DNA from: Eubacteriales bacterium
GTDB lineage: Bacteria > Bacillota > Clostridia > Christensenellales > CAG-138
Length of the DNA: 64,000 nucleotides
NCBI GenBank assembly: GCA_035446965.1
Contig: DAOTGE010000005.1
Span: 7,116-71,115 of the forward strand
Reading direction: 5' to 3'
Part shown: in pieces, positions 1-64,000 of the stretch
Layout: each line of letters starts with the position of its first letter
Position numbering within the stretch: position 1 is the first letter of the stretch
Notes under the pieces: generated by a model
Seen by the model: the letters and a program-made list of their open reading frames with translations, nothing else
Told to the model about the DNA's origin: nothing
The model's database searches: none
Made by a program: the position numbers and the translations under genes

Positions 1-1
1 C

Positions 2-319
2 CGGCAATGGTTTTCCGGCGGACTCCTGCTGGCGCATAACGCGGCCTTCGATCTGCCGACCATGAAAAAGTCGCTTGGACGGTACGGTCTCTGCCTGCCG
101 GAACTGTCTTACATCTGCACGCTGCAAAAATCGAGGAAGCACATCCCGAAATATGCGTTCGGCAGTCACCGCCTCGGCGCGCTCTGCGAAGGCCTCGGCA
201 TCCCGCTGGAGAACCACCACAATGCGCTCGACGACGCGCTTGCGTGTGCAAATCTCTATGAGTACCTCAAAAGTCACTATGGCTGTACTGCGGCGGACGT
301 GAAGGTGTTTCGACCGTAG
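2..319 (+). CDS. DEDDh 3'-5' exonuclease domain protein (DnaQ/epsilon-like), C-terminal part; 5' end lies outside the window
   Basis: Frame is open from the window edge. Translation contains LLAHNAAFDL (Exo II-like) and HNALDDALACANLY (Exo III H-x4-D) motifs. TAG stop at 317-319. Confidence 0.8.
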   Translation, partial: RQWFSGGLLLAHNAAFDLPTMKKSLGRYGLCLPELSYICTLQKSRKHIPKYAFGSHRLGALCEGLGIPLENHHNALDDALACANLYEYLKSHYGCTAADVKVFRP

Positions 320-355
320 GGGGCCGCGCTTAATTCGGGATAGAATAAGAGCGAA

Positions 356-596
356 AAACCGCCCGGAACGGGCGGTTTGAGACCGTCAAAAAACTTGTTT
401 TTTGACGGGATAACCGCTCTTTGCCTCTCGTCCTTCGGACTTCCGGGCGGCAAAGAGCACAGAGAAACCGCCCGTTCCGGGCGATCCGTTACGCCGGATG
501 AACCGGCGCAGCCGGAATCAACGGGTTAAGGACCGCAGCCCTTAACAATCCCAAGGACTTTTTTGACAGGCTGAAACCGCCCGGAACGGGCGGTTT
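356..596 (+). repeat. Copy A of a ~195-bp hairpin-dense interspersed repeat (core ~379-573) bracketed by a 23-bp direct duplication of a terminator-like hairpin
   Basis: Core aligns by eye at roughly 90% identity with 2133-2325 (inverted) and 47955-48152. Stems: CCGTCAAAAAAC/GTTTTTTGACGG, GCTCTTTGCC/GGCAAAGAGC, CGCCCG/CGGGCG, GTTAAGG/CCTTAAC. AAACCGCCCGGAACGGGCGGTTT occurs at 356-378 and again at 574-596. Confidence 0.85.
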
Positions 597-647
597 TGTT
601 TGTTCTGAACATCGTAAAAATAAAATGCGAAACACAATAAAAAGATA

Positions 648-677
648 TTGACAATATAGTGTGACACACAGTATAAT
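648..677 (+). promoter_or_regulatory. Sigma-A-type promoter of the first padR-like operon
   Basis: TTGACA (648-653), 18-nt spacer, TATAAT (672-677). GAGGTGA Shine-Dalgarno lies just before ATG 695. Confidence 0.6.
655..675. promoter_or_regulatory. 21-bp near-palindrome inside the promoter spacer/-10; candidate PadR autoregulatory operator
   Basis: TATAGTGTGACACACAGTATA: 8 of 10 symmetric positions pair. It lies between the -35 and -10 hexamers. Confidence 0.4.
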
Positions 678-694
678 ACAGCCGAGGTGATACC

Positions 695-1036
695 ATGCCG
701 GAAAACGAACACATGCAGAGCCTTTTGACCGAACTGCGGCGGGGCACGCTGACGCTGGCGGTGCTCGGGAGCCTGCAGGAGCCGCGATACGGATATGCGT
801 TGTTGCAGGTACTGCAGGCAAAAGGAATTGAAATCGAAGCCAACACGCTCTATCCGCTGCTGCGGCGGCTGGAGACGCAGGGACTGCTCAAAAGCGACTG
901 GGACACGAGTGAAAGCAGGCCGAGGAAGTATTATTCACTCAGCGAAAAGGGAAAAGAAGTACAGAAAGAACTCCTGCTGGAATGGGAACGGATGCAAAAG
1001 AGCATCGCGTCCATCTGCGGAAAGGACGGGGAATGA
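695..1036 (+). CDS. PadR family transcriptional regulator
   Basis: 113 aa. Winged-helix core LAVLGSL..PRYGYALLQVL...TLYPLLRRLETQGLL...RKYYSLSEKG is typical of PadR. Shine-Dalgarno present. Confidence 0.9.
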   Translation: MPENEHMQSLLTELRRGTLTLAVLGSLQEPRYGYALLQVLQAKGIEIEANTLYPLLRRLETQGLLKSDWDTSESRPRKYYSLSEKGKEVQKELLLEWERMQKSIASICGKDGE

Positions 1037-2067
1037 TGGAAACCGCACAGAATTTAATTGAACGGTATGTTTACGACGTGACGCGCCGCCTGCCGGAAAC
1101 GGAGCGCGCGGAGGTTGAAAAGGAACTCAAAGCGAACATCTTCGACATGCTGCCCGAGGAACCGGACGAAGCCGCGGTGCGGGACGTGCTCACACAGCTC
1201 GGCGCGCCGCGTACGCTTGCCGAGCAATACCGCCAGAAACCGCGATACCTGATTTCGCCCGCGTATTACGACGAATACGTGCGCGTGCTCAAATGGGTAC
1301 TGCCGCTGGTCGGCGTTGTGGTGATGGCCGTCGGGATGCTGATTGCGGGCTTCGACGCAATGAAGGACGAAGCGGTAACGGTCGTCGGCGCGATTGCAGG
1401 CATTCTTGCAAAAGGCGTCGAGATGGGCATTTCCGCGGCGCTTCAGGCGCTCTTCTGGACGACGCTGGGCTTCGTAATCGCCGAGCGCAGCGGCGCGCGG
1501 GAAGATAAAAACGGAAAGCCCTGCTGGAGCGTGGACGACCTGCCGGAGATCAGCGTCAATGAAAAAGCGAAGATTCCGCTTTCGGACGGAATCGCCGAAC
1601 TGGTCGTGACGGTCGTGTTCTCCGTGCTGGCCATCCTGTATTGCAGGAATGCGCTTCCGTTTGCGTTTGCCATAACCGGCGGCGGACTGCAGGTCTACAC
1701 GATCTTCAGCGAAGCGTTTCTCGCGGCCTGCATTCCCGCGATTGCGGTGACGGCGTTTCTCGCAATTTTGAAGGCGGCTGCAAAAATCAAGGACCGCCGC
1801 TGGTCGGTTCCCGTTTGCGTGACCGCCGTGCTGCAGCAATTGGTGAGCATGGGTCTTTCGATTTATCTGATGACCCGGCCGGACCTCTTCAGCGAAGAAT
1901 TTTCGGCGTTTATGGGGACGCTCAACATGGGCGCGCTCAGCGGCGTTCCGTGGATTGGACCGAACGGCTGGCATCCGATTTTGATTGTGCTTGTCGTTTT
2001 GACCATAATCGGCAGCGTTTCGGAATCCGTCAAGGTCGTGCGGCTGACGGTGAAATACAGTAAATAA
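1033..2067 (+). CDS. PadR-associated membrane protein with a DUF1700/HAAS-type N-terminal helical domain and multiple TM segments
   Basis: ATG 1033 overlaps the padR stop (ATGA). N-terminus reads IERYVYDVTRRLPETERAEVEKELKANIFDML...LGAPRTLAEQY, followed by long hydrophobic stretches. The ORF-track start at 982 lies inside padR and was rejected. Confidence 0.7.
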   Translation: MMETAQNLIERYVYDVTRRLPETERAEVEKELKANIFDMLPEEPDEAAVRDVLTQLGAPRTLAEQYRQKPRYLISPAYYDEYVRVLKWVLPLVGVVVMAVGMLIAGFDAMKDEAVTVVGAIAGILAKGVEMGISAALQALFWTTLGFVIAERSGAREDKNGKPCWSVDDLPEISVNEKAKIPLSDGIAELVVTVVFSVLAILYCRNALPFAFAITGGGLQVYTIFSEAFLAACIPAIAVTAFLAILKAAAKIKDRRWSVPVCVTAVLQQLVSMGLSIYLMTRPDLFSEEFSAFMGTLNMGALSGVPWIGPNGWHPILIVLVVLTIIGSVSESVKVVRLTVKYSK

Positions 2068-2109
2068 CCGCGTTTCTTCGGTTAAAACCAGACAAGGCAG
2101 ATACAAAAA

Positions 2110-2348
2110 AAAGGCGCGAATAAGCGCCTTTTAGCCTGATAAAAAAGCCTCTGGGATTGTTAAGGGCCGCAGTCCTTAACCCGTTTTTCCGGCTGCGCCG
2201 GTTCATCCGGCGGAACGGATCGCCCGGAACGGGCGGTTTCTTCGTGCTCTTTGCCGCCCGGAAGTCCGAAGGACGAGAGGCAAAGAGCGGTTGCTCCGTC
2301 AAAAAACTGGTTTTTTGACGGCCTCAAAGGCGCGAATAAGCGCCTTTT
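2110..2348 (-). repeat. Copy B (inverted) of the ~195-bp hairpin-dense repeat (core ~2133-2325) bracketed by a different 23-bp duplicated hairpin
   Basis: The reverse complement of 2133-2325 matches copy A almost base for base. AAAGGCGCGAATAAGCGCCTTTT occurs at 2110-2132 and 2326-2348. Both hairpins carry T/A runs, so they are bidirectional terminator-like. Confidence 0.85.
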
Positions 2349-2535
2349 TTGTGTGCCGGCAAGAGGGTACGCCGAAGAGTTCGGTGCCAAATCACGGCAT
2401 GGACCCCAACCGGTTTAAAACTGGATTTTGGAAGCGTGCTCAATGCGGGGACTCCCAAGGGATGCATCCCTGGGCTTGAGTGCAGGGGTGCCCCCCCTGC
2501 AAAAGAACTTTGCCGACAGAGTAAAGGCGCGCAAA

Positions 2536-3258
2536 TTACCGCTTCTTTGGCGGAATCGGTTTGCGGCCGTCGTAGAAATGCCGGTACCGCACGAGGTCGT
2601 CCGGCGGGAACGGGTTTCCGTGCGAAGGATAAATGCGCTTTGGATGCAGCGCGAGCATTTTGTCCCACGAGCGGCCGAATTCAGCGGGGTCTTCGAGCCA
2701 GATGGTATGCCGGCCGGGACTGATGACGGCGTTCATGGCCGCGTCTCCGCAGAGAAGGTCGCCCGTTTCCTCCAGATACAGGCCGATGGAGTCGCTTGTG
2801 TGTCCCGGCAGAAACAGCACGCGCAGCGGCAGCCCCAGCGTAAGGAACGGCTGGTCCGCTTCACTTTGCAGGACGACTGCGTTTTCCGGCATCGCGACCG
2901 GCGGGAACGAGTGCTCCTTTTTCACCAGCGCGAACAGCGTTGCAAGCCGCGTTGCGTATCCCGCGCCCGGCGGTTCGCTGTTTTCACCGGAGGCGAGAAG
3001 CGGGACGCTTGCGGCGTTGAGTACGAGCGTCGCGTCCGTCTTTTGCAGCAGCGCAGACAAAAAGCCCGCGTGGTCGTCGTGCGCATGGGTCAGAAAGATG
3101 TATTTAAGCCGGTCGAGCGGCGCAAGTGCGGCAAAGCGCTTGTAAAACGTTTCCTCGCCGCCGGGATAGCCGGTGTCCACGGCGATCCAGCCGAGCGGCG
3201 TTTCCAGCAGGTAACTGCGCACGGCGTAACTGCCGATCTCGTGTATCCGAATCTGCAT
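2536..3258 (-). CDS. MBL-fold metallo-hydrolase
   Basis: THAHDDHAGF (HxHxDH) motif. GGAGG lies 9 nt upstream of ATG 3258. An alternative in-frame ATG at 3267 directly abuts the SD. Confidence 0.85.
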   Translation of the reverse strand: MQIRIHEIGSYAVRSYLLETPLGWIAVDTGYPGGEETFYKRFAALAPLDRLKYIFLTHAHDDHAGFLSALLQKTDATLVLNAASVPLLASGENSEPPGAGYATRLATLFALVKKEHSFPPVAMPENAVVLQSEADQPFLTLGLPLRVLFLPGHTSDSIGLYLEETGDLLCGDAAMNAVISPGRHTIWLEDPAEFGRSWDKMLALHPKRIYPSHGNPFPPDDLVRYRHFYDGRKPIPPKKR

Positions 3259-3394
3259 TTGCTCCATCCTCCGATCGTTTCGATTGTATCATACGCCGGG
3301 TAAAAGCAGCAATTCAAACGAAAGACGGGGGGACGTCCGGACGAAAGCGAAAGAACTCGTTTGTGAACGAAACGTGAAACGTAAGCCGGACGGA

Positions 3395-3423
3395 TTGACA
3401 GCAGGAAGACATTCTCATAGAAT
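3395..3423 (+). promoter_or_regulatory. Sigma-A-type promoter of the blaI-like operon
   Basis: TTGACA (3395-3400), 17-nt spacer, TAGAAT (3418-3423). Confidence 0.55.
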
Positions 3424-3434
3424 TAAGACAAGAA

Positions 3435-3454
3435 ATTCTTAACGGGTTAAGAAT
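3435..3454. promoter_or_regulatory. Perfect 8-bp inverted repeat between promoter and start codon; candidate BlaI-family operator
   Basis: ATTCTTAA-CGGG-TTAAGAAT. A related half-site, AGAATTAAGA, overlaps the -10. Confidence 0.45.
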
Positions 3455-3470
3455 ACCGGGAGGCAGGAGA

Positions 3471-3872
3471 ATGGACAAGCGGCTCAACGATTCCGAATGG
3501 ATCATCCTGCGCGCACTCTGGGGTGCGCCGCCGATGGACCTCAGCGCGATCATCCTGCGGGTGCGTTCGCAGGACCCGGACGTTGGCTGGGACTACAAAA
3601 CCTACCACAGCTTTTTGCGCATCCTGCTGCGAAAAGGATATGTGAGCGCCGAAAAGCACGGAAAGAACAATCTTTACAGCGCGGCGATCACCGAAGATCA
3701 GGCGCTTTCCTACGAGACGGAAAGCCTGATTTCGCGCAGGAGTTACTATGGCTCGGTTTCCAGCCTTATGGTGCACATGGCCGAGCAGGGGACGCTGACG
3801 AGCCGGGAAAAAGAAGAACTCGTCGCGCTCGCGGCCAGACTCGCGGAGGAAGACGCGAAAACAAAGGGCTGA
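3471..3872 (+). CDS. BlaI/MecI/CopY family transcriptional repressor
   Basis: 133 aa. The N-terminal wHTH (SEWIILRALWG...DLSAIILRV) and overall size fit the penicillinase-repressor family. SD is GGGAGGCAGGAGA. Confidence 0.85.
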   Translation: MDKRLNDSEWIILRALWGAPPMDLSAIILRVRSQDPDVGWDYKTYHSFLRILLRKGYVSAEKHGKNNLYSAAITEDQALSYETESLISRRSYYGSVSSLMVHMAEQGTLTSREKEELVALAARLAEEDAKTKG

Positions 3873-3940
3873 ATGCCGCAAAAACGACGATGCAGGCCTT
3901 TGTGCGAACGAAAAGTTCTGTACGAAGGCCGGGGGGATTT

Positions 3941-4858
3941 ATGGAAGCGGACCTGATTGAAAGACTTGCGGAGATATCGGTTTACAGCGCGATTATCTTT
4001 GCTGCGGTGCTGCTGTTTCGGCTGCTGCTGAAAAAGTGGCTGTCGCCCGCGCTGAAATATGCGCTTTGGTTCCTCGTGGTGCTGCGGCTGCTCGCCCCGA
4101 TCACACTGGAAAGCGGATTTCATTTTATTACGATACCGGCGGGCGAAGAACCCGCCGCGGCGGCGCAGAGCGGTATGATCGAGCCGACTGTCGTATCAAC
4201 GCCCGTGCCGGAGGCGGCGCCGCAGGCGGAGGACAACGATACGGCGGACGAGCAGACGATTGTCCCGACGCAAAAAGCGGAACCAGTTCAAACGGCGCGC
4301 CGTTTGAACTGGCGGCAGTGGGTCGTGCTGGGCTGGGCGGTCGGGGCCGGGACGGTGCTGATCGGCTACGCGGTGCTCTCCATTCAGCTTACGCGGCGCG
4401 TCCGCCGCGTTGGATGCGAGCCGGGCGAGAAGACGCAGGAACAGTACCGGCAGGTCAAAGATGGACTGCATATCCGCGCGGCGGTGCCGATTTTTCTGAT
4501 GCCGGACATCAAAAGCCCGGCGCTGACAACGCAGCTGTGTCCCAAACTGCTGTTGCCGGACCGTCTGCTTTACAGCGCGGACAGGGAGGACATGGCGTTT
4601 GCAATGGCGCACGAATTGATGCACTACAAGCGCAGGGACTATCTTATTTGCCTGCTCGTCGCGCTGCTGCGCGCCGTCTACTGGTTCAATCCTGTGCTTT
4701 GGATTATGCCGCGGCTGATGCGGCTGGACATGGAGTCCGCCTGCGATGCGCAGGTCGTGCGCAGTATGGACAAACGGCAGAAACTCAAATATGTCGGCCT
4801 CCTGCTTACACTCGGGCGGGAGGAACCGGAAGAATCTTACGTTACGGAAGGAGAATGA
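3941..4858 (+). CDS. M56 (BlaR1-type) zinc metalloprotease, short form lacking a C-terminal sensor domain
   Basis: Residue 149 of ORF 3497..4858 is Met (MEADLIERL). N-terminal TM helices are present, with HELMHYKRRDY (HExxH) and a following TM. Only ~305 aa. Confidence 0.85.
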   Translation: MEADLIERLAEISVYSAIIFAAVLLFRLLLKKWLSPALKYALWFLVVLRLLAPITLESGFHFITIPAGEEPAAAAQSGMIEPTVVSTPVPEAAPQAEDNDTADEQTIVPTQKAEPVQTARRLNWRQWVVLGWAVGAGTVLIGYAVLSIQLTRRVRRVGCEPGEKTQEQYRQVKDGLHIRAAVPIFLMPDIKSPALTTQLCPKLLLPDRLLYSADREDMAFAMAHELMHYKRRDYLICLLVALLRAVYWFNPVLWIMPRLMRLDMESACDAQVVRSMDKRQKLKYVGLLLTLGREEPEESYVTEGE

Positions 4859-4862
4859 ACCG

Positions 4863-6461
4863 ATGAAAAGACTTTCCACCGACCATCTTCTGACGCTGGG
4901 CATGGCGCTTTATGGAGACAAAAGCGCGATGGAGCGGCGCGTGCGCGGCGTTTTCGCGCGGCGCAAAAGCCCGAACGGCGTCCGCGCGCTTGCGCTCATA
5001 CTCTGCTTAATGCTGGGCGTCGGCTGTTTTACGACCGCGTGCAGCGCGGGCAGCGCGCCCACGGCGAGCGCGGGCGACGCGGCGGTTTCCGGCGGGGACG
5101 CGCTGGTTTCCGGCGGGGATGCGCTGGCTTCGAACGGAGACGCGGCGGAAGACTCTGGGTACACGAAGGAAATGGCGCTGAGGAGCCTTGCAAGTGAACT
5201 GACGCTGCAGCGGCAGTATATGGCCCCGCGCGTCGGCAACGCCGTCAAAGACGAACTGGGAAGCTGGATCGTCGGCGAGAACGTGAGTGCGGCGGACACT
5301 TCCGCTGCGACGGCGGCGTTTCTTACGCTGGCTAACCGGCTCTTCAATACGCAGTATGCAGAAGACGACATGATTGCGACGCTCTATCTTGACGAAACCG
5401 GCAACCGCAGCGATCTCTGGCGTATCGATTCAAGCGACGGCGTGCTCTGCGGCGCGCTGGAGGCGGGAACGCTGAAGCTGATCAGCGCGGATTGCGCCAC
5501 CGAACCTTCCGATACGCTGCACGAAAGCCTGCAGGACCGCGATACGTCGTCTGAGTGGTATGCATGGGGGGAAGATCTTGATTTGAGCGATGCAGTCGGC
5601 AGGATTGCGGGGATACTGGGTGACGAGGCGGGCACGGCCGTGGTTCATTCCGGCGTCAGCAGAAGAGTACTGACCAATGGCTGGGACGTGCGGCCAGAGT
5701 TTTATTTCCCGCTCGGCGACGGGACCTATTGTCTGGCGAGCGTGTTCGGGGACGAAAACCTGACGCTTACCGCCGTTGGGATTTGTGAAGACGAAGCCTG
5801 CGCCATCGAGAGCGTGTTCTGGCGTGCCGACCTGCTCTGGGAAGACGAGATTACCGTCATGAAAGACCCGCAGGATTTCCGGCCGGGCGAACCGGGCGCG
5901 GACGACATGACCAAGGAAGAAGCGCTTGCGTTTTACCGGACGCTCGTCGATACGGCGGGCATCGTTCCGGGAACGGACGCGGCGGTGGCGGGCGAGCCGG
6001 AAACGCAGTTTTATATCGACTACTCCGGCGCGCGGGAAAACTACTGGCATGTCGAGGGCGCGTACGCAAGCTTCGATTTGACGAGCCAAACCGGGCGCAT
6101 GCTGAACATGACGTCGGACGGAAAACTCGGCTCCGCACTCGGTTTGACGGGGATTGCATATGAGGACATGGGCAATCAGACGTATCTGGATGCGACGGAG
6201 GCGCTCTTTAACGCGCTGTTTGGAGAAGGCAGTGTGGTGAAGGTGGAACTCAACGCCGTTTACGATGATCATTATTGCACGACCGATCCGATCATGGCGG
6301 ACGGCACGTCCTATGAGATTCAATTCGGCGACGGACTGATTATTGGCGTCACGGCGTTTGCCGCGCTGGACGAGACGGGATTCGGAGCCGACCCGAACTG
6401 GGCGGCGGACTGGATTTACGTCAACACCGAAACAGGCGAGGAAATCCACATGCAGTGGTAG
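4863..6461 (+). CDS. Membrane-anchored extracytoplasmic protein of unknown function (third gene of the blaI-M56 operon)
   Basis: GGAAGGAGAA SD before ATG 4863. A 40-aa cytoplasmic head is followed by the TM ALALILCLMLGVGCFTTAC and then ~470 aa of acidic, secreted-looking sequence. Begins 4 nt after the M56 stop. Confidence 0.65.
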   Translation: MKRLSTDHLLTLGMALYGDKSAMERRVRGVFARRKSPNGVRALALILCLMLGVGCFTTACSAGSAPTASAGDAAVSGGDALVSGGDALASNGDAAEDSGYTKEMALRSLASELTLQRQYMAPRVGNAVKDELGSWIVGENVSAADTSAATAAFLTLANRLFNTQYAEDDMIATLYLDETGNRSDLWRIDSSDGVLCGALEAGTLKLISADCATEPSDTLHESLQDRDTSSEWYAWGEDLDLSDAVGRIAGILGDEAGTAVVHSGVSRRVLTNGWDVRPEFYFPLGDGTYCLASVFGDENLTLTAVGICEDEACAIESVFWRADLLWEDEITVMKDPQDFRPGEPGADDMTKEEALAFYRTLVDTAGIVPGTDAAVAGEPETQFYIDYSGARENYWHVEGAYASFDLTSQTGRMLNMTSDGKLGSALGLTGIAYEDMGNQTYLDATEALFNALFGEGSVVKVELNAVYDDHYCTTDPIMADGTSYEIQFGDGLIIGVTAFAALDETGFGADPNWAADWIYVNTETGEEIHMQW

Positions 6462-6480
6462 CAATCCGGCCGGATACAGC

Positions 6481-6526
6481 AAAAACGGGCTTCGCGCGCA
6501 GAAAGAAACGCGCGAAGCCCGTTTTT
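6481..6526 (+). terminator. Rho-independent terminator
   Basis: ACGGGCTTCGCGCG / CGCGCGAAGCCCGT stem followed by TTTTT. Confidence 0.8.
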
Positions 6527-6704
6527 ATGCGTGCGGTCTTGACGGTTGCGGCGAAACGCGGTACGATAATTCTTAGAATGTCGGTCGGAAAACCGACACG
6601 CGGAAACCGTTTCATTCCCAAATAGGTGCACCGATCATTTCTCTCATCAAAGCAAAGACAAAAAACGACAAAGGCATATAAAAAACAGGATTGCGAGGTT
6701 CGAT

Positions 6705-7784
6705 ATGGAACGTTACAGCGCTTATATTTCGGAAAAACGGCGCGCAGTGCGCACGCCGGGAAATCTGGTCGACGCGGACGGCAAATGTGCCTTCGGAACG
6801 TTTGAACGGGAGTTTCAGCGGATGGACTTTGTGCGTGCGAGGCGGCCGACCCAGGCGCCGCAGCTGCTCAACCGGCTCAAACTGACTCTCTGGCAGGCGA
6901 CGGAAGTCTGCTTCGACGAAGGGGTATTGCTGCTGGCGGTCTGCGATATGGGTCTGTTTTGCAAGGCGGTGCACGTGTTTTACGACCGCCGGACGAAGAA
7001 GCTGACATCCTGGGAAGCGAACCTGCCCGCCGGAAAGGCGAAGATCGCGCCGAACCTCGTCGGCGGCAGCGTCACGTCGGCGGAAAACGGGAAATGCGCG
7101 GTGCACTATGTAAACCGTTTTGACGAAGGACGCTGCGAGGTTTCCGGGAGGCATGTGTCCGGCGGCGACACGATTGCATACGAGCTCACGCTCACGCGTA
7201 TCAGCAAACCCAGCATTGTGAGCATTCCGTTCGGCCCGAACCGCCCGCTCTACAGCCAGAAGGATTTTTTCCGTGCACAAGGGACGATCACCGTAAACGG
7301 AAATACGTTCCAAAGCAACGAGCGTTCCACCGCGGTTGTGGACGACCATCGCGGCTATTATCCGCGGCACGCGCACTACGACTGGGTAACGACCATGGGG
7401 ATTAACGAAACGGACGGGGAAGCGCGGCTGTTTGCTTTTAACCTCACGCGCAACCAAAGCGTGAACCAGGCCGATTTCAACGAGAACCTCATCTGGCTGC
7501 AAAACGAGACCAGCCTGCTGCCGCCGGTCACGTTTTCGCGGGAGAAGCCGAGCGGCGCGTTCGACGGGCACGCCGTATGGACGGTTCGGGACGAGCACGA
7601 CATGGTCGGTGTGCGCTTCCTGGTGGACGCGCAGTTTGCGATGGTATTGCACACGGGGATCGTCAACATAGACTACTTTATTTCGTTTGGCAGTCTGGAA
7701 GGGTTCGTGCGCGGCGAGGACGGCAAAAAATTCGTGCTCGACGGCATGCCGGGCATCGGCGAAGACAAAACGCTTCTGCTGTAA
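6705..7784 (+). CDS. DUF2804-like protein (function unknown)
   Basis: 359-aa clean ORF with a GAGGT SD. The family assignment is from memory of the N-terminal pattern and size only. Confidence 0.55.
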   Translation: MERYSAYISEKRRAVRTPGNLVDADGKCAFGTFEREFQRMDFVRARRPTQAPQLLNRLKLTLWQATEVCFDEGVLLLAVCDMGLFCKAVHVFYDRRTKKLTSWEANLPAGKAKIAPNLVGGSVTSAENGKCAVHYVNRFDEGRCEVSGRHVSGGDTIAYELTLTRISKPSIVSIPFGPNRPLYSQKDFFRAQGTITVNGNTFQSNERSTAVVDDHRGYYPRHAHYDWVTTMGINETDGEARLFAFNLTRNQSVNQADFNENLIWLQNETSLLPPVTFSREKPSGAFDGHAVWTVRDEHDMVGVRFLVDAQFAMVLHTGIVNIDYFISFGSLEGFVRGEDGKKFVLDGMPGIGEDKTLLL

Positions 7785-7810
7785 AGCGGAACATTTCGAA
7801 AGAACACAAG

Positions 7811-7836
7811 GAACGCCTTATCGGGCGTTCTTTTTC
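7811..7836 (+). terminator. Rho-independent terminator
   Basis: GAACGCC-TTATCG-GGCGTTC followed by TTTTT. Confidence 0.75.
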
Positions 7837-7839
7837 TGA

Positions 7840-7868
7840 TTGACATATATAGAATGTCGATCTATACT
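7840..7868 (+). promoter_or_regulatory. Sigma-A-type promoter of the second padR-like operon, with an overlapping GACAT-N7-ATGTC palindrome
   Basis: TTGACA (7840-7845), 17-nt spacer, TATACT (7863-7868). The palindrome GACATATATAGAATGTC (7842-7858) resembles ATGT/ACAT-type PadR operators. Confidence 0.55.
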
Positions 7869-7904
7869 CATATATAGAAAATCTACATATAGGAGGCGGG
7901 CGAT

Positions 7905-8252
7905 TTGGGAATCGACAAAACGCTGGTGACGCGAAGCACGTCGCTGATGCTGCTGAAACTGCTCGAACAGGAGGATATGTACGGCTACCGAATGATCGAG
8001 GAGCTTGCCCGCCGGTCCGACCAAACGTTTTCGCTCAAGGCGGGGACGCTCTATCCGCTGCTGCACACGCTGCTGGAGCAGGGGTGCGTTGAATGCTACG
8101 AAAAAACGGCGGAGAGCGGGCGTGTGCGCAAATACTACACGCTGACCAAGCGTGGCCGCCGTGCGCTTGCTGAAAAACAAGCGGAGTGGGAGACGTTTTC
8201 GTCCGCCGTGGACAAAGTGCTGACGGGAGGATGCAGCCTTGCGTCGGTCTGA
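7905..8252 (+). CDS. PadR family transcriptional regulator
   Basis: 115 aa. MLLKLLEQEDMYGYRMIEEL...GTLYPLLHTLLEQGCV...RKYYTLTKRG. TTG start sits 8 nt after AGGAGG. Confidence 0.9.
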   Translation: MGIDKTLVTRSTSLMLLKLLEQEDMYGYRMIEELARRSDQTFSLKAGTLYPLLHTLLEQGCVECYEKTAESGRVRKYYTLTKRGRRALAEKQAEWETFSSAVDKVLTGGCSLASV

Positions 8253-9576
8253 AGAAGAAAAGCGCTTTTTAAGCAAGGTCTGCGAACAGGTGCGCTGGAA
8301 GCAGGCGCACGAGACGATCGCCCGCGACCTGTCCGCGCATATCGAGGATCAGGCGGAGGCGTTTGAAAAGGCCGGTTACGGCGAGGACGAGGCGGCCGGG
8401 CGCGCGGTGCGCGAAATGGGGGATCCCGTGGACGTGGGGCTGCTTTTGGACGCGAGTTACCGGCCAAAGCTGGAGAAGCGTCTGCTGATTTTGCTCGGGC
8501 TGCTTGTTCTGGCGGGCGTTTTGGTCCGCGCGGCGTTTTATCGCCTGTCGGCGGCCGAATGGCTGACGTACGGCGCGGCGCTGCTGCTTGGCGCAGGATG
8601 TTTCCTTTTTATGCTGCACGTGAATTTTTACCGAATGCTGCAATACGCATGGCACATGGAGATCGGGTTTATTCTGATCGCCTGCATCATACCGATTGTC
8701 TGGTACAGGCTTTCCGGCGATCGTTTTAACATTAACTATGCACAGATGCTGTGGCTGTTGTTTCCGGTTATCTATGCGCTGGTCGTCTGCCGCATGCGCG
8801 GCACTGGCGTTGCCGGGCTTTTGGCGTGCGGACTGCTGTTTTGCGTGCCCCTGGTTTTATGCACGATTGGGTTCGACACGATCGGGTTATACGAAGCAAC
8901 CGCGGCTGTGGCCTGCCTTGCTGTCACGCTGGTGGCAATTTTTACGAACGTTTTCCAAGGCAGCCGCGTCGCAGAAACGATTCTTACGCTGGTTGCCTCA
9001 GCCTGCGGCGCATTTTGGGTTTTGGTTTCCGAACCGCACCGCTTTGCGCGCCTTTGCGGGATGTTTCGTCCGCAGGACGATCCGCTTGGTGACGGATGGC
9101 TGACGCTGCGGATCCGCGAAATGATTGAAAAGGCGGTCTGGTTTGGCAAAGGCAGCGCGCTTTCATCCGACACACAGGCGTTCGCCGCGCGCAACAAATC
9201 GTTTGCAAGCGACTATGTTCTGAGCTATCTCATGTATGAAAAAGGGTACATCATAGCGGTGGCGCTGCTTATACCGGTCGCAGCGTTTCTTGGGTTTGGT
9301 TTCCGGCGTGCAAAACGCATCGGCAGCCGGCTGGGGAAACTGCTTGCCACCGCCGTACTGACGATTTTTACAATGCAGACCGCGCTGTATGTTTTACCTT
9401 GCTTTGGGTATCCGTTTTTATCTTCTGCGTTTTTCCCGTTTGTTACGGATGGGAATCTGCTGCTGATTGTGGATTTCCTGCTCGCCGGGCTTCTCTTTTC
9501 CCTGTTTCGGACGGACGCGCTGTATGCAGACCCGCCGTGCAGGCGGCTGCGCCTGAAATTCAGCATTGAAAAGTGA
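8239..9576 (+). CDS. Membrane protein: DUF1700/HAAS-like (permease-prefix-like) N-terminal domain fused to a divergent FtsW/RodA/SpoVE (SEDS)-like polytopic module
   Basis: TTG 8239 sits 8 nt after GGAGG and overlaps the padR end. N-terminus reads IARDLSAHIEDQAEAFEKAGYGEDEAAGRAVREMGDPVDV. The C-terminal region SDYVLSYLMYEKGYI...FFPFVTDGNLLLIV aligns by eye with the SEDS motifs TDFIFA..GEELG and LPxxSYGGS, but those motifs are degenerate here. Confidence 0.6.
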   Translation: MRRSEEEKRFLSKVCEQVRWKQAHETIARDLSAHIEDQAEAFEKAGYGEDEAAGRAVREMGDPVDVGLLLDASYRPKLEKRLLILLGLLVLAGVLVRAAFYRLSAAEWLTYGAALLLGAGCFLFMLHVNFYRMLQYAWHMEIGFILIACIIPIVWYRLSGDRFNINYAQMLWLLFPVIYALVVCRMRGTGVAGLLACGLLFCVPLVLCTIGFDTIGLYEATAAVACLAVTLVAIFTNVFQGSRVAETILTLVASACGAFWVLVSEPHRFARLCGMFRPQDDPLGDGWLTLRIREMIEKAVWFGKGSALSSDTQAFAARNKSFASDYVLSYLMYEKGYIIAVALLIPVAAFLGFGFRRAKRIGSRLGKLLATAVLTIFTMQTALYVLPCFGYPFLSSAFFPFVTDGNLLLIVDFLLAGLLFSLFRTDALYADPPCRRLRLKFSIEK

Positions 9577-9802
9577 ATGCGGCGGCGGGTGTTTGCGGGC
9601 AGGAAAAGAGGTCGGTACCTGCCTGATGCAGGGACGCGGTCCGGCCGGCCGTTCGCTTGTGATTTTTCAGCGGAGGGCTTTCAATGCGCGTGCCGATAAT
9701 TTAATATGGCTTTGACAATTCAGAATAAAAATGCAACAATTAAAAAAGCATTGAATATTCCAGATTTGCATTTGATATAGAAGTTGGAAAGCTGATTGGC
9801 CG

Positions 9803-12800
9803 ATGGCGATTTTGTCTGGACTGCAGCTCCCGAAGGGAAAGCGCGGGATCACTCGAAAAAAATTTGCTTCGATTGCAATAACCATTGCCTGCCTGCTTGG
9901 GCTGGCATTGGTTCTTTGTTTTAAGTTTTTTGGCCGGTCGTCCGAATCCGCGTCGGGGCAGCTTGTCATCAGCGAGGTGATGGCGTCCAACCGGTATTCC
10001 CTCGTCAGCGAAAGCCTTGGGACGCCGGACTGGATCGAGCTCCACAACGAGTCCGACGAGGACATCGACCTTTCGGGATACAGCCTGACAAACAACGTTA
10101 AAAACCTGCGGAAATTCACGTTTCCGGACGTTGTGATCGGCGCGGGAGAATACCTGATCGTCTATGCCTGCGACATACCGGAGGATGGCGGCGGCGACCT
10201 GCTGGCAACTGGTTTCAACATATCGAAATCGGGCGAAAATCTTTTTCTTTCGGACGAATATGCCGGGCTGATTCAGCAGCTCGAGGTGCCGGAACTTTCC
10301 ACGGACATATCCTATGTGCGCAGCACTTCGGGCGAGTACGGGTTTACGTATGACGCCACGCCGGGCACGGCGAACGACGACGCTTCGATCAGCGCCACGC
10401 TTGCGCAGCTGCTGGACGCGGCGTCCGGAAGCCTGGTGCTCAATGAAGTCGTTCCCTATCCGGCCGAAGGCTCCGCGTGGGCGGAACTTTACAACGATTC
10501 CGACGAAGCGGTGCAGCTGAGCAACTATTTTATCAGCGACCATTCCGACGATCCGCTGCGCTTCCGGCTGCCGGAATATGTTTTAAAACCGCATGGCTTT
10601 GCGGTCGTCTGTTTTTCGTCCGGGGATACGCAGACCGTTGACGGCTGGCTGACGGCCGATTTCTGGATTGGAAAAGACGACGTTACGCTGCAGCTGACCA
10701 ACGCGGACGGGACGCTGGAGAGCATCCTGACATGGAGCGCCGATCAGCCTGCCGGGGTTGCGGTCGTGCAGGGCGACGAATACCGCATTGCGGTCCCGAC
10801 GCCCCTGGAAGAAAATCCGGACGAAACGTGGACGTTTCAGGAACCCGCGGCGATGACGGAAAGCGACCCCGTCGTAATCAGCGAAGTTATGCCGGTCAAC
10901 AAAGGGCTGTTTCCCGATCAGGACGGGGACACGAGCGAATGGGTCGAAATATACAACCGTTCTTCCGCGCCGGTTTCACTTTCGGGATATTACCTGAGCG
11001 ACGATCCTGAGAACCCCGCGCAGTATGCGCTGCCGGAGCAGACGCTCGGCACCGGGGAATACCTGGTCGTCTGGCTTTCGGGCAAGGATACGTCGGGTGG
11101 GGAACTGCACGCGAATTTCGGCTTGTCTGTCGGGGAAACGCTGACGCTGACCGATCTTTCAACCATGCGGCAGGATACTTGCACGATCGACGGAGACTGC
11201 CCGCAGGACGCAAGTTTTTCAGCGTCCGCGGACGGCGGCGTGCTTTACTATGGAACGCCTACGCCCGGCTATGAAAACGCAAAGCCGTATTCCCTGGCTG
11301 AGCAAACGGGCTGGTTCGACTCCGGCGGCGTCTTTATCAGCGAAGTTTCGGCGTCCGGCGACACGGGCGACGACGACTGGATCGAGCTGTATAACGGCTC
11401 GGCAGGCGACGTCAGCCTTGACGGATGGTCCCTGACCGACGATTTTGCAGAGCCGGACAAACTGCAGCTGTCCGGCGTGACGGTTTCCGCCGGGAGTTAT
11501 TACGTAATCGACCTTGCGTCAGCCGGCGAAAGCGCCGCATTTGGGATTTCGTTTGAGGGCGAGTCCCTTTTTTTGCTTGAGCCGGACGGCCGCCCGCATA
11601 ATATTTTCCGGACGGGCGTGCTGTCGGCGGGCGTTACGAGCGGACGGATCGTTTCGGACGAAACGACCGAGCGCGTTTTTTTTTCCGAGCCTACGCGCGG
11701 AGAAGCTAACTCGTCCGTTTCGTTTTCCGGATATGCCTGCTTGCCGGCATTTTCGGAGACAGAATTATATTGGCAGGACGCTTTTTCGCTTGTGATCGAC
11801 GCTGCGTCGGATAACGCCGTGGTGCGGTACACGACGGACGGCAGCTATCCAACCGAAGAATCGGACGTTTTTTCCGGCGCGATCGATATTGACGAAAGCT
11901 GTGTGGTGCGCGCCGTCAGCTTTCAGTCCGGGCTGCTGCCTTCCGCGTGTATTTCGATGACCTATCTTTTTTCCGAGCCGCATACGATCCCGGTCGTTTG
12001 CGTCGCCGCGGAACCGGACGAACTGAAACCTGTTTTAAAAACGACACAGCGCGAAAACAAACCGGAATGCGCAAGCGAGCTGTCGTATTACGACGAATCC
12101 GGCGCGTTCTGCGTCAGTTTCCGCGCAGGGCTTCGCGCGAAGGGACGCTCGATGCTCCGGTATTCCCAAAAATCGTTTTCCGTCAAGCTTCGCGGCCGGT
12201 ACGGCCAGACCAGCGTGACGTATCCGTTTTTCGGTGAAAGCGACATCATAACGTATTCGGCCTTTTCACTGCGCAGCGGCGGGCAGGACCGCGGACGCGC
12301 ACGGCTCCGGGATTCGTATTTTTCGCGGCTGGCCGAGGGACTTTTTATCAACAACATTCAAACGCAGATTGTCGCGCTTTACCTGAACGGATCGTTTTAC
12401 GGCATATTCGACCTCAACGAAGAACAGGACGAAAGCTACCTTGCGTCGCACTACGGGGTGGACGAGGACGCGGTCGACGTCATCAACCGAAACGATGAAG
12501 TAAAGGAAGGCTCGGCGGACGAGTTTCTGCGCGTCCGCGAATTTGCCGCCGAGGAAGATTTATCCGACGACGCAGTGTATACGCAGTTCTGCGAGTGGGT
12601 GGACGTCGACTATTTCACCGATTATCTGGTGTTCCGCAGTTATATTGCCGACACGGACCTGATCAATCAGGCGTACTGGCGCTCGCAGGATTATTCCGTG
12701 AAGTGGCAGCCGATCCTTTTCGATCTCGATTACGGGCTGTATGGCAACGAATACGCACAGTCCTATAAAAAGGATGTATTGAGCCAGTATTTTTCCGAGG

Positions 12801-13156
12801 ATGGCGTCCCAAGCGCGGACAAATCCAAAACGTATTTCGAAATTTACATCGGGCTCAAAAAGAACGCCGGTTGGCGTAAACAGTTCGTGGAGCGGTATGT
12901 CGAATTGATGCACACGACGCTTTCGCCGGAGAACATGCTTGCGCTGCTCGACGAGATGGAAGGGGATTATCTTACGGAGATGCCGCGGCAGGTCGAGGCG
13001 ATTGGGTTCCCTTCGTCCATCGAGAGCACACAGCAGGGATTGGAGCAGCTTCGCGACGCAATCCAACAGCGGCCCGCCTATGCGCTCGAGTATTTAAAAG
13101 AAAATTTCCCGGACGAAGCGGACTATATCGACGAATTGGTGCGTGCTTATGAATAG
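9803..13156 (+). CDS. Large membrane-anchored surface protein: four lamin-tail-like (LTD) domains, a chitobiase/hexosaminidase-C-like domain and a CotH kinase-family domain
   Basis: 1117 aa with an N-terminal TM. Four repeats of the type VISEVM..WIELHNESDEDIDLSGYSL. VRYTTDGSYPTEESDVFSG is followed by CotH-like YSQKSFSVKLRG, LRSGGQD, LYLNGSFYGIFDLNEE and ILFDLDYGL. Confidence 0.8.
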   Translation: MAILSGLQLPKGKRGITRKKFASIAITIACLLGLALVLCFKFFGRSSESASGQLVISEVMASNRYSLVSESLGTPDWIELHNESDEDIDLSGYSLTNNVKNLRKFTFPDVVIGAGEYLIVYACDIPEDGGGDLLATGFNISKSGENLFLSDEYAGLIQQLEVPELSTDISYVRSTSGEYGFTYDATPGTANDDASISATLAQLLDAASGSLVLNEVVPYPAEGSAWAELYNDSDEAVQLSNYFISDHSDDPLRFRLPEYVLKPHGFAVVCFSSGDTQTVDGWLTADFWIGKDDVTLQLTNADGTLESILTWSADQPAGVAVVQGDEYRIAVPTPLEENPDETWTFQEPAAMTESDPVVISEVMPVNKGLFPDQDGDTSEWVEIYNRSSAPVSLSGYYLSDDPENPAQYALPEQTLGTGEYLVVWLSGKDTSGGELHANFGLSVGETLTLTDLSTMRQDTCTIDGDCPQDASFSASADGGVLYYGTPTPGYENAKPYSLAEQTGWFDSGGVFISEVSASGDTGDDDWIELYNGSAGDVSLDGWSLTDDFAEPDKLQLSGVTVSAGSYYVIDLASAGESAAFGISFEGESLFLLEPDGRPHNIFRTGVLSAGVTSGRIVSDETTERVFFSEPTRGEANSSVSFSGYACLPAFSETELYWQDAFSLVIDAASDNAVVRYTTDGSYPTEESDVFSGAIDIDESCVVRAVSFQSGLLPSACISMTYLFSEPHTIPVVCVAAEPDELKPVLKTTQRENKPECASELSYYDESGAFCVSFRAGLRAKGRSMLRYSQKSFSVKLRGRYGQTSVTYPFFGESDIITYSAFSLRSGGQDRGRARLRDSYFSRLAEGLFINNIQTQIVALYLNGSFYGIFDLNEEQDESYLASHYGVDEDAVDVINRNDEVKEGSADEFLRVREFAAEEDLSDDAVYTQFCEWVDVDYFTDYLVFRSYIADTDLINQAYWRSQDYSVKWQPILFDLDYGLYGNEYAQSYKKDVLSQYFSEDGVPSADKSKTYFEIYIGLKKNAGWRKQFVERYVELMHTTLSPENMLALLDEMEGDYLTEMPRQVEAIGFPSSIESTQQGLEQLRDAIQQRPAYALEYLKENFPDEADYIDELVRAYE

Positions 13157-13239
13157 GGCGGTCATGTACTGAAAGCCCCATAGTACGGCCATTTCGTACG
13201 GCTGCCCTGCCGGCGGGGCGTCGCTGCCGGCCGCCCCGA

Positions 13240-13262
13240 ACGGCTCGCAGAGCCGTTTTTTT
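13240..13262 (+). terminator. Rho-independent terminator after the CotH gene
   Basis: ACGGCT-CGCAG-AGCCGT followed by a T7 run. Confidence 0.7.
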
Positions 13263-13316
13263 CGCGCGGATTCAGATTCCCTTGAATAACAGACATTAAA
13301 AAGGCGCATACGCCTT

Positions 13317-13343
13317 TTTTTAATGGTGCGGCCGGAGGGATTT
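13317..13343 (-). repeat. 27-bp duplicate of the tRNA-Leu 3' end (partial T-arm, acceptor 3' strand, CCA) plus trailing A/T run; att-like tRNA fragment
   Basis: TTTTTAATGGTGCGGCCGGAGGGATTT is identical at 13317-13343 and 13497-13523. The fragment is followed (minus sense) by its own hairpin, GGCGTATGCGCC, plus a T-run. Confidence 0.8.
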
Positions 13344-13466
13344 TCCGCTTAGGCTGCTGGCAGCTTACGTGCCTGCCAATCGTGCGTCACATTACCAATG
13401 TTTCTGTTTAGAGGTGTCCTATCTGCATAAAAGTGTGTTTAGAAGTGGGTTTTGGGGCAAAAGGAA

Positions 13467-13501
13467 AGAGCCGATAACGCCCGAGTTTATCGGCTCTTTT
13501 T
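13467..13501 (-). terminator. Hairpin terminator immediately downstream of tRNA-Leu (bidirectional)
   Basis: AGAGCCGATAA / TTATCGGCTCT 11-bp stem with T-runs on both strands. Confidence 0.7.
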
Positions 13502-13503
13502 AA

Positions 13504-13586
13504 TGGTGCGGCCGGAGGGATTTGAACCCTCAAGCTTTCGCCGACGGATTTTAAGTCCGTTGTGTATGCCGTTCCACCACGGCCGC
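13504..13586 (-). tRNA. tRNA-Leu (anticodon UAA), long variable arm, CCA encoded
   Basis: Reverse complement reads GCGGCCG-TG-GTGGAACGGCATACAC-A-ACGGA-CTTAAAA-TCCGT-(variable arm CGGCGAAAGCTTGA)-GAGGG-TTCAAAT-CCCTC-CGGCCGC-ACCA. This is a cloverleaf with a 7-bp acceptor stem and a TTCAAAT T-loop. Confidence 0.9.
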
Positions 13587-13595
13587 AACGAAATC

Positions 13596-13623
13596 ATTTT
13601 ACCATGCTGGAATGGAATGTCAA
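13596..13623 (-). promoter_or_regulatory. Promoter of tRNA-Leu
   Basis: Minus strand reads TTGACA (13623-13618), 16-nt spacer ending in TG, TAAAAT (13601-13596). The mature 5' end lies ~10 nt downstream. Confidence 0.55.
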
Positions 13624-13659
13624 TTCGCTTTTTCTGTGCCGGAATACTAAGCCGGCCTG

Positions 13660-14229
13660 CTAAAGCCCGAAGACGATGCCGACCGCCGCACCTGTTAGAA
13701 TATAAAAGATTGGGTGGATATCCTTTGTCTTCGGCAGCTGCAGCAGCGTAAAGAGCACCGCGAACAACATGACATTTTTCCAGTTGAACAGCTGAAGGAA
13801 TCCGTCCGAGAACGCGCCGGTGATGAGCGCGGAGCGCATGACCGCCCAGCAGGCGGCGGCGATCAGTCCCGTTACGGCGGGTCGGAGCCCCGCAAAGACG
13901 TTGCAGACGAGCTGACTGTCGCGATATTTTTGCAGCGCGCGCGCAATCAGGGAGATGATAATGAAAGACGGCAGGATCACCGCAAGCGTGGCCGTGAACG
14001 CGCCTGCAACGCCCGCCGCGCTGTAGCCCGCGAACGTGGCGGCGTTGACGCCGATCGGCCCGGGTGTGGATTCGGCGATGGCGGTGATGTCGGCCAGCTG
14101 CAACGTGCCGAACCAAACGGGGTATTTTTCCATCATTTTCAGAATGAACGGCAGTGTGGCGAGTCCGCCGCCGACGGCGAACAGCCCGGCTTGGAAAAAT
14201 TCGAAAAACAGCAAAAGAATCGTCGTCAT
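13660..14229 (-). CDS. Chromate transporter (CHR) family half-size protein, second of a pair
   Basis: Starts at MTTILLLFFEFFQAGLFAVGGGLATLPF. ATGA overlap with the upstream partner. The ORF-track extension to 14331 was rejected. Confidence 0.8.
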   Translation of the reverse strand: MTTILLLFFEFFQAGLFAVGGGLATLPFILKMMEKYPVWFGTLQLADITAIAESTPGPIGVNAATFAGYSAAGVAGAFTATLAVILPSFIIISLIARALQKYRDSQLVCNVFAGLRPAVTGLIAAACWAVMRSALITGAFSDGFLQLFNWKNVMLFAVLFTLLQLPKTKDIHPIFYILTGAAVGIVFGL

Positions 14230-14759
14230 CGCCGTATCCTCCCCGCAACCAGACCGGCGAGCGCCGCGCCGGCAACAACAACGATGGGGGACTGGCCAAG
14301 CACGGCGACTGCGACGAAGCCAAGCACGCAAAGGACGATTCCAAACAGGTTTTTCACGTTCGAGCGTGCGAGGCGGACGACCGCCGCCGCGATCAGCGCG
14401 GCGACAGCGACGCGGATGCCGTCAAACGCGTTGGTGACCGCCGGCAGGTGCCAAAAGCGCATGAGCGCGGACACGATCACGATCACGAGCAGCAGCGGCA
14501 CGGTAATAACGCCGAGCGTCGCCATTGCGCCGCCCCAGAAGCCGCCGCGCTTCTGGCCGATAAACGTCGCCGTGTTGACGGCGATCACGCCCGGCGTACA
14601 CTGCGCAATGGCGAAGTAATCCAGCAGTTCTTCTTCGCTGGTCCAGCCGAGGCGTTCGACCAGTTCCCGCTCCAAAAGCGGCAGCATGGAATACCCGCCG
14701 CCAAACATGAACGCGCCGATTTTTACAAACGTAAGGTAAAGCTTAAGCAGGTTTTTCAT
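14226..14759 (-). CDS. Chromate transporter (CHR) family half-size protein, first of a pair
   Basis: LKLYLTFVKIGAFMFGGGYSMLPLLERE...AQCTPGVIAVNTATFIG is the typical CHR signature. Confidence 0.8.
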   Translation of the reverse strand: MKNLLKLYLTFVKIGAFMFGGGYSMLPLLERELVERLGWTSEEELLDYFAIAQCTPGVIAVNTATFIGQKRGGFWGGAMATLGVITVPLLLVIVIVSALMRFWHLPAVTNAFDGIRVAVAALIAAAVVRLARSNVKNLFGIVLCVLGFVAVAVLGQSPIVVVAGAALAGLVAGRIRR

Positions 14760-14762
14760 AGT

Positions 14763-16175
14763 TTAATAAACATACCACTGATTGACAAACGCGGCAAGGT
14801 AAAACACAAACAGAACCGCACAAACGACGGTTGCGAGCCGGTCCGCCCATTTCTTTTCGGTGATGGCGCCGAGCGCGAGCGCAAGCGGGAACGCCGCCGT
14901 CAGGTAACGCGGCGCAGAGAGCAGCCATGTCGCGCCCATGCAGACTGCGTAGTATGCGATGAAGTACGCAACGTTCGAAGCGCGAAGCTTATTCTGCGCG
15001 CCTGCGACGATACCGAGCGAGGCGAGCATATACACGATGCTGGGGACCCAAAGCCCCAGAATCATGCGGGTGTTGTCCGCAAACGTGGTCGTTGCGCTGT
15101 GCGTGATGGTCGAGGCGGACGCAAAGAACCAGCCCAACTCCTGATGCCACTGTTCGCTTTGATAGGTCAAAAACGTCAGCGCACTGCCCGTTACGCAGTA
15201 GTTGATATAAAGATATAACAGCAGCCCGCAGGGGATCAGCAAAAGCGAAAGTGCGTTGCCCGTCATTTTCCATTTCCACTTGTTGTCGCGCCTGTGCTCC
15301 GGCCGTTCGCGGACAATCGTGCCGACCAGCTCAAAGCAGGCGGGCGCAAACACAAGAATGCCGGGCATGCGCGTAAACGCCGCAAAGAACCCGGCGACGC
15401 CCGCAAGCGGGTAAAGATTTTTTCGGACGCTGTAAACGCAAAGCACCGAAAGCAGCAGGAACAAACTGTCCGAAAGCGGCGCGGAAAAGAGGAAGGACGC
15501 GGGTAAAATGCAAAGATATTTCAGCGCGCGGAGCGCACCCCGCCGGTCGGTGTCCAGCAGGGCGAGTTCATAAAAGAGATACGCCGCAATCACCCAGCAG
15601 AGGTTGGAAACGAACAGACCGCTGACGAGATAATTCTGAAAAATAAAGTTGAAAACCCGTACCAGAATGGGATAAAACGGCAGGAAAACAATCAGCAGGC
15701 GATCGTCGCCGGTTGCAACATAGCCGTTTTCCGCGATGTTGAGGTAATGCCGGCTGTCCGTCCCGAGCTGGTTCCAAACACCAAGATTTTCCAGCAGGCC
15801 GCCCGTGTACCCGGCCTGTCTGAGCTGGATGATATACGCCAGCACGAACAGAAGCACGCGGAAGAGCACGAGTGAAAGCGTCAGCTGCAAAAACGGGTGC
15901 AGGCGGCTTCGGCGGCCGCTGCGCCTGCCTTCCGGCGGGCGGACGGGCAGCCATGCGGAACGGCTCCATGCGCTCATCCACTGCGGGATGAACCGGATGC
16001 CGATCAGCGCAAATAAAAAGGCGGTGGCCGTCGCCGCGAGGATTGCGACCGGGTCGTCCGGCGCGCTGGTGAGTACCCAGCGCGCAAACACCGTAAATAA
16101 TATGATCAAGGGTACCGATGTAAACAGTACCCTTTTCCAGAATAAATTTTCCTGCCGAAGTCTGTCTTTATGCAT
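14763..16175 (-). CDS. Polytopic membrane protein, possibly a GT-C-fold glycosyl/mannosyltransferase (PMT_2/PIG-V-like)
   Basis: 470 aa with at least 10 hydrophobic segments. The functional guess rests only on remembered resemblance of the loop DSRHYLNIAENGY...FLPFYPILVR. Confidence 0.4.
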   Translation of the reverse strand: MHKDRLRQENLFWKRVLFTSVPLIILFTVFARWVLTSAPDDPVAILAATATAFLFALIGIRFIPQWMSAWSRSAWLPVRPPEGRRSGRRSRLHPFLQLTLSLVLFRVLLFVLAYIIQLRQAGYTGGLLENLGVWNQLGTDSRHYLNIAENGYVATGDDRLLIVFLPFYPILVRVFNFIFQNYLVSGLFVSNLCWVIAAYLFYELALLDTDRRGALRALKYLCILPASFLFSAPLSDSLFLLLSVLCVYSVRKNLYPLAGVAGFFAAFTRMPGILVFAPACFELVGTIVRERPEHRRDNKWKWKMTGNALSLLLIPCGLLLYLYINYCVTGSALTFLTYQSEQWHQELGWFFASASTITHSATTTFADNTRMILGLWVPSIVYMLASLGIVAGAQNKLRASNVAYFIAYYAVCMGATWLLSAPRYLTAAFPLALALGAITEKKWADRLATVVCAVLFVFYLAAFVNQWYVY

Positions 16176-16177
16176 GC

Positions 16178-16741
16178 TTACTCCCGAAGCGCCACGCAGG
16201 GTCCGAGAATTTCCGCCATCACGATTCCGTTGCGCACCTGCGAGACGTCCCAGACGAACGCAGCCTGCTCCATGGAGGTACCCAGTGCGTATGCGGCGTC
16301 ATGTGCGGCGGTTACGGCGTCCGGCGGGCAGTTCGGGCGAATGCCTGTCATGCTCGTTTCTTCATGCCGGTGTCCGGACTTGCCTGAGAAAGTGACGACG
16401 TGCTCGGGGTCGACACGAATCTGCTTGAGCGAGGACGTTTTTTCGCTCAGCGTGGAGTTAAGTTCATGTTTTGGCGTTCCTTCGTCGCGCGAGGCCATGC
16501 CTTCGGAGGAAACGCTTCCCTCCGGAGCAAAGGAAGGCTTTACGCTGGCCGATACGCGCGGAGCGATCGGCGCGGTGCGGACCGGCGCCTGCGCAGCTTG
16601 CTGCTCGGCGGCCATTGCCGCGGCGCGCTGTCTTGCAGCGCGCTCGCGAGCAGCCTTTTCCTTTGCTTCACGCTGTTTTTTTCTGGCGATGAGCGGGATA
16701 ATGACCCACGCGAGCACCAGTATAATCCAAAACGTTTGCAT
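16178..16741 (-). CDS. Membrane-anchored protein of unknown function, last gene of the nfeD-floA operon
   Basis: 187 aa. N-terminal TM FWIILVLAWVIIPLI, then a KREA-rich segment. The ATG begins 2 nt after the floA stop. Confidence 0.6.
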   Translation of the reverse strand: MQTFWIILVLAWVIIPLIARKKQREAKEKAARERAARQRAAAMAAEQQAAQAPVRTAPIAPRVSASVKPSFAPEGSVSSEGMASRDEGTPKHELNSTLSEKTSSLKQIRVDPEHVVTFSGKSGHRHEETSMTGIRPNCPPDAVTAAHDAAYALGTSMEQAAFVWDVSQVRNGIVMAEILGPCVALRE

Positions 16742-16743
16742 GG

Positions 16744-17721
16744 TTACTTATTTTCGGTGGGCGTGGGATTCGTGCCCTTACCGATTGCAGAACGCATCTC
16801 GGTGTCCGACATGATGTTCTTCATGCGGTAGTAGTCCATAACGCCGAGTTTCCCATCGCGGAACGCCTGTGCGATGGCTTTCGGCACTTCGGCTTCGGCT
16901 TCGATGACGCGCGCGCGCATGCCGGCCATTGCCGCTTTGTTTTCCTGTTCCTGCGCGACGGCCATAGCCCTGCGCTCTTCGGCTTTCGCCTGTGCGATGC
17001 GCTTATCGGCTTCGGCCTGGTCGATCTGCAGCTGTGCGCCGACGTTGCGGCCGACGTCCACGTCCGCAATGTCGATGGAGAGAATTTCAAACGCGGTGCC
17101 CGCGTCGAGGCCTTTGTCCAGAACGGTGCGGGAAATACGGTCGGGGTTTTCCAGAACGTCCTTATGGGTCTGGCTGGAACCGACGGTCGTAACGATGCCC
17201 TCGCCGATACGGGCGATGATGGTTTCCTCGCCCGCGCCGCCGACCAGCCGGTCGATGTTGGCGCGCACGGTCACGCGCGCTTTGGCACGAAGCTCGATGC
17301 CGTTCATGGCGACCGCCGCAATGATCGGCGTCTCAATGACTTTGGGGTTGACGCTCATCTGCACGGCGTTGAGTACGTCGCGGCCGGCGAGGTCGATTGC
17401 ACAGCTCTGTTCAAATCCCAGCGGGATGCCGGCGCGCTGCGCCGCGATGAGTGCGTTGATGACGCGGTCCACGTTGCCGCCGGCGAGATAGTGCGCTTCC
17501 AGCTTGTTGATGGAAACGTCCAAACCTGCTTTGGTCGCTTTGATCAGCGGGTTGACGATGCGGCTCGGGACAACTTTGCGCACGCGCATACCGACGAGTT
17601 GGAAAATGCCGATTTTAACGCCGGACGCACGGGCGGAAATCCAGAGCCCAAGCGGTACGAAGCTGAAAAACAGCACAAGGAAGATGATTGCGAGAATGAC
17701 AATGAGAATGGGTCCGAACAT
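16744..17721 (-). CDS. floA: Flotillin-like protein FloA (YqfA/UPF0365, SPFH domain)
   Basis: 325 aa. [30 protein letters not shown]...[26 protein letters not shown]...[10 protein letters not shown] matches FloA along its length. Confidence 0.9.
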
Positions 17722-17793
17722 AATTACCTCCTGATTGATTGTTTAAAGAAAGGTACTATCACGCCGAAACAGGCGATCGAAACCGGTTCGGGA

Positions 17794-18009
17794 CTACCGC
17801 CCGGAAAGCGTTTTCAGGCACCAGATAACGAGATACATAACGCCGACGAAGGCAGGGATGCCGACGCAGAGCGCAATCCACTGGCGAACTTTCACTCGCT
17901 TTGGCGCTTCCTTTGCGGGTTCGGGTTCGGGCGCCTCCGAACCGCCGCATTTGGGACAGGCGCTCAGAAGATCGGAATAGAGAACGCCGCATTTTTTACA
18001 GTATTTCAT
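17794..18009 (-). CDS. Small zinc-ribbon membrane protein
   Basis: 71 aa. CKKCG...CPKCG, a Pro/Glu linker, then the TM WIALCVGIPAFVGVMYLVIW. No clear SD. Confidence 0.55.
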   Translation of the reverse strand: MKYCKKCGVLYSDLLSACPKCGGSEAPEPEPAKEAPKRVKVRQWIALCVGIPAFVGVMYLVIWCLKTLSGR

Positions 18010-18028
18010 ACGAAAGGAGCCGCCGGGG

Positions 18029-18577
18029 TCACTGATCCGCGCCGTCTGCGGCGGGAGTTTCCTCCGGCGTGTGTTCGCGCACGAGGATATGCAGCCCCTC
18101 TGCGCGCACGACGACGACGGTTTTGTTCTTTTCGATGAAGGCGCCGGCCGTCATTACGTCCACGCGCTTCCCTTCGATCTCCGCGATGCCGGAAGGACGA
18201 AGCGGCGTGATGGAGACGCCGGTTTTGCCCACGAGTTCCGCTTTGGCGCTGACAACTTCCGGAACGGAGGTCGAGTCGACCTGATCGTTCAGAACGAGGA
18301 AGGAACGCGAAAGCCTGCCGCGCTGGAGCGAGCGGATGATCCAGATGATTGCGAGAATGATAATCAGCAGCGTGATGGCGATGATATACAGCGCAACGCG
18401 CGGGTTACCCCACCCGACCTGCATGACGACGACCGCAATCAGCGAAAGCAGGCCGGACACGCCGGCGAACCCCACGCCGGGTGTGAACATTTCCACAGCT
18501 AGCATGAGCAGCCCGAAAATCAGACAGATAATGCTGGGGATGGCGGTTGGGCCGAGCAATTCCAATAAACTCATCAA
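18029..18577 (-). CDS. NfeD family membrane protein
   Basis: 182 aa. N-terminal TM bundle and a C-terminal OB-like GKTGVSITPLRPSGIAEIEGKRVDVMTAGAFIEKN. Confidence 0.85.
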   Translation of the reverse strand: MMSLLELLGPTAIPSIICLIFGLLMLAVEMFTPGVGFAGVSGLLSLIAVVVMQVGWGNPRVALYIIAITLLIIILAIIWIIRSLQRGRLSRSFLVLNDQVDSTSVPEVVSAKAELVGKTGVSITPLRPSGIAEIEGKRVDVMTAGAFIEKNKTVVVVRAEGLHILVREHTPEETPAADGADQ

Positions 18578-18751
18578 AGTTGCCTCCGATCGGTTCCATT
18601 TTTATTATTATACCATATCGCACGGTAATCATAGGAAAAAGAATTATTAAGGATACGTATCAAAATCGTGTCAAAAATGAAACAGGGGAAGACAAGGCTA
18701 TGCGGATATAATAAAACGCCCGAACCGGGCGCAGAGCCGCCGTCAATGCGT

Positions 18752-19417
18752 TCAGGGCTCAATATAGAATTCACAGATCAGGTAATCGCCGTCGGTGCGC
18801 TGCGTTTTGTAGGCAAGAAACGAAAAGGCGTTTTCGCGGTCGTCAAAGCTGTCGTCGTCCTTTTCAATTTGCGTTGCTTCTTCGGCCCAGATACGCATGC
18901 CTGCTATGGAAAGGTTGTCGTCCGCGTCGCAGGCCGGCATCAGGTCCGTCAGCAGCGTGCGGACCGCTTCGCGGAAGGCGGCGGCCGCTTCCTCGGCGTT
19001 GGCGGCAAGATACCGTTCGATGGCAGATCCGCTCTTTTTGCTGCCCTCAGCGGGAAACGGAACATTGAGCACAAAGGACGAAACCGCGCCTCGTTCGACG
19101 GTGTACGCCAGGCCGGCTTCGGTGGGCGGCGCGCCGTCGACGGTCAGCGTCCAAACCCGTGCCTCGGATGCGGACTGCTCCGCCGAATAGAGATCGCTGG
19201 TTTCCAGATGTGCAACGAATACGGATTCCGGCACGCCGGAAAAGACCGGCTCGGCAGACGCGGCGGCGGGCGACGGCGCTGCGGCGGCGGGCGAAGCGCT
19301 TTGCGAAGCGGCCGCCGTGTCCTGCGCACGGGAAAGCAAATAGATCGTCAGGGCGGCCGCCACGACGAGGATCAGGAATACGATATTGACAAACTGTTTG
19401 GAAAACAGGCGTTGCAT
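18752..19417 (-). CDS. Membrane-anchored hypothetical protein
   Basis: Start taken at Met34 (MQRLFSKQFVNIVFLILVVAAALTIYLL) of ORF 18752..19516. Ala/Ser/Pro linker. No SD seen. The CGCCCG/CGGGCG hairpin plus T-run at ~18711-18733 lies downstream. Confidence 0.5.
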   Translation of the reverse strand: MQRLFSKQFVNIVFLILVVAAALTIYLLSRAQDTAAASQSASPAAAAPSPAAASAEPVFSGVPESVFVAHLETSDLYSAEQSASEARVWTLTVDGAPPTEAGLAYTVERGAVSSFVLNVPFPAEGSKKSGSAIERYLAANAEEAAAAFREAVRTLLTDLMPACDADDNLSIAGMRIWAEEATQIEKDDDSFDDRENAFSFLAYKTQRTDGDYLICEFYIEP

Positions 19418-19569
19418 ACGGAAAAAACATATGAGCCGATGAGAAAAGTGCGGGCGTTGAGACGCCTGCGCACCGGCGCTTGCAGTCAGTGTAACATTAA
19501 GGAGACCGACGTGCAACGCGATTTACACGTGCCGCACACAAAAGAATATGCAGGCGCGAGAAAAAGCGC

Positions 19570-21690
19570 TCACCGACCGGCGTCGATCGGGAAGGAAACG
19601 CTTTCAAAACCAATGAAAAAAACTTTGCGGTTGGTGCTCGCGGCGATGACGTGTGCACGAAGGAGCAACAGCATCGGTGTGTGCGTTTTAAAGCTTTCAA
19701 ACGGGAACTGACAGGTCGACTCAGCGCCGTCGCGCATGACCCGATGCAGCATTTCGAGAACGGCCAGACGCTGCAGGTCGCTGCAGAAAAGAAGAACGTC
19801 CGAGCTGTGCGTGCGGAAAGCAGAATAATCGATTTCGAGAATGGCGCAGAGTTTCTGATTGACGCGCAACAACTCCAGAACTTCGTCGTGCAGTTCAAAC
19901 AGGCCGGCCGGGCCGACGAAGTTTTTAAAAACAGACGTTGCGTCCGAGACGGGGTCCCAGAGTTCCTTTACGTCGATCTGGCTGAGCAGTGTGTAGTCGT
20001 GGACAAAATCACCGACGTCCCGCTGGAAAAGCAGTTTTTCAAAAGCCGTGACCGGAAGCGGGCGGGAATATAAATACCCCTGCACGACGTCACAGCCGAT
20101 CGACATCAGATAATCCGCCTGCCGGAGCGTTTCCACGCCCTCCGCGATGACGGAGATATTCAGCCAGTGCGCCATATGCATCACGGAATTCAGGATTACG
20201 CCGCCGCGGCCATGACTGCCGCCCTCCTCGTCCTCGTGCAGGAAACCCATATCCAACTTGAGAATGTCGACGGGTACGTTTTTAAGCGTGTTCAGTGAAG
20301 AATAACCCTTGCCGAAATCGTCCATCTCCACCACAAAGCCCTCGTCACGCAGTTTGTTTACGACGGAGAGAAGCTGAGAGGCGCTTTCGATATAGGCGGT
20401 CTCCGTGATCTCAAGGCGGAGATTGCACGGCTCGACGCCGTAGCGCTGCACCAGATTGATTAACGAGCGGCAGAAATTCGGCACCTGGATATCCACGCGC
20501 GAGATGTTCACAGAGACAGATATGTCCGGAAGGCCCTGCTCCCGCCAGCGGGCGAGAAGGCGGCACACACTGTCCCAAACGAAGTAGTCAAGCCGGCTGA
20601 TGAATCCGTTTTTTTCGAGGATCGGTATAAACGAATCCGGCGATATCATACCTTTTTCCGGGTGGTTCCAGCGCACAAGCGCCTCGGCGCCGACGAGCTG
20701 ATGGGTGCGGTGGTTATACTGCGGCTGGAGATACACTTCAAACTGCTGTTGTTTGAGCGCGGTCTCAACATCCCCGATCAGCGCCTGCTCCTCGAGAATG
20801 TGCTTGCGCATGTATTCGCTGTAGTATGCGACGCGGCGCGCGGCCCCGCCTTTGATCGAGCGCAGCGCCATCAGCGCCCGGTCGCACATCAGGCTCACAT
20901 CCAGCGTGATATCTTCGATATAAAAAATACCGAGCCGCGGAGAAAGGACGAAATTCGGCTGAAACGCGCCGAAACGGCTGGAAAATTCAACGAGGAAACG
21001 GCCTGGTTTAAAGCCTTTGGAAGGGGCGCAAAAAGCGAAGTGGTCCGCTTCCAGATGCCCGAAAACGGCGTCCAGGGAGAACGTTTCCCGAAGAAAATCG
21101 CCGATTTCAAGCAACAGACGATCGCCCGCCTCCATTCCGAACAGATCGTTATACGCTTTGAATCGGTCCAGGTCGAAGCGGCCAAGCAGATACGCCTGCG
21201 TGGGGTGCGTTTCCAGCATGCGGTGCGTTGCGGCATAAAACCGCGTCCGGTTATAAATACCGGAGATTGCGTCGTATTCCGCAAGATAGCGATATTTTGC
21301 GAATGCGGCATATTCACTGTGCTCGATTGCGTTTTTCAGCCGGGAAACGAGAATGGAAGGGTTAATGGGTTTTGGCACGAAGTCATATGCGCCGAGTTCC
21401 AGGCTCCGCTGCTCCGTCGCGCCGTCCAGCGAGTCGGTGAGCACAAGCACCGGCAGGTCCTTCAGGCCGGGGGCGTCGCGCAGGGCAGCAAGAAACGAGA
21501 AGCCGTCGGGGCTTGACCCCGAAAAGCTGAGCAACGCCGCACTGATATGCGAAGCGTTTTTGCCGGACAGAGCCAGGAGCGCTTCGCTGCCGTTTTGGGC
21601 TTCGATTAATTCGTAAATTGAAGAAAGCGCTTCACGCAGGAGCTGGCGGCTGTCGGCGGCGTCGTCTACGATCAGAATCTGCTTGAGCAT
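19570..21690 (-). CDS. Response-regulator receiver + degenerate GGDEF + EAL (c-di-GMP phosphodiesterase-type) protein with an extra ~150-aa C-terminal domain
   Basis: GGGGAGGACAGA ATG. ILIVDDAADSR REC domain. The GGDEF position reads EADHF. EAL-domain motifs EALVRW, NIS, EITE, DDFGKGYSSL, KLD, EGVE and QGY are intact. Confidence 0.85.
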   Translation of the reverse strand: MLKQILIVDDAADSRQLLREALSSIYELIEAQNGSEALLALSGKNASHISAALLSFSGSSPDGFSFLAALRDAPGLKDLPVLVLTDSLDGATEQRSLELGAYDFVPKPINPSILVSRLKNAIEHSEYAAFAKYRYLAEYDAISGIYNRTRFYAATHRMLETHPTQAYLLGRFDLDRFKAYNDLFGMEAGDRLLLEIGDFLRETFSLDAVFGHLEADHFAFCAPSKGFKPGRFLVEFSSRFGAFQPNFVLSPRLGIFYIEDITLDVSLMCDRALMALRSIKGGAARRVAYYSEYMRKHILEEQALIGDVETALKQQQFEVYLQPQYNHRTHQLVGAEALVRWNHPEKGMISPDSFIPILEKNGFISRLDYFVWDSVCRLLARWREQGLPDISVSVNISRVDIQVPNFCRSLINLVQRYGVEPCNLRLEITETAYIESASQLLSVVNKLRDEGFVVEMDDFGKGYSSLNTLKNVPVDILKLDMGFLHEDEEGGSHGRGGVILNSVMHMAHWLNISVIAEGVETLRQADYLMSIGCDVVQGYLYSRPLPVTAFEKLLFQRDVGDFVHDYTLLSQIDVKELWDPVSDATSVFKNFVGPAGLFELHDEVLELLRVNQKLCAILEIDYSAFRTHSSDVLLFCSDLQRLAVLEMLHRVMRDGAESTCQFPFESFKTHTPMLLLLRAHVIAASTNRKVFFIGFESVSFPIDAGR

Positions 21691-21886
21691 TCTGTCCTCC
21701 CCGATAGGATACGCCTGTGCGTAAGAATATAGAACGACCAAAAACCGGGTGGCCTCGCGACTTGGAAGCGGGTGGATTCCGGTCCAAAAACAAGTAGCGG
21801 CGCCGCCTCTGCTCAGACGGGCGAGCTAAATGATAAAATTTTGTGAAGAATGATACGCGCGGCATTCTGAAAACGCCAGTACAGCT

Positions 21887-21915
21887 AATATAACATGTTA
21901 CATATTGAAAAGCAA
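21887..21915 (-). promoter_or_regulatory. Candidate promoter for the REC-GGDEF-EAL gene, implying a ~200-nt leader
   Basis: Minus strand reads TTGCTT (21915-21910), 17-nt spacer, TATATT (21892-21887). A second candidate with an extended -10 (TGTTATAAT) lies near 22045-22053. Confidence 0.35.
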
Positions 21916-22085
21916 GAACAGACTGCGAAAGGAAAAGCTCTGTGAAACAATGTGACAAAACGTTTTTTCAATTTCGATTCTTAAAAAAAGCGGGGGAAAT
22001 TACTTTTAAAACGAAATGTTAAAAGCGTTACAAATTTCAATAGGATTATAACAAACAATAACAGGTTAACAGCGGCGCACGACAC

Positions 22086-22130
22086 AAAAAAACAGCCGTG
22101 CGCTTTTGCATCCGGGCACACGGCCGTTTT
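22086..22130 (-). terminator. Rho-independent terminator after the glycosyltransferase gene (bidirectional hairpin)
   Basis: GCCGTG...CACGGC stem with a T7 run on the minus strand and a T4 run on the plus strand. Confidence 0.65.
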
Positions 22131-22142
22131 AAATTAGATCGA

Positions 22143-23285
22143 TCAGACGGGAAGGGCCGCCTCTCCGGCGCCGTCCCGGACGCCGAGGATACGCGCGGCG
22201 ATTACATCCGCCGCACCCGCGCAAACATACTGCTTCTGCGCGTCGAGCATGCGCGCGCGCTGCGGCGCGTCGCCGCTGAGGCGGACGGCGTTGTCCGCGG
22301 CGCTGGTTTCGTCCGGCGCGAGAACGGACATGCCGCGCTCGGCGAAGAACTGTGCGTTGAGCGCTTCCACGCCGGGAATCGGCGGCGTATGCACCATCGG
22401 GATACCCTTCACGGCGGCCTCGGTGCTGGAAATGCCGCCGGGCTTGGTCAGCAGTACGTCGCATGCGTCCATATACAGCGGCACCTGATCCGTAAACGGT
22501 ACGGCGAGCACGCGCGCGTCTCCGGCAAAACTTCCCTCAAGGGACTGAAGCAGCCGTGTGTTCCGGCCAGACATAACGACAATCCGCGCGTCGCGGCCGC
22601 CTAGCCGTTCGATGAGCTTTTTGGTCAGTTCAAGCGCGTTGCCGCAGCCTTCGCCGCCGGTCATAACGAGAAAACACGGCGTGGCGCGCGGCAGGTCCAG
22701 CGCAACGCGCGCATCGTCCCGCTCGGTCCGGGCGGCGTATGCGGCCTGAACGGGGATGCCGCTCGAAACGAGCAGCCCGGCGGGAATCCCGCGCCGGACA
22801 AACAGCGGGTTTAAGTCTGCATGCGGCGTGAACACCGCGTCCGTTTCGGTTTCTTCCAGAAACGGGATGCAGGTATAGTCCGTGGAGACAAAATATGTCC
22901 GCGCGGAGAGATGGTGCTTTTTGCGCAGGTAGGTGAGCGCTTCGGCCGGAAACAGGTGCGGGCAGACCGCCGCGTCGATGTCGTTTTCAACAAGATAGCG
23001 CTGCAGGTTTTCCGCGTACAGCGCGTTGGCGAAATACACGGGCGACTTGCGGCGCTCGGAACTCAAAAACTCGCCTGCGGCGTACATGAACCCGAACGCC
23101 CGCGGCGTTTTCACCGCGATGTTGACAAACGCGTTCGTGATCGATTCCGAAACGTTGTCCCCCAAAAACGCGAGCGCATCCTTGATTTCGCATTCTGCGT
23201 CGCGCGCCTCCAATGCCTGCCGGACGGCAAGGGCAGCCGAATTGTGTCCCTGACCGGTCCGGCAGGTCAGCAGTACCGTCTTCAT
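22143..23285 (-). CDS. MGDG-synthase/UgtP-like glycolipid glycosyltransferase (GT28-type)
   Basis: 380 aa. N-terminal TGQGHNSAALAV motif and a GT-B-like C-terminal half (LTKPGGISSTEA). Confidence 0.75.
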   Translation of the reverse strand: MKTVLLTCRTGQGHNSAALAVRQALEARDAECEIKDALAFLGDNVSESITNAFVNIAVKTPRAFGFMYAAGEFLSSERRKSPVYFANALYAENLQRYLVENDIDAAVCPHLFPAEALTYLRKKHHLSARTYFVSTDYTCIPFLEETETDAVFTPHADLNPLFVRRGIPAGLLVSSGIPVQAAYAARTERDDARVALDLPRATPCFLVMTGGEGCGNALELTKKLIERLGGRDARIVVMSGRNTRLLQSLEGSFAGDARVLAVPFTDQVPLYMDACDVLLTKPGGISSTEAAVKGIPMVHTPPIPGVEALNAQFFAERGMSVLAPDETSAADNAVRLSGDAPQRARMLDAQKQYVCAGAADVIAARILGVRDGAGEAALPV

Positions 23286-23343
23286 GCCGGTTTCCTCCCA
23301 GATGAATATGATGCCGATGCACGGCGCATCCCAAACGCCGTTT

Positions 23344-25665
23344 TCAGCCGCATTTACTATAGCCGCAGCTGCGGCAGATTACGCAGCCGCCTTCATGTTC
23401 CACCCGACTGCCGCACTCGGGGCAGAAATGGACTTCGCCGGCGGTCGCGGGTTCGTCCCCGTTTTCCTTCGGGATGAACGGCACGTCCGTATTGCTGGTG
23501 TCCGCGCGGGAAGCGACTGCTTTGGTCTTTTCCTGCGCGTCCGGCGTGCCCTGTTCGCCGCCGTTGTCGATATATTTGCTGACTTTCATGAGCACGCGCG
23601 CGATCCCGTCCGGGCAGGACGTGCAGCTCATGTTCTTCTGCCGTATGGTGGAAGGGCAGCGGATGCCTTTGAGCTGGTCGTATACTTCGTTGATCGAGAT
23701 GCCGCTGCGCAGGGCGATAGACGTCAGCCTTGCGGTCGCTTCGCTCTGGCTCGGGCAGCCGCCCGCCTTGCCGGTGCTGGTGAAGACCTCGCAAATGCCG
23801 TTTTCGTCGTAATTGACGGTGACATAGAGCGTGCCGCAGCCGATGCTCATCTTTTCGGTGAACCCGCGGGTAACGAGCGGGCGCGGGCGCGGTTCGATTT
23901 TGCCATAGTTTTCCGGGAGTTCAGCCGGTTCAGCCGGCGCGGCTTTGCCGTCGTTGACCTTGCCGATGTTGAGCACCTGTCCGGTACGGCTGCCGTCGCG
24001 GTAGATCGTCACGCCCTTGAGCCCTTCCTGATAGGCGAGCAAGTAGACCGAACGGACGTCTTCGCGCGTTGCGGATGCGGGGAAATTGACGGTCTTGGAG
24101 ACCGCGTTGTCCGTGTGATGCTGAAACGCCGCCTGCATGCGGGTGTGGTCCTCCGGCGTGATATCGTGCGCGCAGACGAATACGCGGCGCACGTCTTCCG
24201 GGATTTCCACAAAGTGCTGTATGGTGCCTTCGGCGGCAATGCGCTTGAGCATCTCTTCACTGTCCAGCCCGAGTTCATGGAGTTTTTCCATCAGCAGCGG
24301 GTTGACTTCGACCATCTGCGTGCCGTCCATGACGTTGCGCACGTAAACGAAGGCGAACACGGGCTCCACGCCGGAAGAGCAGCTCGCGATGATCGAAAGC
24401 GTGCCGGTCGGCGCGATGGTGGTGACCGTCGCGTTGCGGATGGGATCCTCGTCTTTGAGCGTGCTTTCGGGGAAAAGCGGGAACGCGCCGCGCGTTTTTG
24501 CCAGATCGCGGCTTGCCGCGCGGCCGGTTTCCTCGATGAACGACATGACCCGGTCCGCAAACGCAATTCCTTCCGGCGAGTTATACGGGACGCCGAGCGC
24601 GAGCAGCGCGTCCGCAAAGCCCATCACGCCGAGGCCGATTTTGCGCGTGGAACGCGTCATTTCCGCGATGTGTGTAAGCGGATAGTTGTTTACGTCGATG
24701 ACGTTGTCGAGAAAATGCACGGCCTGTCCGACGGTCGTTTCCAGCAGGTCAAAATCGAATACATAACCGTCTTCCTCTTTTTTCAGCATGGAAACCAGAT
24801 CGATCGAGCCAAGGTTGCAGCTTTCGTACGGCAGCAGCGGCTGTTCGCCGCAGGGGTTCGTGCTCTCGATTTCGCCGACGGTGGGGACGACGTTGTCCCG
24901 GTTGAGCCGGTCGAGGAACACGATGCCCGGTTCGCCCGTCTGCCAGGCCGCGTCCACGATCTCGTCGAACACCGCGCGCGCAGAAAGGCGGCCGACCGCT
25001 TTTTTGCTCTTGGGGTCGATCAGGTCGTATTCCGTGTCTTCCTCCACTGCGCGCATGAATTTTTCGGTCAAACCGACGGAAATGTTGAAGTTATTGATGT
25101 CGCTCGTGTCGCTTTTGCAGCGGATGAATTCGAGCACGTCCGGATGGTCGACGCGCAGGATACCCATGTTCGCGCCGCGGCGCGTGCCGCCCTGTTTGAC
25201 GGCTTCGGTCGCAACGTTGAACACGCGCATAAAGCTCACCGGGCCGCTGGCGACGCCGCCGGTCGAGCGGACGGTCGCGCCCTTTTGACGCAGGCGCGAA
25301 AACGAAAACCCGGTGCCGCCGCCGGACTTATGGATGAGCGCGGCGTTTTTTACCGCCTCGAAAATTGCCTCCATGCTGTCCTCGACGGGCAGAACAAAGC
25401 AGGCGGAAAGCTGTCCGAGCGGTCGTCCGGCGTTCATCAGCGTCGGCGAGTTCGGCAGGAACCGCAGGTTCGTCATCAGCTCGAAAAACGTTTCCGCCGT
25501 GGCGCTCACGTCCGCCTTTTCGTCGTAGAGCCGGTCCGCTTCGGCGACCGCCTGCGCGACGCGCCGGAACATTCCTTCCACGTCCTCGATAACGTTTCCC
25601 TGCTCGTCCTTTCCAAGATACCGCTTTTGTAAAACTTTCATTGCATTGTCGGAAACACTGGCCAT
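23344..25665 (-). CDS. nrdJ: Class II (adenosylcobalamin-dependent) ribonucleotide reductase
   Basis: 773 aa. FLPNSPTLMNAG, SACFVLPVEDSME, KSGGGTGFSFSRLR and TNPCGEQPLLPYESCNLGS. C-terminal CPECG...CRSCG zinc ribbon. Confidence 0.9.
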   Translation of the reverse strand: MASVSDNAMKVLQKRYLGKDEQGNVIEDVEGMFRRVAQAVAEADRLYDEKADVSATAETFFELMTNLRFLPNSPTLMNAGRPLGQLSACFVLPVEDSMEAIFEAVKNAALIHKSGGGTGFSFSRLRQKGATVRSTGGVASGPVSFMRVFNVATEAVKQGGTRRGANMGILRVDHPDVLEFIRCKSDTSDINNFNISVGLTEKFMRAVEEDTEYDLIDPKSKKAVGRLSARAVFDEIVDAAWQTGEPGIVFLDRLNRDNVVPTVGEIESTNPCGEQPLLPYESCNLGSIDLVSMLKKEEDGYVFDFDLLETTVGQAVHFLDNVIDVNNYPLTHIAEMTRSTRKIGLGVMGFADALLALGVPYNSPEGIAFADRVMSFIEETGRAASRDLAKTRGAFPLFPESTLKDEDPIRNATVTTIAPTGTLSIIASCSSGVEPVFAFVYVRNVMDGTQMVEVNPLLMEKLHELGLDSEEMLKRIAAEGTIQHFVEIPEDVRRVFVCAHDITPEDHTRMQAAFQHHTDNAVSKTVNFPASATREDVRSVYLLAYQEGLKGVTIYRDGSRTGQVLNIGKVNDGKAAPAEPAELPENYGKIEPRPRPLVTRGFTEKMSIGCGTLYVTVNYDENGICEVFTSTGKAGGCPSQSEATARLTSIALRSGISINEVYDQLKGIRCPSTIRQKNMSCTSCPDGIARVLMKVSKYIDNGGEQGTPDAQEKTKAVASRADTSNTDVPFIPKENGDEPATAGEVHFCPECGSRVEHEGGCVICRSCGYSKCG

Positions 25666-25743
25666 GACGGCACCCCCCGTATGTTGCTTTTTAATCTATT
25701 TTACCCACCAAGAAGGCAAGACGCCCGTTCCAGGCGCAAGCTC

Positions 25744-25772
25744 ATCATAACACTATATCTGGTATACGACAA
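25744..25772 (-). promoter_or_regulatory. Candidate nrdJ promoter
   Basis: Minus strand reads TTGTCG (25772-25767), 17-nt spacer, TATGAT (25749-25744). Confidence 0.5.
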
Positions 25773-25797
25773 GACGAAAACGACCAACATATTGCGA
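25749..25797. promoter_or_regulatory. Two candidate NrdR boxes, one inside the promoter spacer and one upstream of the -35
   Basis: ACACTATATCTGGT (25750-25763) and CCAACATATTGCG (25784-25796) resemble the NrdR consensus acaCwAtATaTwGtgt. Centres are ~33 bp apart. Confidence 0.45.
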
Positions 25798-25920
25798 ATT
25801 CACAGATCGTTTACGGTTGCAGCACAGCCGAATCCGCGAGAAAAAACGAGGAAGCGCGAGCAAACGGAAATGTGATTATTGCAAGATGTGCCGTTTCCCG
25901 CGATGTTGTGTGCTTTTGCG

Positions 25921-25958
25921 AAAAAGAAAAAAAGCCGACCTGTAAAAGGCCGGCAAAC
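25921..25958 (-). terminator. Rho-independent terminator after the MBL-fold gene
   Basis: Minus strand reads GCCGGCC-TTTTACA-GGTCGGC followed by a T7 run. Confidence 0.7.
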
Positions 25959-25974
25959 ATACGGAAAAATGGTT

Positions 25975-26619
25975 TCAGCGCTTGTAATCGAGGATTAAAA
26001 GCCTGCTGCTGCCGAGGTTTTCCCTCGTCAGCGAACAGGTGTTGGCGTTGAGCTGGTGCACGCTTCGTTTGGCGTTTGCCTGCAGCAGGGGCTCCAGCCC
26101 GTCCACATCGAAATGCAGCGCGGGTGTTTTGTAGTGCATGGGGATAAATACACGCGGATTGAGTTTTTCCGCAATGGCGCTGGCAAGACGGTGATCGATC
26201 GTAAATTTACCGCCGATGGGCGCAAAGAGGATGTCCACCGGGCCGATGGCGACCGCCATGTTGTCGTCGAGCATGTGCCCGAGGTCGCCAAGGTGCAGCA
26301 AAACGAGCCCGTCCATCCAATAGCGGAAGACGATGTTCGGCCCGCGCTGCGCGCCCTGCTGGTTATCGTGGAATGTGGCGAAGCCCGTAACGGGAATTTC
26401 ACCTGCCATATGCTCGCCGGGCGTGCGGATCACAAGCGGAGACCCGGCCACGCTGGAAAGACAGTTGTGGTCAAAATGGTCGTGGCTGACCGTGACCGCG
26501 TCGCAGGGAATGTCATGCAGCGCGTATCCGGTCTCCTTGTCGCAGGGATCGGTCAGAATCGAATAACCGTTTTCCGCGGTCAGCAGAAAACAGGAGTGTC
26601 CGTACCAGGTGATTTGCAT
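25975..26619 (-). CDS. MBL-fold metal-dependent hydrolase (UPF0173-like)
   Basis: MQITWYGHSCFLL and SHDHFDHN motifs. AAAGGAGGAAACGTT precedes ATG 26619. The ORF-track start at 26673 was rejected. Confidence 0.85.
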   Translation of the reverse strand: MQITWYGHSCFLLTAENGYSILTDPCDKETGYALHDIPCDAVTVSHDHFDHNCLSSVAGSPLVIRTPGEHMAGEIPVTGFATFHDNQQGAQRGPNIVFRYWMDGLVLLHLGDLGHMLDDNMAVAIGPVDILFAPIGGKFTIDHRLASAIAEKLNPRVFIPMHYKTPALHFDVDGLEPLLQANAKRSVHQLNANTCSLTRENLGSSRLLILDYKR

Positions 26620-26830
26620 AACGTTTCCTCCTTTACCGGAAAGTTTCAAACTTTTGCAGACGCAGGATAACATAAATGCGCGGCTGCCGCCGCGTCGCGT
26701 TTAAACGGAATGCTGCAGTGAAATAAAAAAACTGTCGTGCGAAGCCGAGATGCACCGGCGGAGCGGTACGCCGCGCCGTTGACGGTTTCACAAATTATAC
26801 TACAACGTCCGCAAAAAGCAAGCGTTCGGT

Positions 26831-27427
26831 TCAAAAAGCGGCTTTCGGCGTATCCGGGCGCCCGGACAAACGGCTGTGCGCAGCCGCCGAAAGCAGGCGT
26901 GCGCAGGCGCCGCCCAGCGCGCCGCATGTTTCGGCCAGGGCGGGGCGTTCGCGCGGCGGAACGGAATGCAGCATGTTTTCCGCTGCGCGCGCGGCACGGG
27001 CATAAGCCGCGCCGCTCTGATGCGCAAGGACGCAAAGAAGCAGCGCACGCTGCGGCGCGGAAACGCGCGGACACCCGCCGCCGCCGTGCCGCGACAAAAC
27101 GAGCATGCGGTTTATGGCGTGGTCCTGCGCGGCGCAGTCCGCCGCGGGCAGCGTTTCGAGCGCACGCAGCACAAGCGCATCGTAAAATGCGGCGGAAAAG
27201 TCGAACAGCATCCAGCCGCCGGCCATGCGCGTGTCCTGCAGCAGCGGCGCGCCGTGGAATTCGGCGGTGTGCGCGCAGGAAGCGCCCGTCCCCGAAGGCG
27301 GCCGCAGGCTAGCCGCCGCGTGCCGGGCGGGGATGCAAAACGACGCGGCGGACGGATGCGTCCCGTCCGAAAAGACGACGGATGCAGAGAGTGCGGAGCG
27401 AATTTCGTTTTCAAGCGTCTGGCTCAT
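26831..27427 (-). CDS. Ala-rich hypothetical protein, possibly related to ArgRS accessory domains (N-terminal add-on plus DALR-like helices) without a catalytic core
   Basis: 198 aa from Met117 of ORF 26831..27775. No SD, but TTGACA-17-TACACT-6-ATG lies directly upstream. GGWMLFDFSAAFYDALV recalls the GPGFINFxL end of the ArgRS N-domain (from memory only). Confidence 0.45.
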   Translation of the reverse strand: MSQTLENEIRSALSASVVFSDGTHPSAASFCIPARHAAASLRPPSGTGASCAHTAEFHGAPLLQDTRMAGGWMLFDFSAAFYDALVLRALETLPAADCAAQDHAINRMLVLSRHGGGGCPRVSAPQRALLLCVLAHQSGAAYARAARAAENMLHSVPPRERPALAETCGALGGACARLLSAAAHSRLSGRPDTPKAAF

Positions 27428-27433
27428 ATTGAA

Positions 27434-27462
27434 AGTGTAGTTCCGGCAGGCGGCCGTGTCAA
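27434..27462 (-). promoter_or_regulatory. Promoter placing the transcription start at or next to ATG 27427 (leaderless candidate)
   Basis: Read from the ORF-track codons att gac acg gcc gcc tgc cgg aac tac act ttc aat ATG. This gives TTGACA, a 17-nt spacer, TACACT, then a 6-nt gap to the ATG. Confidence 0.5.
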
Positions 27463-27667
27463 TTCCGCGTATGCAGGAGCGGCGCACAACGCCCCGGATC
27501 GGACGGAAATGAAAAATTCCTGTGCCGCGGCGAAATTTTGCGTATCCTATGATATAATGTCTGCGTCCGGCGGCAAAAGGCGGTTTGTGTTGTTTACTGC
27601 AAAGAACAAACGGGTTTTCGCCGGGCGGGACCAAAGGGGAAACGACCACACCGGAAAGGGGGACGCA

Positions 27668-28012
27668 ATGGCGAACAAACAACTGCGCTGTCTGGTCACG
27701 GTTCGGATTTTCGGCGAAGACAAATGCTTCGGGCCGGGCGTTGCGGACTTGCTCGAACGCGTCGACCGGCTGCACTCGCTGCGAAAGGCGACGATGGAGA
27801 TGGGTATGGCGTACAGCAAGGCATGGCGGATTGTGAAAGTTGCGGAAGAAAACCTAGGGTTTCCGCTGCTCAATTCCGTTACGGGCGGCAAAGGCGGCGG
27901 CGGCGCGGAACTCACGCCGGATGCGAAGCGTTTCCTATTATCATACCGAAAGTTCGAGCAGTCGGTCCGGCAGTATGCCGACGAGGCGTTTGTGGAGATT
28001 ATGGGCGGCTGA
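27668..28012 (+). CDS. ModE N-terminal-like winged-helix regulator (LysR-type HTH, no Mop domains)
   Basis: 114 aa. LRKATMEMGMAYSKAWRIVKVAEENLGFPLL...GGKGGGGAELTPDAKRFL. AAAGGGGGA SD. Confidence 0.75.
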   Translation: MANKQLRCLVTVRIFGEDKCFGPGVADLLERVDRLHSLRKATMEMGMAYSKAWRIVKVAEENLGFPLLNSVTGGKGGGGAELTPDAKRFLLSYRKFEQSVRQYADEAFVEIMGG

Positions 28013-28078
28013 ACGCCGGGACACGGTGCACAGGAAAAAGTGCGCGTGCAAATTTTTGAAGCAAGGAGCATAACGACG

Positions 28079-28903
28079 ATGCATTTTACAAAGGTTCACG
28101 GACTCGGCAACGATTTCATCCTTTTGGACGGCAGGACGCGGCAGCTGGATTACCAAAAGATCGCGCCGGCGCTCTGCCATCGCCAGACCGGCATCGGTGC
28201 GGACGGGCTTCTGATCGTTCTCGGCAGCGATAAGGCGGACGTACGTATGCGCGTTATCAACTCCGACGGGAGCGAACCGGAGATGTGCGGCAACGGCATC
28301 CGCTGTTTTGCGAAGTATGTTTACGAGCGCGGAATCGTAAAGAAGACCGAGTTTGCCGTGGAGACGCTCGCGGGGGTCATGAAACCGAAGCTTGTGCTCA
28401 AAGGCGGCGCGGTGGCCGGCGTTACGGTCGACATGGGCGAGCCGTTTCTGGAATGCAAGCAGGTTCCGGTGCTCGGCGAAGGAATGTGCATCGACCGCGA
28501 ACTGACCGTGAACGGACAGGCGCTGCGCTACACGAGCGTGCTCACCGGCGTGCCGCATACGACCGTTTTCGTGGACGACCCGACCGATCGGAAATGGATG
28601 GGCATGGGCTGGGACGTTGAACACGCGGACGTGTTCCCGAACCGCACAAACGTCGATTTTGTGCGCGTGATCGACGATCACACCATCGAACTGCGGACGT
28701 TCGAGCGCGGCTGCGGACCGACGCTTGCCTGCGGCACCGGTGCGTGCGGCGCGGCGGTAGCCTGCGTCCTCAACAAAAAGACCGGGCGCGGCGTGGACGT
28801 GCAAATCGAGCTCGGCACACTGCATATCGACTGGGCGGAGGATAACCATGTTTACATGACCGGCCCCGCCGAGATCGTCTTCGAGGGCGAAATCGAAATT
28901 TAA
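28079..28903 (+). CDS. dapF: Diaminopimelate epimerase
   Basis: MHFTKVHGLGNDFILLD, with CGNGIRCFAKY and ACGTGACGAAV (the two catalytic Cys). AAGGAG SD. Confidence 0.92.
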   Translation: MHFTKVHGLGNDFILLDGRTRQLDYQKIAPALCHRQTGIGADGLLIVLGSDKADVRMRVINSDGSEPEMCGNGIRCFAKYVYERGIVKKTEFAVETLAGVMKPKLVLKGGAVAGVTVDMGEPFLECKQVPVLGEGMCIDRELTVNGQALRYTSVLTGVPHTTVFVDDPTDRKWMGMGWDVEHADVFPNRTNVDFVRVIDDHTIELRTFERGCGPTLACGTGACGAAVACVLNKKTGRGVDVQIELGTLHIDWAEDNHVYMTGPAEIVFEGEIEI

Positions 28904-28918
28904 CCCGAAAGTGGTCTG

Positions 28919-28947
28919 AAAAAGCGGCTTTAACGCCGCTTTTTTTG
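28919..28947 (+). terminator. Rho-independent terminator after dapF
   Basis: AGCGGC-TTTAAC-GCCGCT followed by a T7 run. Confidence 0.8.
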
Positions 28948-29091
28948 TATCAAAAGTTCGTTTTACTCCGATGCGGGCTGATTTCTTCCTTCGGCCATTG
29001 CGCGGGCGCGGTCGGTGTGGTACGCTGTTTGAAACAATCGTTTCTTAATTATCTGATATCAGCTGTTTTCAAATCATATCGAGGGGATGGA

Positions 29092-30930
29092 ATGAACTCT
29101 ATGGAAGCAAACGATACCGTCGGCTCCGTTGCGCCGTCCGCCGCCGAAGCGGAAGCGCTGCGCCAAAAAACGTTTAATCGAAACAAGTGGTTCTTTTCAA
29201 CCAGCGGCATCGGGCGCGATATGTCCTATGCGCTGATCGATTCGTTCCTGCTGGTCTATATCCAGTTCGGGGTTTCGCTCACACTCGCGCAGTTCACCGC
29301 GCTGAGCCTGATCATCGGCGTGGGCGGCCGCGTCTGGGACGCGCTCAACGATCCGCTGATGGGTGCGATCGTCGACGGCTCGCACTTAAGGTGGGGCAAG
29401 TTCCGCCCTTGGATCCTGCTTGGCGCAATCCTCTGCGGCTCGGTCATCATCACGATGTTCAACGTGCAGAGTGTTACCGGCTGGCGGTTCGTGGTGTTTA
29501 TGACCATCATGTATCTGCTGTGGGAATCGACGTTCACCATGAACGATATCGGCTACTGGTCGATGCTGCCGAGCCTTTCGAGCGTAAAGAAAGAGCGCGA
29601 CTCCGTCACCACGCTGACGGTGCTCTTTGCGGGCGTCGGCGCGATCATCGCGCAGGGCATCATCCCGCAGGTGACCGTCGGCGACATGCGCGCGGGCTAC
29701 CGCCTTGTTGCAATCGTAATCGCCGCAGTATTTATCGGCAGCCAGGTCATGACGTTCTTCTGCGTCAAGGAAACGCCGCGCGCAAAGGTGGAGATGGAGG
29801 AGAACATCTCGCTCAAGCGCATGTGGAAAACGATCATAAAGAACGACCAGCTGCTCTGGATGACGCTTTCCATGCTCTTTTACAACGTCGGCAGCACGAT
29901 GCTCATCGGTCTTGCGGCCAACCTGCTGTACATGGAGATCGGCTACAACGGCACGCTCTATTTCTACGTTGTGGTCGCTTACGGCGTTACGATGGTGGCC
30001 GTCAACGCGCTCTACCCCTGGGTGGTAAGCAAACTAGGACGCAGGAAACTGCAGAACGTGAGCATTACGACGGCGATCATCGGTTATCTGGTCGTCGCCG
30101 CGATGGGCTGGGTGAGCTTCTTCCCGTTCAATATCTGGATGCTGTGTCTCTTCTGCATGCTGATTTCGGCAGGGCAGTCGCTCTTCTATATGGCGTCCAT
30201 CATCAACATGACCAACTGCGTGGAATACAACGACTACAAATACGGCGAGCGCAGCGAGGCGGTCGTTTCCACGCTCCGCCCGTTTATGGCAAAGTTCGGC
30301 TCGGCGATGCATACGCTGCTGATTACGCTGGTGCTTGCGGTGTCCGGGACGTTTCTTCTGAGCCAGTCGATCAGCACGCTGGAAACGCAGCGCGACTTCT
30401 TCGACCAGCAGAACGGGACGGCGCAGATCTACTATATTACGCAGATGCAGCGCTATCTGGATGAATTCGCCGGGCTGGAAAACGGCACGGCGGAATACGA
30501 CGCGGCCGCCGAACAGGCGTCCGCCGAGATCGCCGCGGACAGCGCAATGAACACGTATCAGATCGACGTTTCTTATGTGCCCGCGCTGGCAAACGCGATG
30601 ATCGTCAAGGAAACGGCGGACGGGGAGACGGTTGAACTCGGGCGCCTCGACACACTGGACACGGGTTTGATTACGGACGACGGAAGCACGTATTCGCTTG
30701 TGATCGACGACCTCAAGAGCGGGCAGGAGAGCGCGGCGAACCTCAGTTTCCGCGACCGCAGCACGACGACGATGCGCGTTTGGGTGCGCGTTGCGGTCAC
30801 AATCGTGCCGATCGTGCTGCTGCTTGCGGCGCTCTATACACAGAAAAAGAAATTTGTCATCGACGAGGAATATTACGATAACATGATCGCCGAAATCGAC
30901 CGCCGCAAGGAGGAGGGCGCGGAGTCGTAA
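29092..30930 (+). CDS. GPH (glycoside-pentoside-hexuronide):cation symporter family transporter with a ~130-aa soluble insertion and an extra C-terminal TM
   Basis: Met50 of ORF 28945..30930. FSTSGIGRDMSYALIDSFLLVY is a GPH-type N-terminus. After the 12-TM core comes QSISTLETQRDFF...SFRDRSTTT, then the TM VWVRVAVTIVPIVLLLAALY. Confidence 0.75.
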   Translation: MNSMEANDTVGSVAPSAAEAEALRQKTFNRNKWFFSTSGIGRDMSYALIDSFLLVYIQFGVSLTLAQFTALSLIIGVGGRVWDALNDPLMGAIVDGSHLRWGKFRPWILLGAILCGSVIITMFNVQSVTGWRFVVFMTIMYLLWESTFTMNDIGYWSMLPSLSSVKKERDSVTTLTVLFAGVGAIIAQGIIPQVTVGDMRAGYRLVAIVIAAVFIGSQVMTFFCVKETPRAKVEMEENISLKRMWKTIIKNDQLLWMTLSMLFYNVGSTMLIGLAANLLYMEIGYNGTLYFYVVVAYGVTMVAVNALYPWVVSKLGRRKLQNVSITTAIIGYLVVAAMGWVSFFPFNIWMLCLFCMLISAGQSLFYMASIINMTNCVEYNDYKYGERSEAVVSTLRPFMAKFGSAMHTLLITLVLAVSGTFLLSQSISTLETQRDFFDQQNGTAQIYYITQMQRYLDEFAGLENGTAEYDAAAEQASAEIAADSAMNTYQIDVSYVPALANAMIVKETADGETVELGRLDTLDTGLITDDGSTYSLVIDDLKSGQESAANLSFRDRSTTTMRVWVRVAVTIVPIVLLLAALYTQKKKFVIDEEYYDNMIAEIDRRKEEGAES

Positions 30931-31149
30931 CTCCATACGCTCCGTGCAAGGCAAACGCGCCGGGAGAAATCCCGGCGCGTGAACTTATCAGAAAATCCTG
31001 AGGATTCGTTACGGTTGCAATTTCAACTTGTTTTTCGACCGCGGCATGCCCTGCGTGTCCGCGGGGAAACGGCTTCCCTCGTCAAAAAGCTGTTGATTGA
31101 CGGTTGCGAGCGGCCTTTGGTCACCCCGTTTTGCCGACAGAGCCGCACG

Positions 31150-31908
31150 TTACCATTCGGACGCTTCCGGGAAGCAGTGCATGTGCGTCGGCGAAAGCGC
31201 GCGGTAGCCTTCGCTCAGGCCTTTCCATGTGCGCAGGGAAAAGCGGACGGAGCGCAGCTTGAAATACATGCAGATATCCTCGATCGTCTTTTCATCGAAC
31301 TGGCTTTTGTGCTCCATCAGCGCTTCTTTGCGCGTGGCAAACGTTTTTTTCACCGGGACGTAAACGTTCGGCTTGTCGGTGTAGTAAAACGCAAGTCCCT
31401 TTACGCTGTGGCTGCCGGAAGCGCCGATGCTCTGCATCACGCTTTCAAACGGCGCCATGTTCATGGACATTTTGGCCGCAAGGCCGGTTTTAATGTGGTC
31501 CATGTGGCATTCGCTGATCACGTTCGGGTCGGGCGCGAACACAAGGTCCGGCTTGAGGCGGACGATCTGCTTTGCAAGCTCGCCTGCCGCGTCCTCCGCG
31601 GCGTACATCGCGCCGTCGTGAAACGGGAGGAACGTAACGTCCGTAACGCCGAGCAGCTTTGCCGAGGCGAGCGCTTCTTTTTTGCGGATTTCGACCAGTT
31701 CGTCGCCGTAGAGCGCCGGATCGGCCGCGCCCATGCATCCGTCGGTCAAAATCACGAACGAAACGTGTTTTCCGGCGTTTGTCAGCGCTTTGACGGTCGG
31801 CGCGCAGGCGACCTCGATGTCGTCCGGGTGCGGGCCGATGAAAAGATACCGTTCAAAAGCCATGGGCTTGGGCAGCGGGGCGACGTGCTTGAGTATGGCG
31901 CGAAACAT
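31150..31908 (-). CDS. PIG-L/LmbE family N-acetylglucosaminyl deacetylase
   Basis: Met100 of ORF 31150..32205, preceded by GGAGGAACCGCC. GPHPDDIEVACAPT and ECHMDH motifs. Confidence 0.8.
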   Translation of the reverse strand: MFRAILKHVAPLPKPMAFERYLFIGPHPDDIEVACAPTVKALTNAGKHVSFVILTDGCMGAADPALYGDELVEIRKKEALASAKLLGVTDVTFLPFHDGAMYAAEDAAGELAKQIVRLKPDLVFAPDPNVISECHMDHIKTGLAAKMSMNMAPFESVMQSIGASGSHSVKGLAFYYTDKPNVYVPVKKTFATRKEALMEHKSQFDEKTIEDICMYFKLRSVRFSLRTWKGLSEGYRALSPTHMHCFPEASEW

Positions 31909-32009
31909 GGCGGTTCCTCCGATTTGATTGTTATTTTGTAATTTTCCGATAGAATCAGTATACCACGCCGCGGACAAAGCGGCGGTGCAAAAAGATACTG
32001 GAGGTAAAA

Positions 32010-33581
32010 ATGCCGGTACCGGACGTAAAACAAATGCAAAGGGCAGAAGAAACTGCGGGCGCGCTGCCCGCCGCGTTTGCGCTCGACCCGGCGCTGAAGC
32101 TCGCGCAGGAAGGAATCGCCGCCATGCTCGGCTTCGGCGGAGCGGCGGAGGGAAGCGATATCCGGCTGCATTTTGCAAAGGACGATTCACTCGGCGAGCA
32201 GGCATACCGCATCCGGGCCGAAACGGACAAAATCTCCGTGGAAGCGGGCGGGGAAGCCGCGGCGGTCCACGCGGCGGCCGCGTTGAAACAGCTTTCGCTG
32301 GAACACGGCGGAGCCGTGCCCGTGTGCGAAATTGCGGACGAGCCGCGTTTTGGCTGGCGCGGGGTTTCCATGGACGTATGCAGGCACTTTTTCCCGCTGG
32401 AAGCGCTGAAAAAACTTGCGGACCTCATGGCGTTTTACCGCATGAACCGGCTGCATCTGCATCTTTCGGACGACCAGGGCTTTCGCTTTGAGAGCGAGCG
32501 CTTCCCCAAACTGAACGAGGTCGGCTCGTTCCGGGACAGCACGCTGGTCAAAAAGGACGGGGTGAAACGGCAGGACGGCGTGCCGCACGGCGGATACTAC
32601 ACCAAAGCGGAACTGCGCGAACTCGTGTGTTTCTGCAAGGCGCGCGGGATTGACATCGTGCCCGAACTGGATATGCCGGGACACGCGCTGGCGATGATTG
32701 CGTCCTATCCGGAGCTGGCCTGCTTTCCGAATGAAAACGGGGAAGTCGGAGTCGCCACGAGCTTTGGCGTGAGCGAGTTTTCAAAAATTCTGCTCTGCGC
32801 GGGGAAAGGGGAAACGTTTGCGTTCCTTTTTGCGCTGCTGGACGAACTCATGGACGTGTTTCCGTTTGAATTTATACATCTCGGCGGGGATGAGGCGGTC
32901 AAGGAAAACTGGAAACGGTGCCCCGCCTGTCAGGCGATTTTGCGCGAACAGGGGCTTGGCAGCGAACGGGACCTGCAGGGGTGGTTCCTCAACCGTGTAA
33001 AAGGGTATCTTAAAGAAAAAGGCAGGAAGGCGATCGTCTGGAACGACGGGCTTTGCAGGACGCTGGAAAACGACGCGGCCTGCCAGTATTGGGTGCCGTT
33101 TTCCAACGGCGGCGCGCGCAAAACCGCCGCATGGGTCAACGGCGGCGGGAGTATGATTGCAAGCGACTTTCTGCATCTGTACTTCGACTACCCGTATTCC
33201 GCCATTCCGCTGGAAAAGACGTTTCGTTACGAACCGGTTTTGCACGGAATCAAAAAAGAACGGCAAAGCGCCGTGCTCGGCGCGGAGTGCGCCGTCTGGA
33301 CGGAGTGGATCGACAGCGAGGGAAAGCTCTTTTTCAACGTTTTGCCGCGGCTGGCCGCGGCGGCGGAGGCGATGTGGCGCGAAAAACCGCGCGGCTACAA
33401 GGCCTTTTTAGCCGACCTGCAGCCGCATTATGCACTGTATGAGCGGCTTGGGCTGAACTATGCAAAAGACGCGGAACGCAAAGAGCCGTTTTGCCGGCGT
33501 GTTAGAAAGGCCGCGCAGTATCTGCTGCGCGATACGCATGCCGAACTGACCGAAAAAGGATGCGGTGACACGGGCGGTTGA
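32010..33581 (+). CDS. GH20 beta-N-acetylhexosaminidase
   Basis: RFGWRGVSMDVCRHF, HLHLSDDQGFR, VPELDMPGH and HLGGDE motifs. GGAGGTAAAA ATG. Confidence 0.88.
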   Translation: MPVPDVKQMQRAEETAGALPAAFALDPALKLAQEGIAAMLGFGGAAEGSDIRLHFAKDDSLGEQAYRIRAETDKISVEAGGEAAAVHAAAALKQLSLEHGGAVPVCEIADEPRFGWRGVSMDVCRHFFPLEALKKLADLMAFYRMNRLHLHLSDDQGFRFESERFPKLNEVGSFRDSTLVKKDGVKRQDGVPHGGYYTKAELRELVCFCKARGIDIVPELDMPGHALAMIASYPELACFPNENGEVGVATSFGVSEFSKILLCAGKGETFAFLFALLDELMDVFPFEFIHLGGDEAVKENWKRCPACQAILREQGLGSERDLQGWFLNRVKGYLKEKGRKAIVWNDGLCRTLENDAACQYWVPFSNGGARKTAAWVNGGGSMIASDFLHLYFDYPYSAIPLEKTFRYEPVLHGIKKERQSAVLGAECAVWTEWIDSEGKLFFNVLPRLAAAAEAMWREKPRGYKAFLADLQPHYALYERLGLNYAKDAERKEPFCRRVRKAAQYLLRDTHAELTEKGCGDTGG

Positions 33582-33657
33582 CGGCTCTGCTATAATGAAT
33601 TTAAACGGGCGGCCGACGCCCGGGCTGCGAACAAAACAGACACGGAGGGAACTGACG

Positions 33658-34182
33658 ATGAACGAAGTATTGCAATCGCTGAAAACGCGCCGTTCCGTGC
33701 GCGCATATCTGCCCAAACAGGTGGAAAAGGAACTGCTCGATCAGGTTCTTGAGGCGGGGACGTACGCGCCGACCGGCAGCGACCGGCAGTCGCCGGTGAT
33801 TGTCGCCGTGCAGGACCCGGCGACTGTGAAGCAGCTTTCCAGGCTGAACGTCGCGGTGCTCGGCGGCAGCGGCGACCCGTTTTACGGTGCGCCGACGGTG
33901 CTGGTCGTGCTTGCGGACAAGGCGAAGAGCAAAAACACCTATCTGCTCGACGGCGCGGCGGTTTTAACCACGCTGGCAAACGCGGCGCATGCGCTCGGCC
34001 TTTCGTCCTGCTGGATTCATCGCGCGAAAGAAACGTTTGAAAGCGAGGAAGGCAAGGCGCTGCTCAGAAAATGGGGGATCGAGGGCGATTACGTCGGCGT
34101 GGGCAACCTTGTGCTCGGTTATGCGGCAAGGGAACCCGGTGAAGCGTCGCCGCGCAAAAAGGACTATATCGTCCGCGTATAG
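33658..34182 (+). CDS. Nitroreductase family protein
   Basis: Met32 of ORF 33565..34182. LKTRRSVRAY and GTYAPTGSDRQ. 174 aa. Confidence 0.85.
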   Translation: MNEVLQSLKTRRSVRAYLPKQVEKELLDQVLEAGTYAPTGSDRQSPVIVAVQDPATVKQLSRLNVAVLGGSGDPFYGAPTVLVVLADKAKSKNTYLLDGAAVLTTLANAAHALGLSSCWIHRAKETFESEEGKALLRKWGIEGDYVGVGNLVLGYAAREPGEASPRKKDYIVRV

Positions 34183-34201
34183 CGCCGCGGTCATTTAAGA
34201 A

Positions 34202-34732
34202 ATGGAACTCGAAAAATACCTCAAGCGCAAGGACGCCGCGTTTGCGTATGCGGACGCGGCGCAGGTCGTGTTCGACCCGTCTTTTCGTGCGCTCTGTGAA
34301 CGCAACGCCTGCGGATATTACGGGAAATGCTGGATGTGCCCGCCGGACGTGGGGCCGGTCGGCGAACTGATTGAAAAAGCGAAATCCTACCGGCGGGTGC
34401 TGGTGTTTCAAAGTGTACACAAAATCGAAGATTCGTTCGATATCGAGGGTATGCATGAAGCGGCCGTGCGGCATAACCGCCTTGCACGCGGCGTACGCAA
34501 AACGCTTCAAAAGAACGGACGCGCGGACTGTCTCGTCCTTGGCGCGGGTGCGTGCGGCGGATGCAGAACATGCGCAAAGCAAAAAGGCGAACCCTGCCGC
34601 TCGCCCGAAAAAGCGGTGATTTCGCTGGAAGCCTGCGGCGTGGACGCCGCCGCGCTCATGAAGCTCGCCGGGCTGCAATCCGGCGGCGGCGAAAACATGG
34701 TCGTGTATCTTGGCGCCGTGTTTTTCAACTGA
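34202..34732 (+). CDS. DUF2284-like metal-binding protein
   Basis: CERNACGYYGKCWMCPP and CGGCRTC cysteine motifs. 176 aa. Confidence 0.65.
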   Translation: MELEKYLKRKDAAFAYADAAQVVFDPSFRALCERNACGYYGKCWMCPPDVGPVGELIEKAKSYRRVLVFQSVHKIEDSFDIEGMHEAAVRHNRLARGVRKTLQKNGRADCLVLGAGACGGCRTCAKQKGEPCRSPEKAVISLEACGVDAAALMKLAGLQSGGGENMVVYLGAVFFN

Positions 34733-34948
34733 ATACCGGAACAAACCGGGTTTCCGCTTTTATGCGGCGGCCCGGTTTTTCACGCCGGCGGCGGATTGTT
34801 TCCATGAAAGTGGATTTTTGCGTATCGCCGCCGGTCAAAAGACGGTCTTTGCGGAGCTGGCGGTAAAACCGCTGCTTCTGTTCAATTTGGCGGAAATGTG
34901 GTATTCTATACGCAACATTCAAATACTGCGAAACGGAGGGGGCATAAC

Positions 34949-35947
34949 ATGAAGAAAAAACGGGCTGCAATCGCGCTGATTATCTGCATTATGATGCTGC
35001 TGACCGTGGGCTGCGCATCCCAATCGGCGGACAGCGGCGCAACGATGGCTGTCGCCGAAGACGAAGCGTACGATGTCTCCTATGCGGAGACCGCCTCGAA
35101 GGCGGATTACGACGGCTATGCGCTCAGCGACGAGGCGTCAAGCACGGAATTAAGCGAGACGAACGAAACCGGCGATTTCGACGTGCGCAAAATCGTTTAC
35201 AACGCGACGATGAGCGTTACGGCGGACGATCCGGAAAAAGCTTTGAATGAACTGACCGCTAAAACGGAGGAACTCGGCGGATACATTTCGAGCACCTATA
35301 CCACGACGGACGACGACGGGGCGTATTATTCCACTGCGACGCTGAAGGTTCCGGCGGACCAGCTCGACGCGCTGGTCACTGCGGCGGAAGCGACGGGCAA
35401 AGTGGACAGTTACCGCCTGAGTTCGGACGACATTTCTCTTTCCTACTACGACATGCAGGCCAGGCTGGACAACGCCAAGGCCGAAGAAGTGCAGCTTTTG
35501 GAAATTCTCGCGCAGTGTGAAACGGTCGAGGATATCCTCGCCGTGCGCGCGAGCCTGACCGACGTGCGCGCCGATATCGAAAGCTACACCGCGCAGATGA
35601 ACCTTTGGGACAACCTTGTGGCGTACGCCACGCTGGACGTGACGATCAACCGCACGGCAAAGACCGTTGTGGAAGGCGAAAAGGAACTCATCAAAATCTG
35701 GAAAGCGTCCGACGTTTGGGACAAAATGTCGCGCGGTTTCAGCAACAGCGCGCGCTTTATGGTAAACGCCATCGGCGCGATCGGCATATTCCTCGCGGTT
35801 GCGGCGATTCCGGCGGGGATTCTGTTCCTTGCCATCGGGCTGCCGATTATCCTGCATAAAAAGAAGAAACGCAAAAAGGCGCTGCAGCCGCAGGAAGCGG
35901 AGCTGGAGCAGGGCAAGCCGGACGAGACGACCAAGCAAAACGAATAA
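34949..35947 (+). CDS. DUF4349-like lipoprotein
   Basis: Met18 of ORF 34898..35947. Signal/lipobox LLTVGC, a central coiled-coil region (YYDMQARLDNAKAEE...RADIESYTAQMNLWDNLV), and C-terminal TMs. Confidence 0.65.
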   Translation: MKKKRAAIALIICIMMLLTVGCASQSADSGATMAVAEDEAYDVSYAETASKADYDGYALSDEASSTELSETNETGDFDVRKIVYNATMSVTADDPEKALNELTAKTEELGGYISSTYTTTDDDGAYYSTATLKVPADQLDALVTAAEATGKVDSYRLSSDDISLSYYDMQARLDNAKAEEVQLLEILAQCETVEDILAVRASLTDVRADIESYTAQMNLWDNLVAYATLDVTINRTAKTVVEGEKELIKIWKASDVWDKMSRGFSNSARFMVNAIGAIGIFLAVAAIPAGILFLAIGLPIILHKKKKRKKALQPQEAELEQGKPDETTKQNE

Positions 35948-35976
35948 TTCATCTATATAAACAGGGGGACGGAACG

Positions 35977-37098
35977 TTGGTAACAATCAAAGAGGCGGCG
36001 ACCAAAAAAGAACTGGTCGACTTTATGGAATTCCCGCTTACGCTGTACCGGGACAATCCGAATTATGTGCCTGATATCCTCTCGAGCCAGGTGGCCGACA
36101 TGCAGAGGGACAAAAATCCCGCGTTTGCGTTTTGCGACGCAAAGTGTTTCCTGGCTTATCGCGACGGCCGGGTCGTCGGGCGGATCGCGGGGATTCTGAA
36201 CGAAAAGGCGAATGCAAAGTTCGGCAAAAAGTACCTGAACTTTACGCACGTGGATTTCATCGACGACGACGAAGTGGTGGACGCGCTCTTTGATGCGGTG
36301 GAAGCCTGGGCAAAACAGCTCGGCTGCGAAGCCGTCCATGGGCCGCTGGGTTTTTCGGACATGGACCGCGAGGGGATGCTCGTGGAGGGATTCGACCGTC
36401 CGAGCCTGTTTTACACGTATTACAACCATCCGTATTATATGGAGCAAATGGCGCGGCGCGGCTACGACAAGCAGGTCGACTGGGTCGAACTGCGCATTAC
36501 GCTGCCGACGGAGCCGGACCAGACGTTCACGCGGATTGCCGACTACGTTAAAAAACGCAAAAAGCTGCATGTGGTCAGCCTTGGCGATTTGCCGATCAAG
36601 CGCATCATGGAGGACATGTTCTCGCTCTACAACAACACGTACCAGGTGCTTTTCGGCATGGTGCCGATGACCGACGAGCAGATGATCAAGTACACCGGCG
36701 AATTCCGGCCGATGGTCGACAAGCGCACGACTTCGTTCGTGTACAACGACAAGGGCGAAATGGTCGCGTTCGGGATCTGCTGCCCCGCGCTTGACAAGGC
36801 GATGCAGAAAATCAAGGGGCGCACGATGCCGTTCGGCTGGGTTTCGCTTTTGCGCGCGCTTAAGGGCAAAAACGACACGGTCGATTTGCTGCTGATTGCG
36901 GTCCGGCCGGACCTCCAGGGAATGGGCGTCAACGCCATCGTGCTCGACGACATGCAGAGAAAGCTCATCAAAGGCGGTTTTCGCTATGCCGAGAGCGGCC
37001 CGATGCTGGAGCTCAACGAAAACATCCTTTCCCAGTGGGAACGGTTTGAAACCGAGCAGCATAAACGCCGCCGGTGCTTTGTGAAGGAACTATCCTAA
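35977..37098 (+). CDS. GNAT-like acyltransferase family protein (uncharacterised)
   Basis: 373-aa clean ORF with a TTG start. FLAYRDGRVVGRIAGILNEK and later ...LLIAVRPDLQGMGVNAIVL (a Q/RxxGxG/A-like acetyl-CoA site). Confidence 0.5.
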   Translation: MVTIKEAATKKELVDFMEFPLTLYRDNPNYVPDILSSQVADMQRDKNPAFAFCDAKCFLAYRDGRVVGRIAGILNEKANAKFGKKYLNFTHVDFIDDDEVVDALFDAVEAWAKQLGCEAVHGPLGFSDMDREGMLVEGFDRPSLFYTYYNHPYYMEQMARRGYDKQVDWVELRITLPTEPDQTFTRIADYVKKRKKLHVVSLGDLPIKRIMEDMFSLYNNTYQVLFGMVPMTDEQMIKYTGEFRPMVDKRTTSFVYNDKGEMVAFGICCPALDKAMQKIKGRTMPFGWVSLLRALKGKNDTVDLLLIAVRPDLQGMGVNAIVLDDMQRKLIKGGFRYAESGPMLELNENILSQWERFETEQHKRRRCFVKELS

Positions 37099-37165
37099 CC
37101 CATCCGTATTCCTTTGCGGCAAATGGCCAAAAAGGCGGAAATAGTGTAACAGGAGGCTGAACTCG

Positions 37166-37348
37166 ATGAATCTTTCCAGACCTACGAAAACCATATGGGT
37201 GATTGCGCTCATACTCGCAGCGCTGGCGATTATCAGCAGGTTCGCCAACATCCCCGTAATCGGCGGTTTTATTTCGGCGAACGATTTCTGGGTTATGACC
37301 GTGGCGTATGGACTTTTGTTCCTGGGGACGCTCTTTCGCGGGCTTTAA
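37166..37348 (+). CDS. Small two-TM membrane protein
   Basis: 60 aa. AGGAGG SD 8 nt upstream. Strong terminator immediately downstream. Confidence 0.6.
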   Translation: MNLSRPTKTIWVIALILAALAIISRFANIPVIGGFISANDFWVMTVAYGLLFLGTLFRGL

Positions 37349-37360
37349 GCAACCCCGCAG

Positions 37361-37401
37361 AAAAAAATACCGGTGCACGATGTCGTGCACCGGTATTTTT
37401 G
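37361..37401 (+). terminator. Rho-independent terminator
   Basis: ATACCGGTGCACGA / GTGCACCGGTAT stem followed by TTTTT. Confidence 0.85.
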
Positions 37402-37445
37402 CGGATCGGGACAGCAAGCTATGGGAAAAACGGATGGTATGCGCC

Positions 37446-37474
37446 TTGACCGATTGCCCTGCGGGCATTAAAAT
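37446..37474 (+). promoter_or_regulatory. Promoter directly abutting the yybS-like start codon
   Basis: TTGACC (37446-37451), 17-nt spacer, TAAAAT (37469-37474), then a 6-nt gap (GGGAAC) to ATG 37481. Confidence 0.5.
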
Positions 37475-37480
37475 GGGAAC

Positions 37481-38458
37481 ATGGAAAATAGGATTCATCA
37501 AACCGCGCGCACGCAAGGCGGCACGTGGCTGATCATAGCCCTCAGCGTCGCGGCGGGAATCGTCGCGCTGCTCGTGCCGGTCGCGCTGATTGTGCTGCCC
37601 GCGCTCTGGGCGTATCTCGGCGCGCGTACAAAACCCGCGTGGATGGCGCTGCCTGCGCTGACGTATGCTGTCGGCGCGTTTCTGCTGTACCAGCCGGTTT
37701 CAGCGTTCGGGATGATCCTGACCGCCGCCGGGACGGCCGCTGCGCTGTATTACCTGCAGGTCAAGAAAATGAGCGGCTCTTATACGTCGATGACGCTCGC
37801 CGGGATACTGCTGGTCGGGCTGTATGTCAGCGTATGCATGCCGGGCGTGCTCTCCGGCGAGGGCGCGTTTGCCGCGGTACAGGCTGCGGCCGACGAGATG
37901 GTCGATTTTTACAAGACGGCATTCGTGAATTCGCCGAACGCAAACGCGGAGTACGCCGCGCTTGTTACGGAGTATCTGGATGCGTTTTCGGAGTCCGTGC
38001 CGTCCATCGTCGTGCCTGCGCTGTGTATTTTTGCCGGCGTAATGGGTCTCGGCAATTTTTTGTTCTTCCGGCTGTTCTGTAAAAAGCATTCCGAAATTTC
38101 GCTCGCGCCCATGCGGGCCTTCCGGCTTTGGACGCTGCCGCGCAGCATGATGTTCGGGTTGTTCGCGCTTCTGATCGGCGCGCTGCTGCTCGAATGGTCG
38201 GACTGGCAGTACGCCGCCGCGCTGTCCAACACGGTGAACGTTCTTGTCGGCATGCCGCTGCTGCTGCAGGGGCTCTGCGTGATAGACTTTTTGATTGCGC
38301 GCTCGGCAAAAAACAAGACAGGCGCGCGGGTCGCGACCTACGTGCTCGTCGGCGTGCTTTTCGGCATCGCGCAGATGCCGCTGATGCTGGTCGGCTGCTT
38401 CGAACAGCTGTTCCATTTCCGCATGCGCGCGCAGAACCCGCCGGCGCCGCGCATCTGA
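37481..38458 (+). CDS. YybS-like (DUF2232) polytopic membrane protein
   Basis: 325 aa and highly hydrophobic. It sits immediately upstream of gdpP-rplI-dnaB, as in the Bacillus yybS-yybT-rplI-dnaC block. Confidence 0.7.
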   Translation: MENRIHQTARTQGGTWLIIALSVAAGIVALLVPVALIVLPALWAYLGARTKPAWMALPALTYAVGAFLLYQPVSAFGMILTAAGTAAALYYLQVKKMSGSYTSMTLAGILLVGLYVSVCMPGVLSGEGAFAAVQAAADEMVDFYKTAFVNSPNANAEYAALVTEYLDAFSESVPSIVVPALCIFAGVMGLGNFLFFRLFCKKHSEISLAPMRAFRLWTLPRSMMFGLFALLIGALLLEWSDWQYAAALSNTVNVLVGMPLLLQGLCVIDFLIARSAKNKTGARVATYVLVGVLFGIAQMPLMLVGCFEQLFHFRMRAQNPPAPRI

Positions 38459-38575
38459 ACGGGCGGAGGCGCAGACATCGCCCACGGAGGCTGAAACGGA
38501 CGCTTCGATACCGGCCGGGCCGGTTGCCGCATCGAAACGCCCGGTTGTTTTATACACTGCTGCAGGAGGGAACGG

Positions 38576-40537
38576 ATGAAGAAAGCAAGGACTTGTTTAC
38601 CGGCAGTCGCCGTGATGCTGGCACTGCTTTGCGCTGCCGTTTTCTTTATGCCGAGTTTTGCGCAGTATCGTCTTGTGACCGTGCTGATCGCGATTGGCGT
38701 TTCCGCGATTTTTCTGCTGATTTGCAGGAGCGTTGAAAAAAAATGGTATGCCGAGCAGCAGAAGCTCATGGATTCCGTGTTCCGGGAAAATGCGTTTATT
38801 GCGGCGCGTTTGATCAATCAGGTTTCCATCCCCTGCGCGCTGGTGGATGCAAACGGGCACGTCGCCTGGCGCAACGAAGGGATGAAGAAGATTTTTGAGG
38901 AGACGGACGTCCGCGTCGTGCAGCCGCATTTCAACATCGAGGCGCCACTCGTTGCCGAGCCGATGGAATACGCCGGCAGCACCTATCAGGTGATGAGCGT
39001 TCCCGTGCACCGCAAAAAAGACGCGCGGGACATGGTCTTCCAGTATTGGATCGACCGCACGGAGGCAGCGCACTATCAGCGGCTTTTTGAAGAGCAGATG
39101 CCCTATGTGGCGCTGATTTATATCGATAACTATGAGGAACTCGCCGCAGACGTGCAGTTTCACCGCACCAGCGTATTCGGCGAAGTGGAGCGGCTTGTGG
39201 CGAACCTCGTTTCGGGGATCGACGGCATCTACCGCCGGTATGAAAACGGGCGATTTTTTATCGTGTTTGAAGCAAGGCATCTGGCCGAGCTTGAAAAGCA
39301 GCGATTTCCGCTTCTGGAACAGGCGCATGCGATCGACACAGGCACCAACATGACCGTGTCGCTTTCGATTGCGGTCGGCGCGTCGGACCGCGTGGCCCGT
39401 TCCGATGAGAGCGCGCGCCAGGCAATGGAACTCGCGCTCGGGCGCGGCGGCGATCAGGCGGTCATCAAAAAAGGCGGCGGATATGTGTTTTACGGCGGCA
39501 AACGTCAGCCGGAGGCCATGCAGTCCCGCGTAAAGATGCGTCTTTTCAGCAAGGCCCTGCGCCAGCTGTTTGAAAACACGGGGGATATCTTCATCACCGG
39601 CCATAAACGGCCGGACATGGACTGCATCGGCGCGGCGCTCGGCGTGGCGACCTGCGCGAGGCAGACCGGTTCGCATGCATACATCGTCCTGGACGAGGAA
39701 AACGCGATGATCGACCACGCGGTCGAACTGATTAAGCAGGACCGCACGTACAGCGGGATGCTGATTACGCCCGAACAGGCGGAGCGCACCATGCGTCCGA
39801 GCAGCGTGCTGGTCGTCGTCGATACCCAGCGTATCGGCTCGCTGATTGCGCCGAAGCTGCTGGAGATGGCGAGCCGCGTGGTGGTGATCGACCATCATCG
39901 CCGCGGTGCGGACCATATCGACAACCCGACGCTGCATTTTCTGGAGGCGCGCGCTTCGTCCGCAAGCGAGATTGTGACCGAGATGCTGCAGTATTTCGAT
40001 CCCGGCCTGCGTCCGCCCGCGTTCGTCTGCGGGACGCTGCTTGCGGGCATCACGATCGACACCAAGCATTTTGCGTTTAACGTCGGTTCGCGCACGTTCG
40101 AGGCGGCGGGATACCTCCGCAAAAACGGCGCGGACATCGGCATGGTCAAGCAAATGTTTCAGGACGATATGGAGAGCTACGGGGACGTTGCCAACACCGT
40201 GCGCAGCGCGGACGTGCTTGCCGACGGGATTGCGATTGCGGCGGTGGGCGAGGACGTGAAAAACGCGCCGCTGATCGCGGCGAAAGCGGCGGACGAACTG
40301 ATCGGCATCCGCGGCATTGAAGCGGCGTTTGTGCTGGGCAAGGAAAACGGGGACGTCAGCGTGAGCGGGCGTTCGCTCGGCGGTGTCAACGTGCAGCTCG
40401 TCTGCGAAAAAATGGGCGGCGGCGGACATCTGACGATGGCCGGCGCGCAGCTTGGAGACATGGAACTCGACGAGGCGGAAGCGCTTGTGCGCGGCTACGT
40501 GGAACAATATAACCAGGAGGTCGAACAAACAACATGA
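38576..40537 (+). CDS. gdpP: Cyclic-di-AMP phosphodiesterase GdpP (TM-PAS-degenerate GGDEF-DHH/DHHA1)
   Basis: 653 aa. Two N-terminal TMs, DHH motif [21 protein letters not shown]1 motif GGGGH. Confidence 0.88.
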
Positions 40538-40980
40538 AAGTACTGCTCGAACAGGATGTAAAAGGCACCGGGAAAAAAGGCGAGATCATAAACGTTTCGG
40601 ATGGATATGCGCGCAACTACCTTCTGCCCAGGAAGCTGGCGACCCCGGCGGACGCACAGGCGATCAACGCGGCGAAGATTCAGAAAAGCGCCGCCGCGCA
40701 CCGGAAATTTCAGGCCGGCATGGCGGCAAGGGACCTTGCAAAGCAGCTCGAAGGCGCCTCGGTCACCGTCCGCGCGAAAGTCGGTGAAAACGGCCGGCTG
40801 TTCGGCGCGATCACCGGCAAGGAAATCGCCGCCGCGCTGAAGGAACAGAAGCAGGTTGAAATCGACAAAAAAAAGATTGCGCTTTCCGAGCCGATTCGTG
40901 CGCTCGGGGAATACACCGTGCGCGTGAGTCTGTTTGAAAACACGTTCGCGGCGGTCAAGGTCGTCGTCGAAAAGGAGTAA
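40534..40980 (+). CDS. rplI: 50S ribosomal protein L9
   Basis: [40 protein letters not shown] overlap with gdpP. Confidence 0.95.
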
Positions 40981-41014
40981 CGTTCAGGCCGCCGCGCAGG
41001 CAAAGGAGCACGCG

Positions 41015-42388
41015 ATGGAACAATTCGAGCCCGTAACCGCAAACGAAGAAACGCAGCAAAAAACGCTGCCGCACGCAGGCGACGCAGAGCGCAGCGTACT
41101 CGGCAGCATGCTCATCGACGCGAACGCGCTGGAAATTTGCCTCGAGCAGCTGCGCGAGGAAGATTTTTACGTGCCTTCGCACGCGGTGATCTTTGCGGCG
41201 ATGCGCGATATCCGGCTGTCCGGGGATGCGGTCGACCTCGTGACGCTTTCCACCGAACTCGAACGGCATAACCGCCTTGAACAGGCGGGCGGATTGACGT
41301 ATCTGACCGACCTTGTGACGTTTGTGCCCACGGCGGCCAACGTCCAGAACTACATCGAGCTGGTCGAGTCCAAGAGCGTCCAGCGGCAGCTGGTGCGCGC
41401 GGGCGGCGAGATCATCCGCGACGGCATGGACGACGAAAAGGAACTGGAAGAAACGCTCAACGCCGCCGAGCGCCGCATCTACGATATCTCCATGCGCAAG
41501 TCGCAGGGCTCGCTCGTGCCGATCGACCAGATCGTGCCGGAGGCCTACAACCTCATCGGCGAGCTGGCGCAGCGGCACGGCAAGATCACGGGCGTTGCGA
41601 GCGGATTTACCGAGCTCGACCGCCTCACGAACGGCTTCCAGAAGAGCGACCTGATCATCGTTGCCAGCAGGCCGGCGATGGGAAAATCCAGCTTTGCAAT
41701 GAACATTGCGCAGTACGCGGCGCTGCACGACGACCGCACGGTGGTCGTGTTCAGCCTGGAAATGAGCGCCGAGCAGCTGGTGATGCGCATGCTCTGCACG
41801 GAGGCCACGGTCGACTCCCAGCGCATCAAGGAAGGGCTGATCGGCAACACCGAGATGGGACAGCTCATGGAGGTTATGGACCCGATGAGCCGCGCGCGGG
41901 TATATATCGACGATTCCAGCGGCGCGAGCGTGCCGCTGATCCGCAGCAAATGCCGCAGGCTCAACGCACGTGTCGGGCTGGACATGGTGATTATCGACTA
42001 TCTCCAGCTGATGCAGTCCTCCGGCGGACGCAAAAACGACAACCGCATGCAGGAAATTTCCGATATGACGCGTCAGCTCAAGCTGCTTGCGCGTGAATTG
42101 GACGTGCCGGTCATCCTGCTCTGCCAGCTCAACCGCGGGCCGGACCAGCGCGCCGATCACAGGCCGATCATCTCGGACCTGCGCGAGAGCGGCTCCATTG
42201 AGCAGGACGCGGACATGGTCATTTTGCTGTATCGTCCGGCGGCATACCCCGATACGCAGGAATGTGAAAACGGAGACAACACCAGCCAGATCATCATCGC
42301 CAAGCACCGCCATGGCGCGACGGGTGTGATAAAGCTGCTCTGGCAGGGCGAGTATACGCGCTTTCGGACGATCGCAGGCGAGCAATAA
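41015..42388 (+). CDS. dnaB: Replicative DNA helicase
   Basis: Met28 of ORF 40934..42388, after AAAGGAG. LPHAGDAERSVLGSML, Walker A SRPAMGKSSF, DYLQLM. Confidence 0.93.
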   Translation: MEQFEPVTANEETQQKTLPHAGDAERSVLGSMLIDANALEICLEQLREEDFYVPSHAVIFAAMRDIRLSGDAVDLVTLSTELERHNRLEQAGGLTYLTDLVTFVPTAANVQNYIELVESKSVQRQLVRAGGEIIRDGMDDEKELEETLNAAERRIYDISMRKSQGSLVPIDQIVPEAYNLIGELAQRHGKITGVASGFTELDRLTNGFQKSDLIIVASRPAMGKSSFAMNIAQYAALHDDRTVVVFSLEMSAEQLVMRMLCTEATVDSQRIKEGLIGNTEMGQLMEVMDPMSRARVYIDDSSGASVPLIRSKCRRLNARVGLDMVIIDYLQLMQSSGGRKNDNRMQEISDMTRQLKLLARELDVPVILLCQLNRGPDQRADHRPIISDLRESGSIEQDADMVILLYRPAAYPDTQECENGDNTSQIIIAKHRHGATGVIKLLWQGEYTRFRTIAGEQ

Positions 42389-42414
42389 CGGCGGCACGGG
42401 AGAAGAGGGAATTC

Positions 42415-43071
42415 ATGAAAAACACGGACATGTTCGAGGACCTTTCCGCAACGCTTGCGGCGAAACTGTTTGAAGAAACGACCTATCCATGGGAAGCACT
42501 GCCAAGGATCAAGGCGTTTGTCAGAGAACTCGGCGAAACGCTGGACCCGGCGGAATACGACCACCCGGAAGAGGACGTTTGGATTCACAGGAGCGTGAAG
42601 CGCTACCCCAATGTGTTTATAGCGGGGCCGGCGATCATCTGTGCGGACACCGAACTGCGGCCCGGCGCGTTTATCCGCGGGGCGGTGCTGGTCGGCAAAG
42701 GGTGCGTGGTCGGCAACTCCACGGAACTCAAAAACTGCATCCTCTTCGATCATGTGCAGGTGCCGCACTACAACTACGTCGGCGACAGCATCCTCGGCAG
42801 TTATGCGCACATGGGCGCGGGCTCGATCTGCTCGAACGTCAAAAGCGACAAAACGCCGGTCGTCGTGCGCGGCGAAGTCAAAATTGAAACCGGTCTTAAA
42901 AAATTCGGCGCGATACTGGGCGACCATGTGGAAGTCGGCTGCAACAGCGTGCTCAACCCGGGCACCGTGCTGGAACCGTACGCCTCGGTCTATCCGCTTT
43001 CGCGCGTGCGCGGCGTTGTGCGGCGCGGCTACATCTTTAAGGCGCAAAACGAAATCGTAAAACGGATTTAG
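42415..43071 (+). CDS. Left-handed beta-helix (hexapeptide-repeat) transferase, GlmU C-terminal-like
   Basis: 218 aa with repeated [LIV]G hexapeptides (IRGAVLVGKGCVVGNSTELKNCILFDHVQV...). Confidence 0.6.
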   Translation: MKNTDMFEDLSATLAAKLFEETTYPWEALPRIKAFVRELGETLDPAEYDHPEEDVWIHRSVKRYPNVFIAGPAIICADTELRPGAFIRGAVLVGKGCVVGNSTELKNCILFDHVQVPHYNYVGDSILGSYAHMGAGSICSNVKSDKTPVVVRGEVKIETGLKKFGAILGDHVEVGCNSVLNPGTVLEPYASVYPLSRVRGVVRRGYIFKAQNEIVKRI

Positions 43072-43276
43072 GTTTTGCCGCCGCCGGTTCGGGACGCGGA
43101 GACGCACCGGAACCCCGGCGGTTTTCCCCTGTAATTTTCGTGCCGGCGGGCGCGAAAAAACGCGGTGTTTCCGGCGGGGCGCGCCAGGCGCGCAACATGT
43201 CGGACAAAATGTGAAAAGCTCGCAAAATTCCATACAATTCCGATTTTTGCCGATATCGTTCGGCTATAATATGCAT

Positions 43277-45214
43277 ATGGCTACATTCAGACATCATTCG
43301 CGGTATCTTTCCTTCCGCAGGCCGCAGGGCGCGGTCTGCTGCGGCACGGGCGTCCATATCGAGGCGGAGTGCGGCGGGGACGAGATCGTACGGATTCAAC
43401 TCAGGTTATACGAACAGGACGGCACGGAAACGTTTTTTGAAATGCCGGTCGAGGGCGGCCGCGCAAAAACGGACGTTCCCATGCCGGAGGCGCCGTGCCT
43501 TGTTTGGTACTATTTCATGATCTCCTTAAAGGACGGGCGGACGCTCTATTACGGCGCGGACAGCGGCGAAGGATCGCTGCAGACGCACGAGCCGCGCGCC
43601 TACCAGATCACCGTGTACGACGGCGCGTTTAAAACGCCGCAGAGCTGGTGCGAGGGCATCGTTTACCAGATTTTTCCGGACCGCTTCCGGCGCAGCAGTT
43701 GGGAGGACTTCTATGCACGCGCGCAGTATCACATCCAAAAAGGAAGATTTTTGCGCCTGCACGACCGCTGGTCGGAGGAGGTTTGCTATACGGCGGCACC
43801 CGGGCAGGAAGACTATGAGCCGGACGATTTCTTCGGCGGGGACTGCAACGGCATCCGCGAGAAGCTGCCCTACCTCCAGGAACTGGGCGTGACGACGATT
43901 TATCTCAACCCGGTTTTCGAGTCTGCGAGCAACCACCGTTACAACACCGCGGATTACAACCGGATCGATCCGATCTTCGGAAGCGAAGAGGAGTTCCGCG
44001 CGCTTTGCCGCGAGGCGGGCGAGCGCGGCATCCGCGTGATGCTCGACGGTGTGTTTTCGCATACGGGCGCGGACAGCCGGTATTTCGACAGATACTCGCG
44101 CTATGAGGACGAAGGCGCTTATGAAGGCGAAGATTCGCCGTATTACAAATGGTATACCTTCCATGGCGACCGCGACCATTACGAAAGCTGGTGGGGCTTT
44201 GCGTCGCTGCCGAACGTAAACGAGCTGGAAGCGGGTTACGCCGACTTTATCACCGGCGAAAACGGCGTGCTCAAACACTGGGCGGACTGCGGCGCGCACG
44301 ACTGGCGGCTGGACGTTGCGGACGAACTGCCGGACGAATTCATCCGTTTTTTGCGCAGGCGCGTCAAACAGGACGACCCGGAGGGCGTGCTGCTCGGCGA
44401 AGTTTGGGACGACTGCTCCAATAAATACGGACCCGAAGGCCGCCGCGGCTATGTCAGCGGGGACGAACTGGACAGCACGATGAACTATCCGTTTACGGAG
44501 GCGGCAATCGCTTTTCTGACCGGGCGGACGGACGCATACGCGCTTAACCACGCGCTGCAGACGCTGCGCGAACACTATCCGAAACCGTTTTACGACGCTT
44601 GCCTGAACCTGATTTCTTCGCATGACATCATCCGCGCGGCGACGGCGCTTGCCGGCGCGCCGGACCGCAATGCGATTTCAAGGAGCCTGCAGGCGGCGTT
44701 CCGGCCGAGCGAGCAGCAAAAGCAGAAGGGGCTTAAAAAGCTGATTCTTGCGACCGCGCTGCAGATGGCGCTGCCGGGCGTTCCCTGTGTGTATTACGGG
44801 GACGAAGCGGGGATGACCGGCATGGCCGACCCGTTTAACCGCGGCGCGTATCCATGGGGTTCGGAAAACCCGGAAACCATGGAGGCGTTTACCGCGCTGA
44901 TGCATGCGCGGCGGGACACGGATGCGCTCAAACGCGGGCTTTGCCGCATGGGTGCGCTCTCGCCGGAGGTATTCGCCGTGGTACGCTATCTGCCGCAGGG
45001 CGGCAAGGCCGCGGTGCTGATGATCAACCGCAGTGAGAAGGTGCAGAGCGTTTCGCTTAAGCCGGAGCGGCTCGTCGAAGGGCCGGACGGGGAAACGCAG
45101 CTTGCGCTTGCGGACACGCTGACGGACGTGCTGAGCGGAGAAACGGTCGGCACGGAAAACGGAGAACTGAAAACGGCGCTCGCACCGCTGAGCGCACGGC
45201 TTTGGATCGGCTGA
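43277..45214 (+). CDS. GH13 alpha-glucosidase/neopullulanase-type glycoside hydrolase
   Basis: YQIFPDRF, DGVFSHTG, WRLDVADE, GEVWDD and SSHD conserved regions. Start is ATG 43277 or 43271. TATAAT (43265-43270) lies 6 nt before 43277 and there is no SD. Confidence 0.85.
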   Translation: MATFRHHSRYLSFRRPQGAVCCGTGVHIEAECGGDEIVRIQLRLYEQDGTETFFEMPVEGGRAKTDVPMPEAPCLVWYYFMISLKDGRTLYYGADSGEGSLQTHEPRAYQITVYDGAFKTPQSWCEGIVYQIFPDRFRRSSWEDFYARAQYHIQKGRFLRLHDRWSEEVCYTAAPGQEDYEPDDFFGGDCNGIREKLPYLQELGVTTIYLNPVFESASNHRYNTADYNRIDPIFGSEEEFRALCREAGERGIRVMLDGVFSHTGADSRYFDRYSRYEDEGAYEGEDSPYYKWYTFHGDRDHYESWWGFASLPNVNELEAGYADFITGENGVLKHWADCGAHDWRLDVADELPDEFIRFLRRRVKQDDPEGVLLGEVWDDCSNKYGPEGRRGYVSGDELDSTMNYPFTEAAIAFLTGRTDAYALNHALQTLREHYPKPFYDACLNLISSHDIIRAATALAGAPDRNAISRSLQAAFRPSEQQKQKGLKKLILATALQMALPGVPCVYYGDEAGMTGMADPFNRGAYPWGSENPETMEAFTALMHARRDTDALKRGLCRMGALSPEVFAVVRYLPQGGKAAVLMINRSEKVQSVSLKPERLVEGPDGETQLALADTLTDVLSGETVGTENGELKTALAPLSARLWIG

Positions 45215-45268
45215 CCGGGCAACTGGCGGCTTGATGGAGCAGACAACAGCAACAAAAGAGGGATACGC

Positions 45269-45727
45269 ATGTTTCAACGGCAACAACGATATCTGGACGA
45301 ACTGAACCGCGCGATGCTCATCACCGCGTTGATCCTCACGATTATCGGCATGTTCTTTTTCCAGTACGGCACATGGCCGCGCTATGTGATTACGGGACTT
45401 GCCACGGTACTTCTGGTGCTGCTCATGCTGCGCCTTTTCAGCAAGGACCAGAGCAGGCGGTACCGTGAGAACGTAAAGTTTTTAGCGGTGACGACCGATG
45501 TAAAAAACTGGTTTCGCAGCACGTTTAAGGGCGGCGCGCGCACGCCGAAGCAGCCGAAGACGCACCGCGCGCGCAAAGCGCGTAAAAACCCGACATGGAG
45601 CGAGATTAAGCAATATAAATATCTGATCTGTCCGCAGTGCACCCAGCGGCTGCGCGTGCCGCGCGGCAAAGGGCGCATCCGTGTGACCTGCACGCGCTGC
45701 GGCAACGTGTTTGAAACAAAAAGCTGA
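45269..45727 (+). CDS. Membrane protein with a C-terminal zinc ribbon
   Basis: 152 aa. Two TMs, a basic linker, then CPQC...CTRC. Confidence 0.6.
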   Translation: MFQRQQRYLDELNRAMLITALILTIIGMFFFQYGTWPRYVITGLATVLLVLLMLRLFSKDQSRRYRENVKFLAVTTDVKNWFRSTFKGGARTPKQPKTHRARKARKNPTWSEIKQYKYLICPQCTQRLRVPRGKGRIRVTCTRCGNVFETKS

Positions 45728-45860
45728 AGCCGCGTGAAGCAATCGCGGACAAACTGCGAAAAAATTGAAAAACGATATTGTTTTTTAAAAAAGTATGATA
45801 TACTAGCGAAACAGTAGTGATTATACTGCATGCAATTAATATAAGACGGAGGAATACGAC

Positions 45861-46061
45861 ATGCAAGCAACCAAGGATATGCTCATCCAGCAGGTCATCG
45901 AGCTGGACGAGGGTACGGCCGAAATTCTGATGAACGCCGGCATGCACTGCCTGGGCTGCGCAATGGCGCACGGCGAATCGATCGAGCAGGCCTGCGCGGT
46001 GCACGGCATCGACGTGGATACGCTGATTGGGCAGATCAACGCGTACCTGGCAAAGAAATAA
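45861..46061 (+). CDS. DUF1858-like small redox-disulfide domain protein
   Basis: 66 aa. GMHCLGCAMAHGESIEQA. GGAGGA SD. Confidence 0.7.
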   Translation: MQATKDMLIQQVIELDEGTAEILMNAGMHCLGCAMAHGESIEQACAVHGIDVDTLIGQINAYLAKK

Positions 46062-46080
46062 ACAAACTGTACGCTTTACG

Positions 46081-46115
46081 CAGGCCGCCCGGTTTTCCGG
46101 GCGGCCTGTGTTGTC
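46081..46115 (+). terminator. Hairpin terminator
   Basis: CAGGCCGCCCGG-TTTTC-CGGGCGGCCTG with a weak T tract. Confidence 0.6.
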
Positions 46116-46233
46116 TGCGGCGGCGCTGCGGGCGGATCATGACACATTCGTTCACAGCGGCGTGCGAAAACGGGCTGGAATCGCGCGCCGTTCCATGATA
46201 AAATACAAAATAGTGTAAAAATCGGAGGGGTGC

Positions 46234-47115
46234 ATGTTCGGCTATATCAGGCCGCTGGAATGCGAATTGAAAGTGCGCGAGCAGGCGGAGTACCGCGCGC
46301 ATTACTGCGGCGTGTGCAAGGCCATCGGCAGACGGTACGGCCAGATCGAGCGGCTTGCGCTGAGCTATGAGTGCGCGTTCCTGGCGGCGTTCCTTACCGC
46401 GCTTTCCGGCGGCAGCGGGTATTCGCGCGGCAACTGCGGCCCGCGCTGCTACCGCGGCAAGAGGCCGATTGCCAATCCGTCGCCCGCGGTCGATTATGCC
46501 GCGGACATTAACGTGCTGCTCGCCTGGTATCAAAAGGCGGACGACGCGCTGGACGAAAAGCGTTTTTCCACCGTCATGTCGCGTGCGGCGCTCCGGCGTG
46601 CTTACCGCAAAGCGGCGCGCAGGCATCCCGGCTTAAACAAAGAACTCGGCGCGAGCATGGACCGCCTGCACGAAATCGAAAAAGGCAAAATTGCGTCCAC
46701 AGACGAACCGAGCGACGCGTTCGGGCAATTTCTTTCCGCCGTTGTGCTTCATGCGCCGAACCTGCCGGAAGCGGAACGGCAGGCCAGCGGCTGGATGTTT
46801 TACAACCTCGGCAAATGGGTCTATCTGGCCGACGCATGGGACGACCGCGAAAAGGACGAAAAGCGCGGCAGTTACAATCCGTTTCTGCTCAACGGCATGG
46901 CGGAGAGCGACGCGGAATTTTTGATGAATATTACACTAAGCGAAACGCAGAAGGCGTTTGACTTGCTTACGTTTTCGCAGCCGTACGGGCTGATTGAAAA
47001 CGTCGTGTGGCTGGGGCTGCGGAGCGTCCAGCGGCGCGTTTTGGGACAGGAATGCAAAGCCGGGGAATGCGGAAATGCGCAGCCGGCAAAGGAGAGAACA
47101 GATGAACCCCTATAA
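46234..47115 (+). CDS. DUF5685-like protein (function unknown)
   Basis: 293 aa. N-terminus [41 protein letters not shown]. Confidence 0.55.
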
Positions 47116-47740
47116 AGTTCTGGGTGTGAGCGAGAACGCCTCGCAGGAAGAAATCCGCAACGCTTATCTGGCGTTGGTCAAAAAATATCATCCGGATAAA
47201 TATACGGACAATCCGCTCAAGGAACTGGCCGGCGAAAAGCTCAAGGAAATCAACCAGGCCTACGAGATGCTCACGAAAAAGCAGTCTTCGGCGGGCAGCG
47301 GCGGTTCCTACGGGCCGGGGAGCGCATACGGCCAGAGCACACGCGGCTCCGGCAGTTATTCGAGGCCGGGCGGTTCGACCTACAGCGGGCCGAACGCCGC
47401 GGAGTTCAACCGGGCGCGCTCCTGGATCAATCAGAACAATCTAAACGCCGCGCGGACGATTCTGGACGGGCCGAATATTGTTCACAACGCCGAGTGGAAC
47501 TATCTTTACGGCGTGATCTATCTGCGCCAGGGGTGGTATGAGAAAGCGCATGCGTGCATCAAACGGGCATATGAGATGGAGCCGGACAATCCGGACTACC
47601 GCAACGCATACGTTTCGCTCAACAACTCCGGCAGGCCGTATGCCAACACCGGTACCAGCGGGATGGACGCTTCGCCCTGCTGCGACGTCTGCTCCGCGCT
47701 GATGTGCCTGAACTGCTGCTGCGGCGGGGACTGTTGCTAA
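47102..47740 (+). CDS. J-domain protein with a Gly/Ser linker, a TPR-like helical region and a C-terminal cysteine string
   Basis: Met37 of ORF 46994..47740. YKVLGV...KKYHPDKY (HPD). Last 20 aa are [20 protein letters not shown]. The start overlaps the DUF5685 gene by 14 nt. Confidence 0.85.
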
Positions 47741-47744
47741 GCCA

Positions 47745-47954
47745 TCGGAAACAACTGGTTTTCAATGGGTTAATCGTTCTCTGCCGCTCTTTCTCCGGAC
47801 TCGCGGACGGCAAGGAGCACAGAGGAACCGCCCGTTCCGGGCGATCCGTTACGCCGGATGAACCGGCGCAGCCGGAATCAACAGGTTAAGGGCTGCGGCC
47901 TTTAACAATCCCAAGAACTTTTTTGACAAGCTGAAGCGCCCTGAACGGGCGCTC
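47745..47954 (+). repeat. Copy C1 of the hairpin-dense repeat (5' part diverged) ending in hairpin AGCGCCCTGAACGGGCGCTC
   Basis: From ~47815 onward it is nearly identical to copies A, B and C2 (GAACCGCCCGTTCCGGGCGATCCGTTACGCCGGATGAACCGGCGCAGCCGGAATCAAC...). It begins 5 nt after the J-protein stop. Confidence 0.8.
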
Positions 47955-48171
47955 GAGACCGTCAAAAAACCCGTTTTTTGACGGGATAACCGCTCTTTGC
48001 CTCTCGCCCTTCCGGGCTTCCGGGCGGCAAAGAGCACAAAGAAACCGCCCGTTCCGGGCGATCCGTTACGCCGGATGAACCGGCGCAGCCGGAATCAACA
48101 GGTTAAGGGCCGCGGCCCTTAACAATCCCAAGAACTTTTTTGACAGGCTGAAGCGCCCTGAACGGGCGCTC
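47955..48171 (+). repeat. Copy C2 of the hairpin-dense repeat, in tandem with C1, ending in the same hairpin plus a T-run
   Basis: Full-length core GAGACCGTCAAAAAAC...GACAGGCTGAA. The hairpin AGCGCCCTGAACGGGCGCTC is repeated at 47934-47954 and 48151-48171, and the second copy is followed by TTTTTT. Confidence 0.85.
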
Positions 48172-48192
48172 TTTTTTATGTCGCTGTTCAAT

Positions 48193-48798
48193 TTATTTCT
48201 GTGTGGAGTCGACTATGATATCACAGCTTTGTTCGATGTTCAGCGCGGAAAAATATGCGTTTTCCAGTGGAATCCAGCGCGAACGGAACAATTCGAGCAT
48301 CCGTTCGCCGTTCCGCGCGCGGATGCGCTCCAGCTGGAGCGCAGGGGCGACGCGGTAAAAGATTTTCAAATCGTAATACGGCGTGAGCAGGGGATGCAGG
48401 CTGTATGCGCCCTCCACGATGGAAACGGCGCGCGGCGCGATTGTTTCGCGGGCGAGCAGCCGGTCGAGGTGGCAGTCGTATGGTTCGACATGCGCAGGCT
48501 TTCCCGCCGAAACCGGCAGGAGGATATCGCGCAGGAAGCGCTCCGCGTCCACGTTGCCGCCGGGCTGCGAAAGCCGTTCGGGCGTGCGCATGTGCGGCTG
48601 GAGAAAATAGTCGTCCATATGGAAAACATTTGCGTTCAGCAGCGCTCCGAGCTGGGCGGCCGCGGTGGTCTTGCCGGCGGAACTGTTCCCGTCGATGGCG
48701 ATGACAACGCGCAGCTTGCCGCGCAGCAATTCGGAAACGCGGGCGGCGATTTCGTCGTCCGCCTGATCGGTAAAGCGGTTTGGGCGTGTCGGCTGCAT
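48193..48798 (-). CDS. P-loop nucleoside/nucleotide kinase (uridine-kinase-like)
   Basis: 201 aa. Walker A IDGNSSAGKTT. AGGAGA SD. Confidence 0.6.
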   Translation of the reverse strand: MQPTRPNRFTDQADDEIAARVSELLRGKLRVVIAIDGNSSAGKTTAAAQLGALLNANVFHMDDYFLQPHMRTPERLSQPGGNVDAERFLRDILLPVSAGKPAHVEPYDCHLDRLLARETIAPRAVSIVEGAYSLHPLLTPYYDLKIFYRVAPALQLERIRARNGERMLELFRSRWIPLENAYFSALNIEQSCDIIVDSTQK

Positions 48799-48820
48799 GG
48801 GTTCTCCTGTCGAAAGTAAT

Positions 48821-49651
48821 TTAGTTGCTTTGTTCTATGGCCTGCAGAAACTTTGCGCAGGCGAGCAGGTCCGCCGACCCGCCGGGGCTGGCGCGCCACA
48901 TGCGGCATTGCTCGTCCAGCGCGCGGATTTCGTCCAGCATGTTTTCCCCGCCGGAAAGATAGCGGTTTGCAATCTGCCGCGCGCTTTTTTTCAGTTCGGA
49001 TGCAATCTCATCGCCGCAGCGGTCGAGCACGTTCGCATCGTCCGTGCGCTCGATCAGCCGCAGCAGCGCAATCAGCCATGCGTCCCATTCGCTCGCGTTG
49101 GCCGCAATCGCTTCGTGGTATGCCGGCAGGGCGACCGAAACAACGCCGGGATAACCCGCCTCCGCTTCGCCGCGTGCGCCGCGCGCGCCATAGCGCAGAA
49201 ACGCACGTCCCGCATGCGCGCCGAGCTCCTTTGAAACGCCCTCGCAGACCAGCGCCGCTTCCGCCGCGATTGGCAGAGGGCGCAGTTTTTCGTCGAGTTC
49301 GCTCCTGCGCCCGGCGGCGTAGCAGAGCACGCCGAGCAGGAAGATCGCGCCTTTATGCGTGTTGACACCGCCCGTTGCAAGCAGCATCGCTTTTTCCGCC
49401 TCAACGCCGTCCGCACGAATGGCGGAGAGCCGCCCGTTTGGCGGGAGCGCCGCATCCGAAACGCCGGCCTGCGCAAAGCGGCCCAGAAACGGGCGGATTG
49501 CTTCCGCGCCTTTGAGCAGCGTCGTAAGGTCCATATCGGTGTGCGCGCCGTTGTTTTCCGCGTCCACAAGGCCGGGTTTCGGCGTAAGGCGCGCTTCAAA
49601 CACCAGCGCTTCGTATGCGGTTTGTCCGATGAGTTCCGGGCTCCAGATCAT
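48821..49651 (-). CDS. citG: Triphosphoribosyl-dephospho-CoA synthase
   Basis: Met163 of ORF 48821..50137, after GGAGGAACACGTT. TPKPGLVD and GGVNTHKGAIF motifs. Confidence 0.85.
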   Translation of the reverse strand: MIWSPELIGQTAYEALVFEARLTPKPGLVDAENNGAHTDMDLTTLLKGAEAIRPFLGRFAQAGVSDAALPPNGRLSAIRADGVEAEKAMLLATGGVNTHKGAIFLLGVLCYAAGRRSELDEKLRPLPIAAEAALVCEGVSKELGAHAGRAFLRYGARGARGEAEAGYPGVVSVALPAYHEAIAANASEWDAWLIALLRLIERTDDANVLDRCGDEIASELKKSARQIANRYLSGGENMLDEIRALDEQCRMWRASPGGSADLLACAKFLQAIEQSN

Positions 49652-50610
49652 AACGTGTTCCTCCGGATGTAGTCGAGCGTCGTTTCCGGCACCATGGGGG
49701 CAATGTGATCGCAGTCGCCCGCGCGCCAGAGCGCGCGCACGCGGGAAGCGGAAATCGGCTGCCCGTCCAGTGTTTTCCGCGGGATGATGCAAACGCATAC
49801 GCCGCGGGGCTGCAAAACGGTCCGCAGCGCGTCGTTGTACCCGGCGGTCATGGGGTCGAGCGGTTCTTCGCCGACGAAGCGCGTTTTGACGCCGCAGTGC
49901 GGGGCGATCTGCTCGGCAAAGAGCGTCGCGTCCAGACGGGCGCCCGCCAGCGCCGCTTCTGTTTTGTCTTTGAAGAAATAATCCGGGAACGTCGCGCTGG
50001 AAATTACATAATCCCCGCCGGGAAAGACGGACACATTCGGCAGACCGGCGCAGCCTTTTTTTACCAGTTCGAGCCGCGCGTCCGCCGGGACGTGCGCCGC
50101 GTCCTTGGAAAGCACCAGCACCAGCAGACGATCGCATTGCTCTGCGGCGGTCCGCACGAGATAAAGATGCCCGTTGGTGAACGGGTCGGCATTCATGACG
50201 ATTGCGCCGTCGGCTTTCGGCAGGGCGGAAAGAAAGCGTTCCAGCCCGTCACGGCGGCTTTCGAGCAGCGCCGCATCGCGCGTGCGGACACGCTCATAAA
50301 AACAAAGCGACGCAAAGAGCGGCGCGTATTCCGGCTTGGTCACGACGAACACGTTGGTTTTGCCTTCGCCTTTGAGCTGCTTATACAGGTGTGTCACAAG
50401 CATGGGCAGAAGCCCCTCGCCGCGGGCGGTGCGTTCCACCGCGAGCGAACGGATGGCGTTTCCGGCAGTCCCGCCGAGCGCAAGCAGCGTTTCGCCGTCG
50501 AACACGCCGGAAAGGGAATCGACCGCCGCGTCGAGGCGGATGCCCGCGCGCTCGTAAAACGCGTCGATTACGGCGCGCTCACGGGTCAGCGAAAGACTGC
50601 GGATTTCCAT
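49648..50610 (-). CDS. citC: [Citrate (pro-3S)-lyase] ligase
   Basis: Met34 of ORF 49648..50709. N-terminal GNAT-like part and nucleotidyltransferase motif MNADPFTNGHLYLV. 4-nt overlap with citG. Confidence 0.85.
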   Translation of the reverse strand: MEIRSLSLTRERAVIDAFYERAGIRLDAAVDSLSGVFDGETLLALGGTAGNAIRSLAVERTARGEGLLPMLVTHLYKQLKGEGKTNVFVVTKPEYAPLFASLCFYERVRTRDAALLESRRDGLERFLSALPKADGAIVMNADPFTNGHLYLVRTAAEQCDRLLVLVLSKDAAHVPADARLELVKKGCAGLPNVSVFPGGDYVISSATFPDYFFKDKTEAALAGARLDATLFAEQIAPHCGVKTRFVGEEPLDPMTAGYNDALRTVLQPRGVCVCIIPRKTLDGQPISASRVRALWRAGDCDHIAPMVPETTLDYIRRNTL

Positions 50611-50627
50611 GGATCGATCCTCGCTCG

Positions 50628-51143
50628 TTAGTCGTCCGGGAGGGAGGCGGCAAGCTGTTTTGCCGCGTCGAGCACTTCGCCGATCGGGTGCAGCCGCCGG
50701 GAAGCGCATGCTTTTCCGGTTTTGCCGCAGACGATGCAGCCGCGCTCCGGCAGGCCGACGTCCCCGCGGGAAACGTGTTCGCCGGACTTTGCGATTACGT
50801 CCATGTCCCAGAGCCTGCCGTACGGCGCGGAACCTTCGAGCTTGCAGAGTTCCAGCTTTAGGAAGGACGGGTCGGTTTTGACCGCCAGATACGCTTCGTT
50901 CCCGGTCGGCAGTTCGCGGGCTTCAAATGCAAGCGGTACGAGTTCGTAACGCTGCACGAACCGGCCGAGCGCGTCGATGCCCGCGCGAAACAGCCGGTCG
51001 CTTTGCGGCGTTTGCTTGACCGGCCCCGGCCAGACGACGGTGAACACGACCAGGCATGCGCCGCGGTGGCGCGAAAGCAGTTCACGCTCATATGCCGCCC
51101 TGCGGTCGCGGGAGGCGAGCAGTTCTTCCAGTGTGATTTCCAT
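50628..51143 (-). CDS. citX: Apo-citrate lyase phosphoribosyl-dephospho-CoA transferase (holo-ACP synthase)
   Basis: Met78 of ORF 50628..51374 (MEITLEELLASRDRRAAYERELL). The residues upstream in the ORF are AT-rich nonsense. Confidence 0.8.
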   Translation of the reverse strand: MEITLEELLASRDRRAAYERELLSRHRGACLVVFTVVWPGPVKQTPQSDRLFRAGIDALGRFVQRYELVPLAFEARELPTGNEAYLAVKTDPSFLKLELCKLEGSAPYGRLWDMDVIAKSGEHVSRGDVGLPERGCIVCGKTGKACASRRLHPIGEVLDAAKQLAASLPDD

Positions 51144-51149
51144 ACCCGC

Positions 51150-51158
51150 ATTATAACA
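51150..51158 (-). promoter_or_regulatory. Extended -10 element abutting the citX start codon (leaderless candidate)
   Basis: Minus strand reads TGT-TATAAT, then a 6-nt gap (GCGGGT), then ATG 51143. No SD. Confidence 0.45.
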
Positions 51159-51361
51159 TACCGCCGTCCGTTTGTACGAAAGATGAATAAAACAATTGAA
51201 AAATACATATATATACGAAAGCGGGTTGTGACATGCAAAACGCTTCGGAATGGCCGATGAACGCACAGGAAATGCAAAAATCCTTGAATTGTGTGGTTGT
51301 ATACAGAAATACACGCATGCGTGAATGGGAATATATTCTGCATGAAATCGTCCGGTAAGCC

Positions 51362-51390
51362 TTGTAATATACAATATATACGGGTATGAT
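51362..51390 (+). promoter_or_regulatory. Candidate citDEF promoter
   Basis: TTGTAA (51362-51367), 17-nt spacer, TATGAT (51385-51390). Confidence 0.45.
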
Positions 51391-51427
51391 TATGCATAGA
51401 GAAGAACCCTGTTGGAGGTGCGTGCAT

Positions 51428-51721
51428 ATGCAGGTAAAGTTCGCGTCGGCCGGAACGATGGAGTCCGGCGATATCCTGATTGAAATTGAGCCGGGCGGGC
51501 AAAAGGAAGTTGAAGTCGTGCTCAAAAGTTCCGTTGCGAACGAATTCGGCAAACAGATTATCAAAACGATCCATGGTGCGGCGTCTGAATTCGGGCTGGA
51601 ATACGCCGTGATCAACGCCGTGGACAAGGGCGCGCTGGACTGTACGATCCGCGCGCGTGTGGCCGCCGCGTGCAGCCGCGCGACGGGCGCGGACACGTTC
51701 GAATGGAGGCGGGACGCATGA
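51428..51721 (+). CDS. citD: Citrate lyase acyl carrier protein (gamma subunit)
   Basis: Met15 of ORF 51386..51721, after GGAGGTG. SAGTMESGDILIE (prosthetic-group serine region). Confidence 0.88.
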   Translation: MQVKFASAGTMESGDILIEIEPGGQKEVEVVLKSSVANEFGKQIIKTIHGAASEFGLEYAVINAVDKGALDCTIRARVAAACSRATGADTFEWRRDA

Positions 51722-52611
51722 CGAGACTGCGCAGGACGATGCTGTTCGTGCCGGGCAACAACCCCGGCATGATGAGCGACGCGCATATCTATGGCAGTGA
51801 CGCGCTGATGTTCGATCTGGAAGATTCCGTGGCGATGGCGGAAAAGGACGCGGCGCGGCTGCTGGTGTATCATGCGCTCAAAACCATCCATTACGGGGAC
51901 TGCGAGAAGGTCGTGCGCGTCAACCCGCTGACTACGCCGTTCGGCAAAACCGATATCGAGGCGATGGTCGCCGCGGGGGTGGAAGTGATTCGCCTGCCGA
52001 AGACGGAATGCGCGCAGGACATCTGCGACACGGAGTATGAAATCGAGCTTGCGGAAAAGAAATTCGGCGTTCCGGTCGGCTCGACGCATATGATGGCCGC
52101 CATCGAAGGCGCGCTCGGCGTGGTCAACGCGTATGCGATTGCGACCGCAAGCAAACGGCTCATCGCCATTGCGCTCGGCGCGGAAGACTACTGCGCAAAT
52201 CTCAAGACGACGCGCTCCCTTGAAGGGAGCGAGCTGTTTTTTGCGCGTTCGGCCATTGTGGTCGCGGCGCGTGCGGCAGGCGTCGACGCGATCGACACCG
52301 TGTTTTCGGACGTGAACGACGAGGAGCAGCTGGTCAGGGAAACCAAGGCGGTCAAGCAGATCGGCTTCGACGGCAAGAGCGTGATCAATCCGCGGCAGAT
52401 CAAGCCCGTGCACCGTGTGTTCACGCCGACCACCGCGGAAATTCAAAAAGCGGTACGCATCCTGAACGCAAGCCGGGAAGCCGAAGCGCGCGGCAGCGGC
52501 GTCGTTTCGCTCAACGGGAAAATGGTCGACCGGCCGGTGGTGCTGCGCGCGGAACGCTGCATCGAGCTTGCAAAAGCTTCCCGCGTGATGTTTGAGGAGG
52601 AAGAGGCATGA
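51718..52611 (+). CDS. citE: Citrate lyase beta subunit (citryl-CoA lyase)
   Basis: MTRLRRTMLFVPGNNPGM...FDLEDSV. ATGA overlap with citD. Confidence 0.9.
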   Translation: MTRLRRTMLFVPGNNPGMMSDAHIYGSDALMFDLEDSVAMAEKDAARLLVYHALKTIHYGDCEKVVRVNPLTTPFGKTDIEAMVAAGVEVIRLPKTECAQDICDTEYEIELAEKKFGVPVGSTHMMAAIEGALGVVNAYAIATASKRLIAIALGAEDYCANLKTTRSLEGSELFFARSAIVVAARAAGVDAIDTVFSDVNDEEQLVRETKAVKQIGFDGKSVINPRQIKPVHRVFTPTTAEIQKAVRILNASREAEARGSGVVSLNGKMVDRPVVLRAERCIELAKASRVMFEEEEA

Positions 52612-54149
52612 ACAAAACGCAGGACTTTTTGGCGGAGATCACCGCTTTTGGCAAAAAGCCTTATGTGCCGGGCGAAAACCCGCGCCTGTACGAAAAAGAA
52701 ACCGCAACGCTCAAGGAACGCATGGCGCGCGAAAACAAGATTGTGGAAAGCCTGGAAAAAGCGATCGAGCTGGTCGGGTTGCAGGACGGCATGACGATCT
52801 CGTTCCACCATCATTTCCGCAACGGAGACCATATTGTCAATATGGTGATGGACACGCTTGCCCGGATGGGATTTAAAGACCTTCGCATCGCGGCTTCCAG
52901 CCTTGCGGCGGTGCATGCGCCGTTGATCGGGCACATCAAAAACGGCGTTGTGACGCATATTGAAACGTCCGGCTGCCGCGGAGAGCTGGCTGAGGCGGTT
53001 TCGCGCGGGCTGATGGACGACCCGATGGTGTTCCGCTCGCACGGCGGACGCGCGGCGGCCATCGCCGAGGGTGAAATTCATATCGACGTTGCGTTCCTCG
53101 GCGCTTCGAGCTGCGATCCGTTCGGCAATGCAAACGGGTACTCGCGTGAAAGCGAAGGCAAGTCCATGTGCGGCTCGCTTGGGTATGCCCGCGTGGACGC
53201 GCAGTATGCCGACAATGTGATCGTGCTCACGGACAACATCGTAAGTTACCCGAACGTGCCGTTTGGGATTTCCCAGCGGCTTGTGGACTATGTCGTGCGC
53301 GTGGACGAGGTTGGCGACGCGGCCAAGATCATGACCGGCGCAACGCGGTTCACCACCAACCCGCACGACCTGATGATTGCCGAAACAACGGCGGACATCA
53401 TCGTCCATTCCGGATATTTCTATAACGGATTTTCACTGCAGACCGGCTCCGGCGGCGCGTCGCTGGCGGTCACGCGGTTTCTGCGCGAGGCGATGATTGA
53501 AAAGGACGTGAAGGCGCGCTTTGCGCTCGGCGGCATTACGGGTGCGATGGTCAAGCTGCACGAAGAGGGTCTGATCCGCCGGCTGCTGGACGTGCAGTCG
53601 TTCGATCTGGATGCGGCGCAGTCGCTCAAAAACAACCGCTTCCACCAGCAGATCGACGCGAACTATTACGCCAATCCCTATCGCAGGGGCGCGGCGGTGA
53701 ACCAACTGGACGTCGTCGTGCTTTCCGCGCTGGAGGTGGACACCGGCTTCAACGTGAACGTGCTGACCGGATCGGACGGGGTCATTCGCGGCGCGGTCGG
53801 CGGCCATCCGGACACGGCGGCGGGCGCGGCGCTCTCCATCGTCGTGTGTCCGCTGATGCGCGGGCGCATGCCCTGCGTGCGCGAACACGTCAACACCGTC
53901 GTAACCCCCGGCGAGACGGTGGACGTGCTTGTGACCGACCAGGGGATTGCGGTCAACCCGCGGCGAGCGGACGTTAAGGAGCGGCTGGAACGCGCGCATT
54001 TCAAGCTCACGCCGATCGAAGAGCTGGCGCGCCGCGCCGAACGAATCACCGGAAAGCCGGAGCCGCTGCCGTACGGCAAAAAGATCGTTGGGCTTTGCAC
54101 CTATCGCGACGGCAGCGTGATCGACGTAATTCGTGAAATCAAAGACTGA
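52608..54149 (+). CDS. citF: Citrate lyase alpha subunit (citrate CoA-transferase)
   Basis: 513 aa. ISFHHHFRNGD and GGHPDTAAGA regions. ATGA overlap with citE. Confidence 0.9.
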   Translation: MNKTQDFLAEITAFGKKPYVPGENPRLYEKETATLKERMARENKIVESLEKAIELVGLQDGMTISFHHHFRNGDHIVNMVMDTLARMGFKDLRIAASSLAAVHAPLIGHIKNGVVTHIETSGCRGELAEAVSRGLMDDPMVFRSHGGRAAAIAEGEIHIDVAFLGASSCDPFGNANGYSRESEGKSMCGSLGYARVDAQYADNVIVLTDNIVSYPNVPFGISQRLVDYVVRVDEVGDAAKIMTGATRFTTNPHDLMIAETTADIIVHSGYFYNGFSLQTGSGGASLAVTRFLREAMIEKDVKARFALGGITGAMVKLHEEGLIRRLLDVQSFDLDAAQSLKNNRFHQQIDANYYANPYRRGAAVNQLDVVVLSALEVDTGFNVNVLTGSDGVIRGAVGGHPDTAAGAALSIVVCPLMRGRMPCVREHVNTVVTPGETVDVLVTDQGIAVNPRRADVKERLERAHFKLTPIEELARRAERITGKPEPLPYGKKIVGLCTYRDGSVIDVIREIKD

Positions 54150-54340
54150 CAAGCCGGAAATAAAGCAAGCGGGAACTCCCTTCGTCAGAAGGGAGTTCCC
54201 GCTTGTTGAGGATTATTTAAGCGTTTTTATTTTTAAATCGACCAAAGTTGCCGAACAAAACTTGATTTTATCGGAAAGGAAAGTTCTTTTACTTCTTTTC
54301 TTTTTAGAAAAGAAAGGATAATTATTGAAGAAAAAAAGGG

Positions 54341-55291
54341 TTATCCCGGTTCTTTCAGATTATTCCGCATCCGCACCCAGCGTACCGCGCCGTCGACGGG
54401 CGGCCGGCTGTTGAGGCTGATTTCAAAAATGTCGCCTTCCCGGCGGGTGAGTTCGTATTTAATCATGTGCAGGTAGCTCTGCACGGCGGCGGCCGTCATG
54501 ATCGAGCCGGACAGCGCGACGCGTACCGGCGGCTTGAGCGAAAGCGTCTGTATCGCCGCCAGAATGCAGTTGGCGGCGTGGGCGGCCGCACGCGCGGCGT
54601 ACCGGAGGGCGACGGCGTCGCTTGTTTCGACCGCTGTAAAGAAAATTTCGATGATGGAGCGCGCCGCGTCCAAATTTTGAATACGGGCGGCGGAGGCGAG
54701 AAACTCCTGCGGTGAGTGCAGGTCGAACAGGGTGTAGTATGCATCTGTGAGAGAGGTGGCCCTTTTGCCGAAAAAAATCTGCTGGTAAATGGAACGGTAA
54801 ACGAACGCAACAATATCGTAGCCGCCGCCCGTGTCGCCGGAAAGGAGACCGAGTCCGCCGTACTGAACATGCTGTCCGCTTTGGTTCATGCCGGCGCAGG
54901 TAACGCCGGAACCGGCGGAGTAGCATACGCCGACTCCGTCTTCAACGCCCGCCATAACGCCGAGATAGCCGTCGTTGCAGATAAAGCACTTTTTCAGCCC
55001 GTGCGCATACAGGCTTGCGGCCAGCGCGGCGCCCTGCTCATCGTAATCCACACCGGCCAGACCGAGCACAGCATCCGAAACGTCGGCAATCGAACAGCCG
55101 CGTGCGCGCAGCATCGCCTCGCAGTTGTCCAAAAGAAGCGCCGCCGCCGCGTCGAACCCACCGGGCATATTTTCGTGATTCGATCCGCCGCCTCTGTGCG
55201 CGGCGATGACCTCGCCCGCGGCGTTGAGCAGGCGGTATTCAGTTTTGGAATTGCCTCCGTCGACGGCAAGATAGCATCTTTTCTCTTCCAT
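54341..55291 (-). CDS. BadF/BadG/BcrA/BcrD-type ATPase (N-acetylglucosamine-kinase-like)
   Basis: YLAVDGGNSKTEY and LGLAGVD motifs. 316 aa. Confidence 0.7.
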   Translation of the reverse strand: MEEKRCYLAVDGGNSKTEYRLLNAAGEVIAAHRGGGSNHENMPGGFDAAAALLLDNCEAMLRARGCSIADVSDAVLGLAGVDYDEQGAALAASLYAHGLKKCFICNDGYLGVMAGVEDGVGVCYSAGSGVTCAGMNQSGQHVQYGGLGLLSGDTGGGYDIVAFVYRSIYQQIFFGKRATSLTDAYYTLFDLHSPQEFLASAARIQNLDAARSIIEIFFTAVETSDAVALRYAARAAAHAANCILAAIQTLSLKPPVRVALSGSIMTAAAVQSYLHMIKYELTRREGDIFEISLNSRPPVDGAVRWVRMRNNLKEPG

Positions 55292-55355
55292 TGCAATAAC
55301 TTTCCTCGGCGCTGAAATGTTGAAGGTGATAAACGCCCGCGGCGGGCGGGGAAAA

Positions 55356-56645
55356 TCAGGATTGGAAAAAGCGCGTAAGCAGCGGACGATTCTGGTGCAG
55401 CATTTCGTTCAGGCACGGCTGCGTCCTGTCGACGTCCGCGGTGATGGGATTGCAGGCCAGCGCGCGCAGCGCCGTGCCGCGTTCGCCCGTGAGCGCGGCT
55501 TCGACGGTCAGCGTTTCATATGCTTTAACGCTTTCGATCAGCGTTTTGAGCACAGGGTTCGGCGCGGCAAACACCGGATTGTGCGTAATGCTGTTCCGCT
55601 CGACATAGCAGCTTGTTTCAATTACGCTTGCGTCGCTTAAAAACGGAAGCGTGCCGTTGTTCTGCACGTCGATGACGTGATGTCCCGGCGCCGCGCCGGA
55701 AAGGGACGCAATCAGCGCGATTGCCGCCTCCGAATAGAGGTGTCCGCCGCGCTCGGCCAGCATGGGCGGGACGCTTACGTTGCGAAGGTCCGCATAATAG
55801 GAAAGCAGCCGCGTTTCAATGTCCTTGCAGACTTCGCCGCGCGTCTGCGCAGCGTGCAGCAGCTCCTGAAATTTACGGTCGCGATAGAAAAAGTACTGCA
55901 GATAATCATTGGGGATTGCGCCTAAAAGCTCGATGATCGGACGGTAGTTTTTGACCCAGGGATCGGCTGCAGCGGCTTCGTCGAGCGATTCCGGGGTCAG
56001 CAGAGACGGCAGCCGGTCGAGTCCGTCCGCGTATACGCCGGTGATTGCGCCGCAGTGGTTGAGGGAAATGGACTCAAGCCTGACGCGGTCCATCGGAACG
56101 CCCAGCAGTTTTGCAACGCGCTCCTGCGTGCCGATCGGCAGATTGCATAGTCCGATCGCCTTGACGGACGTGTGATTGAGCAGATATTCCGTGATGATGC
56201 CGGAAGGGTTCGTGAAGTTGACGAGCCAGGCCTCCGGCGCGCATTTTTCAATCGCCCGTGCGATGCGTTCGATCTGCGGGATGGTGCGCAGCGCGTTGGT
56301 AAATCCGCCGATGCCGGTCGTTTCCTGGCCGATCATGCCGAATTCCAGCGGGATTTTTTCGTCCCGGATGCGCGCTTCCAGCCTCCCCGCGCGAATCTGA
56401 GTGACGATGTAGTCCGCGCCTTCAAGCGTGCGCTCAAGGTCCGTGCTGCGGAAAATACGCGGCTCCATTCCGTTTTCATACAGAACGCGCTCACAAAAAT
56501 CGCCGACGAGGTTCAGCCGCGATTCGTCGATATCCGTCAGACGGAGTTCGTCGAGCGGGAGAAGTTCCCTGCGTTTGATCAATCCCTGCATCAGCTCGGG
56601 ACAGTATGTGCTGCCCGCGCCGACGACGGCTAGCCGAATACCCAT
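55356..56645 (-). CDS. GH4 family 6-phospho-glycosidase (6-phospho-beta-glucosidase-like)
   Basis: Met53 of ORF 55356..56801, after AGGAGGTATTGCTTT. VVGAGSTYCPEL (NAD site), NFTNPSGI, GLCNLPIG. Confidence 0.85.
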   Translation of the reverse strand: MGIRLAVVGAGSTYCPELMQGLIKRRELLPLDELRLTDIDESRLNLVGDFCERVLYENGMEPRIFRSTDLERTLEGADYIVTQIRAGRLEARIRDEKIPLEFGMIGQETTGIGGFTNALRTIPQIERIARAIEKCAPEAWLVNFTNPSGIITEYLLNHTSVKAIGLCNLPIGTQERVAKLLGVPMDRVRLESISLNHCGAITGVYADGLDRLPSLLTPESLDEAAAADPWVKNYRPIIELLGAIPNDYLQYFFYRDRKFQELLHAAQTRGEVCKDIETRLLSYYADLRNVSVPPMLAERGGHLYSEAAIALIASLSGAAPGHHVIDVQNNGTLPFLSDASVIETSCYVERNSITHNPVFAAPNPVLKTLIESVKAYETLTVEAALTGERGTALRALACNPITADVDRTQPCLNEMLHQNRPLLTRFFQS

Positions 56646-56848
56646 AAAGCAATACCTCCTGATCAGTATCGGTGAAAAGACAGAACAAGAATCAAAACCA
56701 CATATGGTGTAAATCGTCCGGAGAATGGACTCGGATTTTTGAAAAGCAACCGCCGCATAAGCATAAAGGCGGGAATTCTGTGCAGGCGGCACACAAACCA
56801 ATATCGCAAGTATAGCATATTTTTTATCGCGTTTTGTTATATGCGCGT

Positions 56849-56886
56849 AAAAAAAACGGCGGCGGGTTCAGAGCTGCCGCCGCCGG
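56849..56886 (-). terminator. Rho-independent terminator after the lipoprotein gene
   Basis: Minus strand reads CGGCGGCGG...CCGCCGCCG followed by a T8 run. Confidence 0.75.
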
Positions 56887-56929
56887 AGGGGGAGGGTAAG
56901 GAGGCTCGGAACGCCGGCCTGAAAACCGG

Positions 56930-57496
56930 CTAGGAAAGATACAAAACGGTGCCGGAATACATATGCAGGGGGTCGAAAGCAAGCGGATGCGCCGTTTGAG
57001 CCTGCTCCCCGGCCGCGGCGAGGAACAACAGCTCCGCCGTGCGGATTCCTGCCGGCGTTTCTTCTGCTTCGACGGCGACCGCGCCCGGCTGCACGGCGGA
57101 AGCGTCCTGCGCGGAGCAAGGGGTGAAATATACGTCGGCGCGCAGCGTTTTGTCCTCCGAAGAAGAAACGCAGAACAGCACGTCCTCTCCGGCGGGAAGT
57201 TCACCGCAGGCGAGCCGGCCGCATGCGTCCGTCAGGTCCGCAAAAACCCATGTGCCGTCAACGGAGAGGGAAACGGGGACCGTACGCAGCGGCTCGCCGT
57301 CCTGAAAAAACAGCGCGGAGACGAAAACGGAATCGCCGGTCTGCAAAGAGGCGCTGCCATCGGGAAGCTGATCGACGACAACAAAGTCCAGATCGTCCGG
57401 AAAATCAGATGCGCCGGCGGACTCTTTGGGTGCGCAGGCGCCGAGCAAAAGCAAACCAAACGCCGTCGCAAAAAGAAGAACCGCAATTCGTTTCAC
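56930..57496 (-). CDS. Lipoprotein of unknown function
   Basis: GTG start (residue 29 of ORF 56930..57580) lies 5 nt after AAGGAGA. Signal peptide KRIAVLLFATAFGLLLLGAC carries a lipobox. Confidence 0.65.
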   Translation of the reverse strand: MKRIAVLLFATAFGLLLLGACAPKESAGASDFPDDLDFVVVDQLPDGSASLQTGDSVFVSALFFQDGEPLRTVPVSLSVDGTWVFADLTDACGRLACGELPAGEDVLFCVSSSEDKTLRADVYFTPCSAQDASAVQPGAVAVEAEETPAGIRTAELLFLAAAGEQAQTAHPLAFDPLHMYSGTVLYLS

Positions 57497-57686
57497 TTTT
57501 GTCTCCTTTCGTGCAGATTGCGCCACATTTTCTATAAAATACAAATGCATACTGTAAACGGCTGAAAGCGCAGGCCGCACTTTTCGACTGTTTGCATTTT
57601 ACGGCACGAAGATTGAATCAGACTAAAAGCGTTTTTCAGGTTTTTTTCAGTTTTATCCGATAAAGTAACGGGAAGGGAGAGGACGC

Positions 57687-58409
57687 ATGCGGATTCTGGT
57701 GGTGGAAGACGAAGCGCGCCTGGCCGAAACGCTGAAGGACGTTTTCAGCGAGAAGAACTACAGCGTGACGCTTGCATTCGACGGAGTGAACGGGTACGAC
57801 GAAGCAGCCAGTGGCGTATACGACGTGATCGTGCTGGATGTGATGCTGCCGGGAATGGACGGGTTTGAACTGGTACGCAAGCTCCGCGCGGAGCGTGTGC
57901 CGACGCCGGTGCTGATGCTTACCGCGCGCGGAGAGACCCTGGACAAGGTATACGGGCTCGACTGCGGCGCGGACTATTATCTGACCAAGCCGTTCGAGGT
58001 TAACGAGCTGCTCGCCTGCGTGCGTGCGCTGCTCAGAAGGCCCGGCGAGGTGCAGGGCGAGGAAATCGTCTACGGTCTCACAAGGCTGAATCCGTCGAGC
58101 TATCTGATGCTCTGCCGGGGCCGCTCGATCCGGCTCAGCGCACGGGAATTTGAGATGATGCGCCTGCTGATGCTGCAAAAAGGCGCAATCATTTCCAAGG
58201 AGCGCATGCTGGTTAAGGTTTGGGGATACGACGCGGAAGTGGACGAGAGCAGCGTTGAGGTCTATGTATCCTTCCTGCGCAAGAAACTGACGCGGATTCA
58301 TTCCGACCTGGAGATCAAGGCGGTGCGGCGGGTCGGCTATCATCTGGTTCTGCAGAACGAAACACATGCGGACGCCAGGTCCTGCGCGGCTTCCATGCCG
58401 CGGGAATGA
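57687..58409 (+). CDS. OmpR-family two-component response regulator
   Basis: MRILVVEDE...DVIVLDVMLPGMDG...LTAR...KPF receiver domain and a winged-helix C-terminus (VEVYVSFLRKKL). Confidence 0.9.
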   Translation: MRILVVEDEARLAETLKDVFSEKNYSVTLAFDGVNGYDEAASGVYDVIVLDVMLPGMDGFELVRKLRAERVPTPVLMLTARGETLDKVYGLDCGADYYLTKPFEVNELLACVRALLRRPGEVQGEEIVYGLTRLNPSSYLMLCRGRSIRLSAREFEMMRLLMLQKGAIISKERMLVKVWGYDAEVDESSVEVYVSFLRKKLTRIHSDLEIKAVRRVGYHLVLQNETHADARSCAASMPRE

Positions 58410-58438
58410 GGGCCGTTAAGCGGGGGGACCGTTGAAAA

Positions 58439-59689
58439 ATGATCAGGAGACTTCGGCGAAAATTCGTTCTTATTAATATGAGTATCGTCACCGTAATCCT
58501 TACGGCGGTATTCGTCGTGCTGCTGAGTATGACGAAAGCGGGCGCCGTGTCCGACAGCATGCTCGTGCTGCGCCGCGCCGCGTCCAACGACAACGCGATC
58601 AACGCGCTCTCGGAAAACGCGTCCCAGATGCAGATTCCGTTTTTCGCCGTGGACGTGGACCGCGCGGGTCACATTGCAATCCTTAACGGCAGTTATTACG
58701 ACATGGCGGACCACGAGTCGATTCAGAGCATCGTTGCAGAGAGCATCCGCCAGAACGCTGAGGTTGGCACGCTGGACGAATTTGGTCTTCGCTACTACCG
58801 GCAGACGACGCCGTTCGGCGTGCGGATTGCGTTTGCGGATATATCGCTCGAAAAAAGCATGAGCGAGCGGTATGTGCAGAATGCACTGATGATCGGCGGC
58901 GCGACACTGCTGCTGTTCTTCGGCATCAGCGTGCTGCTGGCGCGCTGGGCGGTCCGCCCGGTGGAGGACGCATGGAAGCGGCAGAAACAGTTTGTGGAGG
59001 ACGCGTCCCATGAGCTTAAAACGCCGCTGACGGTCGTGCTGAGCAACGCGGACCTGCTTTTGCGGCACACGGGCGGCGAAGCGGAGCGTTCGGAACAGTG
59101 GATCCGGAATATCCGGGCGGAGGCGCTGCGCATGCGCACGCTTGTTGAGGACATGCTTTCGCTTGCGCGCGTGGAAAACACTGCAAACGCGGGGATTACC
59201 TTTGAGCGCGTCGATCTTTCGGCGGCTGCCGGCGACTGCGTGCTGCAGCTGGAGGCGACCGCGTATGAAAACGGCAAGACGCTTGCGAGCGAGATTGAGG
59301 AAGGCATCTGCGTTCAGGGCTGCCTTCAGCAGCTCCAGCAACTCACAGAGAACCTTTTGAGCAACGCTGTGCGATACTCGGACAAGGGCGGAAGCGTGCT
59401 GCTGAAGCTCTCCAGACGCGGCAAAAAAGCGGTGCTCACGGTGGAAAACACAGGCGAAGCGATCCCGAAAGAACGACTTGGGCGCGTGTTTGAGCGGTTT
59501 TACCGGCTTGACGGCGCGCGCAGCGAAGGCGGGTGCGGGCTTGGGCTGGCAATCGCCAAGGGGATTGCCGAGCGGCATCACGGGAAGATATGGGCGGAGA
59601 GCGGGGAAGGCATGGTTCGCTTCATTACTGAGCTGCCGTGCCTGGCGCAAAGGGACTGTGAAGACGAGGAAGAGGACGGCAAAGCGTGA
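58439..59689 (+). CDS. Sensor histidine kinase (HisKA + HATPase_c)
   Basis: Two TMs flank a ~130-aa periplasmic loop. H-box ASHELKTPLT. G-box GGCGLGLAIAKGI. Confidence 0.9.
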   Translation: MIRRLRRKFVLINMSIVTVILTAVFVVLLSMTKAGAVSDSMLVLRRAASNDNAINALSENASQMQIPFFAVDVDRAGHIAILNGSYYDMADHESIQSIVAESIRQNAEVGTLDEFGLRYYRQTTPFGVRIAFADISLEKSMSERYVQNALMIGGATLLLFFGISVLLARWAVRPVEDAWKRQKQFVEDASHELKTPLTVVLSNADLLLRHTGGEAERSEQWIRNIRAEALRMRTLVEDMLSLARVENTANAGITFERVDLSAAAGDCVLQLEATAYENGKTLASEIEEGICVQGCLQQLQQLTENLLSNAVRYSDKGGSVLLKLSRRGKKAVLTVENTGEAIPKERLGRVFERFYRLDGARSEGGCGLGLAIAKGIAERHHGKIWAESGEGMVRFITELPCLAQRDCEDEEEDGKA

Positions 59690-59971
59690 GAAAACAAACG
59701 TTATCCATGGTTTGTGATGTGTAAAACAGGCCGAAATTGGATATTTTTTGCAAATTTAGGTAGAAAATATCGAAAAAGTATGTTTTTTTGTGCTCCTGGC
59801 TCTTTTCTTCCGTCCACAAGTATAGTACAATAGGGCGTGCAGTGCCTTACAAAGTGTGCTGGTTGCATTATTTCGAGGATAACGCCTTGAACGATGCGGC
59901 ATTTCGCGGTTACGCACGGTTGCTGTTTACGAGCGTATACTGTTGAAAGATATGCGGAGGAGTAGAAAGAC

Positions 59972-60307
59972 ATGGACATTGGTGCGAGCATTAAAAGGCT
60001 CAGAAAATCACATGGTGAAACACAGCAGCAACTGGGAGAAGCCGTAGGCGTTGTGCAGCAGTCCGTAGCTGCATGGGAAGCCAACCGCTGTATGCCGGAT
60101 ATCGCGTCTCTGGTAGCGATAGCGACCCATTATGGGACGTCGACGGACAGCATTCTCGGTTTAACGGAAGAACCCAGTTACCTGATGGACACCGAAGGGA
60201 TGCAGTCCTACCGCAACGACGTTGCGCTGGCGGACCGGCTCCCGCAGGACATCCGTGAAGGCGTACTTGCGCTGATCCGTTTGGAACGCGCAAAATACGG
60301 CAGATAA
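59972..60307 (+). CDS. XRE-family helix-turn-helix protein
   Basis: IKRLRKSHGETQQQLGEAVGVVQQSVAAWEANRCMPDIASLVAIATHYGTSTDSILG. GGAGGAG SD. Confidence 0.85.
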   Translation: MDIGASIKRLRKSHGETQQQLGEAVGVVQQSVAAWEANRCMPDIASLVAIATHYGTSTDSILGLTEEPSYLMDTEGMQSYRNDVALADRLPQDIREGVLALIRLERAKYGR

Positions 60308-60602
60308 ACAGGCCCGGCAGCATTACGCCCGTCTTGTAACCCCGTCTGTTGAATCGATCACCTGAATCGGAGGAACATCAGAGCAAGGAACAGCCCCCCG
60401 GTGTTCCGGCCAGGCAGCAATGCAGCTTGGCCGGAGTGCCGGAAGGTCTGTTTTGCATACGTAAAAAACAAACGCCATGCTGTGCTTATCCGCTTGGCCT
60501 AAGAAGCGGAGGGGGTTGCGCATACCGAGCGGTTCATATTATAATATCTGCGGACGGCACATCACCGTTATTTTCAAGTCGCAATTTTTTATGAGGTGAA
60601 TT

Positions 60603-61274
60603 ATGGATTACAAAGCCATAGCCGATCGCATGGGGCCGCGCGTAGGCGCCACGCAGGAGTGGATTTTTCATGTGCTGCGCGAAGGAATTGTCAGCGGACA
60701 GCTTCCCGGCGGAATGCAGCTTAAGCAGGACGAAATTTCCACCGCGCTCAACGTCAGCCACATTCCCGTGCGCGAAGCGCTCCGGCGGCTGGAATCGCAG
60801 GGACTTGTGCGGATTCATCCGAACCGCGGCGCCGCCGTAACACAGCTTACCCGTGAGCAACTGCTGGATATGATGGAGGTACGCGCAACGCTCTCGGTCA
60901 TGATGCTCAAGAACAGTGCGCCGCTGCTTACACAGGAAGATTTTGACGCACTTGAAGAGGTTGTCCGCCAGCAGCGGGAAACCCCGGACGACGATCTGAT
61001 GCGCTCCGAAGAGCTCAACTATAAATTTCACGACATCCTCACGTCCCGCGCGGACAATTCCATGGCGGACCTGATGCTTGAACTGGTGCATGCGAATATC
61101 GACCGGTATCTGCGCGCGAGTTTCTACGGAACAAGCCGGACGCGCGACGTTTCCATCGGACAGCATGAGGCGATTATAAAAGCCTGCCGCGAAGGCGACT
61201 TTGAGGCGGCGTGCAGTATCCTGCGCGACCACATCTTAAACGCCAAAGAGTTTATCCCCGCGTCGCTTAAATAA
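60603..61274 (+). CDS. GntR-family regulator with an FCD-type C-terminal domain
   Basis: ISTALNVSHIPVREALRRLESQGLVRIHPNRGAAV, followed by an all-helical C-terminal half. GAGGTGA SD. Confidence 0.85.
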   Translation: MDYKAIADRMGPRVGATQEWIFHVLREGIVSGQLPGGMQLKQDEISTALNVSHIPVREALRRLESQGLVRIHPNRGAAVTQLTREQLLDMMEVRATLSVMMLKNSAPLLTQEDFDALEEVVRQQRETPDDDLMRSEELNYKFHDILTSRADNSMADLMLELVHANIDRYLRASFYGTSRTRDVSIGQHEAIIKACREGDFEAACSILRDHILNAKEFIPASLK

Positions 61275-61297
61275 GGGTGGCGCCATTGCATTAAAGC

Positions 61298-61328
61298 AAA
61301 GCCTTTCGGATTCCGAAGGGCTTTTTTC
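61298..61328 (+). terminator. Rho-independent terminator after the gntR-like gene
   Basis: GCCTTTCGGA/TCCGAAGGGC stem followed by a T6 run. Confidence 0.75.
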
Positions 61329-61458
61329 TGTTTAAAATTCTATTGTAACAGGGGATTGGAAGAGAACGGAAAAGAAAGTTAGACTGTTCGAACTTTTTGC
61401 TTGACAAATCCTAGTAAAGAACTATTATATAAGCAGTGGTTTATATAAAGGAGCAATT

Positions 61459-61836
61459 ATGAACGATACAGCAAGGTACCCGCTCTGCGGCGGGGACCAT
61501 ATCGACAAACTGCACGAGCAGAGCATGATTGCACATCTGCCCGACGAAGGCAGTGCCGCGGACGCCGCGGCGCTGTTTGGCTACCTGGCCGACTCCACGC
61601 GCGTGCGCCTGCTTTCCATGCTGTCGGCGGGCGAAATGTGCGTGTGCGAAATGGCGGACGTTCTCGGCATGAGCCAGCCGGCGGTGTCGCATCACCTGCG
61701 CGTGCTGCGCCAGTGCGGCGTCGTTGGCTTCCGAAAGCAGGGACAGCGCGCGCTGTATTTCCTCAGCGACAATGAGACGGGCCGGACAATCCGCCGGTTG
61801 CTGTCCGTCGCTACTGGCGGGGAGGAAGAAGCATGA
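61459..61836 (+). CDS. ArsR/SmtB-family metalloregulator (CadC-like)
   Basis: TRVRLLSMLSAGEMCVCEMADVLGMSQPAVSHHLRVL with a CVC metal site and N-terminal Cys. AAGGAG SD. Confidence 0.88.
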   Translation: MNDTARYPLCGGDHIDKLHEQSMIAHLPDEGSAADAAALFGYLADSTRVRLLSMLSAGEMCVCEMADVLGMSQPAVSHHLRVLRQCGVVGFRKQGQRALYFLSDNETGRTIRRLLSVATGGEEEA

Positions 61837-63803
61837 CTGACAAAAACCGGTTTATCGACGGGAAATGCCGCTATTGCGGGATGGACCCCAGGCATTGCCT
61901 CTGCGGCAGTGCGGAAGGCGAAAGCTGTTCGCTTGGCTGCGGGGACGGGTGCTCCTGTGCAACGTCGCATACGCACGCCCATACGGGCGGCGAAAACGAA
62001 ACGGAGTGGAAACAGTTTGCCTTGATTGGAACTGCCGCGGGACTGCTGATCGGCAGCATTTTCCTTGCGGGGACGGTACAGACCGTCCTGCGCCTGGCGG
62101 CGTACCTGCTTGCGGGGTACGAGGTGCTCCTGCGCGCGGGCAGAGGGCTGATCAAAGGGCGGTTTTTCGACGAAAACTTGCTCATGAGCATTGCAACGAT
62201 CGGCGCAATCGTCCTTGGAGATTTTGCGGAAGCCGCGGCGGTCATGATTTTTTACGGCGTTGGCGAAGGGCTGCAGGAAGCGGCGGTCCGTTCGAGCCGC
62301 AGGCGCATAGCGGATGCGGTCGAACTGCGGCCCGACCATGCGCGCCGGTTGGAAAACGGCGAAGAAACGCAGGTAAAGCCGGAGGAGGTCGCCGTCGGCG
62401 AGACGATCCTCGTGAAAGTCGGCGAACGCGTGCCGCTGGATGGCGAAGTGCTGGAAGGCGAGAGCCTGCTGGACGTTTCCGCATTGACGGGCGAGCCGAA
62501 GCCGGTGCAGGTAAAGCGCGGCGCGGAGGTCTCCGCAGGCGCGGTCAATACGACCGGCGTTCTGACGCTGCGCGTAACGCGCCCTGCGGCGGAATCCGCA
62601 ACGAGCCGCCTTCTGCGCGCCGTCGAGGACGCGACGAAGAACAAACCCGCCGTCGAGCGGTTTATCACGAAGTTTTCGCGCTACTACACGCCCGCCGTCA
62701 TCGGCGCGGCGGTACTGGTTGCGGTGCTGCCGCCGCTGCTGGGCGCAGGCGCCTGGAGCGAATGGGTCCACCGCGCGCTGATTTTCCTTGTCATCAGCTG
62801 CCCCTGTGCGCTGGTGCTGAGCATCCCGCTGACGTTTTTTGCAGGGCTTGCGATTACGTCCCGCAACGGCGTTCTGTTTAAGGGCGCGGACGCGCTGGAA
62901 CGCCTGCCGGGAACGAAAGCCGTTGTGCTGGACAAAACGGGTACGCTGACCGAAGGGACGTTTGTCGTGCAGCGTGCGGAAAGCGTGGCGATGCCGGCGG
63001 ACGAACTGCTGGCGATTGCGTCCGCGGCGGAACAGGGCAGCCTGCATCCCGCTGCTGCGGCGATCGCCAAATCGGACACGCGCGGACGCCGCGCAAACGA
63101 CATGCGGGAATTTGCCGGGATGGGCGTTTCCGCCGAGGTGGACGGAAAGCGGGTGCTCGTCGGCAGCCGCGCGCTGCTGGAGCAGGAAGGCATTACAGCC
63201 GATTCGGACGCGAGCGTGCTGGTGGCTGTGGATGGCAAGTACGCCGGGGCGATCTACATTGGCGACCGAATCCGCGAGAGCGCGAAACCCGCCATCGAAG
63301 AACTCTACGAGGAGGCCGGGTATACGGCTATCCTCACCGGAGACGCCGAAGCCGCGGCGAAAGCCGTCGGCGCGCAGGTGGACGTGGACGAAGTATTTGC
63401 CGCGCTCCAGCCTGCGGACAAGCTCCGCGTCATGCGCGAAATCCGCGCAAAGCGCGGCAAAACGATGTTCGTCGGCGACGGCATCAACGACGCGCCGGTT
63501 CTCGCGGGAGCGGACGTAGGCGTTGCGGTCGCCAGCGGGACGGACATGGCCGCCGAGGCGGCGGACGCGCTGCTGCTCACGAGCGATTTAACGCGGCTGC
63601 CGTTCGCGATACGCGCCGCGAAGGAGACCGTGCGCACCGCGAAAGAAAACATCGGCATTGCGCTGACGATTAAAACCGCGGCGCTGGTACTCGGCGCGCT
63701 CGGACTGGCGGGCATGTGGGTCGCGGTGGTTGCGGACGTGGGCGCGGCCTGCATCTGCGTACTGCATACGCTCACGCTGTTTTATAAAACAAGAGAGAAG
63801 TGA
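61833..63803 (+). CDS. Heavy-metal (Cd/Zn/Co-type) P1B-type ATPase
   Basis: CPC motif SCPCALVLS, TGEP, DKTGTLT, GDGINDAP. Cys/His-rich N-terminus. ATGA overlap with the arsR-like gene. Confidence 0.9.
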   Translation: MTDKNRFIDGKCRYCGMDPRHCLCGSAEGESCSLGCGDGCSCATSHTHAHTGGENETEWKQFALIGTAAGLLIGSIFLAGTVQTVLRLAAYLLAGYEVLLRAGRGLIKGRFFDENLLMSIATIGAIVLGDFAEAAAVMIFYGVGEGLQEAAVRSSRRRIADAVELRPDHARRLENGEETQVKPEEVAVGETILVKVGERVPLDGEVLEGESLLDVSALTGEPKPVQVKRGAEVSAGAVNTTGVLTLRVTRPAAESATSRLLRAVEDATKNKPAVERFITKFSRYYTPAVIGAAVLVAVLPPLLGAGAWSEWVHRALIFLVISCPCALVLSIPLTFFAGLAITSRNGVLFKGADALERLPGTKAVVLDKTGTLTEGTFVVQRAESVAMPADELLAIASAAEQGSLHPAAAAIAKSDTRGRRANDMREFAGMGVSAEVDGKRVLVGSRALLEQEGITADSDASVLVAVDGKYAGAIYIGDRIRESAKPAIEELYEEAGYTAILTGDAEAAAKAVGAQVDVDEVFAALQPADKLRVMREIRAKRGKTMFVGDGINDAPVLAGADVGVAVASGTDMAAEAADALLLTSDLTRLPFAIRAAKETVRTAKENIGIALTIKTAALVLGALGLAGMWVAVVADVGAACICVLHTLTLFYKTREK

Positions 63804-64000
63804 TAGCGGGTGCCGACCGTCATGAAACCTGCGTTTGGCGGGACCACCATGTTTTAACGGGGAATGGCAAAAGCGCAAAGACAGCGCATGAATCGCGCGA
63901 CAGGGTATGCCGGACGAACCGGCGCGGAGGCAATCGATGGACGCCAAGCGCTGCGATACGCAATAATACCTGACGGCGTTTTGATCGGATGCCTTTACCT

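Follow-up and report, generated by a model that had tools for sequence, protein, structure and literature searches.

Copies of a repeated element in the window

The 64-kb stretch of DNA analysed here, referred to as the window, contains four clear copies of a core sequence of about 195 nt, which were recognised by sequence reading, repeat finding and a four-way alignment. The most conserved 23-mer of the core occurs four times in the window, compared with 0.01 occurrences expected by chance. Copy c1 (379-573, plus strand) is located between a gene for an RNase_T-family exonuclease and padR. With 195 nt it is full length, and besides being covered by the alignment it scores 232.9 bits in nhmmer over model positions 1-195. 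Copy c2 (2133-2325, minus strand), also full length and aligned (217.8 bits), lies between a HAAS-domain gene on the plus strand and a convergent MBL-fold hydrolase gene on the minus strand, and is also found in the strain variants L028 and L029.

The third locus has the layout core-hairpin-core-hairpin. Copy c3 (47744-47933, plus strand; 210.9 bits, model positions 4-195) starts directly at the stop codon of a DnaJ/TPR (J-protein) gene, where an upstream hairpin copy is absent. It is about 83% identical to the other copies of the window, its 5' hairpin is diverged or partly replaced, and judging from its sequence it is presumably an older copy. The full-length copy c4 (47955-48150, plus strand; 227.3 bits) is situated in the terminator 3' of c3. 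A strongly diverged copy, c5 (63815-63990, plus strand), was detected by nhmmer with the four-copy model (E=4.9e-6) and in the sequence itself. It begins 13 nt 3' of the stop codon of a P-type ATPase gene, has no upstream hairpin and retains the central hairpin GCCGG-ACGAA-CCGGC; its 3' flank lies beyond the window end. An earlier note on this DNA had listed four copies. All four are confirmed, the bounds of c3 and c4 are corrected to those given above, and c5 is added.

Distribution and activity of the family

An exact-match scan for the core 23-mer, with one genome per species, returned 25 stretches. Two are chance matches and 23 are located in six MAGs, which are labelled Oscillospiraceae, Eubacteriales, Christensenellaceae and Clostridiales. 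At least 23 copies are present in the loci fetched from the MAG CAYTHS01, and others were found in five more MAGs and in several metagenomes. The hosts are uncultured Clostridia from gut or digester. A scan of a viral-contig collection for the 5' hairpin yielded one contig with an ordinary copy. Further copies were added by a metagenome scan for the 5' end, with the short element being present in 8 among the 119 loci listed and a longer version in none of these. The metagenome matches listed for the 5' terminal repeat are mostly chance 16-mer hits.

Copy c1 and a copy in CAYTHS01 share 95.4% identity, although neighbouring proteins of that species are only ~72% identical. With the nearest copy in its own genome, c1 shares 94.9%. 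This similarity across species implies either recent activity in both genomes or horizontal movement between them, and thus the sequence comparison points to a family that was recently active or has spread horizontally.

Flanking hairpins and geometry of the duplication

Copies c1, c2 and c4 are directly bracketed by GC hairpins of 21-23 nt, which are identical on both sides and specific to the locus. At locus 1 the hairpin AAACCGCCCGGAACGGGCGGTTT forms an exact 23-nt repeat at 356-378 and 574-596 (both plus strand). The upstream hairpin has lost its T-run, is directly followed by the 5' end of the element and receives no terminator call on the plus strand. The downstream hairpin keeps the T-run (TTTTGTTTG), coincides with a terminator-like call at 572-598 and is predicted to be a working terminator. 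At locus 2 the hairpin AAAGGCGCGAATAAGCGCCTTTT, to which no strand is assigned, is present as an exact 23-nt repeat at 2110-2132 on the 3' side of the element and at 2326-2348 on its 5' side. The former is terminator-like on the minus strand and, flanked by an A-run and a T-run, looks like a bidirectional terminator between the convergent genes. At locus 3 the hairpin AAGCGCCCTGAACGGGCGCTC at 47934-47954 (plus strand) is the upstream copy of the c4 duplication and the original terminator that followed c3. Its exact repeat at 48151-48171 (plus strand) precedes TTTTTT, overlaps a terminator-like call at 48152-48170 and is predicted to be the working terminator.

The earlier note described such a bracket at every copy. 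This holds for c1, c2 and c4, whereas c3 has a hairpin on its 3' side only. The proposal that the hairpins are rho-independent terminators agrees with the downstream copies: T-runs follow them, and they receive scores of intrinsic terminators, unlike the upstream copy at locus 1.

About 32 full-length copies from other MAGs and metagenomes could be evaluated for their flanks. Paired flanking hairpins with at least 80% identity were found in 22 of the 32, and the pair is identical in 15, two of which represent one site assembled twice. Hence, the check suggested in the earlier note, that copies elsewhere should have paired flanks differing between loci, gave the expected result. Each of the 22 duplications is a hairpin, the sequences differ from locus to locus, and there is no shared target oligonucleotide. 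The arms of the paired hairpins measure 8-11 nt and the loops 3-6 nt; for the target palindrome a stem of 7-11 bp is given, with the same loop size. In most pairs the hairpins directly adjoin the element at either end and are symmetric around the dyad. The duplication length is 20-27 nt with a mode of 24. Insertion at terminators with duplication of the target thus remains the central reading, but the range proposed before (~20-23 bp) was too narrow. Several diverged copies show one to four mismatches between their two hairpins, which is what duplications of some age should show. A 19/19-nt identity at locus 1 had raised the idea that a target needs to be similar to P3, an internal hairpin of the core; this was rejected, since most targets are unrelated to P3.

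Every copy was also said to be co-oriented with the gene immediately upstream. This is largely uninformative, because co-orientation is automatic wherever the neighbouring genes converge, as they do around c2, c3, c4 and most copies elsewhere. In tandem-gene contexts, which alone are informative, about five copies are co-oriented and one or two anti-oriented. The polarity of A-runs and T-runs around the duplications is mixed, and of the window copies four follow the leading strand and one does not. Orientation relative to the upstream gene, the T-run or the direction of replication was either not informative or not significant, and no orientation rule is established.

Orthologous loci with and without the element

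Loci syntenic to locus 1 were fetched through homologues of the neighbouring HAAS-domain protein. The spacer between the RNase_T gene and padR comprises 375 nt in the window, arranged as hairpin-core-hairpin. In L176 (from the CAYTHS01 MAG) and L179 (from a Logan assembly) it measures 169 nt and 199 nt, respectively; the element is absent, and each has a single terminator hairpin at the place homologous to locus 1. The hairpin of L176 is followed by TTTTTTTGTTTG, as in locus 1 of the window.

A graded series was gathered for locus 3 (DnaJ/kinase) through homologues of the J protein. In L187 (J protein 78% identical) one hairpin, AGCGCCCTTCGGGGCGCT, and no element is found between the convergent genes, and L184 (82% identical) likewise has one hairpin and no element. 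In L180 and L181 (89% identical) the orthologue of c3 is the only element, and a single hairpin, AAGCGCCCGGCAGGGCGCTC, comes after it. In L180 this hairpin has the same stem as the locus 3 hairpin of the window and is homologous to it. L180, L184 and L187 have no c4 at the orthologous site. From this series of empty, single and double sites it follows that the terminator behind c3 was the target of c4 and was duplicated by its insertion. Since element-free orthologous loci carry the flanking hairpin, it is not part of the element. The element is mobile, and its pre-insertion sites have one hairpin rather than two in L176, L179, L187 and L184, and in L180 with respect to c4, as the earlier note had predicted for empty sites. 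These empty sites are from related species, with diverged hairpin loops or stems. Among ~50 same-species contigs from many samples no exact strain-level empty allele was found; all of them carry copies or break inside.

Tandem arrays, observed at locus 3 of the window, in L001 and in L011, raise the question of whether transposition is needed at all. A unit of core plus terminator could have been multiplied by tandem duplication or gene conversion, or could be an assembly artefact. The core-hairpin-core-hairpin order at locus 3 and in L001 would fit this, as would the contig L036, which joins a c4-like copy to another downstream hairpin and gene. This explanation is nevertheless extremely improbable and is already contradicted by several observations. 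The hairpins are locus-specific and native in element-free orthologues, and the copies are scattered over many unrelated loci in several species. Local duplication does not explain the tandems, because the copies joined in them come from different subfamilies: identity between c3 and c4 is 83%, and the pair in L001 differs at subfamily-specific positions. Artefacts are contradicted by the occurrence of the same structures in independent JGI, ENA, NCBI and Logan assemblies. The tandem in L001 had been considered as an orthologue of locus 3, which was rejected since the upstream proteins are unrelated. The repeats do disturb assemblies or recombine, as seen in L036.

Copies without an upstream hairpin

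A matching upstream hairpin is missing in about a third of the copies. Copies c3 and c5 and those in L020, L021 and L180 start at the upstream stop codon. One route to such a loss is directly visible in L028 and L029, in which 196 bp adjoining c2 are missing between 9-nt direct repeats (AAAGGCGCG). This deletion takes the right half of the hairpin at 2326-2348, and the stop codon of the hydrolase gene thus adjoins the element. In the case of c3, the ~17 nt that follow the stop codon look like the ancestral spacer seen in L187 and also like a diverged arm of the 5' hairpin, and the start of this copy may be read either way.

Ends, coding capacity and fold of the core

The ends of the core are imperfect terminal inverted repeats, in which 12 of 16 positions match, and they are conserved across copies. 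At the 5' end the repeat reads GAGACCGTCAAAAAAC, and at the 3' end it is the reverse complement of CTTTTTTGACAGGCTG; the 12 matches were also counted for GAGACCGTCAAAAAAC against the reverse complement of the 3' end, CAGCCTGTCAAAAAAG. For the family, the 16-nt terminal inverted repeat is composed of GAGRCCGTCAAAAAAC and the reverse complement of CTTTTTTGACAGGCTG. A third, inverted copy of the terminal repeat is represented by the 5' hairpin of the core. Terminal inverted repeats did not appear in the account of the earlier note. Inside the core there are only chance open reading frames of at most 50 amino acids, and the element is without coding capacity.

The core folds into five local hairpins. 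Its fold is considerably more stable than that of shuffled sequence (z = -9.4), and the reverse strand reaches a similar value (z = -8.4). In an alignment of 31 copies, pairing is kept in 92% of the pair cells. Two-sided changes that preserve pairing occur at 17 of 54 base pairs, compared with 8.6 +/- 1.8 in shuffles. The ATGAA loop and the linker AACAATCCC are conserved even in the most diverged copies. One helix contains two conserved U-G pairs, which are found in the sense strand of the element only. Outside this helix a strand test gave no signal, with 53 G-U against 54 A-C counts.

These features could indicate that the core is primarily a functional structured RNA, which would be transcribed together with the gene upstream as a 3'-UTR module or an sRNA, with mobility merely spreading useful copies. 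Stabilisation of mRNA 3' ends or an action in cis are examples of possible roles. Apart from the stable fold, the compensated pairs, the conserved loop and linker and the U-G pairs, such a function would agree with the retention of c3 at the same site in a species with an 89% identical J protein, and with the location of several old copies directly 3' of stop codons. We nevertheless regard it as an unlikely explanation for the family. The host genes (exonuclease, hydrolase, chaperone, ATPase) are mutually unrelated, and orthologous genes of related species lack the element. Since both strands fold about equally well and the G-U and A-C counts are equal outside one helix, no functional RNA strand can be identified. 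Moreover, templated correction of quasi-palindromes can yield compensatory changes without selection. The maintained pairing could thus result from selection on an RNA, from selection on folded single-stranded DNA during transposition, or from such templated correction.

The element matches no Rfam family at gathering or permissive thresholds, which also argues against a known structured RNA and settles a check recommended in the earlier note; in the window only a tRNA reached the threshold. The best sub-threshold scores on the element, RNAI with 17.8 bits (cutoff 47) and BSR0602 with 12.3 bits (cutoff 191), are driven by the terminator hairpins.

Search for the moving enzyme

In agreement with the first reading of this DNA, a domain search of the 30 largest open reading frames of the window revealed no transposase, integrase, reverse transcriptase or Cas1-family domain. 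Neither a cas1 or HUH gene nor a CRISPR array was seen in the window. Among the 119 metagenome loci listed, no pair of terminal repeats 0.4-4 kb apart was detected that would indicate an autonomous element with the same ends, and a blastn search of a plasmid collection with the element gave no match.

The geometry of the duplications bears on the type of enzyme. In L014, L012, L009 and c2 the duplication is shorter than the palindrome, whereas in L002, L003 and c4 it is longer by one nucleotide per side. The duplication is thus not identical with the maximal palindrome, and the spacing behaves like a ruler that measures 24 +/- 2 bp and has the dyad at its centre. Integration by Cas1-Cas2 works with a ruler. 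A structure-measuring integrase of non-DDE type that cuts at both borders of the palindrome is therefore conceivable, either Cas1- or casposase-like or a HUH-type enzyme that reads hairpins in single strands. The conserved internal hairpins would suit an enzyme that reads folded single strands, and a DDE partner was found neither in the 30 largest open reading frames of the window nor in the metagenome loci listed. However, the window revealed no gene for Cas1, an HUH enzyme or another integrase either. Terminal inverted repeats and target duplications, both of which are present here, are lacking in the known HUH elements (IS200/IS605). Hairpins of this size are the target of one documented family, and its enzyme is a DDE transposase (PMC5678879). 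An integrase of this type is very unlikely. By analogy with that family, we infer that the enzyme is a DDE transposase of the hairpin-targeting IS1182 kind.

Comparison with known systems

By its type of target, the nearest relative is palindrome-targeting transposition of the IS1182 type. IS1272, a member of the IS1182 family, inserts without sequence consensus into inverted-repeat or terminator structures of 22-30 bp, which have a 9-12-bp stem and a 4-6-nt loop, and its insertions delete or replace the hairpin, leaving no duplication (PMC4923244, PMC5678879). In the model drawn for IS1272, an alternative pathway b predicts a hairpin-duplicating outcome (PMC5678879), and the ISfinder entry for the IS1182 family gives direct repeats of 2-60 bp (PMC7335449). 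Like these DDE insertion sequences of Firmicutes, the element described here has terminator stem-loops without consensus as targets, as documented by 22 duplications, and 16-bp inverted repeats. It differs in that the hairpin is duplicated rather than removed, in its length of 195 bp without a transposase gene, and in its hosts, uncultured Clostridia of the Oscillospiraceae/Christensenellales type. A search for MITEs or insertion sequences that duplicate whole terminators retrieved only the IS1272 model and the ISfinder range. In the searchable literature the duplicating outcome is so far represented by a drawn alternative pathway and an unexplained entry of 2-60 bp.

Bacterial MITEs such as Correia/NEMIS, RUP, ERIC, BOX, Chunjie and QMITE are short, non-coding, intergenic and multi-copy. 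They have inverted ends and direct repeats at their flanks, are predicted to form strong secondary structure and occasionally occur in tandem or nested (PMC10969869). All of these features are common to the element from the window. A length below ~500 bp, dispersed copies, the lack of coding sequence, terminal inverted repeats and a target duplication with single-copy empty sites are the properties by which it can be assigned to the MITEs. The typical MITE duplication, however, has a fixed length of 2-10 bp, whereas here it comprises 20-27 bp, depends on the target and always includes the whole hairpin. A 2024 review of prokaryotic MITEs contains no mention of hairpins or IS1182.

REP/BIME/REPIN (RAYT) sequences and the PATEs of IS200/IS605 are likewise intergenic, rich in hairpins and located after genes, often between convergent genes. 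In these, the element itself is the palindrome, with conserved motifs and no duplication, while here locus-specific host palindromes flank a 195-nt core. Membership in REP/BIME/REPIN, which are defined by a conserved palindrome of 20-40 nt without duplication, was rejected for this reason. Derivation from an IS200/IS605 PATE was also rejected, in view of the inverted ends, the 20-27-bp duplications and the lack of a fixed tetra- or pentanucleotide target.

In CRISPR spacer integration and in casposons, staggered attacks at the borders of a palindrome or semi-palindrome duplicate a repeat that is tens of base pairs long. Attack at the border and a long duplication are shared with the present element, but this is an analogy only: the window has neither cas1 nor an array, the insert is 195 bp long with inverted ends, and many different terminators serve as targets. 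Bacterial class C group II introns insert beside intrinsic terminator stem-loops. They are ribozymes of at least several hundred nucleotides, usually with a reverse transcriptase gene, and do not duplicate their target. None of the group II intron models of Rfam matched.

All fetched DNA was also screened for further elements lying between duplicated palindromes at a distance of 60-4000 nt, and only this family was found. An unrelated, repeated operator-like palindrome in L103 turned up in the same search.

Proposed mechanism of insertion

The repeats are probably a MITE-like, non-autonomous transposon family of ~195 bp, for which the target is cut ~24 bp apart around a palindrome and the subsequent repair duplicates the terminator. 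A transposase supplied in trans would recognise terminator-like palindromes by their shape. It would join the 3' ends of the element to opposite strands, ~12 nt on either side of the dyad, with a stagger of 21-27 bp (mode 24). We infer that this attack takes place at the 5' feet of the hairpin or of a cruciform. Repair of the gaps would then copy the whole hairpin to both sides of the element.

The upstream hairpin would thereby lose its T-run and the downstream one would keep it. As the T-run is retained downstream only, transcription should continue across the core and stop at the rebuilt terminator, and the insertion would presumably be near-neutral. The rebuilt terminator would remain a target for another hit, which would explain the tandem arrays in the window (c3-hairpin-c4-hairpin), L001 and L011.

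Several observations are at odds with this mechanism. An autonomous element with these ends was found neither among the open reading frames of the window nor in the metagenome loci listed or the plasmid collection. IS1272, the sole member of its family with observed insertions, deletes the hairpin. The third of the copies without an upstream hairpin requires secondary deletions or a second mode of insertion, and compensatory pairing in the internal hairpins is not required of a plain MITE mobilised by a DDE enzyme. In addition, the empty sites come from related species only, and their hairpins have diverged. A more unusual scheme could also be taken into account, in which a shape-recognising enzyme spans ~24 bp and represents either a new hairpin-targeting DDE branch in a stem-loop-duplicating mode or a Cas1-like, non-DDE integrase, while the element may double as a selected 3'-UTR RNA module. 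We consider this combination quite unlikely.

That the 20-27-bp duplications invariably include an entire hairpin bears directly on the mechanism of a MITE-like transposon, since it suggests shape-reading and symmetric cuts ~12 nt from the dyad. The family offers dozens of natural insertion events with clean junctions and a series of empty, single and double sites, and the model is thus testable. By landing after genes, rebuilding the terminator behind itself and becoming a 3'-UTR extension, the element would presumably follow a near-harmless strategy. The repeats could mislead the annotation of terminators and sRNAs, and they break metagenome assemblies of digester Clostridia.

The internal P3 hairpin

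One of the five internal hairpins of the element, P3 (AAACCGCCCGTTCCGGGCG), is located at 466-484 in the locus-1 copy c1, and its reverse complement is found at 2221-2239 in the oppositely oriented c2. P3 and the duplicated target hairpin of locus 1 (356-378 and 574-596) are exact reverse complements over 19/19 nt. As a consequence of this complementarity, P3 and the 3' flank are predicted to form a long-range helix of 20 bp in the c1 transcript. P3 is unrelated to the target hairpins of the other loci. Hence, the match at locus 1 either reflects a chance likeness of GC-rich terminator stems or has some other cause.

When read antisense to the element, P3 is followed by TTTCT(C/T)TGTG and was called terminator-like. 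These calls lie at 466-488 in c1, at 47834-47856 and 48042-48064 in the tandem copies c3 and c4, and at 2217-2239 (+) in c2. Thus, a weak terminator in antisense direction may be part of the element and would face the convergent downstream gene.

Partial and variant copies

Partial cores that retain just the 5' or the 3' two-thirds were found at five loci from other assemblies (L019:669-807, L025:2109-2243, L023:5624-5756, L017:2-134 and L088:6751-6866); in L088, core positions 1-115 are joined to unrelated sequence. At two further loci (L003:160-215 and L011:994-1025), lone short hairpins adjoin terminators and contain solely the terminal-repeat motif of the element without the full core, examples being CAGTCTGTCAAAAAAG..CTTTGAATTGACGGCAG and AGGCCGTCAAAAAACTAGTTTTCGACGGCCT. 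These may be footprints or copies with an internal deletion.

A variant junction was found in one JGI contig (L036:3354-3600), where the array of c3, hairpin and c4-like copy behind the DnaJ gene is followed by another hairpin, CGGCACTCTCTTGCGAGAGCGCCG, and a histidine-kinase gene that replaces the kinase gene found in the window. This arrangement results either from recombination between element copies or from chimeric assembly through the repeat.

One full copy (376-571) is present on a contig classed as viral (L056, IMGVR_UViG_3300010350_000220), flanked by a pair of 25-nt hairpins identical at 23/25 positions. The contig could be a vehicle of horizontal spread or a chromosomal fragment misclassified as viral.

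Other repeats

A 187-nt segment (2349-2535) separates c2 from the stop codon of the MBL-hydrolase gene and contains the hairpins GCAGGGG..CCCCTGC and CCCAGGGATGCATCCCTTGGG. Two strain variants of this locus (L028 and L029) lack 196 bp corresponding to window positions 2326-2521, which include most of the segment, and the absent stretch is bordered by 9-nt direct repeats, AAAGGCGCG. Motifs resembling those of the segment occur in opposite orientation at L179:4545-4610 and also adjoin an element copy in L018 (~2925-2950). They may represent a second small repeat family.

A 33-nt direct repeat with 94% identity is located at 13311-13343 and, 180 nt apart, at 13491-13523, where it spans the 3' end of the tRNA-Leu(taa) gene (13504-13586, minus strand). 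This arrangement resembles the partial duplications of tRNA genes that are left at integration sites.

Follow-up and report, generated by a model that had tools for sequence, protein, structure and literature searches.

Among described systems, IS1272, a member of the IS1182 family, goes into terminator hairpins irrespective of their sequence (PMC4923244). The staphylococcal IS1272/TnSha1 shares its transposase family with the elements studied here and likewise uses stem-loops as insertion sites, which are often confirmed terminators a short way downstream of a gene, and IS1272 variants with duplicated terminal sequences are a further likeness (PMC4923244, PMC5678879). In the model of Wan et al. 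(2017), attack of the 3' ends on the 5' feet of a cruciform leads to a second copy of the entire stem-loop (PMC5678879, Fig 13, pathway b). Pathway b predicts exactly the product found in the present family, but it is a hypothetical branch of that model and not the behaviour observed for IS1272 (PMC5678879), whereas here, as inferred from sequence only, it is dominant over about 70 loci. We found no published whole-terminator duplication by an IS1182 member in the literature beyond this model (PMC5678879), in which whole-hairpin duplication was sketched as one branch. In IS1272 the target hairpin is deleted or replaced and no target duplication arises, whereas in the present family the whole hairpin is duplicated and kept on both sides.

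Bacterial class C group II introns also recognise the stem-loops of intrinsic terminators as insertion sites. These ribozyme retroelements measure 600 nt or more and go in downstream of the hairpin, which is not duplicated; the present element differs from them in having no resemblance to intron domains, and Rfam gave no hit. In CRISPR repeat duplication by Cas1-Cas2 and in casposon integration, strands are transferred at staggered positions on the two borders of a partly palindromic segment and the gaps are then repaired; the integrase is unrelated, and a ruler fixes the repeat length. A whole segment is duplicated in those systems as it is here, but the length of the present duplication tracks each hairpin. 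For the IS1182 family, ISfinder reportedly gives direct repeats of '0-60 bp'. To our knowledge, duplication of a complete terminator, with its variable length, has not been described for any of the repeat families Correia/NEMIS, ERIC, RUP, BOX, SPRITE and bcr1. These families resemble the present one in being short, multi-copy, intergenic, hairpin-rich and often co-transcribed, but they make short fixed duplications (e.g. TA) or none (in part PMC10969869). MITEPye1 of Paracoccus yeei is likewise non-autonomous and intergenic, with IS1182-like terminal repeats and predicted stem-loops; it differs in its 4-bp direct repeats and its 1-3 copies, has no reported hairpin targeting or covariation, and shows no sequence relationship to the present family (PMC11578231).

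In this study, we analysed a repeat region behind a J-domain gene in a 64-kb stretch of DNA, which is referred to as the window. The results indicated that the region very likely consists of two tandem ~195-bp MITE copies of an IS1182-family IS, which targets and duplicates terminator hairpins, and that the structure of the copies is most likely kept for mobility. An apparent structured RNA with covariation is in this way resolved into a mobile element.

Layout of the tandem units

The initial annotation had described two units arranged head to tail after the stop codon of the J-domain protein, and both were present at 47738-48171 (~195 bp each). The features of the locus are as follows:

47102-47740, plus strand: J-domain (DnaJ/TPR-like) protein gene, from its translation and a PF00226 DnaJ match
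47738/47741-47933, plus strand: unit C1, putative older MITE copy whose left terminus has degenerated and reads TAAGCCATCGGAAAC in place of GAGACCGTCAAAAAAC
47934-47954, plus strand: 5' hairpin AAGCGCCCTGAACGGGCGCTC, terminator-type, 21 bp, the 5' copy of the C2 target-site duplication and the hairpin downstream of C1
47955-48150, plus strand: unit C2, putative full-length MITE from GAGACCGTCAAAAAAC to CTTTTTTGACAGGCTG, with termini matching the IS ends (nhmmer 227 bits, full profile)
48151-48177, plus strand: 3' hairpin copy (48151-48171) and T-run TTTTTT (48172-48177), from the target-site duplication analysis and a terminator scan that calls the site at 48152-48170

The exact J-domain protein was present on 16 contigs, with a Pfam DnaJ match. 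Its stop codon TAA (47738-47740) occupies the place of the first three bases of C1 and abuts or overlaps the degenerate left end. C1 has no hairpin copy on its upstream side. In the first ~95 aligned positions C1 is 70.7% identical to C2, compared with 97% in the remainder, which agrees with the earlier description of C1 as diverged in its 5' part and lacking an upstream hairpin; C2 matched the profile over its complete length, again as described. Because C1 of strain L152 is only 65-70% identical to C2 over the full length, the comparison shows the window's C1 to be an apparent mosaic, with a 3' half overwritten via gene conversion with a young copy. The 3' halves of C1 and C2 are not independent witnesses because of this conversion.

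The hairpin at 47934-47954 has no T-run, is followed by GAGACC and was not called in the terminator scan; on the plus strand, the locus has a single intact site that resembles an intrinsic terminator, at 48151-48177. The serial arrangement of the two hairpins had been suggested as a possible double terminator; they are instead two copies of the duplicated target, with a T-run only at the 3' copy. C2 most likely used the hairpin left downstream of the older C1 as its target, which would give the order C1-hairpin-C2-hairpin, and the gene conversion over the 3' half of C1 would have come after the dimer had formed. Tandem dimers with a shared hairpin were also found at two other loci (L001 and L010). 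Among the contigs reaching past the stop codon of the J-domain gene, all have C1 and none offers an empty site for C1 or C2; those long enough all have C2 too, and several end within the repeat.

The remaining family copies in the window are as follows:

356-596, plus strand: copy A (379-573) with a flanking 23-bp duplicated hairpin, AAACCGCCCGGAACGGGCGGTTT, at 356-378 and 574-596
2110-2347, minus strand: copy B (2132-2325) with a flanking 22-bp duplicated hairpin, AAAGGCGCTTATTCGCGCCTTT, at 2326-2347 and 2110-2131
63815-63985, plus strand: fifth family copy, strongly decayed (nhmmer E = 4e-7)

The window thus holds four copies (A, B, C1 and C2) and one decayed copy. Copy B lies on the minus strand, antisense relative to the adjacent gene. 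No IS1182 transposase was found in the window by tblastn. In the search for empty sites of the window's own copies, the protein encoded at 982-2067 had no public records, and the site orthologous to copy A in L165 carried a different, truncated insertion and was not empty.

Relationship to an IS1182-family element

The family profile gave 188 hits in 141 public loci; 110 of these hits were non-redundant full-length copies, and copy lengths were 191-197 nt. More than 100 copies were hosted by Oscillospiraceae, Christensenellaceae and related genomes, and only one copy was found on viral contigs. The copies were gathered with a search pattern inside hairpin P4, so that the conservation of P4 in the main set exists by construction. 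One candidate copy in Thermomicrobiales (L020) was rejected as a chance 24-nt match.

The terminal inverted repeats of the MITE, GAGACCGTCAAAAAAC and the reverse complement of the right end, CAGCCTGTCAAAAAAG, matched at 12/16 positions, including 9/9 in GTCAAAAAA. For the right end in reverse complement, the consensus of the family is CAGCCTGTCAAAAAAGTCC, which equals the left terminal repeat of the IS over ~19 nt; the right end of C2 in the window is one base off this consensus (GTTC for GTCC). The left end GAGACCGTCAAAAAAC repeats the shared terminus imperfectly and in inverted form. A helix pairing the left-hand GTCAAAAAA with the right-hand TTTTTTGAC would join two segments that are both nearly invariant, so no covariation is readable there.

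The IS and the MITE share a MAG and also contigs (L035, L022). In L035 the repeat body is fused to an IS with a 476-aa transposase, and L022 has the same fusion in the opposite orientation. The parent IS is ~1.55-1.6 kb long, runs from CAGCCTGTCAAA to TTTGACAGGCTG, has a single ORF of 455-476 aa and carries subterminal hairpins at both ends. Its transposase has the Pfam domains DUF772 and DDE_Tnp_1_6, and three intact homologues (P0001, P0082 and P0027) reached 388, 372 and 402 bits with NF033551, the NCBIfam model for IS1182, which has a cut-off of 270 bits. The IS1182 family is defined by one ORF of ~450-500 aa, terminal inverted repeats and a total length of ~1.3-1.9 kb, and the parent IS shows all three. 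The ~150-bp body of the MITE had no detectable homology within the IS.

We also considered an origin from PATE/REP elements derived from IS200/IS605, which have subterminal hairpins, no terminal inverted repeats or duplication, insertion 3' of a fixed tetra- or pentanucleotide and a Y1 HUH transposase. This candidate was rejected, as the present family has inverted terminal repeats, long duplications, no common target sequence and a DDE transposase.

Duplication of whole hairpins at the target site

In 71 of 106 non-redundant copies, an exactly abutting direct repeat of 19-34 bp was present on both sides of the element. The repeat was a GC stem-loop, and the duplicated stem-loops (19-35 bp, median 24) differed in sequence at every locus; no target sequence was common to the insertion sites. 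Among 59 distinct duplications, the outermost bases were complementary in 47 and the boundaries were symmetric about the dyad in 45, and the perfect stems of the target hairpins were mostly 7-13 bp long. Two orthologous empty sites were found: L104 has a single hairpin where L011 is occupied, and L077 has a single GAGCGCCGTCGGATTTTCCGCCGGCGCTC where L095 is occupied. Since one hairpin stands at both empty sites and two stand at the occupied ones, insertion therefore duplicates the whole intrinsic-terminator hairpin. We infer the mobility of the MITE from its copy number, its duplications and the empty sites, which lie in related, not identical, genomes. The duplications, the empty sites, the IS-like termini and the IS fusion argue that the unit is mobile DNA and not a resident RNA gene. 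The family, with its ~70 insertions, its two empty sites and a pair of related ISs of full length, is a large natural data set for a poorly understood mode of insertion.

A T-rich tail followed the 3' hairpin copy at 43/67 sites, and an A-rich head preceded the 5' copy at 32/67. By codon-usage likelihood, which replaced a longest-ORF call that had given an implausible 18 'divergent' cases, 28 elements lay between convergent genes, 12 + 11 between co-directional genes and none between divergent ones. The target sites are stem-loops of the intrinsic-terminator type at the 3' ends of genes, that is, predicted terminators.

Full-length ISs with a whole-hairpin duplication were found as well, with a 23-bp repeat in L178-L183 (23/23 in L181) and a 19-bp repeat in L171-L176. 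The five closest full-length IS loci (L142, L143, L144, L145 and a Thermocaproicibacter melissae plasmid) have a hairpin at each end, and the left one is not the same as the right one. About 30 of the 106 MITE copies also abut unlike left and right hairpins. We attribute unlike flanks to recombination between copies or to chimeric assembly, and L151 has a swapped flank; a mode of insertion that involves two hairpins is another conceivable source. In L045, the duplicated hairpins differ by a flipped loop (CTCT vs AGAG).

The body of the MITE might encode an RNA cofactor of the transposase that directs or assists insertion, like the bridge/seek RNA of IS110 or the ωRNA of IS200/IS605, and a highly structured non-coding body does lie beside an IS end, to which it is fused in L035 and L022. 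However, most full-length IS copies (L142-L147, L171-L185) have no such body, and at least two of these elements still duplicate a whole hairpin. The targets share no sequence that a guide could use, and the transposase is of the DDE_Tnp_1 type, not DEDD or TnpB. We consider an RNA cofactor very improbable.

Internal hairpins and covariation

Five hairpins were recognised within C2, and they are listed without a strand:

47959-47984: P1, palindrome CCGTCAAAAAAC-CC-GTTTTTTGACGG, with an IS-left-end-like arm and an IS-right-end-like arm back to back
47992-48035: P2, GCTCTTTGCC...GGCAAAGAGC, enclosing P2b at 48006-48017 (GCCC-TTCC-GGGC)
48046-48060: P3, CGCCCG-TTC-CGGGCG, with a constant stem and a varying loop (TTC, AAA, TAAA, TTGACA)
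48062-48093: P4, core GCCGG-ATGAA-CCGGC plus an outer extension, without variation in the main set because of the search pattern
48102-48123: P5, perfect 22-nt palindrome GTTAAGGGCCGCGGCCCTTAAC; 71 copies have CG at pair 164-170, and 8 have UA

In-silico folding of the unit, which had been proposed as a check, gave a strong fold, with z-scores of -8.8 (plus strand) and -7.0 (minus strand). The window has three occurrences of the 22-nt palindrome GTCAAAAAACnnGTTTTTTGAC, against a chance expectation of 0; their loops are TT, CA (as read on B's element strand) and CC. The P1 stem had been called invariant with a variable loop; this is correct inside the window, but distant copies carry compensated changes (GACTGAAAAC/GTTTTCAGTC and GTTAAAAAGC/GCTTTTTAAT). 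The reported change of the inner hairpin from GTCC-TTC-GGAC in A and B to GCCC-TTCC-GGGC in C2 was seen, and GTTAAGGGCCGCGGCCCTTAAC in C2 was confirmed to be a perfect palindrome. P3 on the minus strand was terminator-like in the terminator scan.

We then measured covariation in 89 copies that were <97% identical. The RNAalifold consensus of these copies was poor, with alternative pairings mixed, and an explicit P1-P5 structure with pair counting was used in its place. Standard pairs made up 95% of the cells, compared with 33-52% in slid controls. Double changes occurred in 18 of 56 stem pairs vs 10.4±1.7 in shuffles, and 0/500 shuffles reached 18; the number of double-change cells was 126 vs 42±6. 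The pairing-preserving changes that the initial annotation had noted in a few copies thus exceed the controls when many copies are aligned. The strongest covariation lay in P2 (pairs 44-85, 45-84, 46-83, 57-68 and 58-67 of alignment A2), and P4 covaries in hitch-hiking distant copies (GCATCGG/CCGATGC and CGGCGGC/GCCGCCG).

Compensatory changes could also arise without selection, through templated correction of quasi-palindromes (intrastrand template switching) or through gene conversion between copies. Gene conversion among copies does occur, as in the C1 mosaic, and the flipped loop of L045 is the type of event that palindromes undergo. Moreover, pairs 45-84 and 46-83 are linked in one subfamily, so that the independent events are fewer than the cells. 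However, resident copies keep uncorrected mismatches, with 68 of 74 singleton stem mutations breaking a pair, which indicates that correction in situ is weak. Shared variants are ~2.2-fold depleted in stems vs unpaired columns (p = 1.7e-6), and stems with 20-30-nt spacers (P2 and the outer part of P4) covary too. A purely mutational origin of the covariation is therefore unlikely.

Where selection acts

Singleton variants numbered 0.77 per stem column and 0.47 per unpaired column, and shared variants 0.51 and 1.13, respectively (singleton vs shared, Fisher p = 1.7e-6), where 'shared' variants may include mutations inherited by orthologous copies of related strains. Watson-Crick pairing was kept in 6/74 singleton cells vs 242/480 shared cells (p = 4e-13). 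The shared intermediates comprised 11 G·U types vs 14 A·C types. The earlier claim that the hairpins themselves are under selection stood for variants shared by subfamilies, which avoid stems or are compensated, but not for resident copies, in which singletons are at least as dense in stems as elsewhere. Because private mutations break stems freely, shared ones avoid stems or compensate, G·U and A·C are alike in frequency and orientation is random, selection appears to act on the lineages that go on transposing, probably on DNA hairpins. Covariation in a repeat family can stem from selection on transposability and not on RNA, which calls for caution in scans for non-coding RNA.

A structured RNA of the host under RNA-level selection, such as a 3'-UTR mRNA stabiliser, a 3'-derived small RNA or a terminator/insulator module, would fit the strong fold and the covariation. 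Read-through into the element from the 5' hairpin, which lacks a T-run, with termination at the 3' copy is plausible, and some old copies whose termini have decayed (L038, L100 and L023) retain the P2-P4 core, located after rpoD-like and other genes. The near-fixed plus-strand U·G pairs 55-74 and 119-141, which are A·C on the other strand, give a weak hint in the same direction. However, singletons are not depleted in stems and mostly break pairs, and the minus strand has a comparable fold. Orientation is random (12 vs 11 between co-directional genes), the gene next to copy B runs antisense to it, and shared G·U types do not exceed A·C types. A strand-specific RNA is disfavoured because G·U and A·C are equally frequent and orientation is random. 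No Rfam family matched the element, even at E <= 10; with Rfam 15 at the gathering score, the whole window gave only tRNA-Leu, and 47600-48300 gave chance-level matches (E >= 0.55). We regard a host RNA as quite unlikely.

Proposed insertion mechanism

In its boldest form, which we consider possible rather than probable, the mechanism would be that of a subgroup of IS1182 DDE transposases reading DNA shape instead of sequence. They may join the element to the feet of a terminator cruciform or single-strand hairpin, the target-site duplication would be the whole 19-35 bp terminator, and the MITE may need a five-hairpin DNA fold in cis. In the mechanism that we favour for the locus, the DDE transposase of a full-length IS would act in trans and recognise the shape of its target, either an extruded cruciform or a single-stranded DNA hairpin. 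The two 3' ends of the element would be joined to the hairpin at its 5' foot, one on each strand, and gap repair would copy the entire palindrome. As a result, the upstream gene would stay intact, the terminator of hairpin and T-run would be rebuilt downstream, and the upstream hairpin copy would have no T-run. The hairpins P1-P5 would be a cis requirement for mobility, kept in still-transposing lineages, and would most likely work as DNA hairpins like the subterminal ones of the parent IS rather than as RNA.

The data fit a cruciform target and a single-strand hairpin target alike.

If the target is read by shape, the family would represent a sequence-independent, structure-directed integration system. 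Insertion would be harmless because a complete terminator is rebuilt downstream, and this would explain the high copy number without gene damage. If the five-hairpin DNA fold acts in cis, the family would offer an unusual example of covariation that selection for transposability keeps up in DNA instead of RNA.

Coding potential

The initial annotation had preferred a functional RNA or a structured single-stranded DNA intermediate to a protein-coding relic. The functional RNA was not supported, the single-stranded DNA intermediate is compatible with our results, and the relic was rightly set aside, as no coding signal was found in the unit. One minus-strand frame is open across the consensus, as might be seen in a decaying protein-coding gene or the remnant of a small ORF, but this frame is open in only 32/89 copies. 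It has no start codon, no ORF is conserved, and the copy lengths of 191-197 nt reflect indels that are not multiples of three. The probability of a coding remnant is practically negligible, and the variation among copies follows base pairing, not codon position.

Copies of the repeat in the window

Five members of the ~195-bp repeat family were located in the window. By reading positions 47400-48500 and aligning the copies, we confirmed the tandem units that the initial annotation had described behind the J-protein stop. The motifs it had listed, for which the chance expectation is zero, were also present: the P1 palindrome with a varying 2-nt centre (P1-P5 denote the hairpins inside the unit, P2 including the inner hairpins P2a and P2b), the GTCC/GGAC versus GCCC/GGGC difference between copies, and the perfect 22-nt palindrome of C2. 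When the window was searched with Rfam and ARAGORN, the sole match was a tRNA-Leu (anticodon TAA) at 13504-13586 on the minus strand.

Family members and adjoining features in the window
379-573, plus strand: copy A, full
2132-2325, minus strand: copy B, full
47738-47740: stop codon TAA of the J-domain protein gene
directly behind this stop, up to 47933: unit C1
47934-47954: 21-bp stem-loop AAGCGCCCTGAACGGGCGCTC between C1 and C2
47955-48150: unit C2
48151-48171: second copy of the stem-loop AAGCGCCCTGAACGGGCGCTC, then TTTTTT
63815-63985, plus strand: fifth family member, strongly decayed, immediately behind the upstream gene's stop and at the very end of the window

Duplication of target hairpins

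A scan of species-representative genomes yielded 22 true loci, in Oscillospiraceae, Christensenellaceae, "Eubacteriales" and Clostridiales MAGs, and a metagenome scan added 117 loci, with one copy on a viral contig. Profile search gave 188 matches, 110 of them non-redundant full-length copies. In the window, copies A, B and C2 each have one identical stem-loop on both sides, which changes from locus to locus (AAACCGCCCGGAACGGGCGGTTT for A, AAAGGCGCTTATTCGCGCCTTT for B, AAGCGCCCTGAACGGGCGCTC for C2). A flanking direct repeat of 19-34 bp was found in 71 of the 106 copies with both flanks available; this repeat, a palindromic stem-loop rich in GC, directly adjoins the element at either end with no bases between. 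In many of the other copies, the hairpins on the two sides have diverged but are recognisably related. Among 59 distinct duplications, the outermost bases were complementary in 47 and the boundaries were mirror-symmetric about the dyad in 45, and duplication length tracked each hairpin (20-35 bp as scored for this set, median 24). The duplicated segments resemble intrinsic terminators, in many cases bidirectional ones: of 67 cases, 43 had a T-rich tract after the 3' copy and 32 an A-rich tract ahead of the 5' copy.

The loci retrieved included two orthologous empty sites. At one of them, a lone hairpin in L104 corresponds to hairpin-element-hairpin in L011; at the other, L095 carries the element with GAGCGCCGGAGGATTTTCCTCCGGCGCTC on either side, and L077 only one GAGCGCCGTCGGATTTTCCGCCGGCGCTC. 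What is duplicated at the target site is therefore truly an entire terminator hairpin.

The orthologue of the copy A site in another strain (L165, 960-1200) carries another copy, truncated to its right third, and another downstream hairpin; the terminator region of copy A has therefore been hit by insertions more than once and is a hot spot. The duplicated hairpins of the L045 element (3380-3574) have identical stems and a flipped loop (CTCT vs AGAG); one hairpin copy appears to have been remade with the complementary strand as template, unless its loop was inverted later.

Proposed insertion mechanism and related systems

The element is associated with an IS1182-type DDE transposase family, its targets are alike in structure and not in sequence, and the duplication has the length of the hairpin and boundaries symmetric about its dyad. 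We infer that the target would be read as an extruded cruciform or single-stranded DNA hairpin, that each 3' end of the element would be joined, on its own strand, to the hairpin's 5' foot, and that gap filling would then duplicate the palindrome.

For the IS1182 family, ISfinder gives 0-60 bp as the length of the direct repeats, which suggests that curators have met long repeats. Beyond the model cited next, our literature searches found no paper on whole-terminator duplication as an outcome of this family. The proposed route corresponds to pathway b of the model of Wan et al. for IS1272 (PMC5678879). Hairpin targeting is already known from IS1272, also of the IS1182 family, but that element takes the hairpin-deleting branch (PMC5678879, PMC4923244), whereas here the hairpin is duplicated. 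MITEPye1, a described IS1182-family MITE, has 4-bp repeats (PMC11578231), in contrast to the whole-hairpin duplication here. What is new here is an element family in anaerobic Clostridia that duplicates entire terminators at many loci, with empty sites, and a MITE with covarying internal hairpins, putatively attributable to selection for mobility.

Probable history of the tandem dimer

The flanking hairpins of C2 match each other at 21/21 positions and its sequence is near the family consensus; C2 is therefore young. C1 is 70.7% identical to C2 in the first ~95 positions and 97% in the remainder, and it has no hairpin on its upstream side. In another strain (L152), C1 is 65-70% identical to C2 along its entire length, and the two C1 alleles are 98.9% identical over the first stretch and 65% identical after it. 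C1 is an old copy, and gene conversion has therefore replaced the 3' half of the allele in the window. At its degenerate left end, C1 opens with the three bases of the J-protein stop codon (47738-47740) and reads TAAGCC in place of the family's GAGACC or GAGGCC; the insertion may have set or kept the end of this gene.

In the simplest history, the hairpin downstream of C1 would have served as the insertion target of C2. Tandem MITE pairs with a common hairpin also occur in L001 and L010, and two different IS1182-family elements stand head to tail with a single hairpin between them in L184 (1524-1700) and L171 (1880-1960), the full-length counterpart of the MITE dimer. Such recurring pairs are expected if flanking hairpins stay good targets. 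The initial annotation had considered two hairpins in series as a double terminator. In a terminator scan, the downstream hairpin (48152-48170 plus CTTTTTT) was the only copy to score; the upstream copy has lost its T-run because GAGACC comes next. The two hairpins are therefore not a designed double terminator.

Parent IS1182-family element

A search with the orphan termini led to contig L035, in which a reverse-oriented repeat body (~150 bp, P2-P5) is joined to a complete IS. This IS begins with CTGTCAAAAAAGTCCCGTTGTTGGGACTTTTTTGGTATAAT and then ATG, has a transposase gene of 476 codons with one in-frame stop, and ends in ...GGAATCGGGTTCTTTGACAGGCTG. In L022 (4150-4492, minus strand) the body is joined to the other IS end. 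The fusion point coincides with the position of P1, at the IS left end in L035 (209-1875) and at the right end in L022; one frame of the body in L035 is open and continues in phase into the transposase start (ORF from 234). Such fusions may represent a "long" form of the IS in which one end is duplicated, or else recombination of an IS terminus with a P1 arm. The transposase has DUF772 and DDE_Tnp_1_6 domains, and intact homologues scored 388-402 bits against the NCBIfam IS1182 cut-off of 270.

Stand-alone IS copies (L142-L147) span CAGCCTGTCAAAAAAG to CTTTGACAGGCTG. The reverse complement of the MITE right end (CAGCCTGTCAAAAAAGTCC, family consensus) matches 19 nt of the left terminal repeat of the IS; the right end of C2 matches it at 18/19, with GTTC in place of GTCC. 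At its left end the MITE carries this terminus again, inverted and imperfect, and the P1 palindrome is in effect IS-left-like and IS-right-like arms placed back to back. Comparison of the body with the IS interior revealed no detectable counterpart. By every criterion testable on sequence, the unit is a MITE, a well-known class of elements.

Two full-length relatives duplicate hairpins as the MITE does: GAGGGGAGGCAGCGCCTCCCCTC lies on either side of the element encoding P0082 (transposase 63% identical; 23/23 in L181), and CCGTCACCTTTGGTGACGT on either side of that encoding P0027 (68% identical). The five closest IS loci (L142, L143, L144, L145 and the finished Thermocaproicibacter melissae plasmid NZ_CP101828.1, L148/L150) have a GC hairpin at each end, left and right being unrelated, which simple duplication does not explain. 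Unequal hairpins were also found in about 30% of MITE copies. One of these, in L151, is the C2 of the window followed by a foreign 3' flank, the junction showing a base change specific to a subfamily; this fits recombination between copies or chimeric assembly, the likeliest source of unequal flanks. Alternatively, the two ends of an element may attack two neighbouring hairpins.

Covariation and the level of selection

We counted 56 pairs of an explicit structure (P1, P2 with P2a/P2b, P3, P4 and P5) in A2, an alignment of 89 copies less than 97% identical.

Covariation in A2
Cells with a standard pair: observed 95.0%; slid controls 33-52%
Pairs changed on both sides: observed 18; shuffled 10.4 ± 1.7 (18 reached in 0/500)
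Double-change cells: observed 126; shuffled 42 ± 6; slid 13-27
Columns 44-85: CG 68, UA 12
Columns 45-84: UA 59, GC 24
Columns 46-83: CG 60, UA 21
Columns 57-68: GC 70, AU 7, GU 9
Columns 58-67: UA 39, CG 29, UG 6
Columns 164-170: CG 71, UA 8

The T:A to C:G double change noted from the window copies is pair 58-67, among the clear cases. Some of the double changes occur together in one subfamily, and the 126 cells therefore represent perhaps ten independent events. P4 is invariant in A2 only by construction, since the search pattern sits inside it; distant copies, collected by proximity, alter P1, P2b, P3 and P4 with compensation.

Variants were then divided by frequency, singletons serving as a proxy for post-insertion decay and shared variants being taken to have arisen in lineages that kept copying.

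Variants by frequency class
Singletons: 0.77 per stem column; 0.47 per unpaired column; pair broken in 68/74
Shared (at least 3 copies): 0.51 per stem column; 1.13 per unpaired column; Watson-Crick in 242/480 cells

The classes differed in column density (p = 1.7e-6) and pairing (p = 4e-13, Fisher), indicating that resident copies decay neutrally and that pairing is important for propagation. Neither strand is favoured: G·U-type and A·C-type shared variants were equally common (11 and 14 types), fold z-scores of the two strands were about equal (-8.8 and -7.0), and, with flanking coding strands assigned by codon usage, elements lay between convergent genes in 28 cases, in co-directional pairs in 12 vs 11 by orientation, and between divergent genes in 0. 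The initial annotation had proposed a functional RNA or a structured single-stranded DNA intermediate from changes that preserve pairing. Those changes are borne out; because resident stems decay, pairing is tied to propagation and strand preference is lacking, the results point to a cis-acting DNA structure over RNA. Since the parent IS has a hairpin just inside each terminus, the transposase may recognise, along with the terminal motif, a hairpin beside it.

On the minus strand, P3 (window 48042-48064) scores terminator-like and has 19 identical bases (CGCCCGGAACGGGCGGTTT) in common with the duplicated hairpin of copy A (356-378, 574-596); either terminator stems are very stereotyped here, or parts of the body are fossil terminator hairpins. 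A separate repeat in L017 (~800-1060) consists of tandem ~36-nt units with the palindrome ACTTTTCTTTTAAGAAAAGTA and no spacers. It adjoins truncated (P1-P4 only) family members, and is also found downstream of short variants in L085, L091 and L018.
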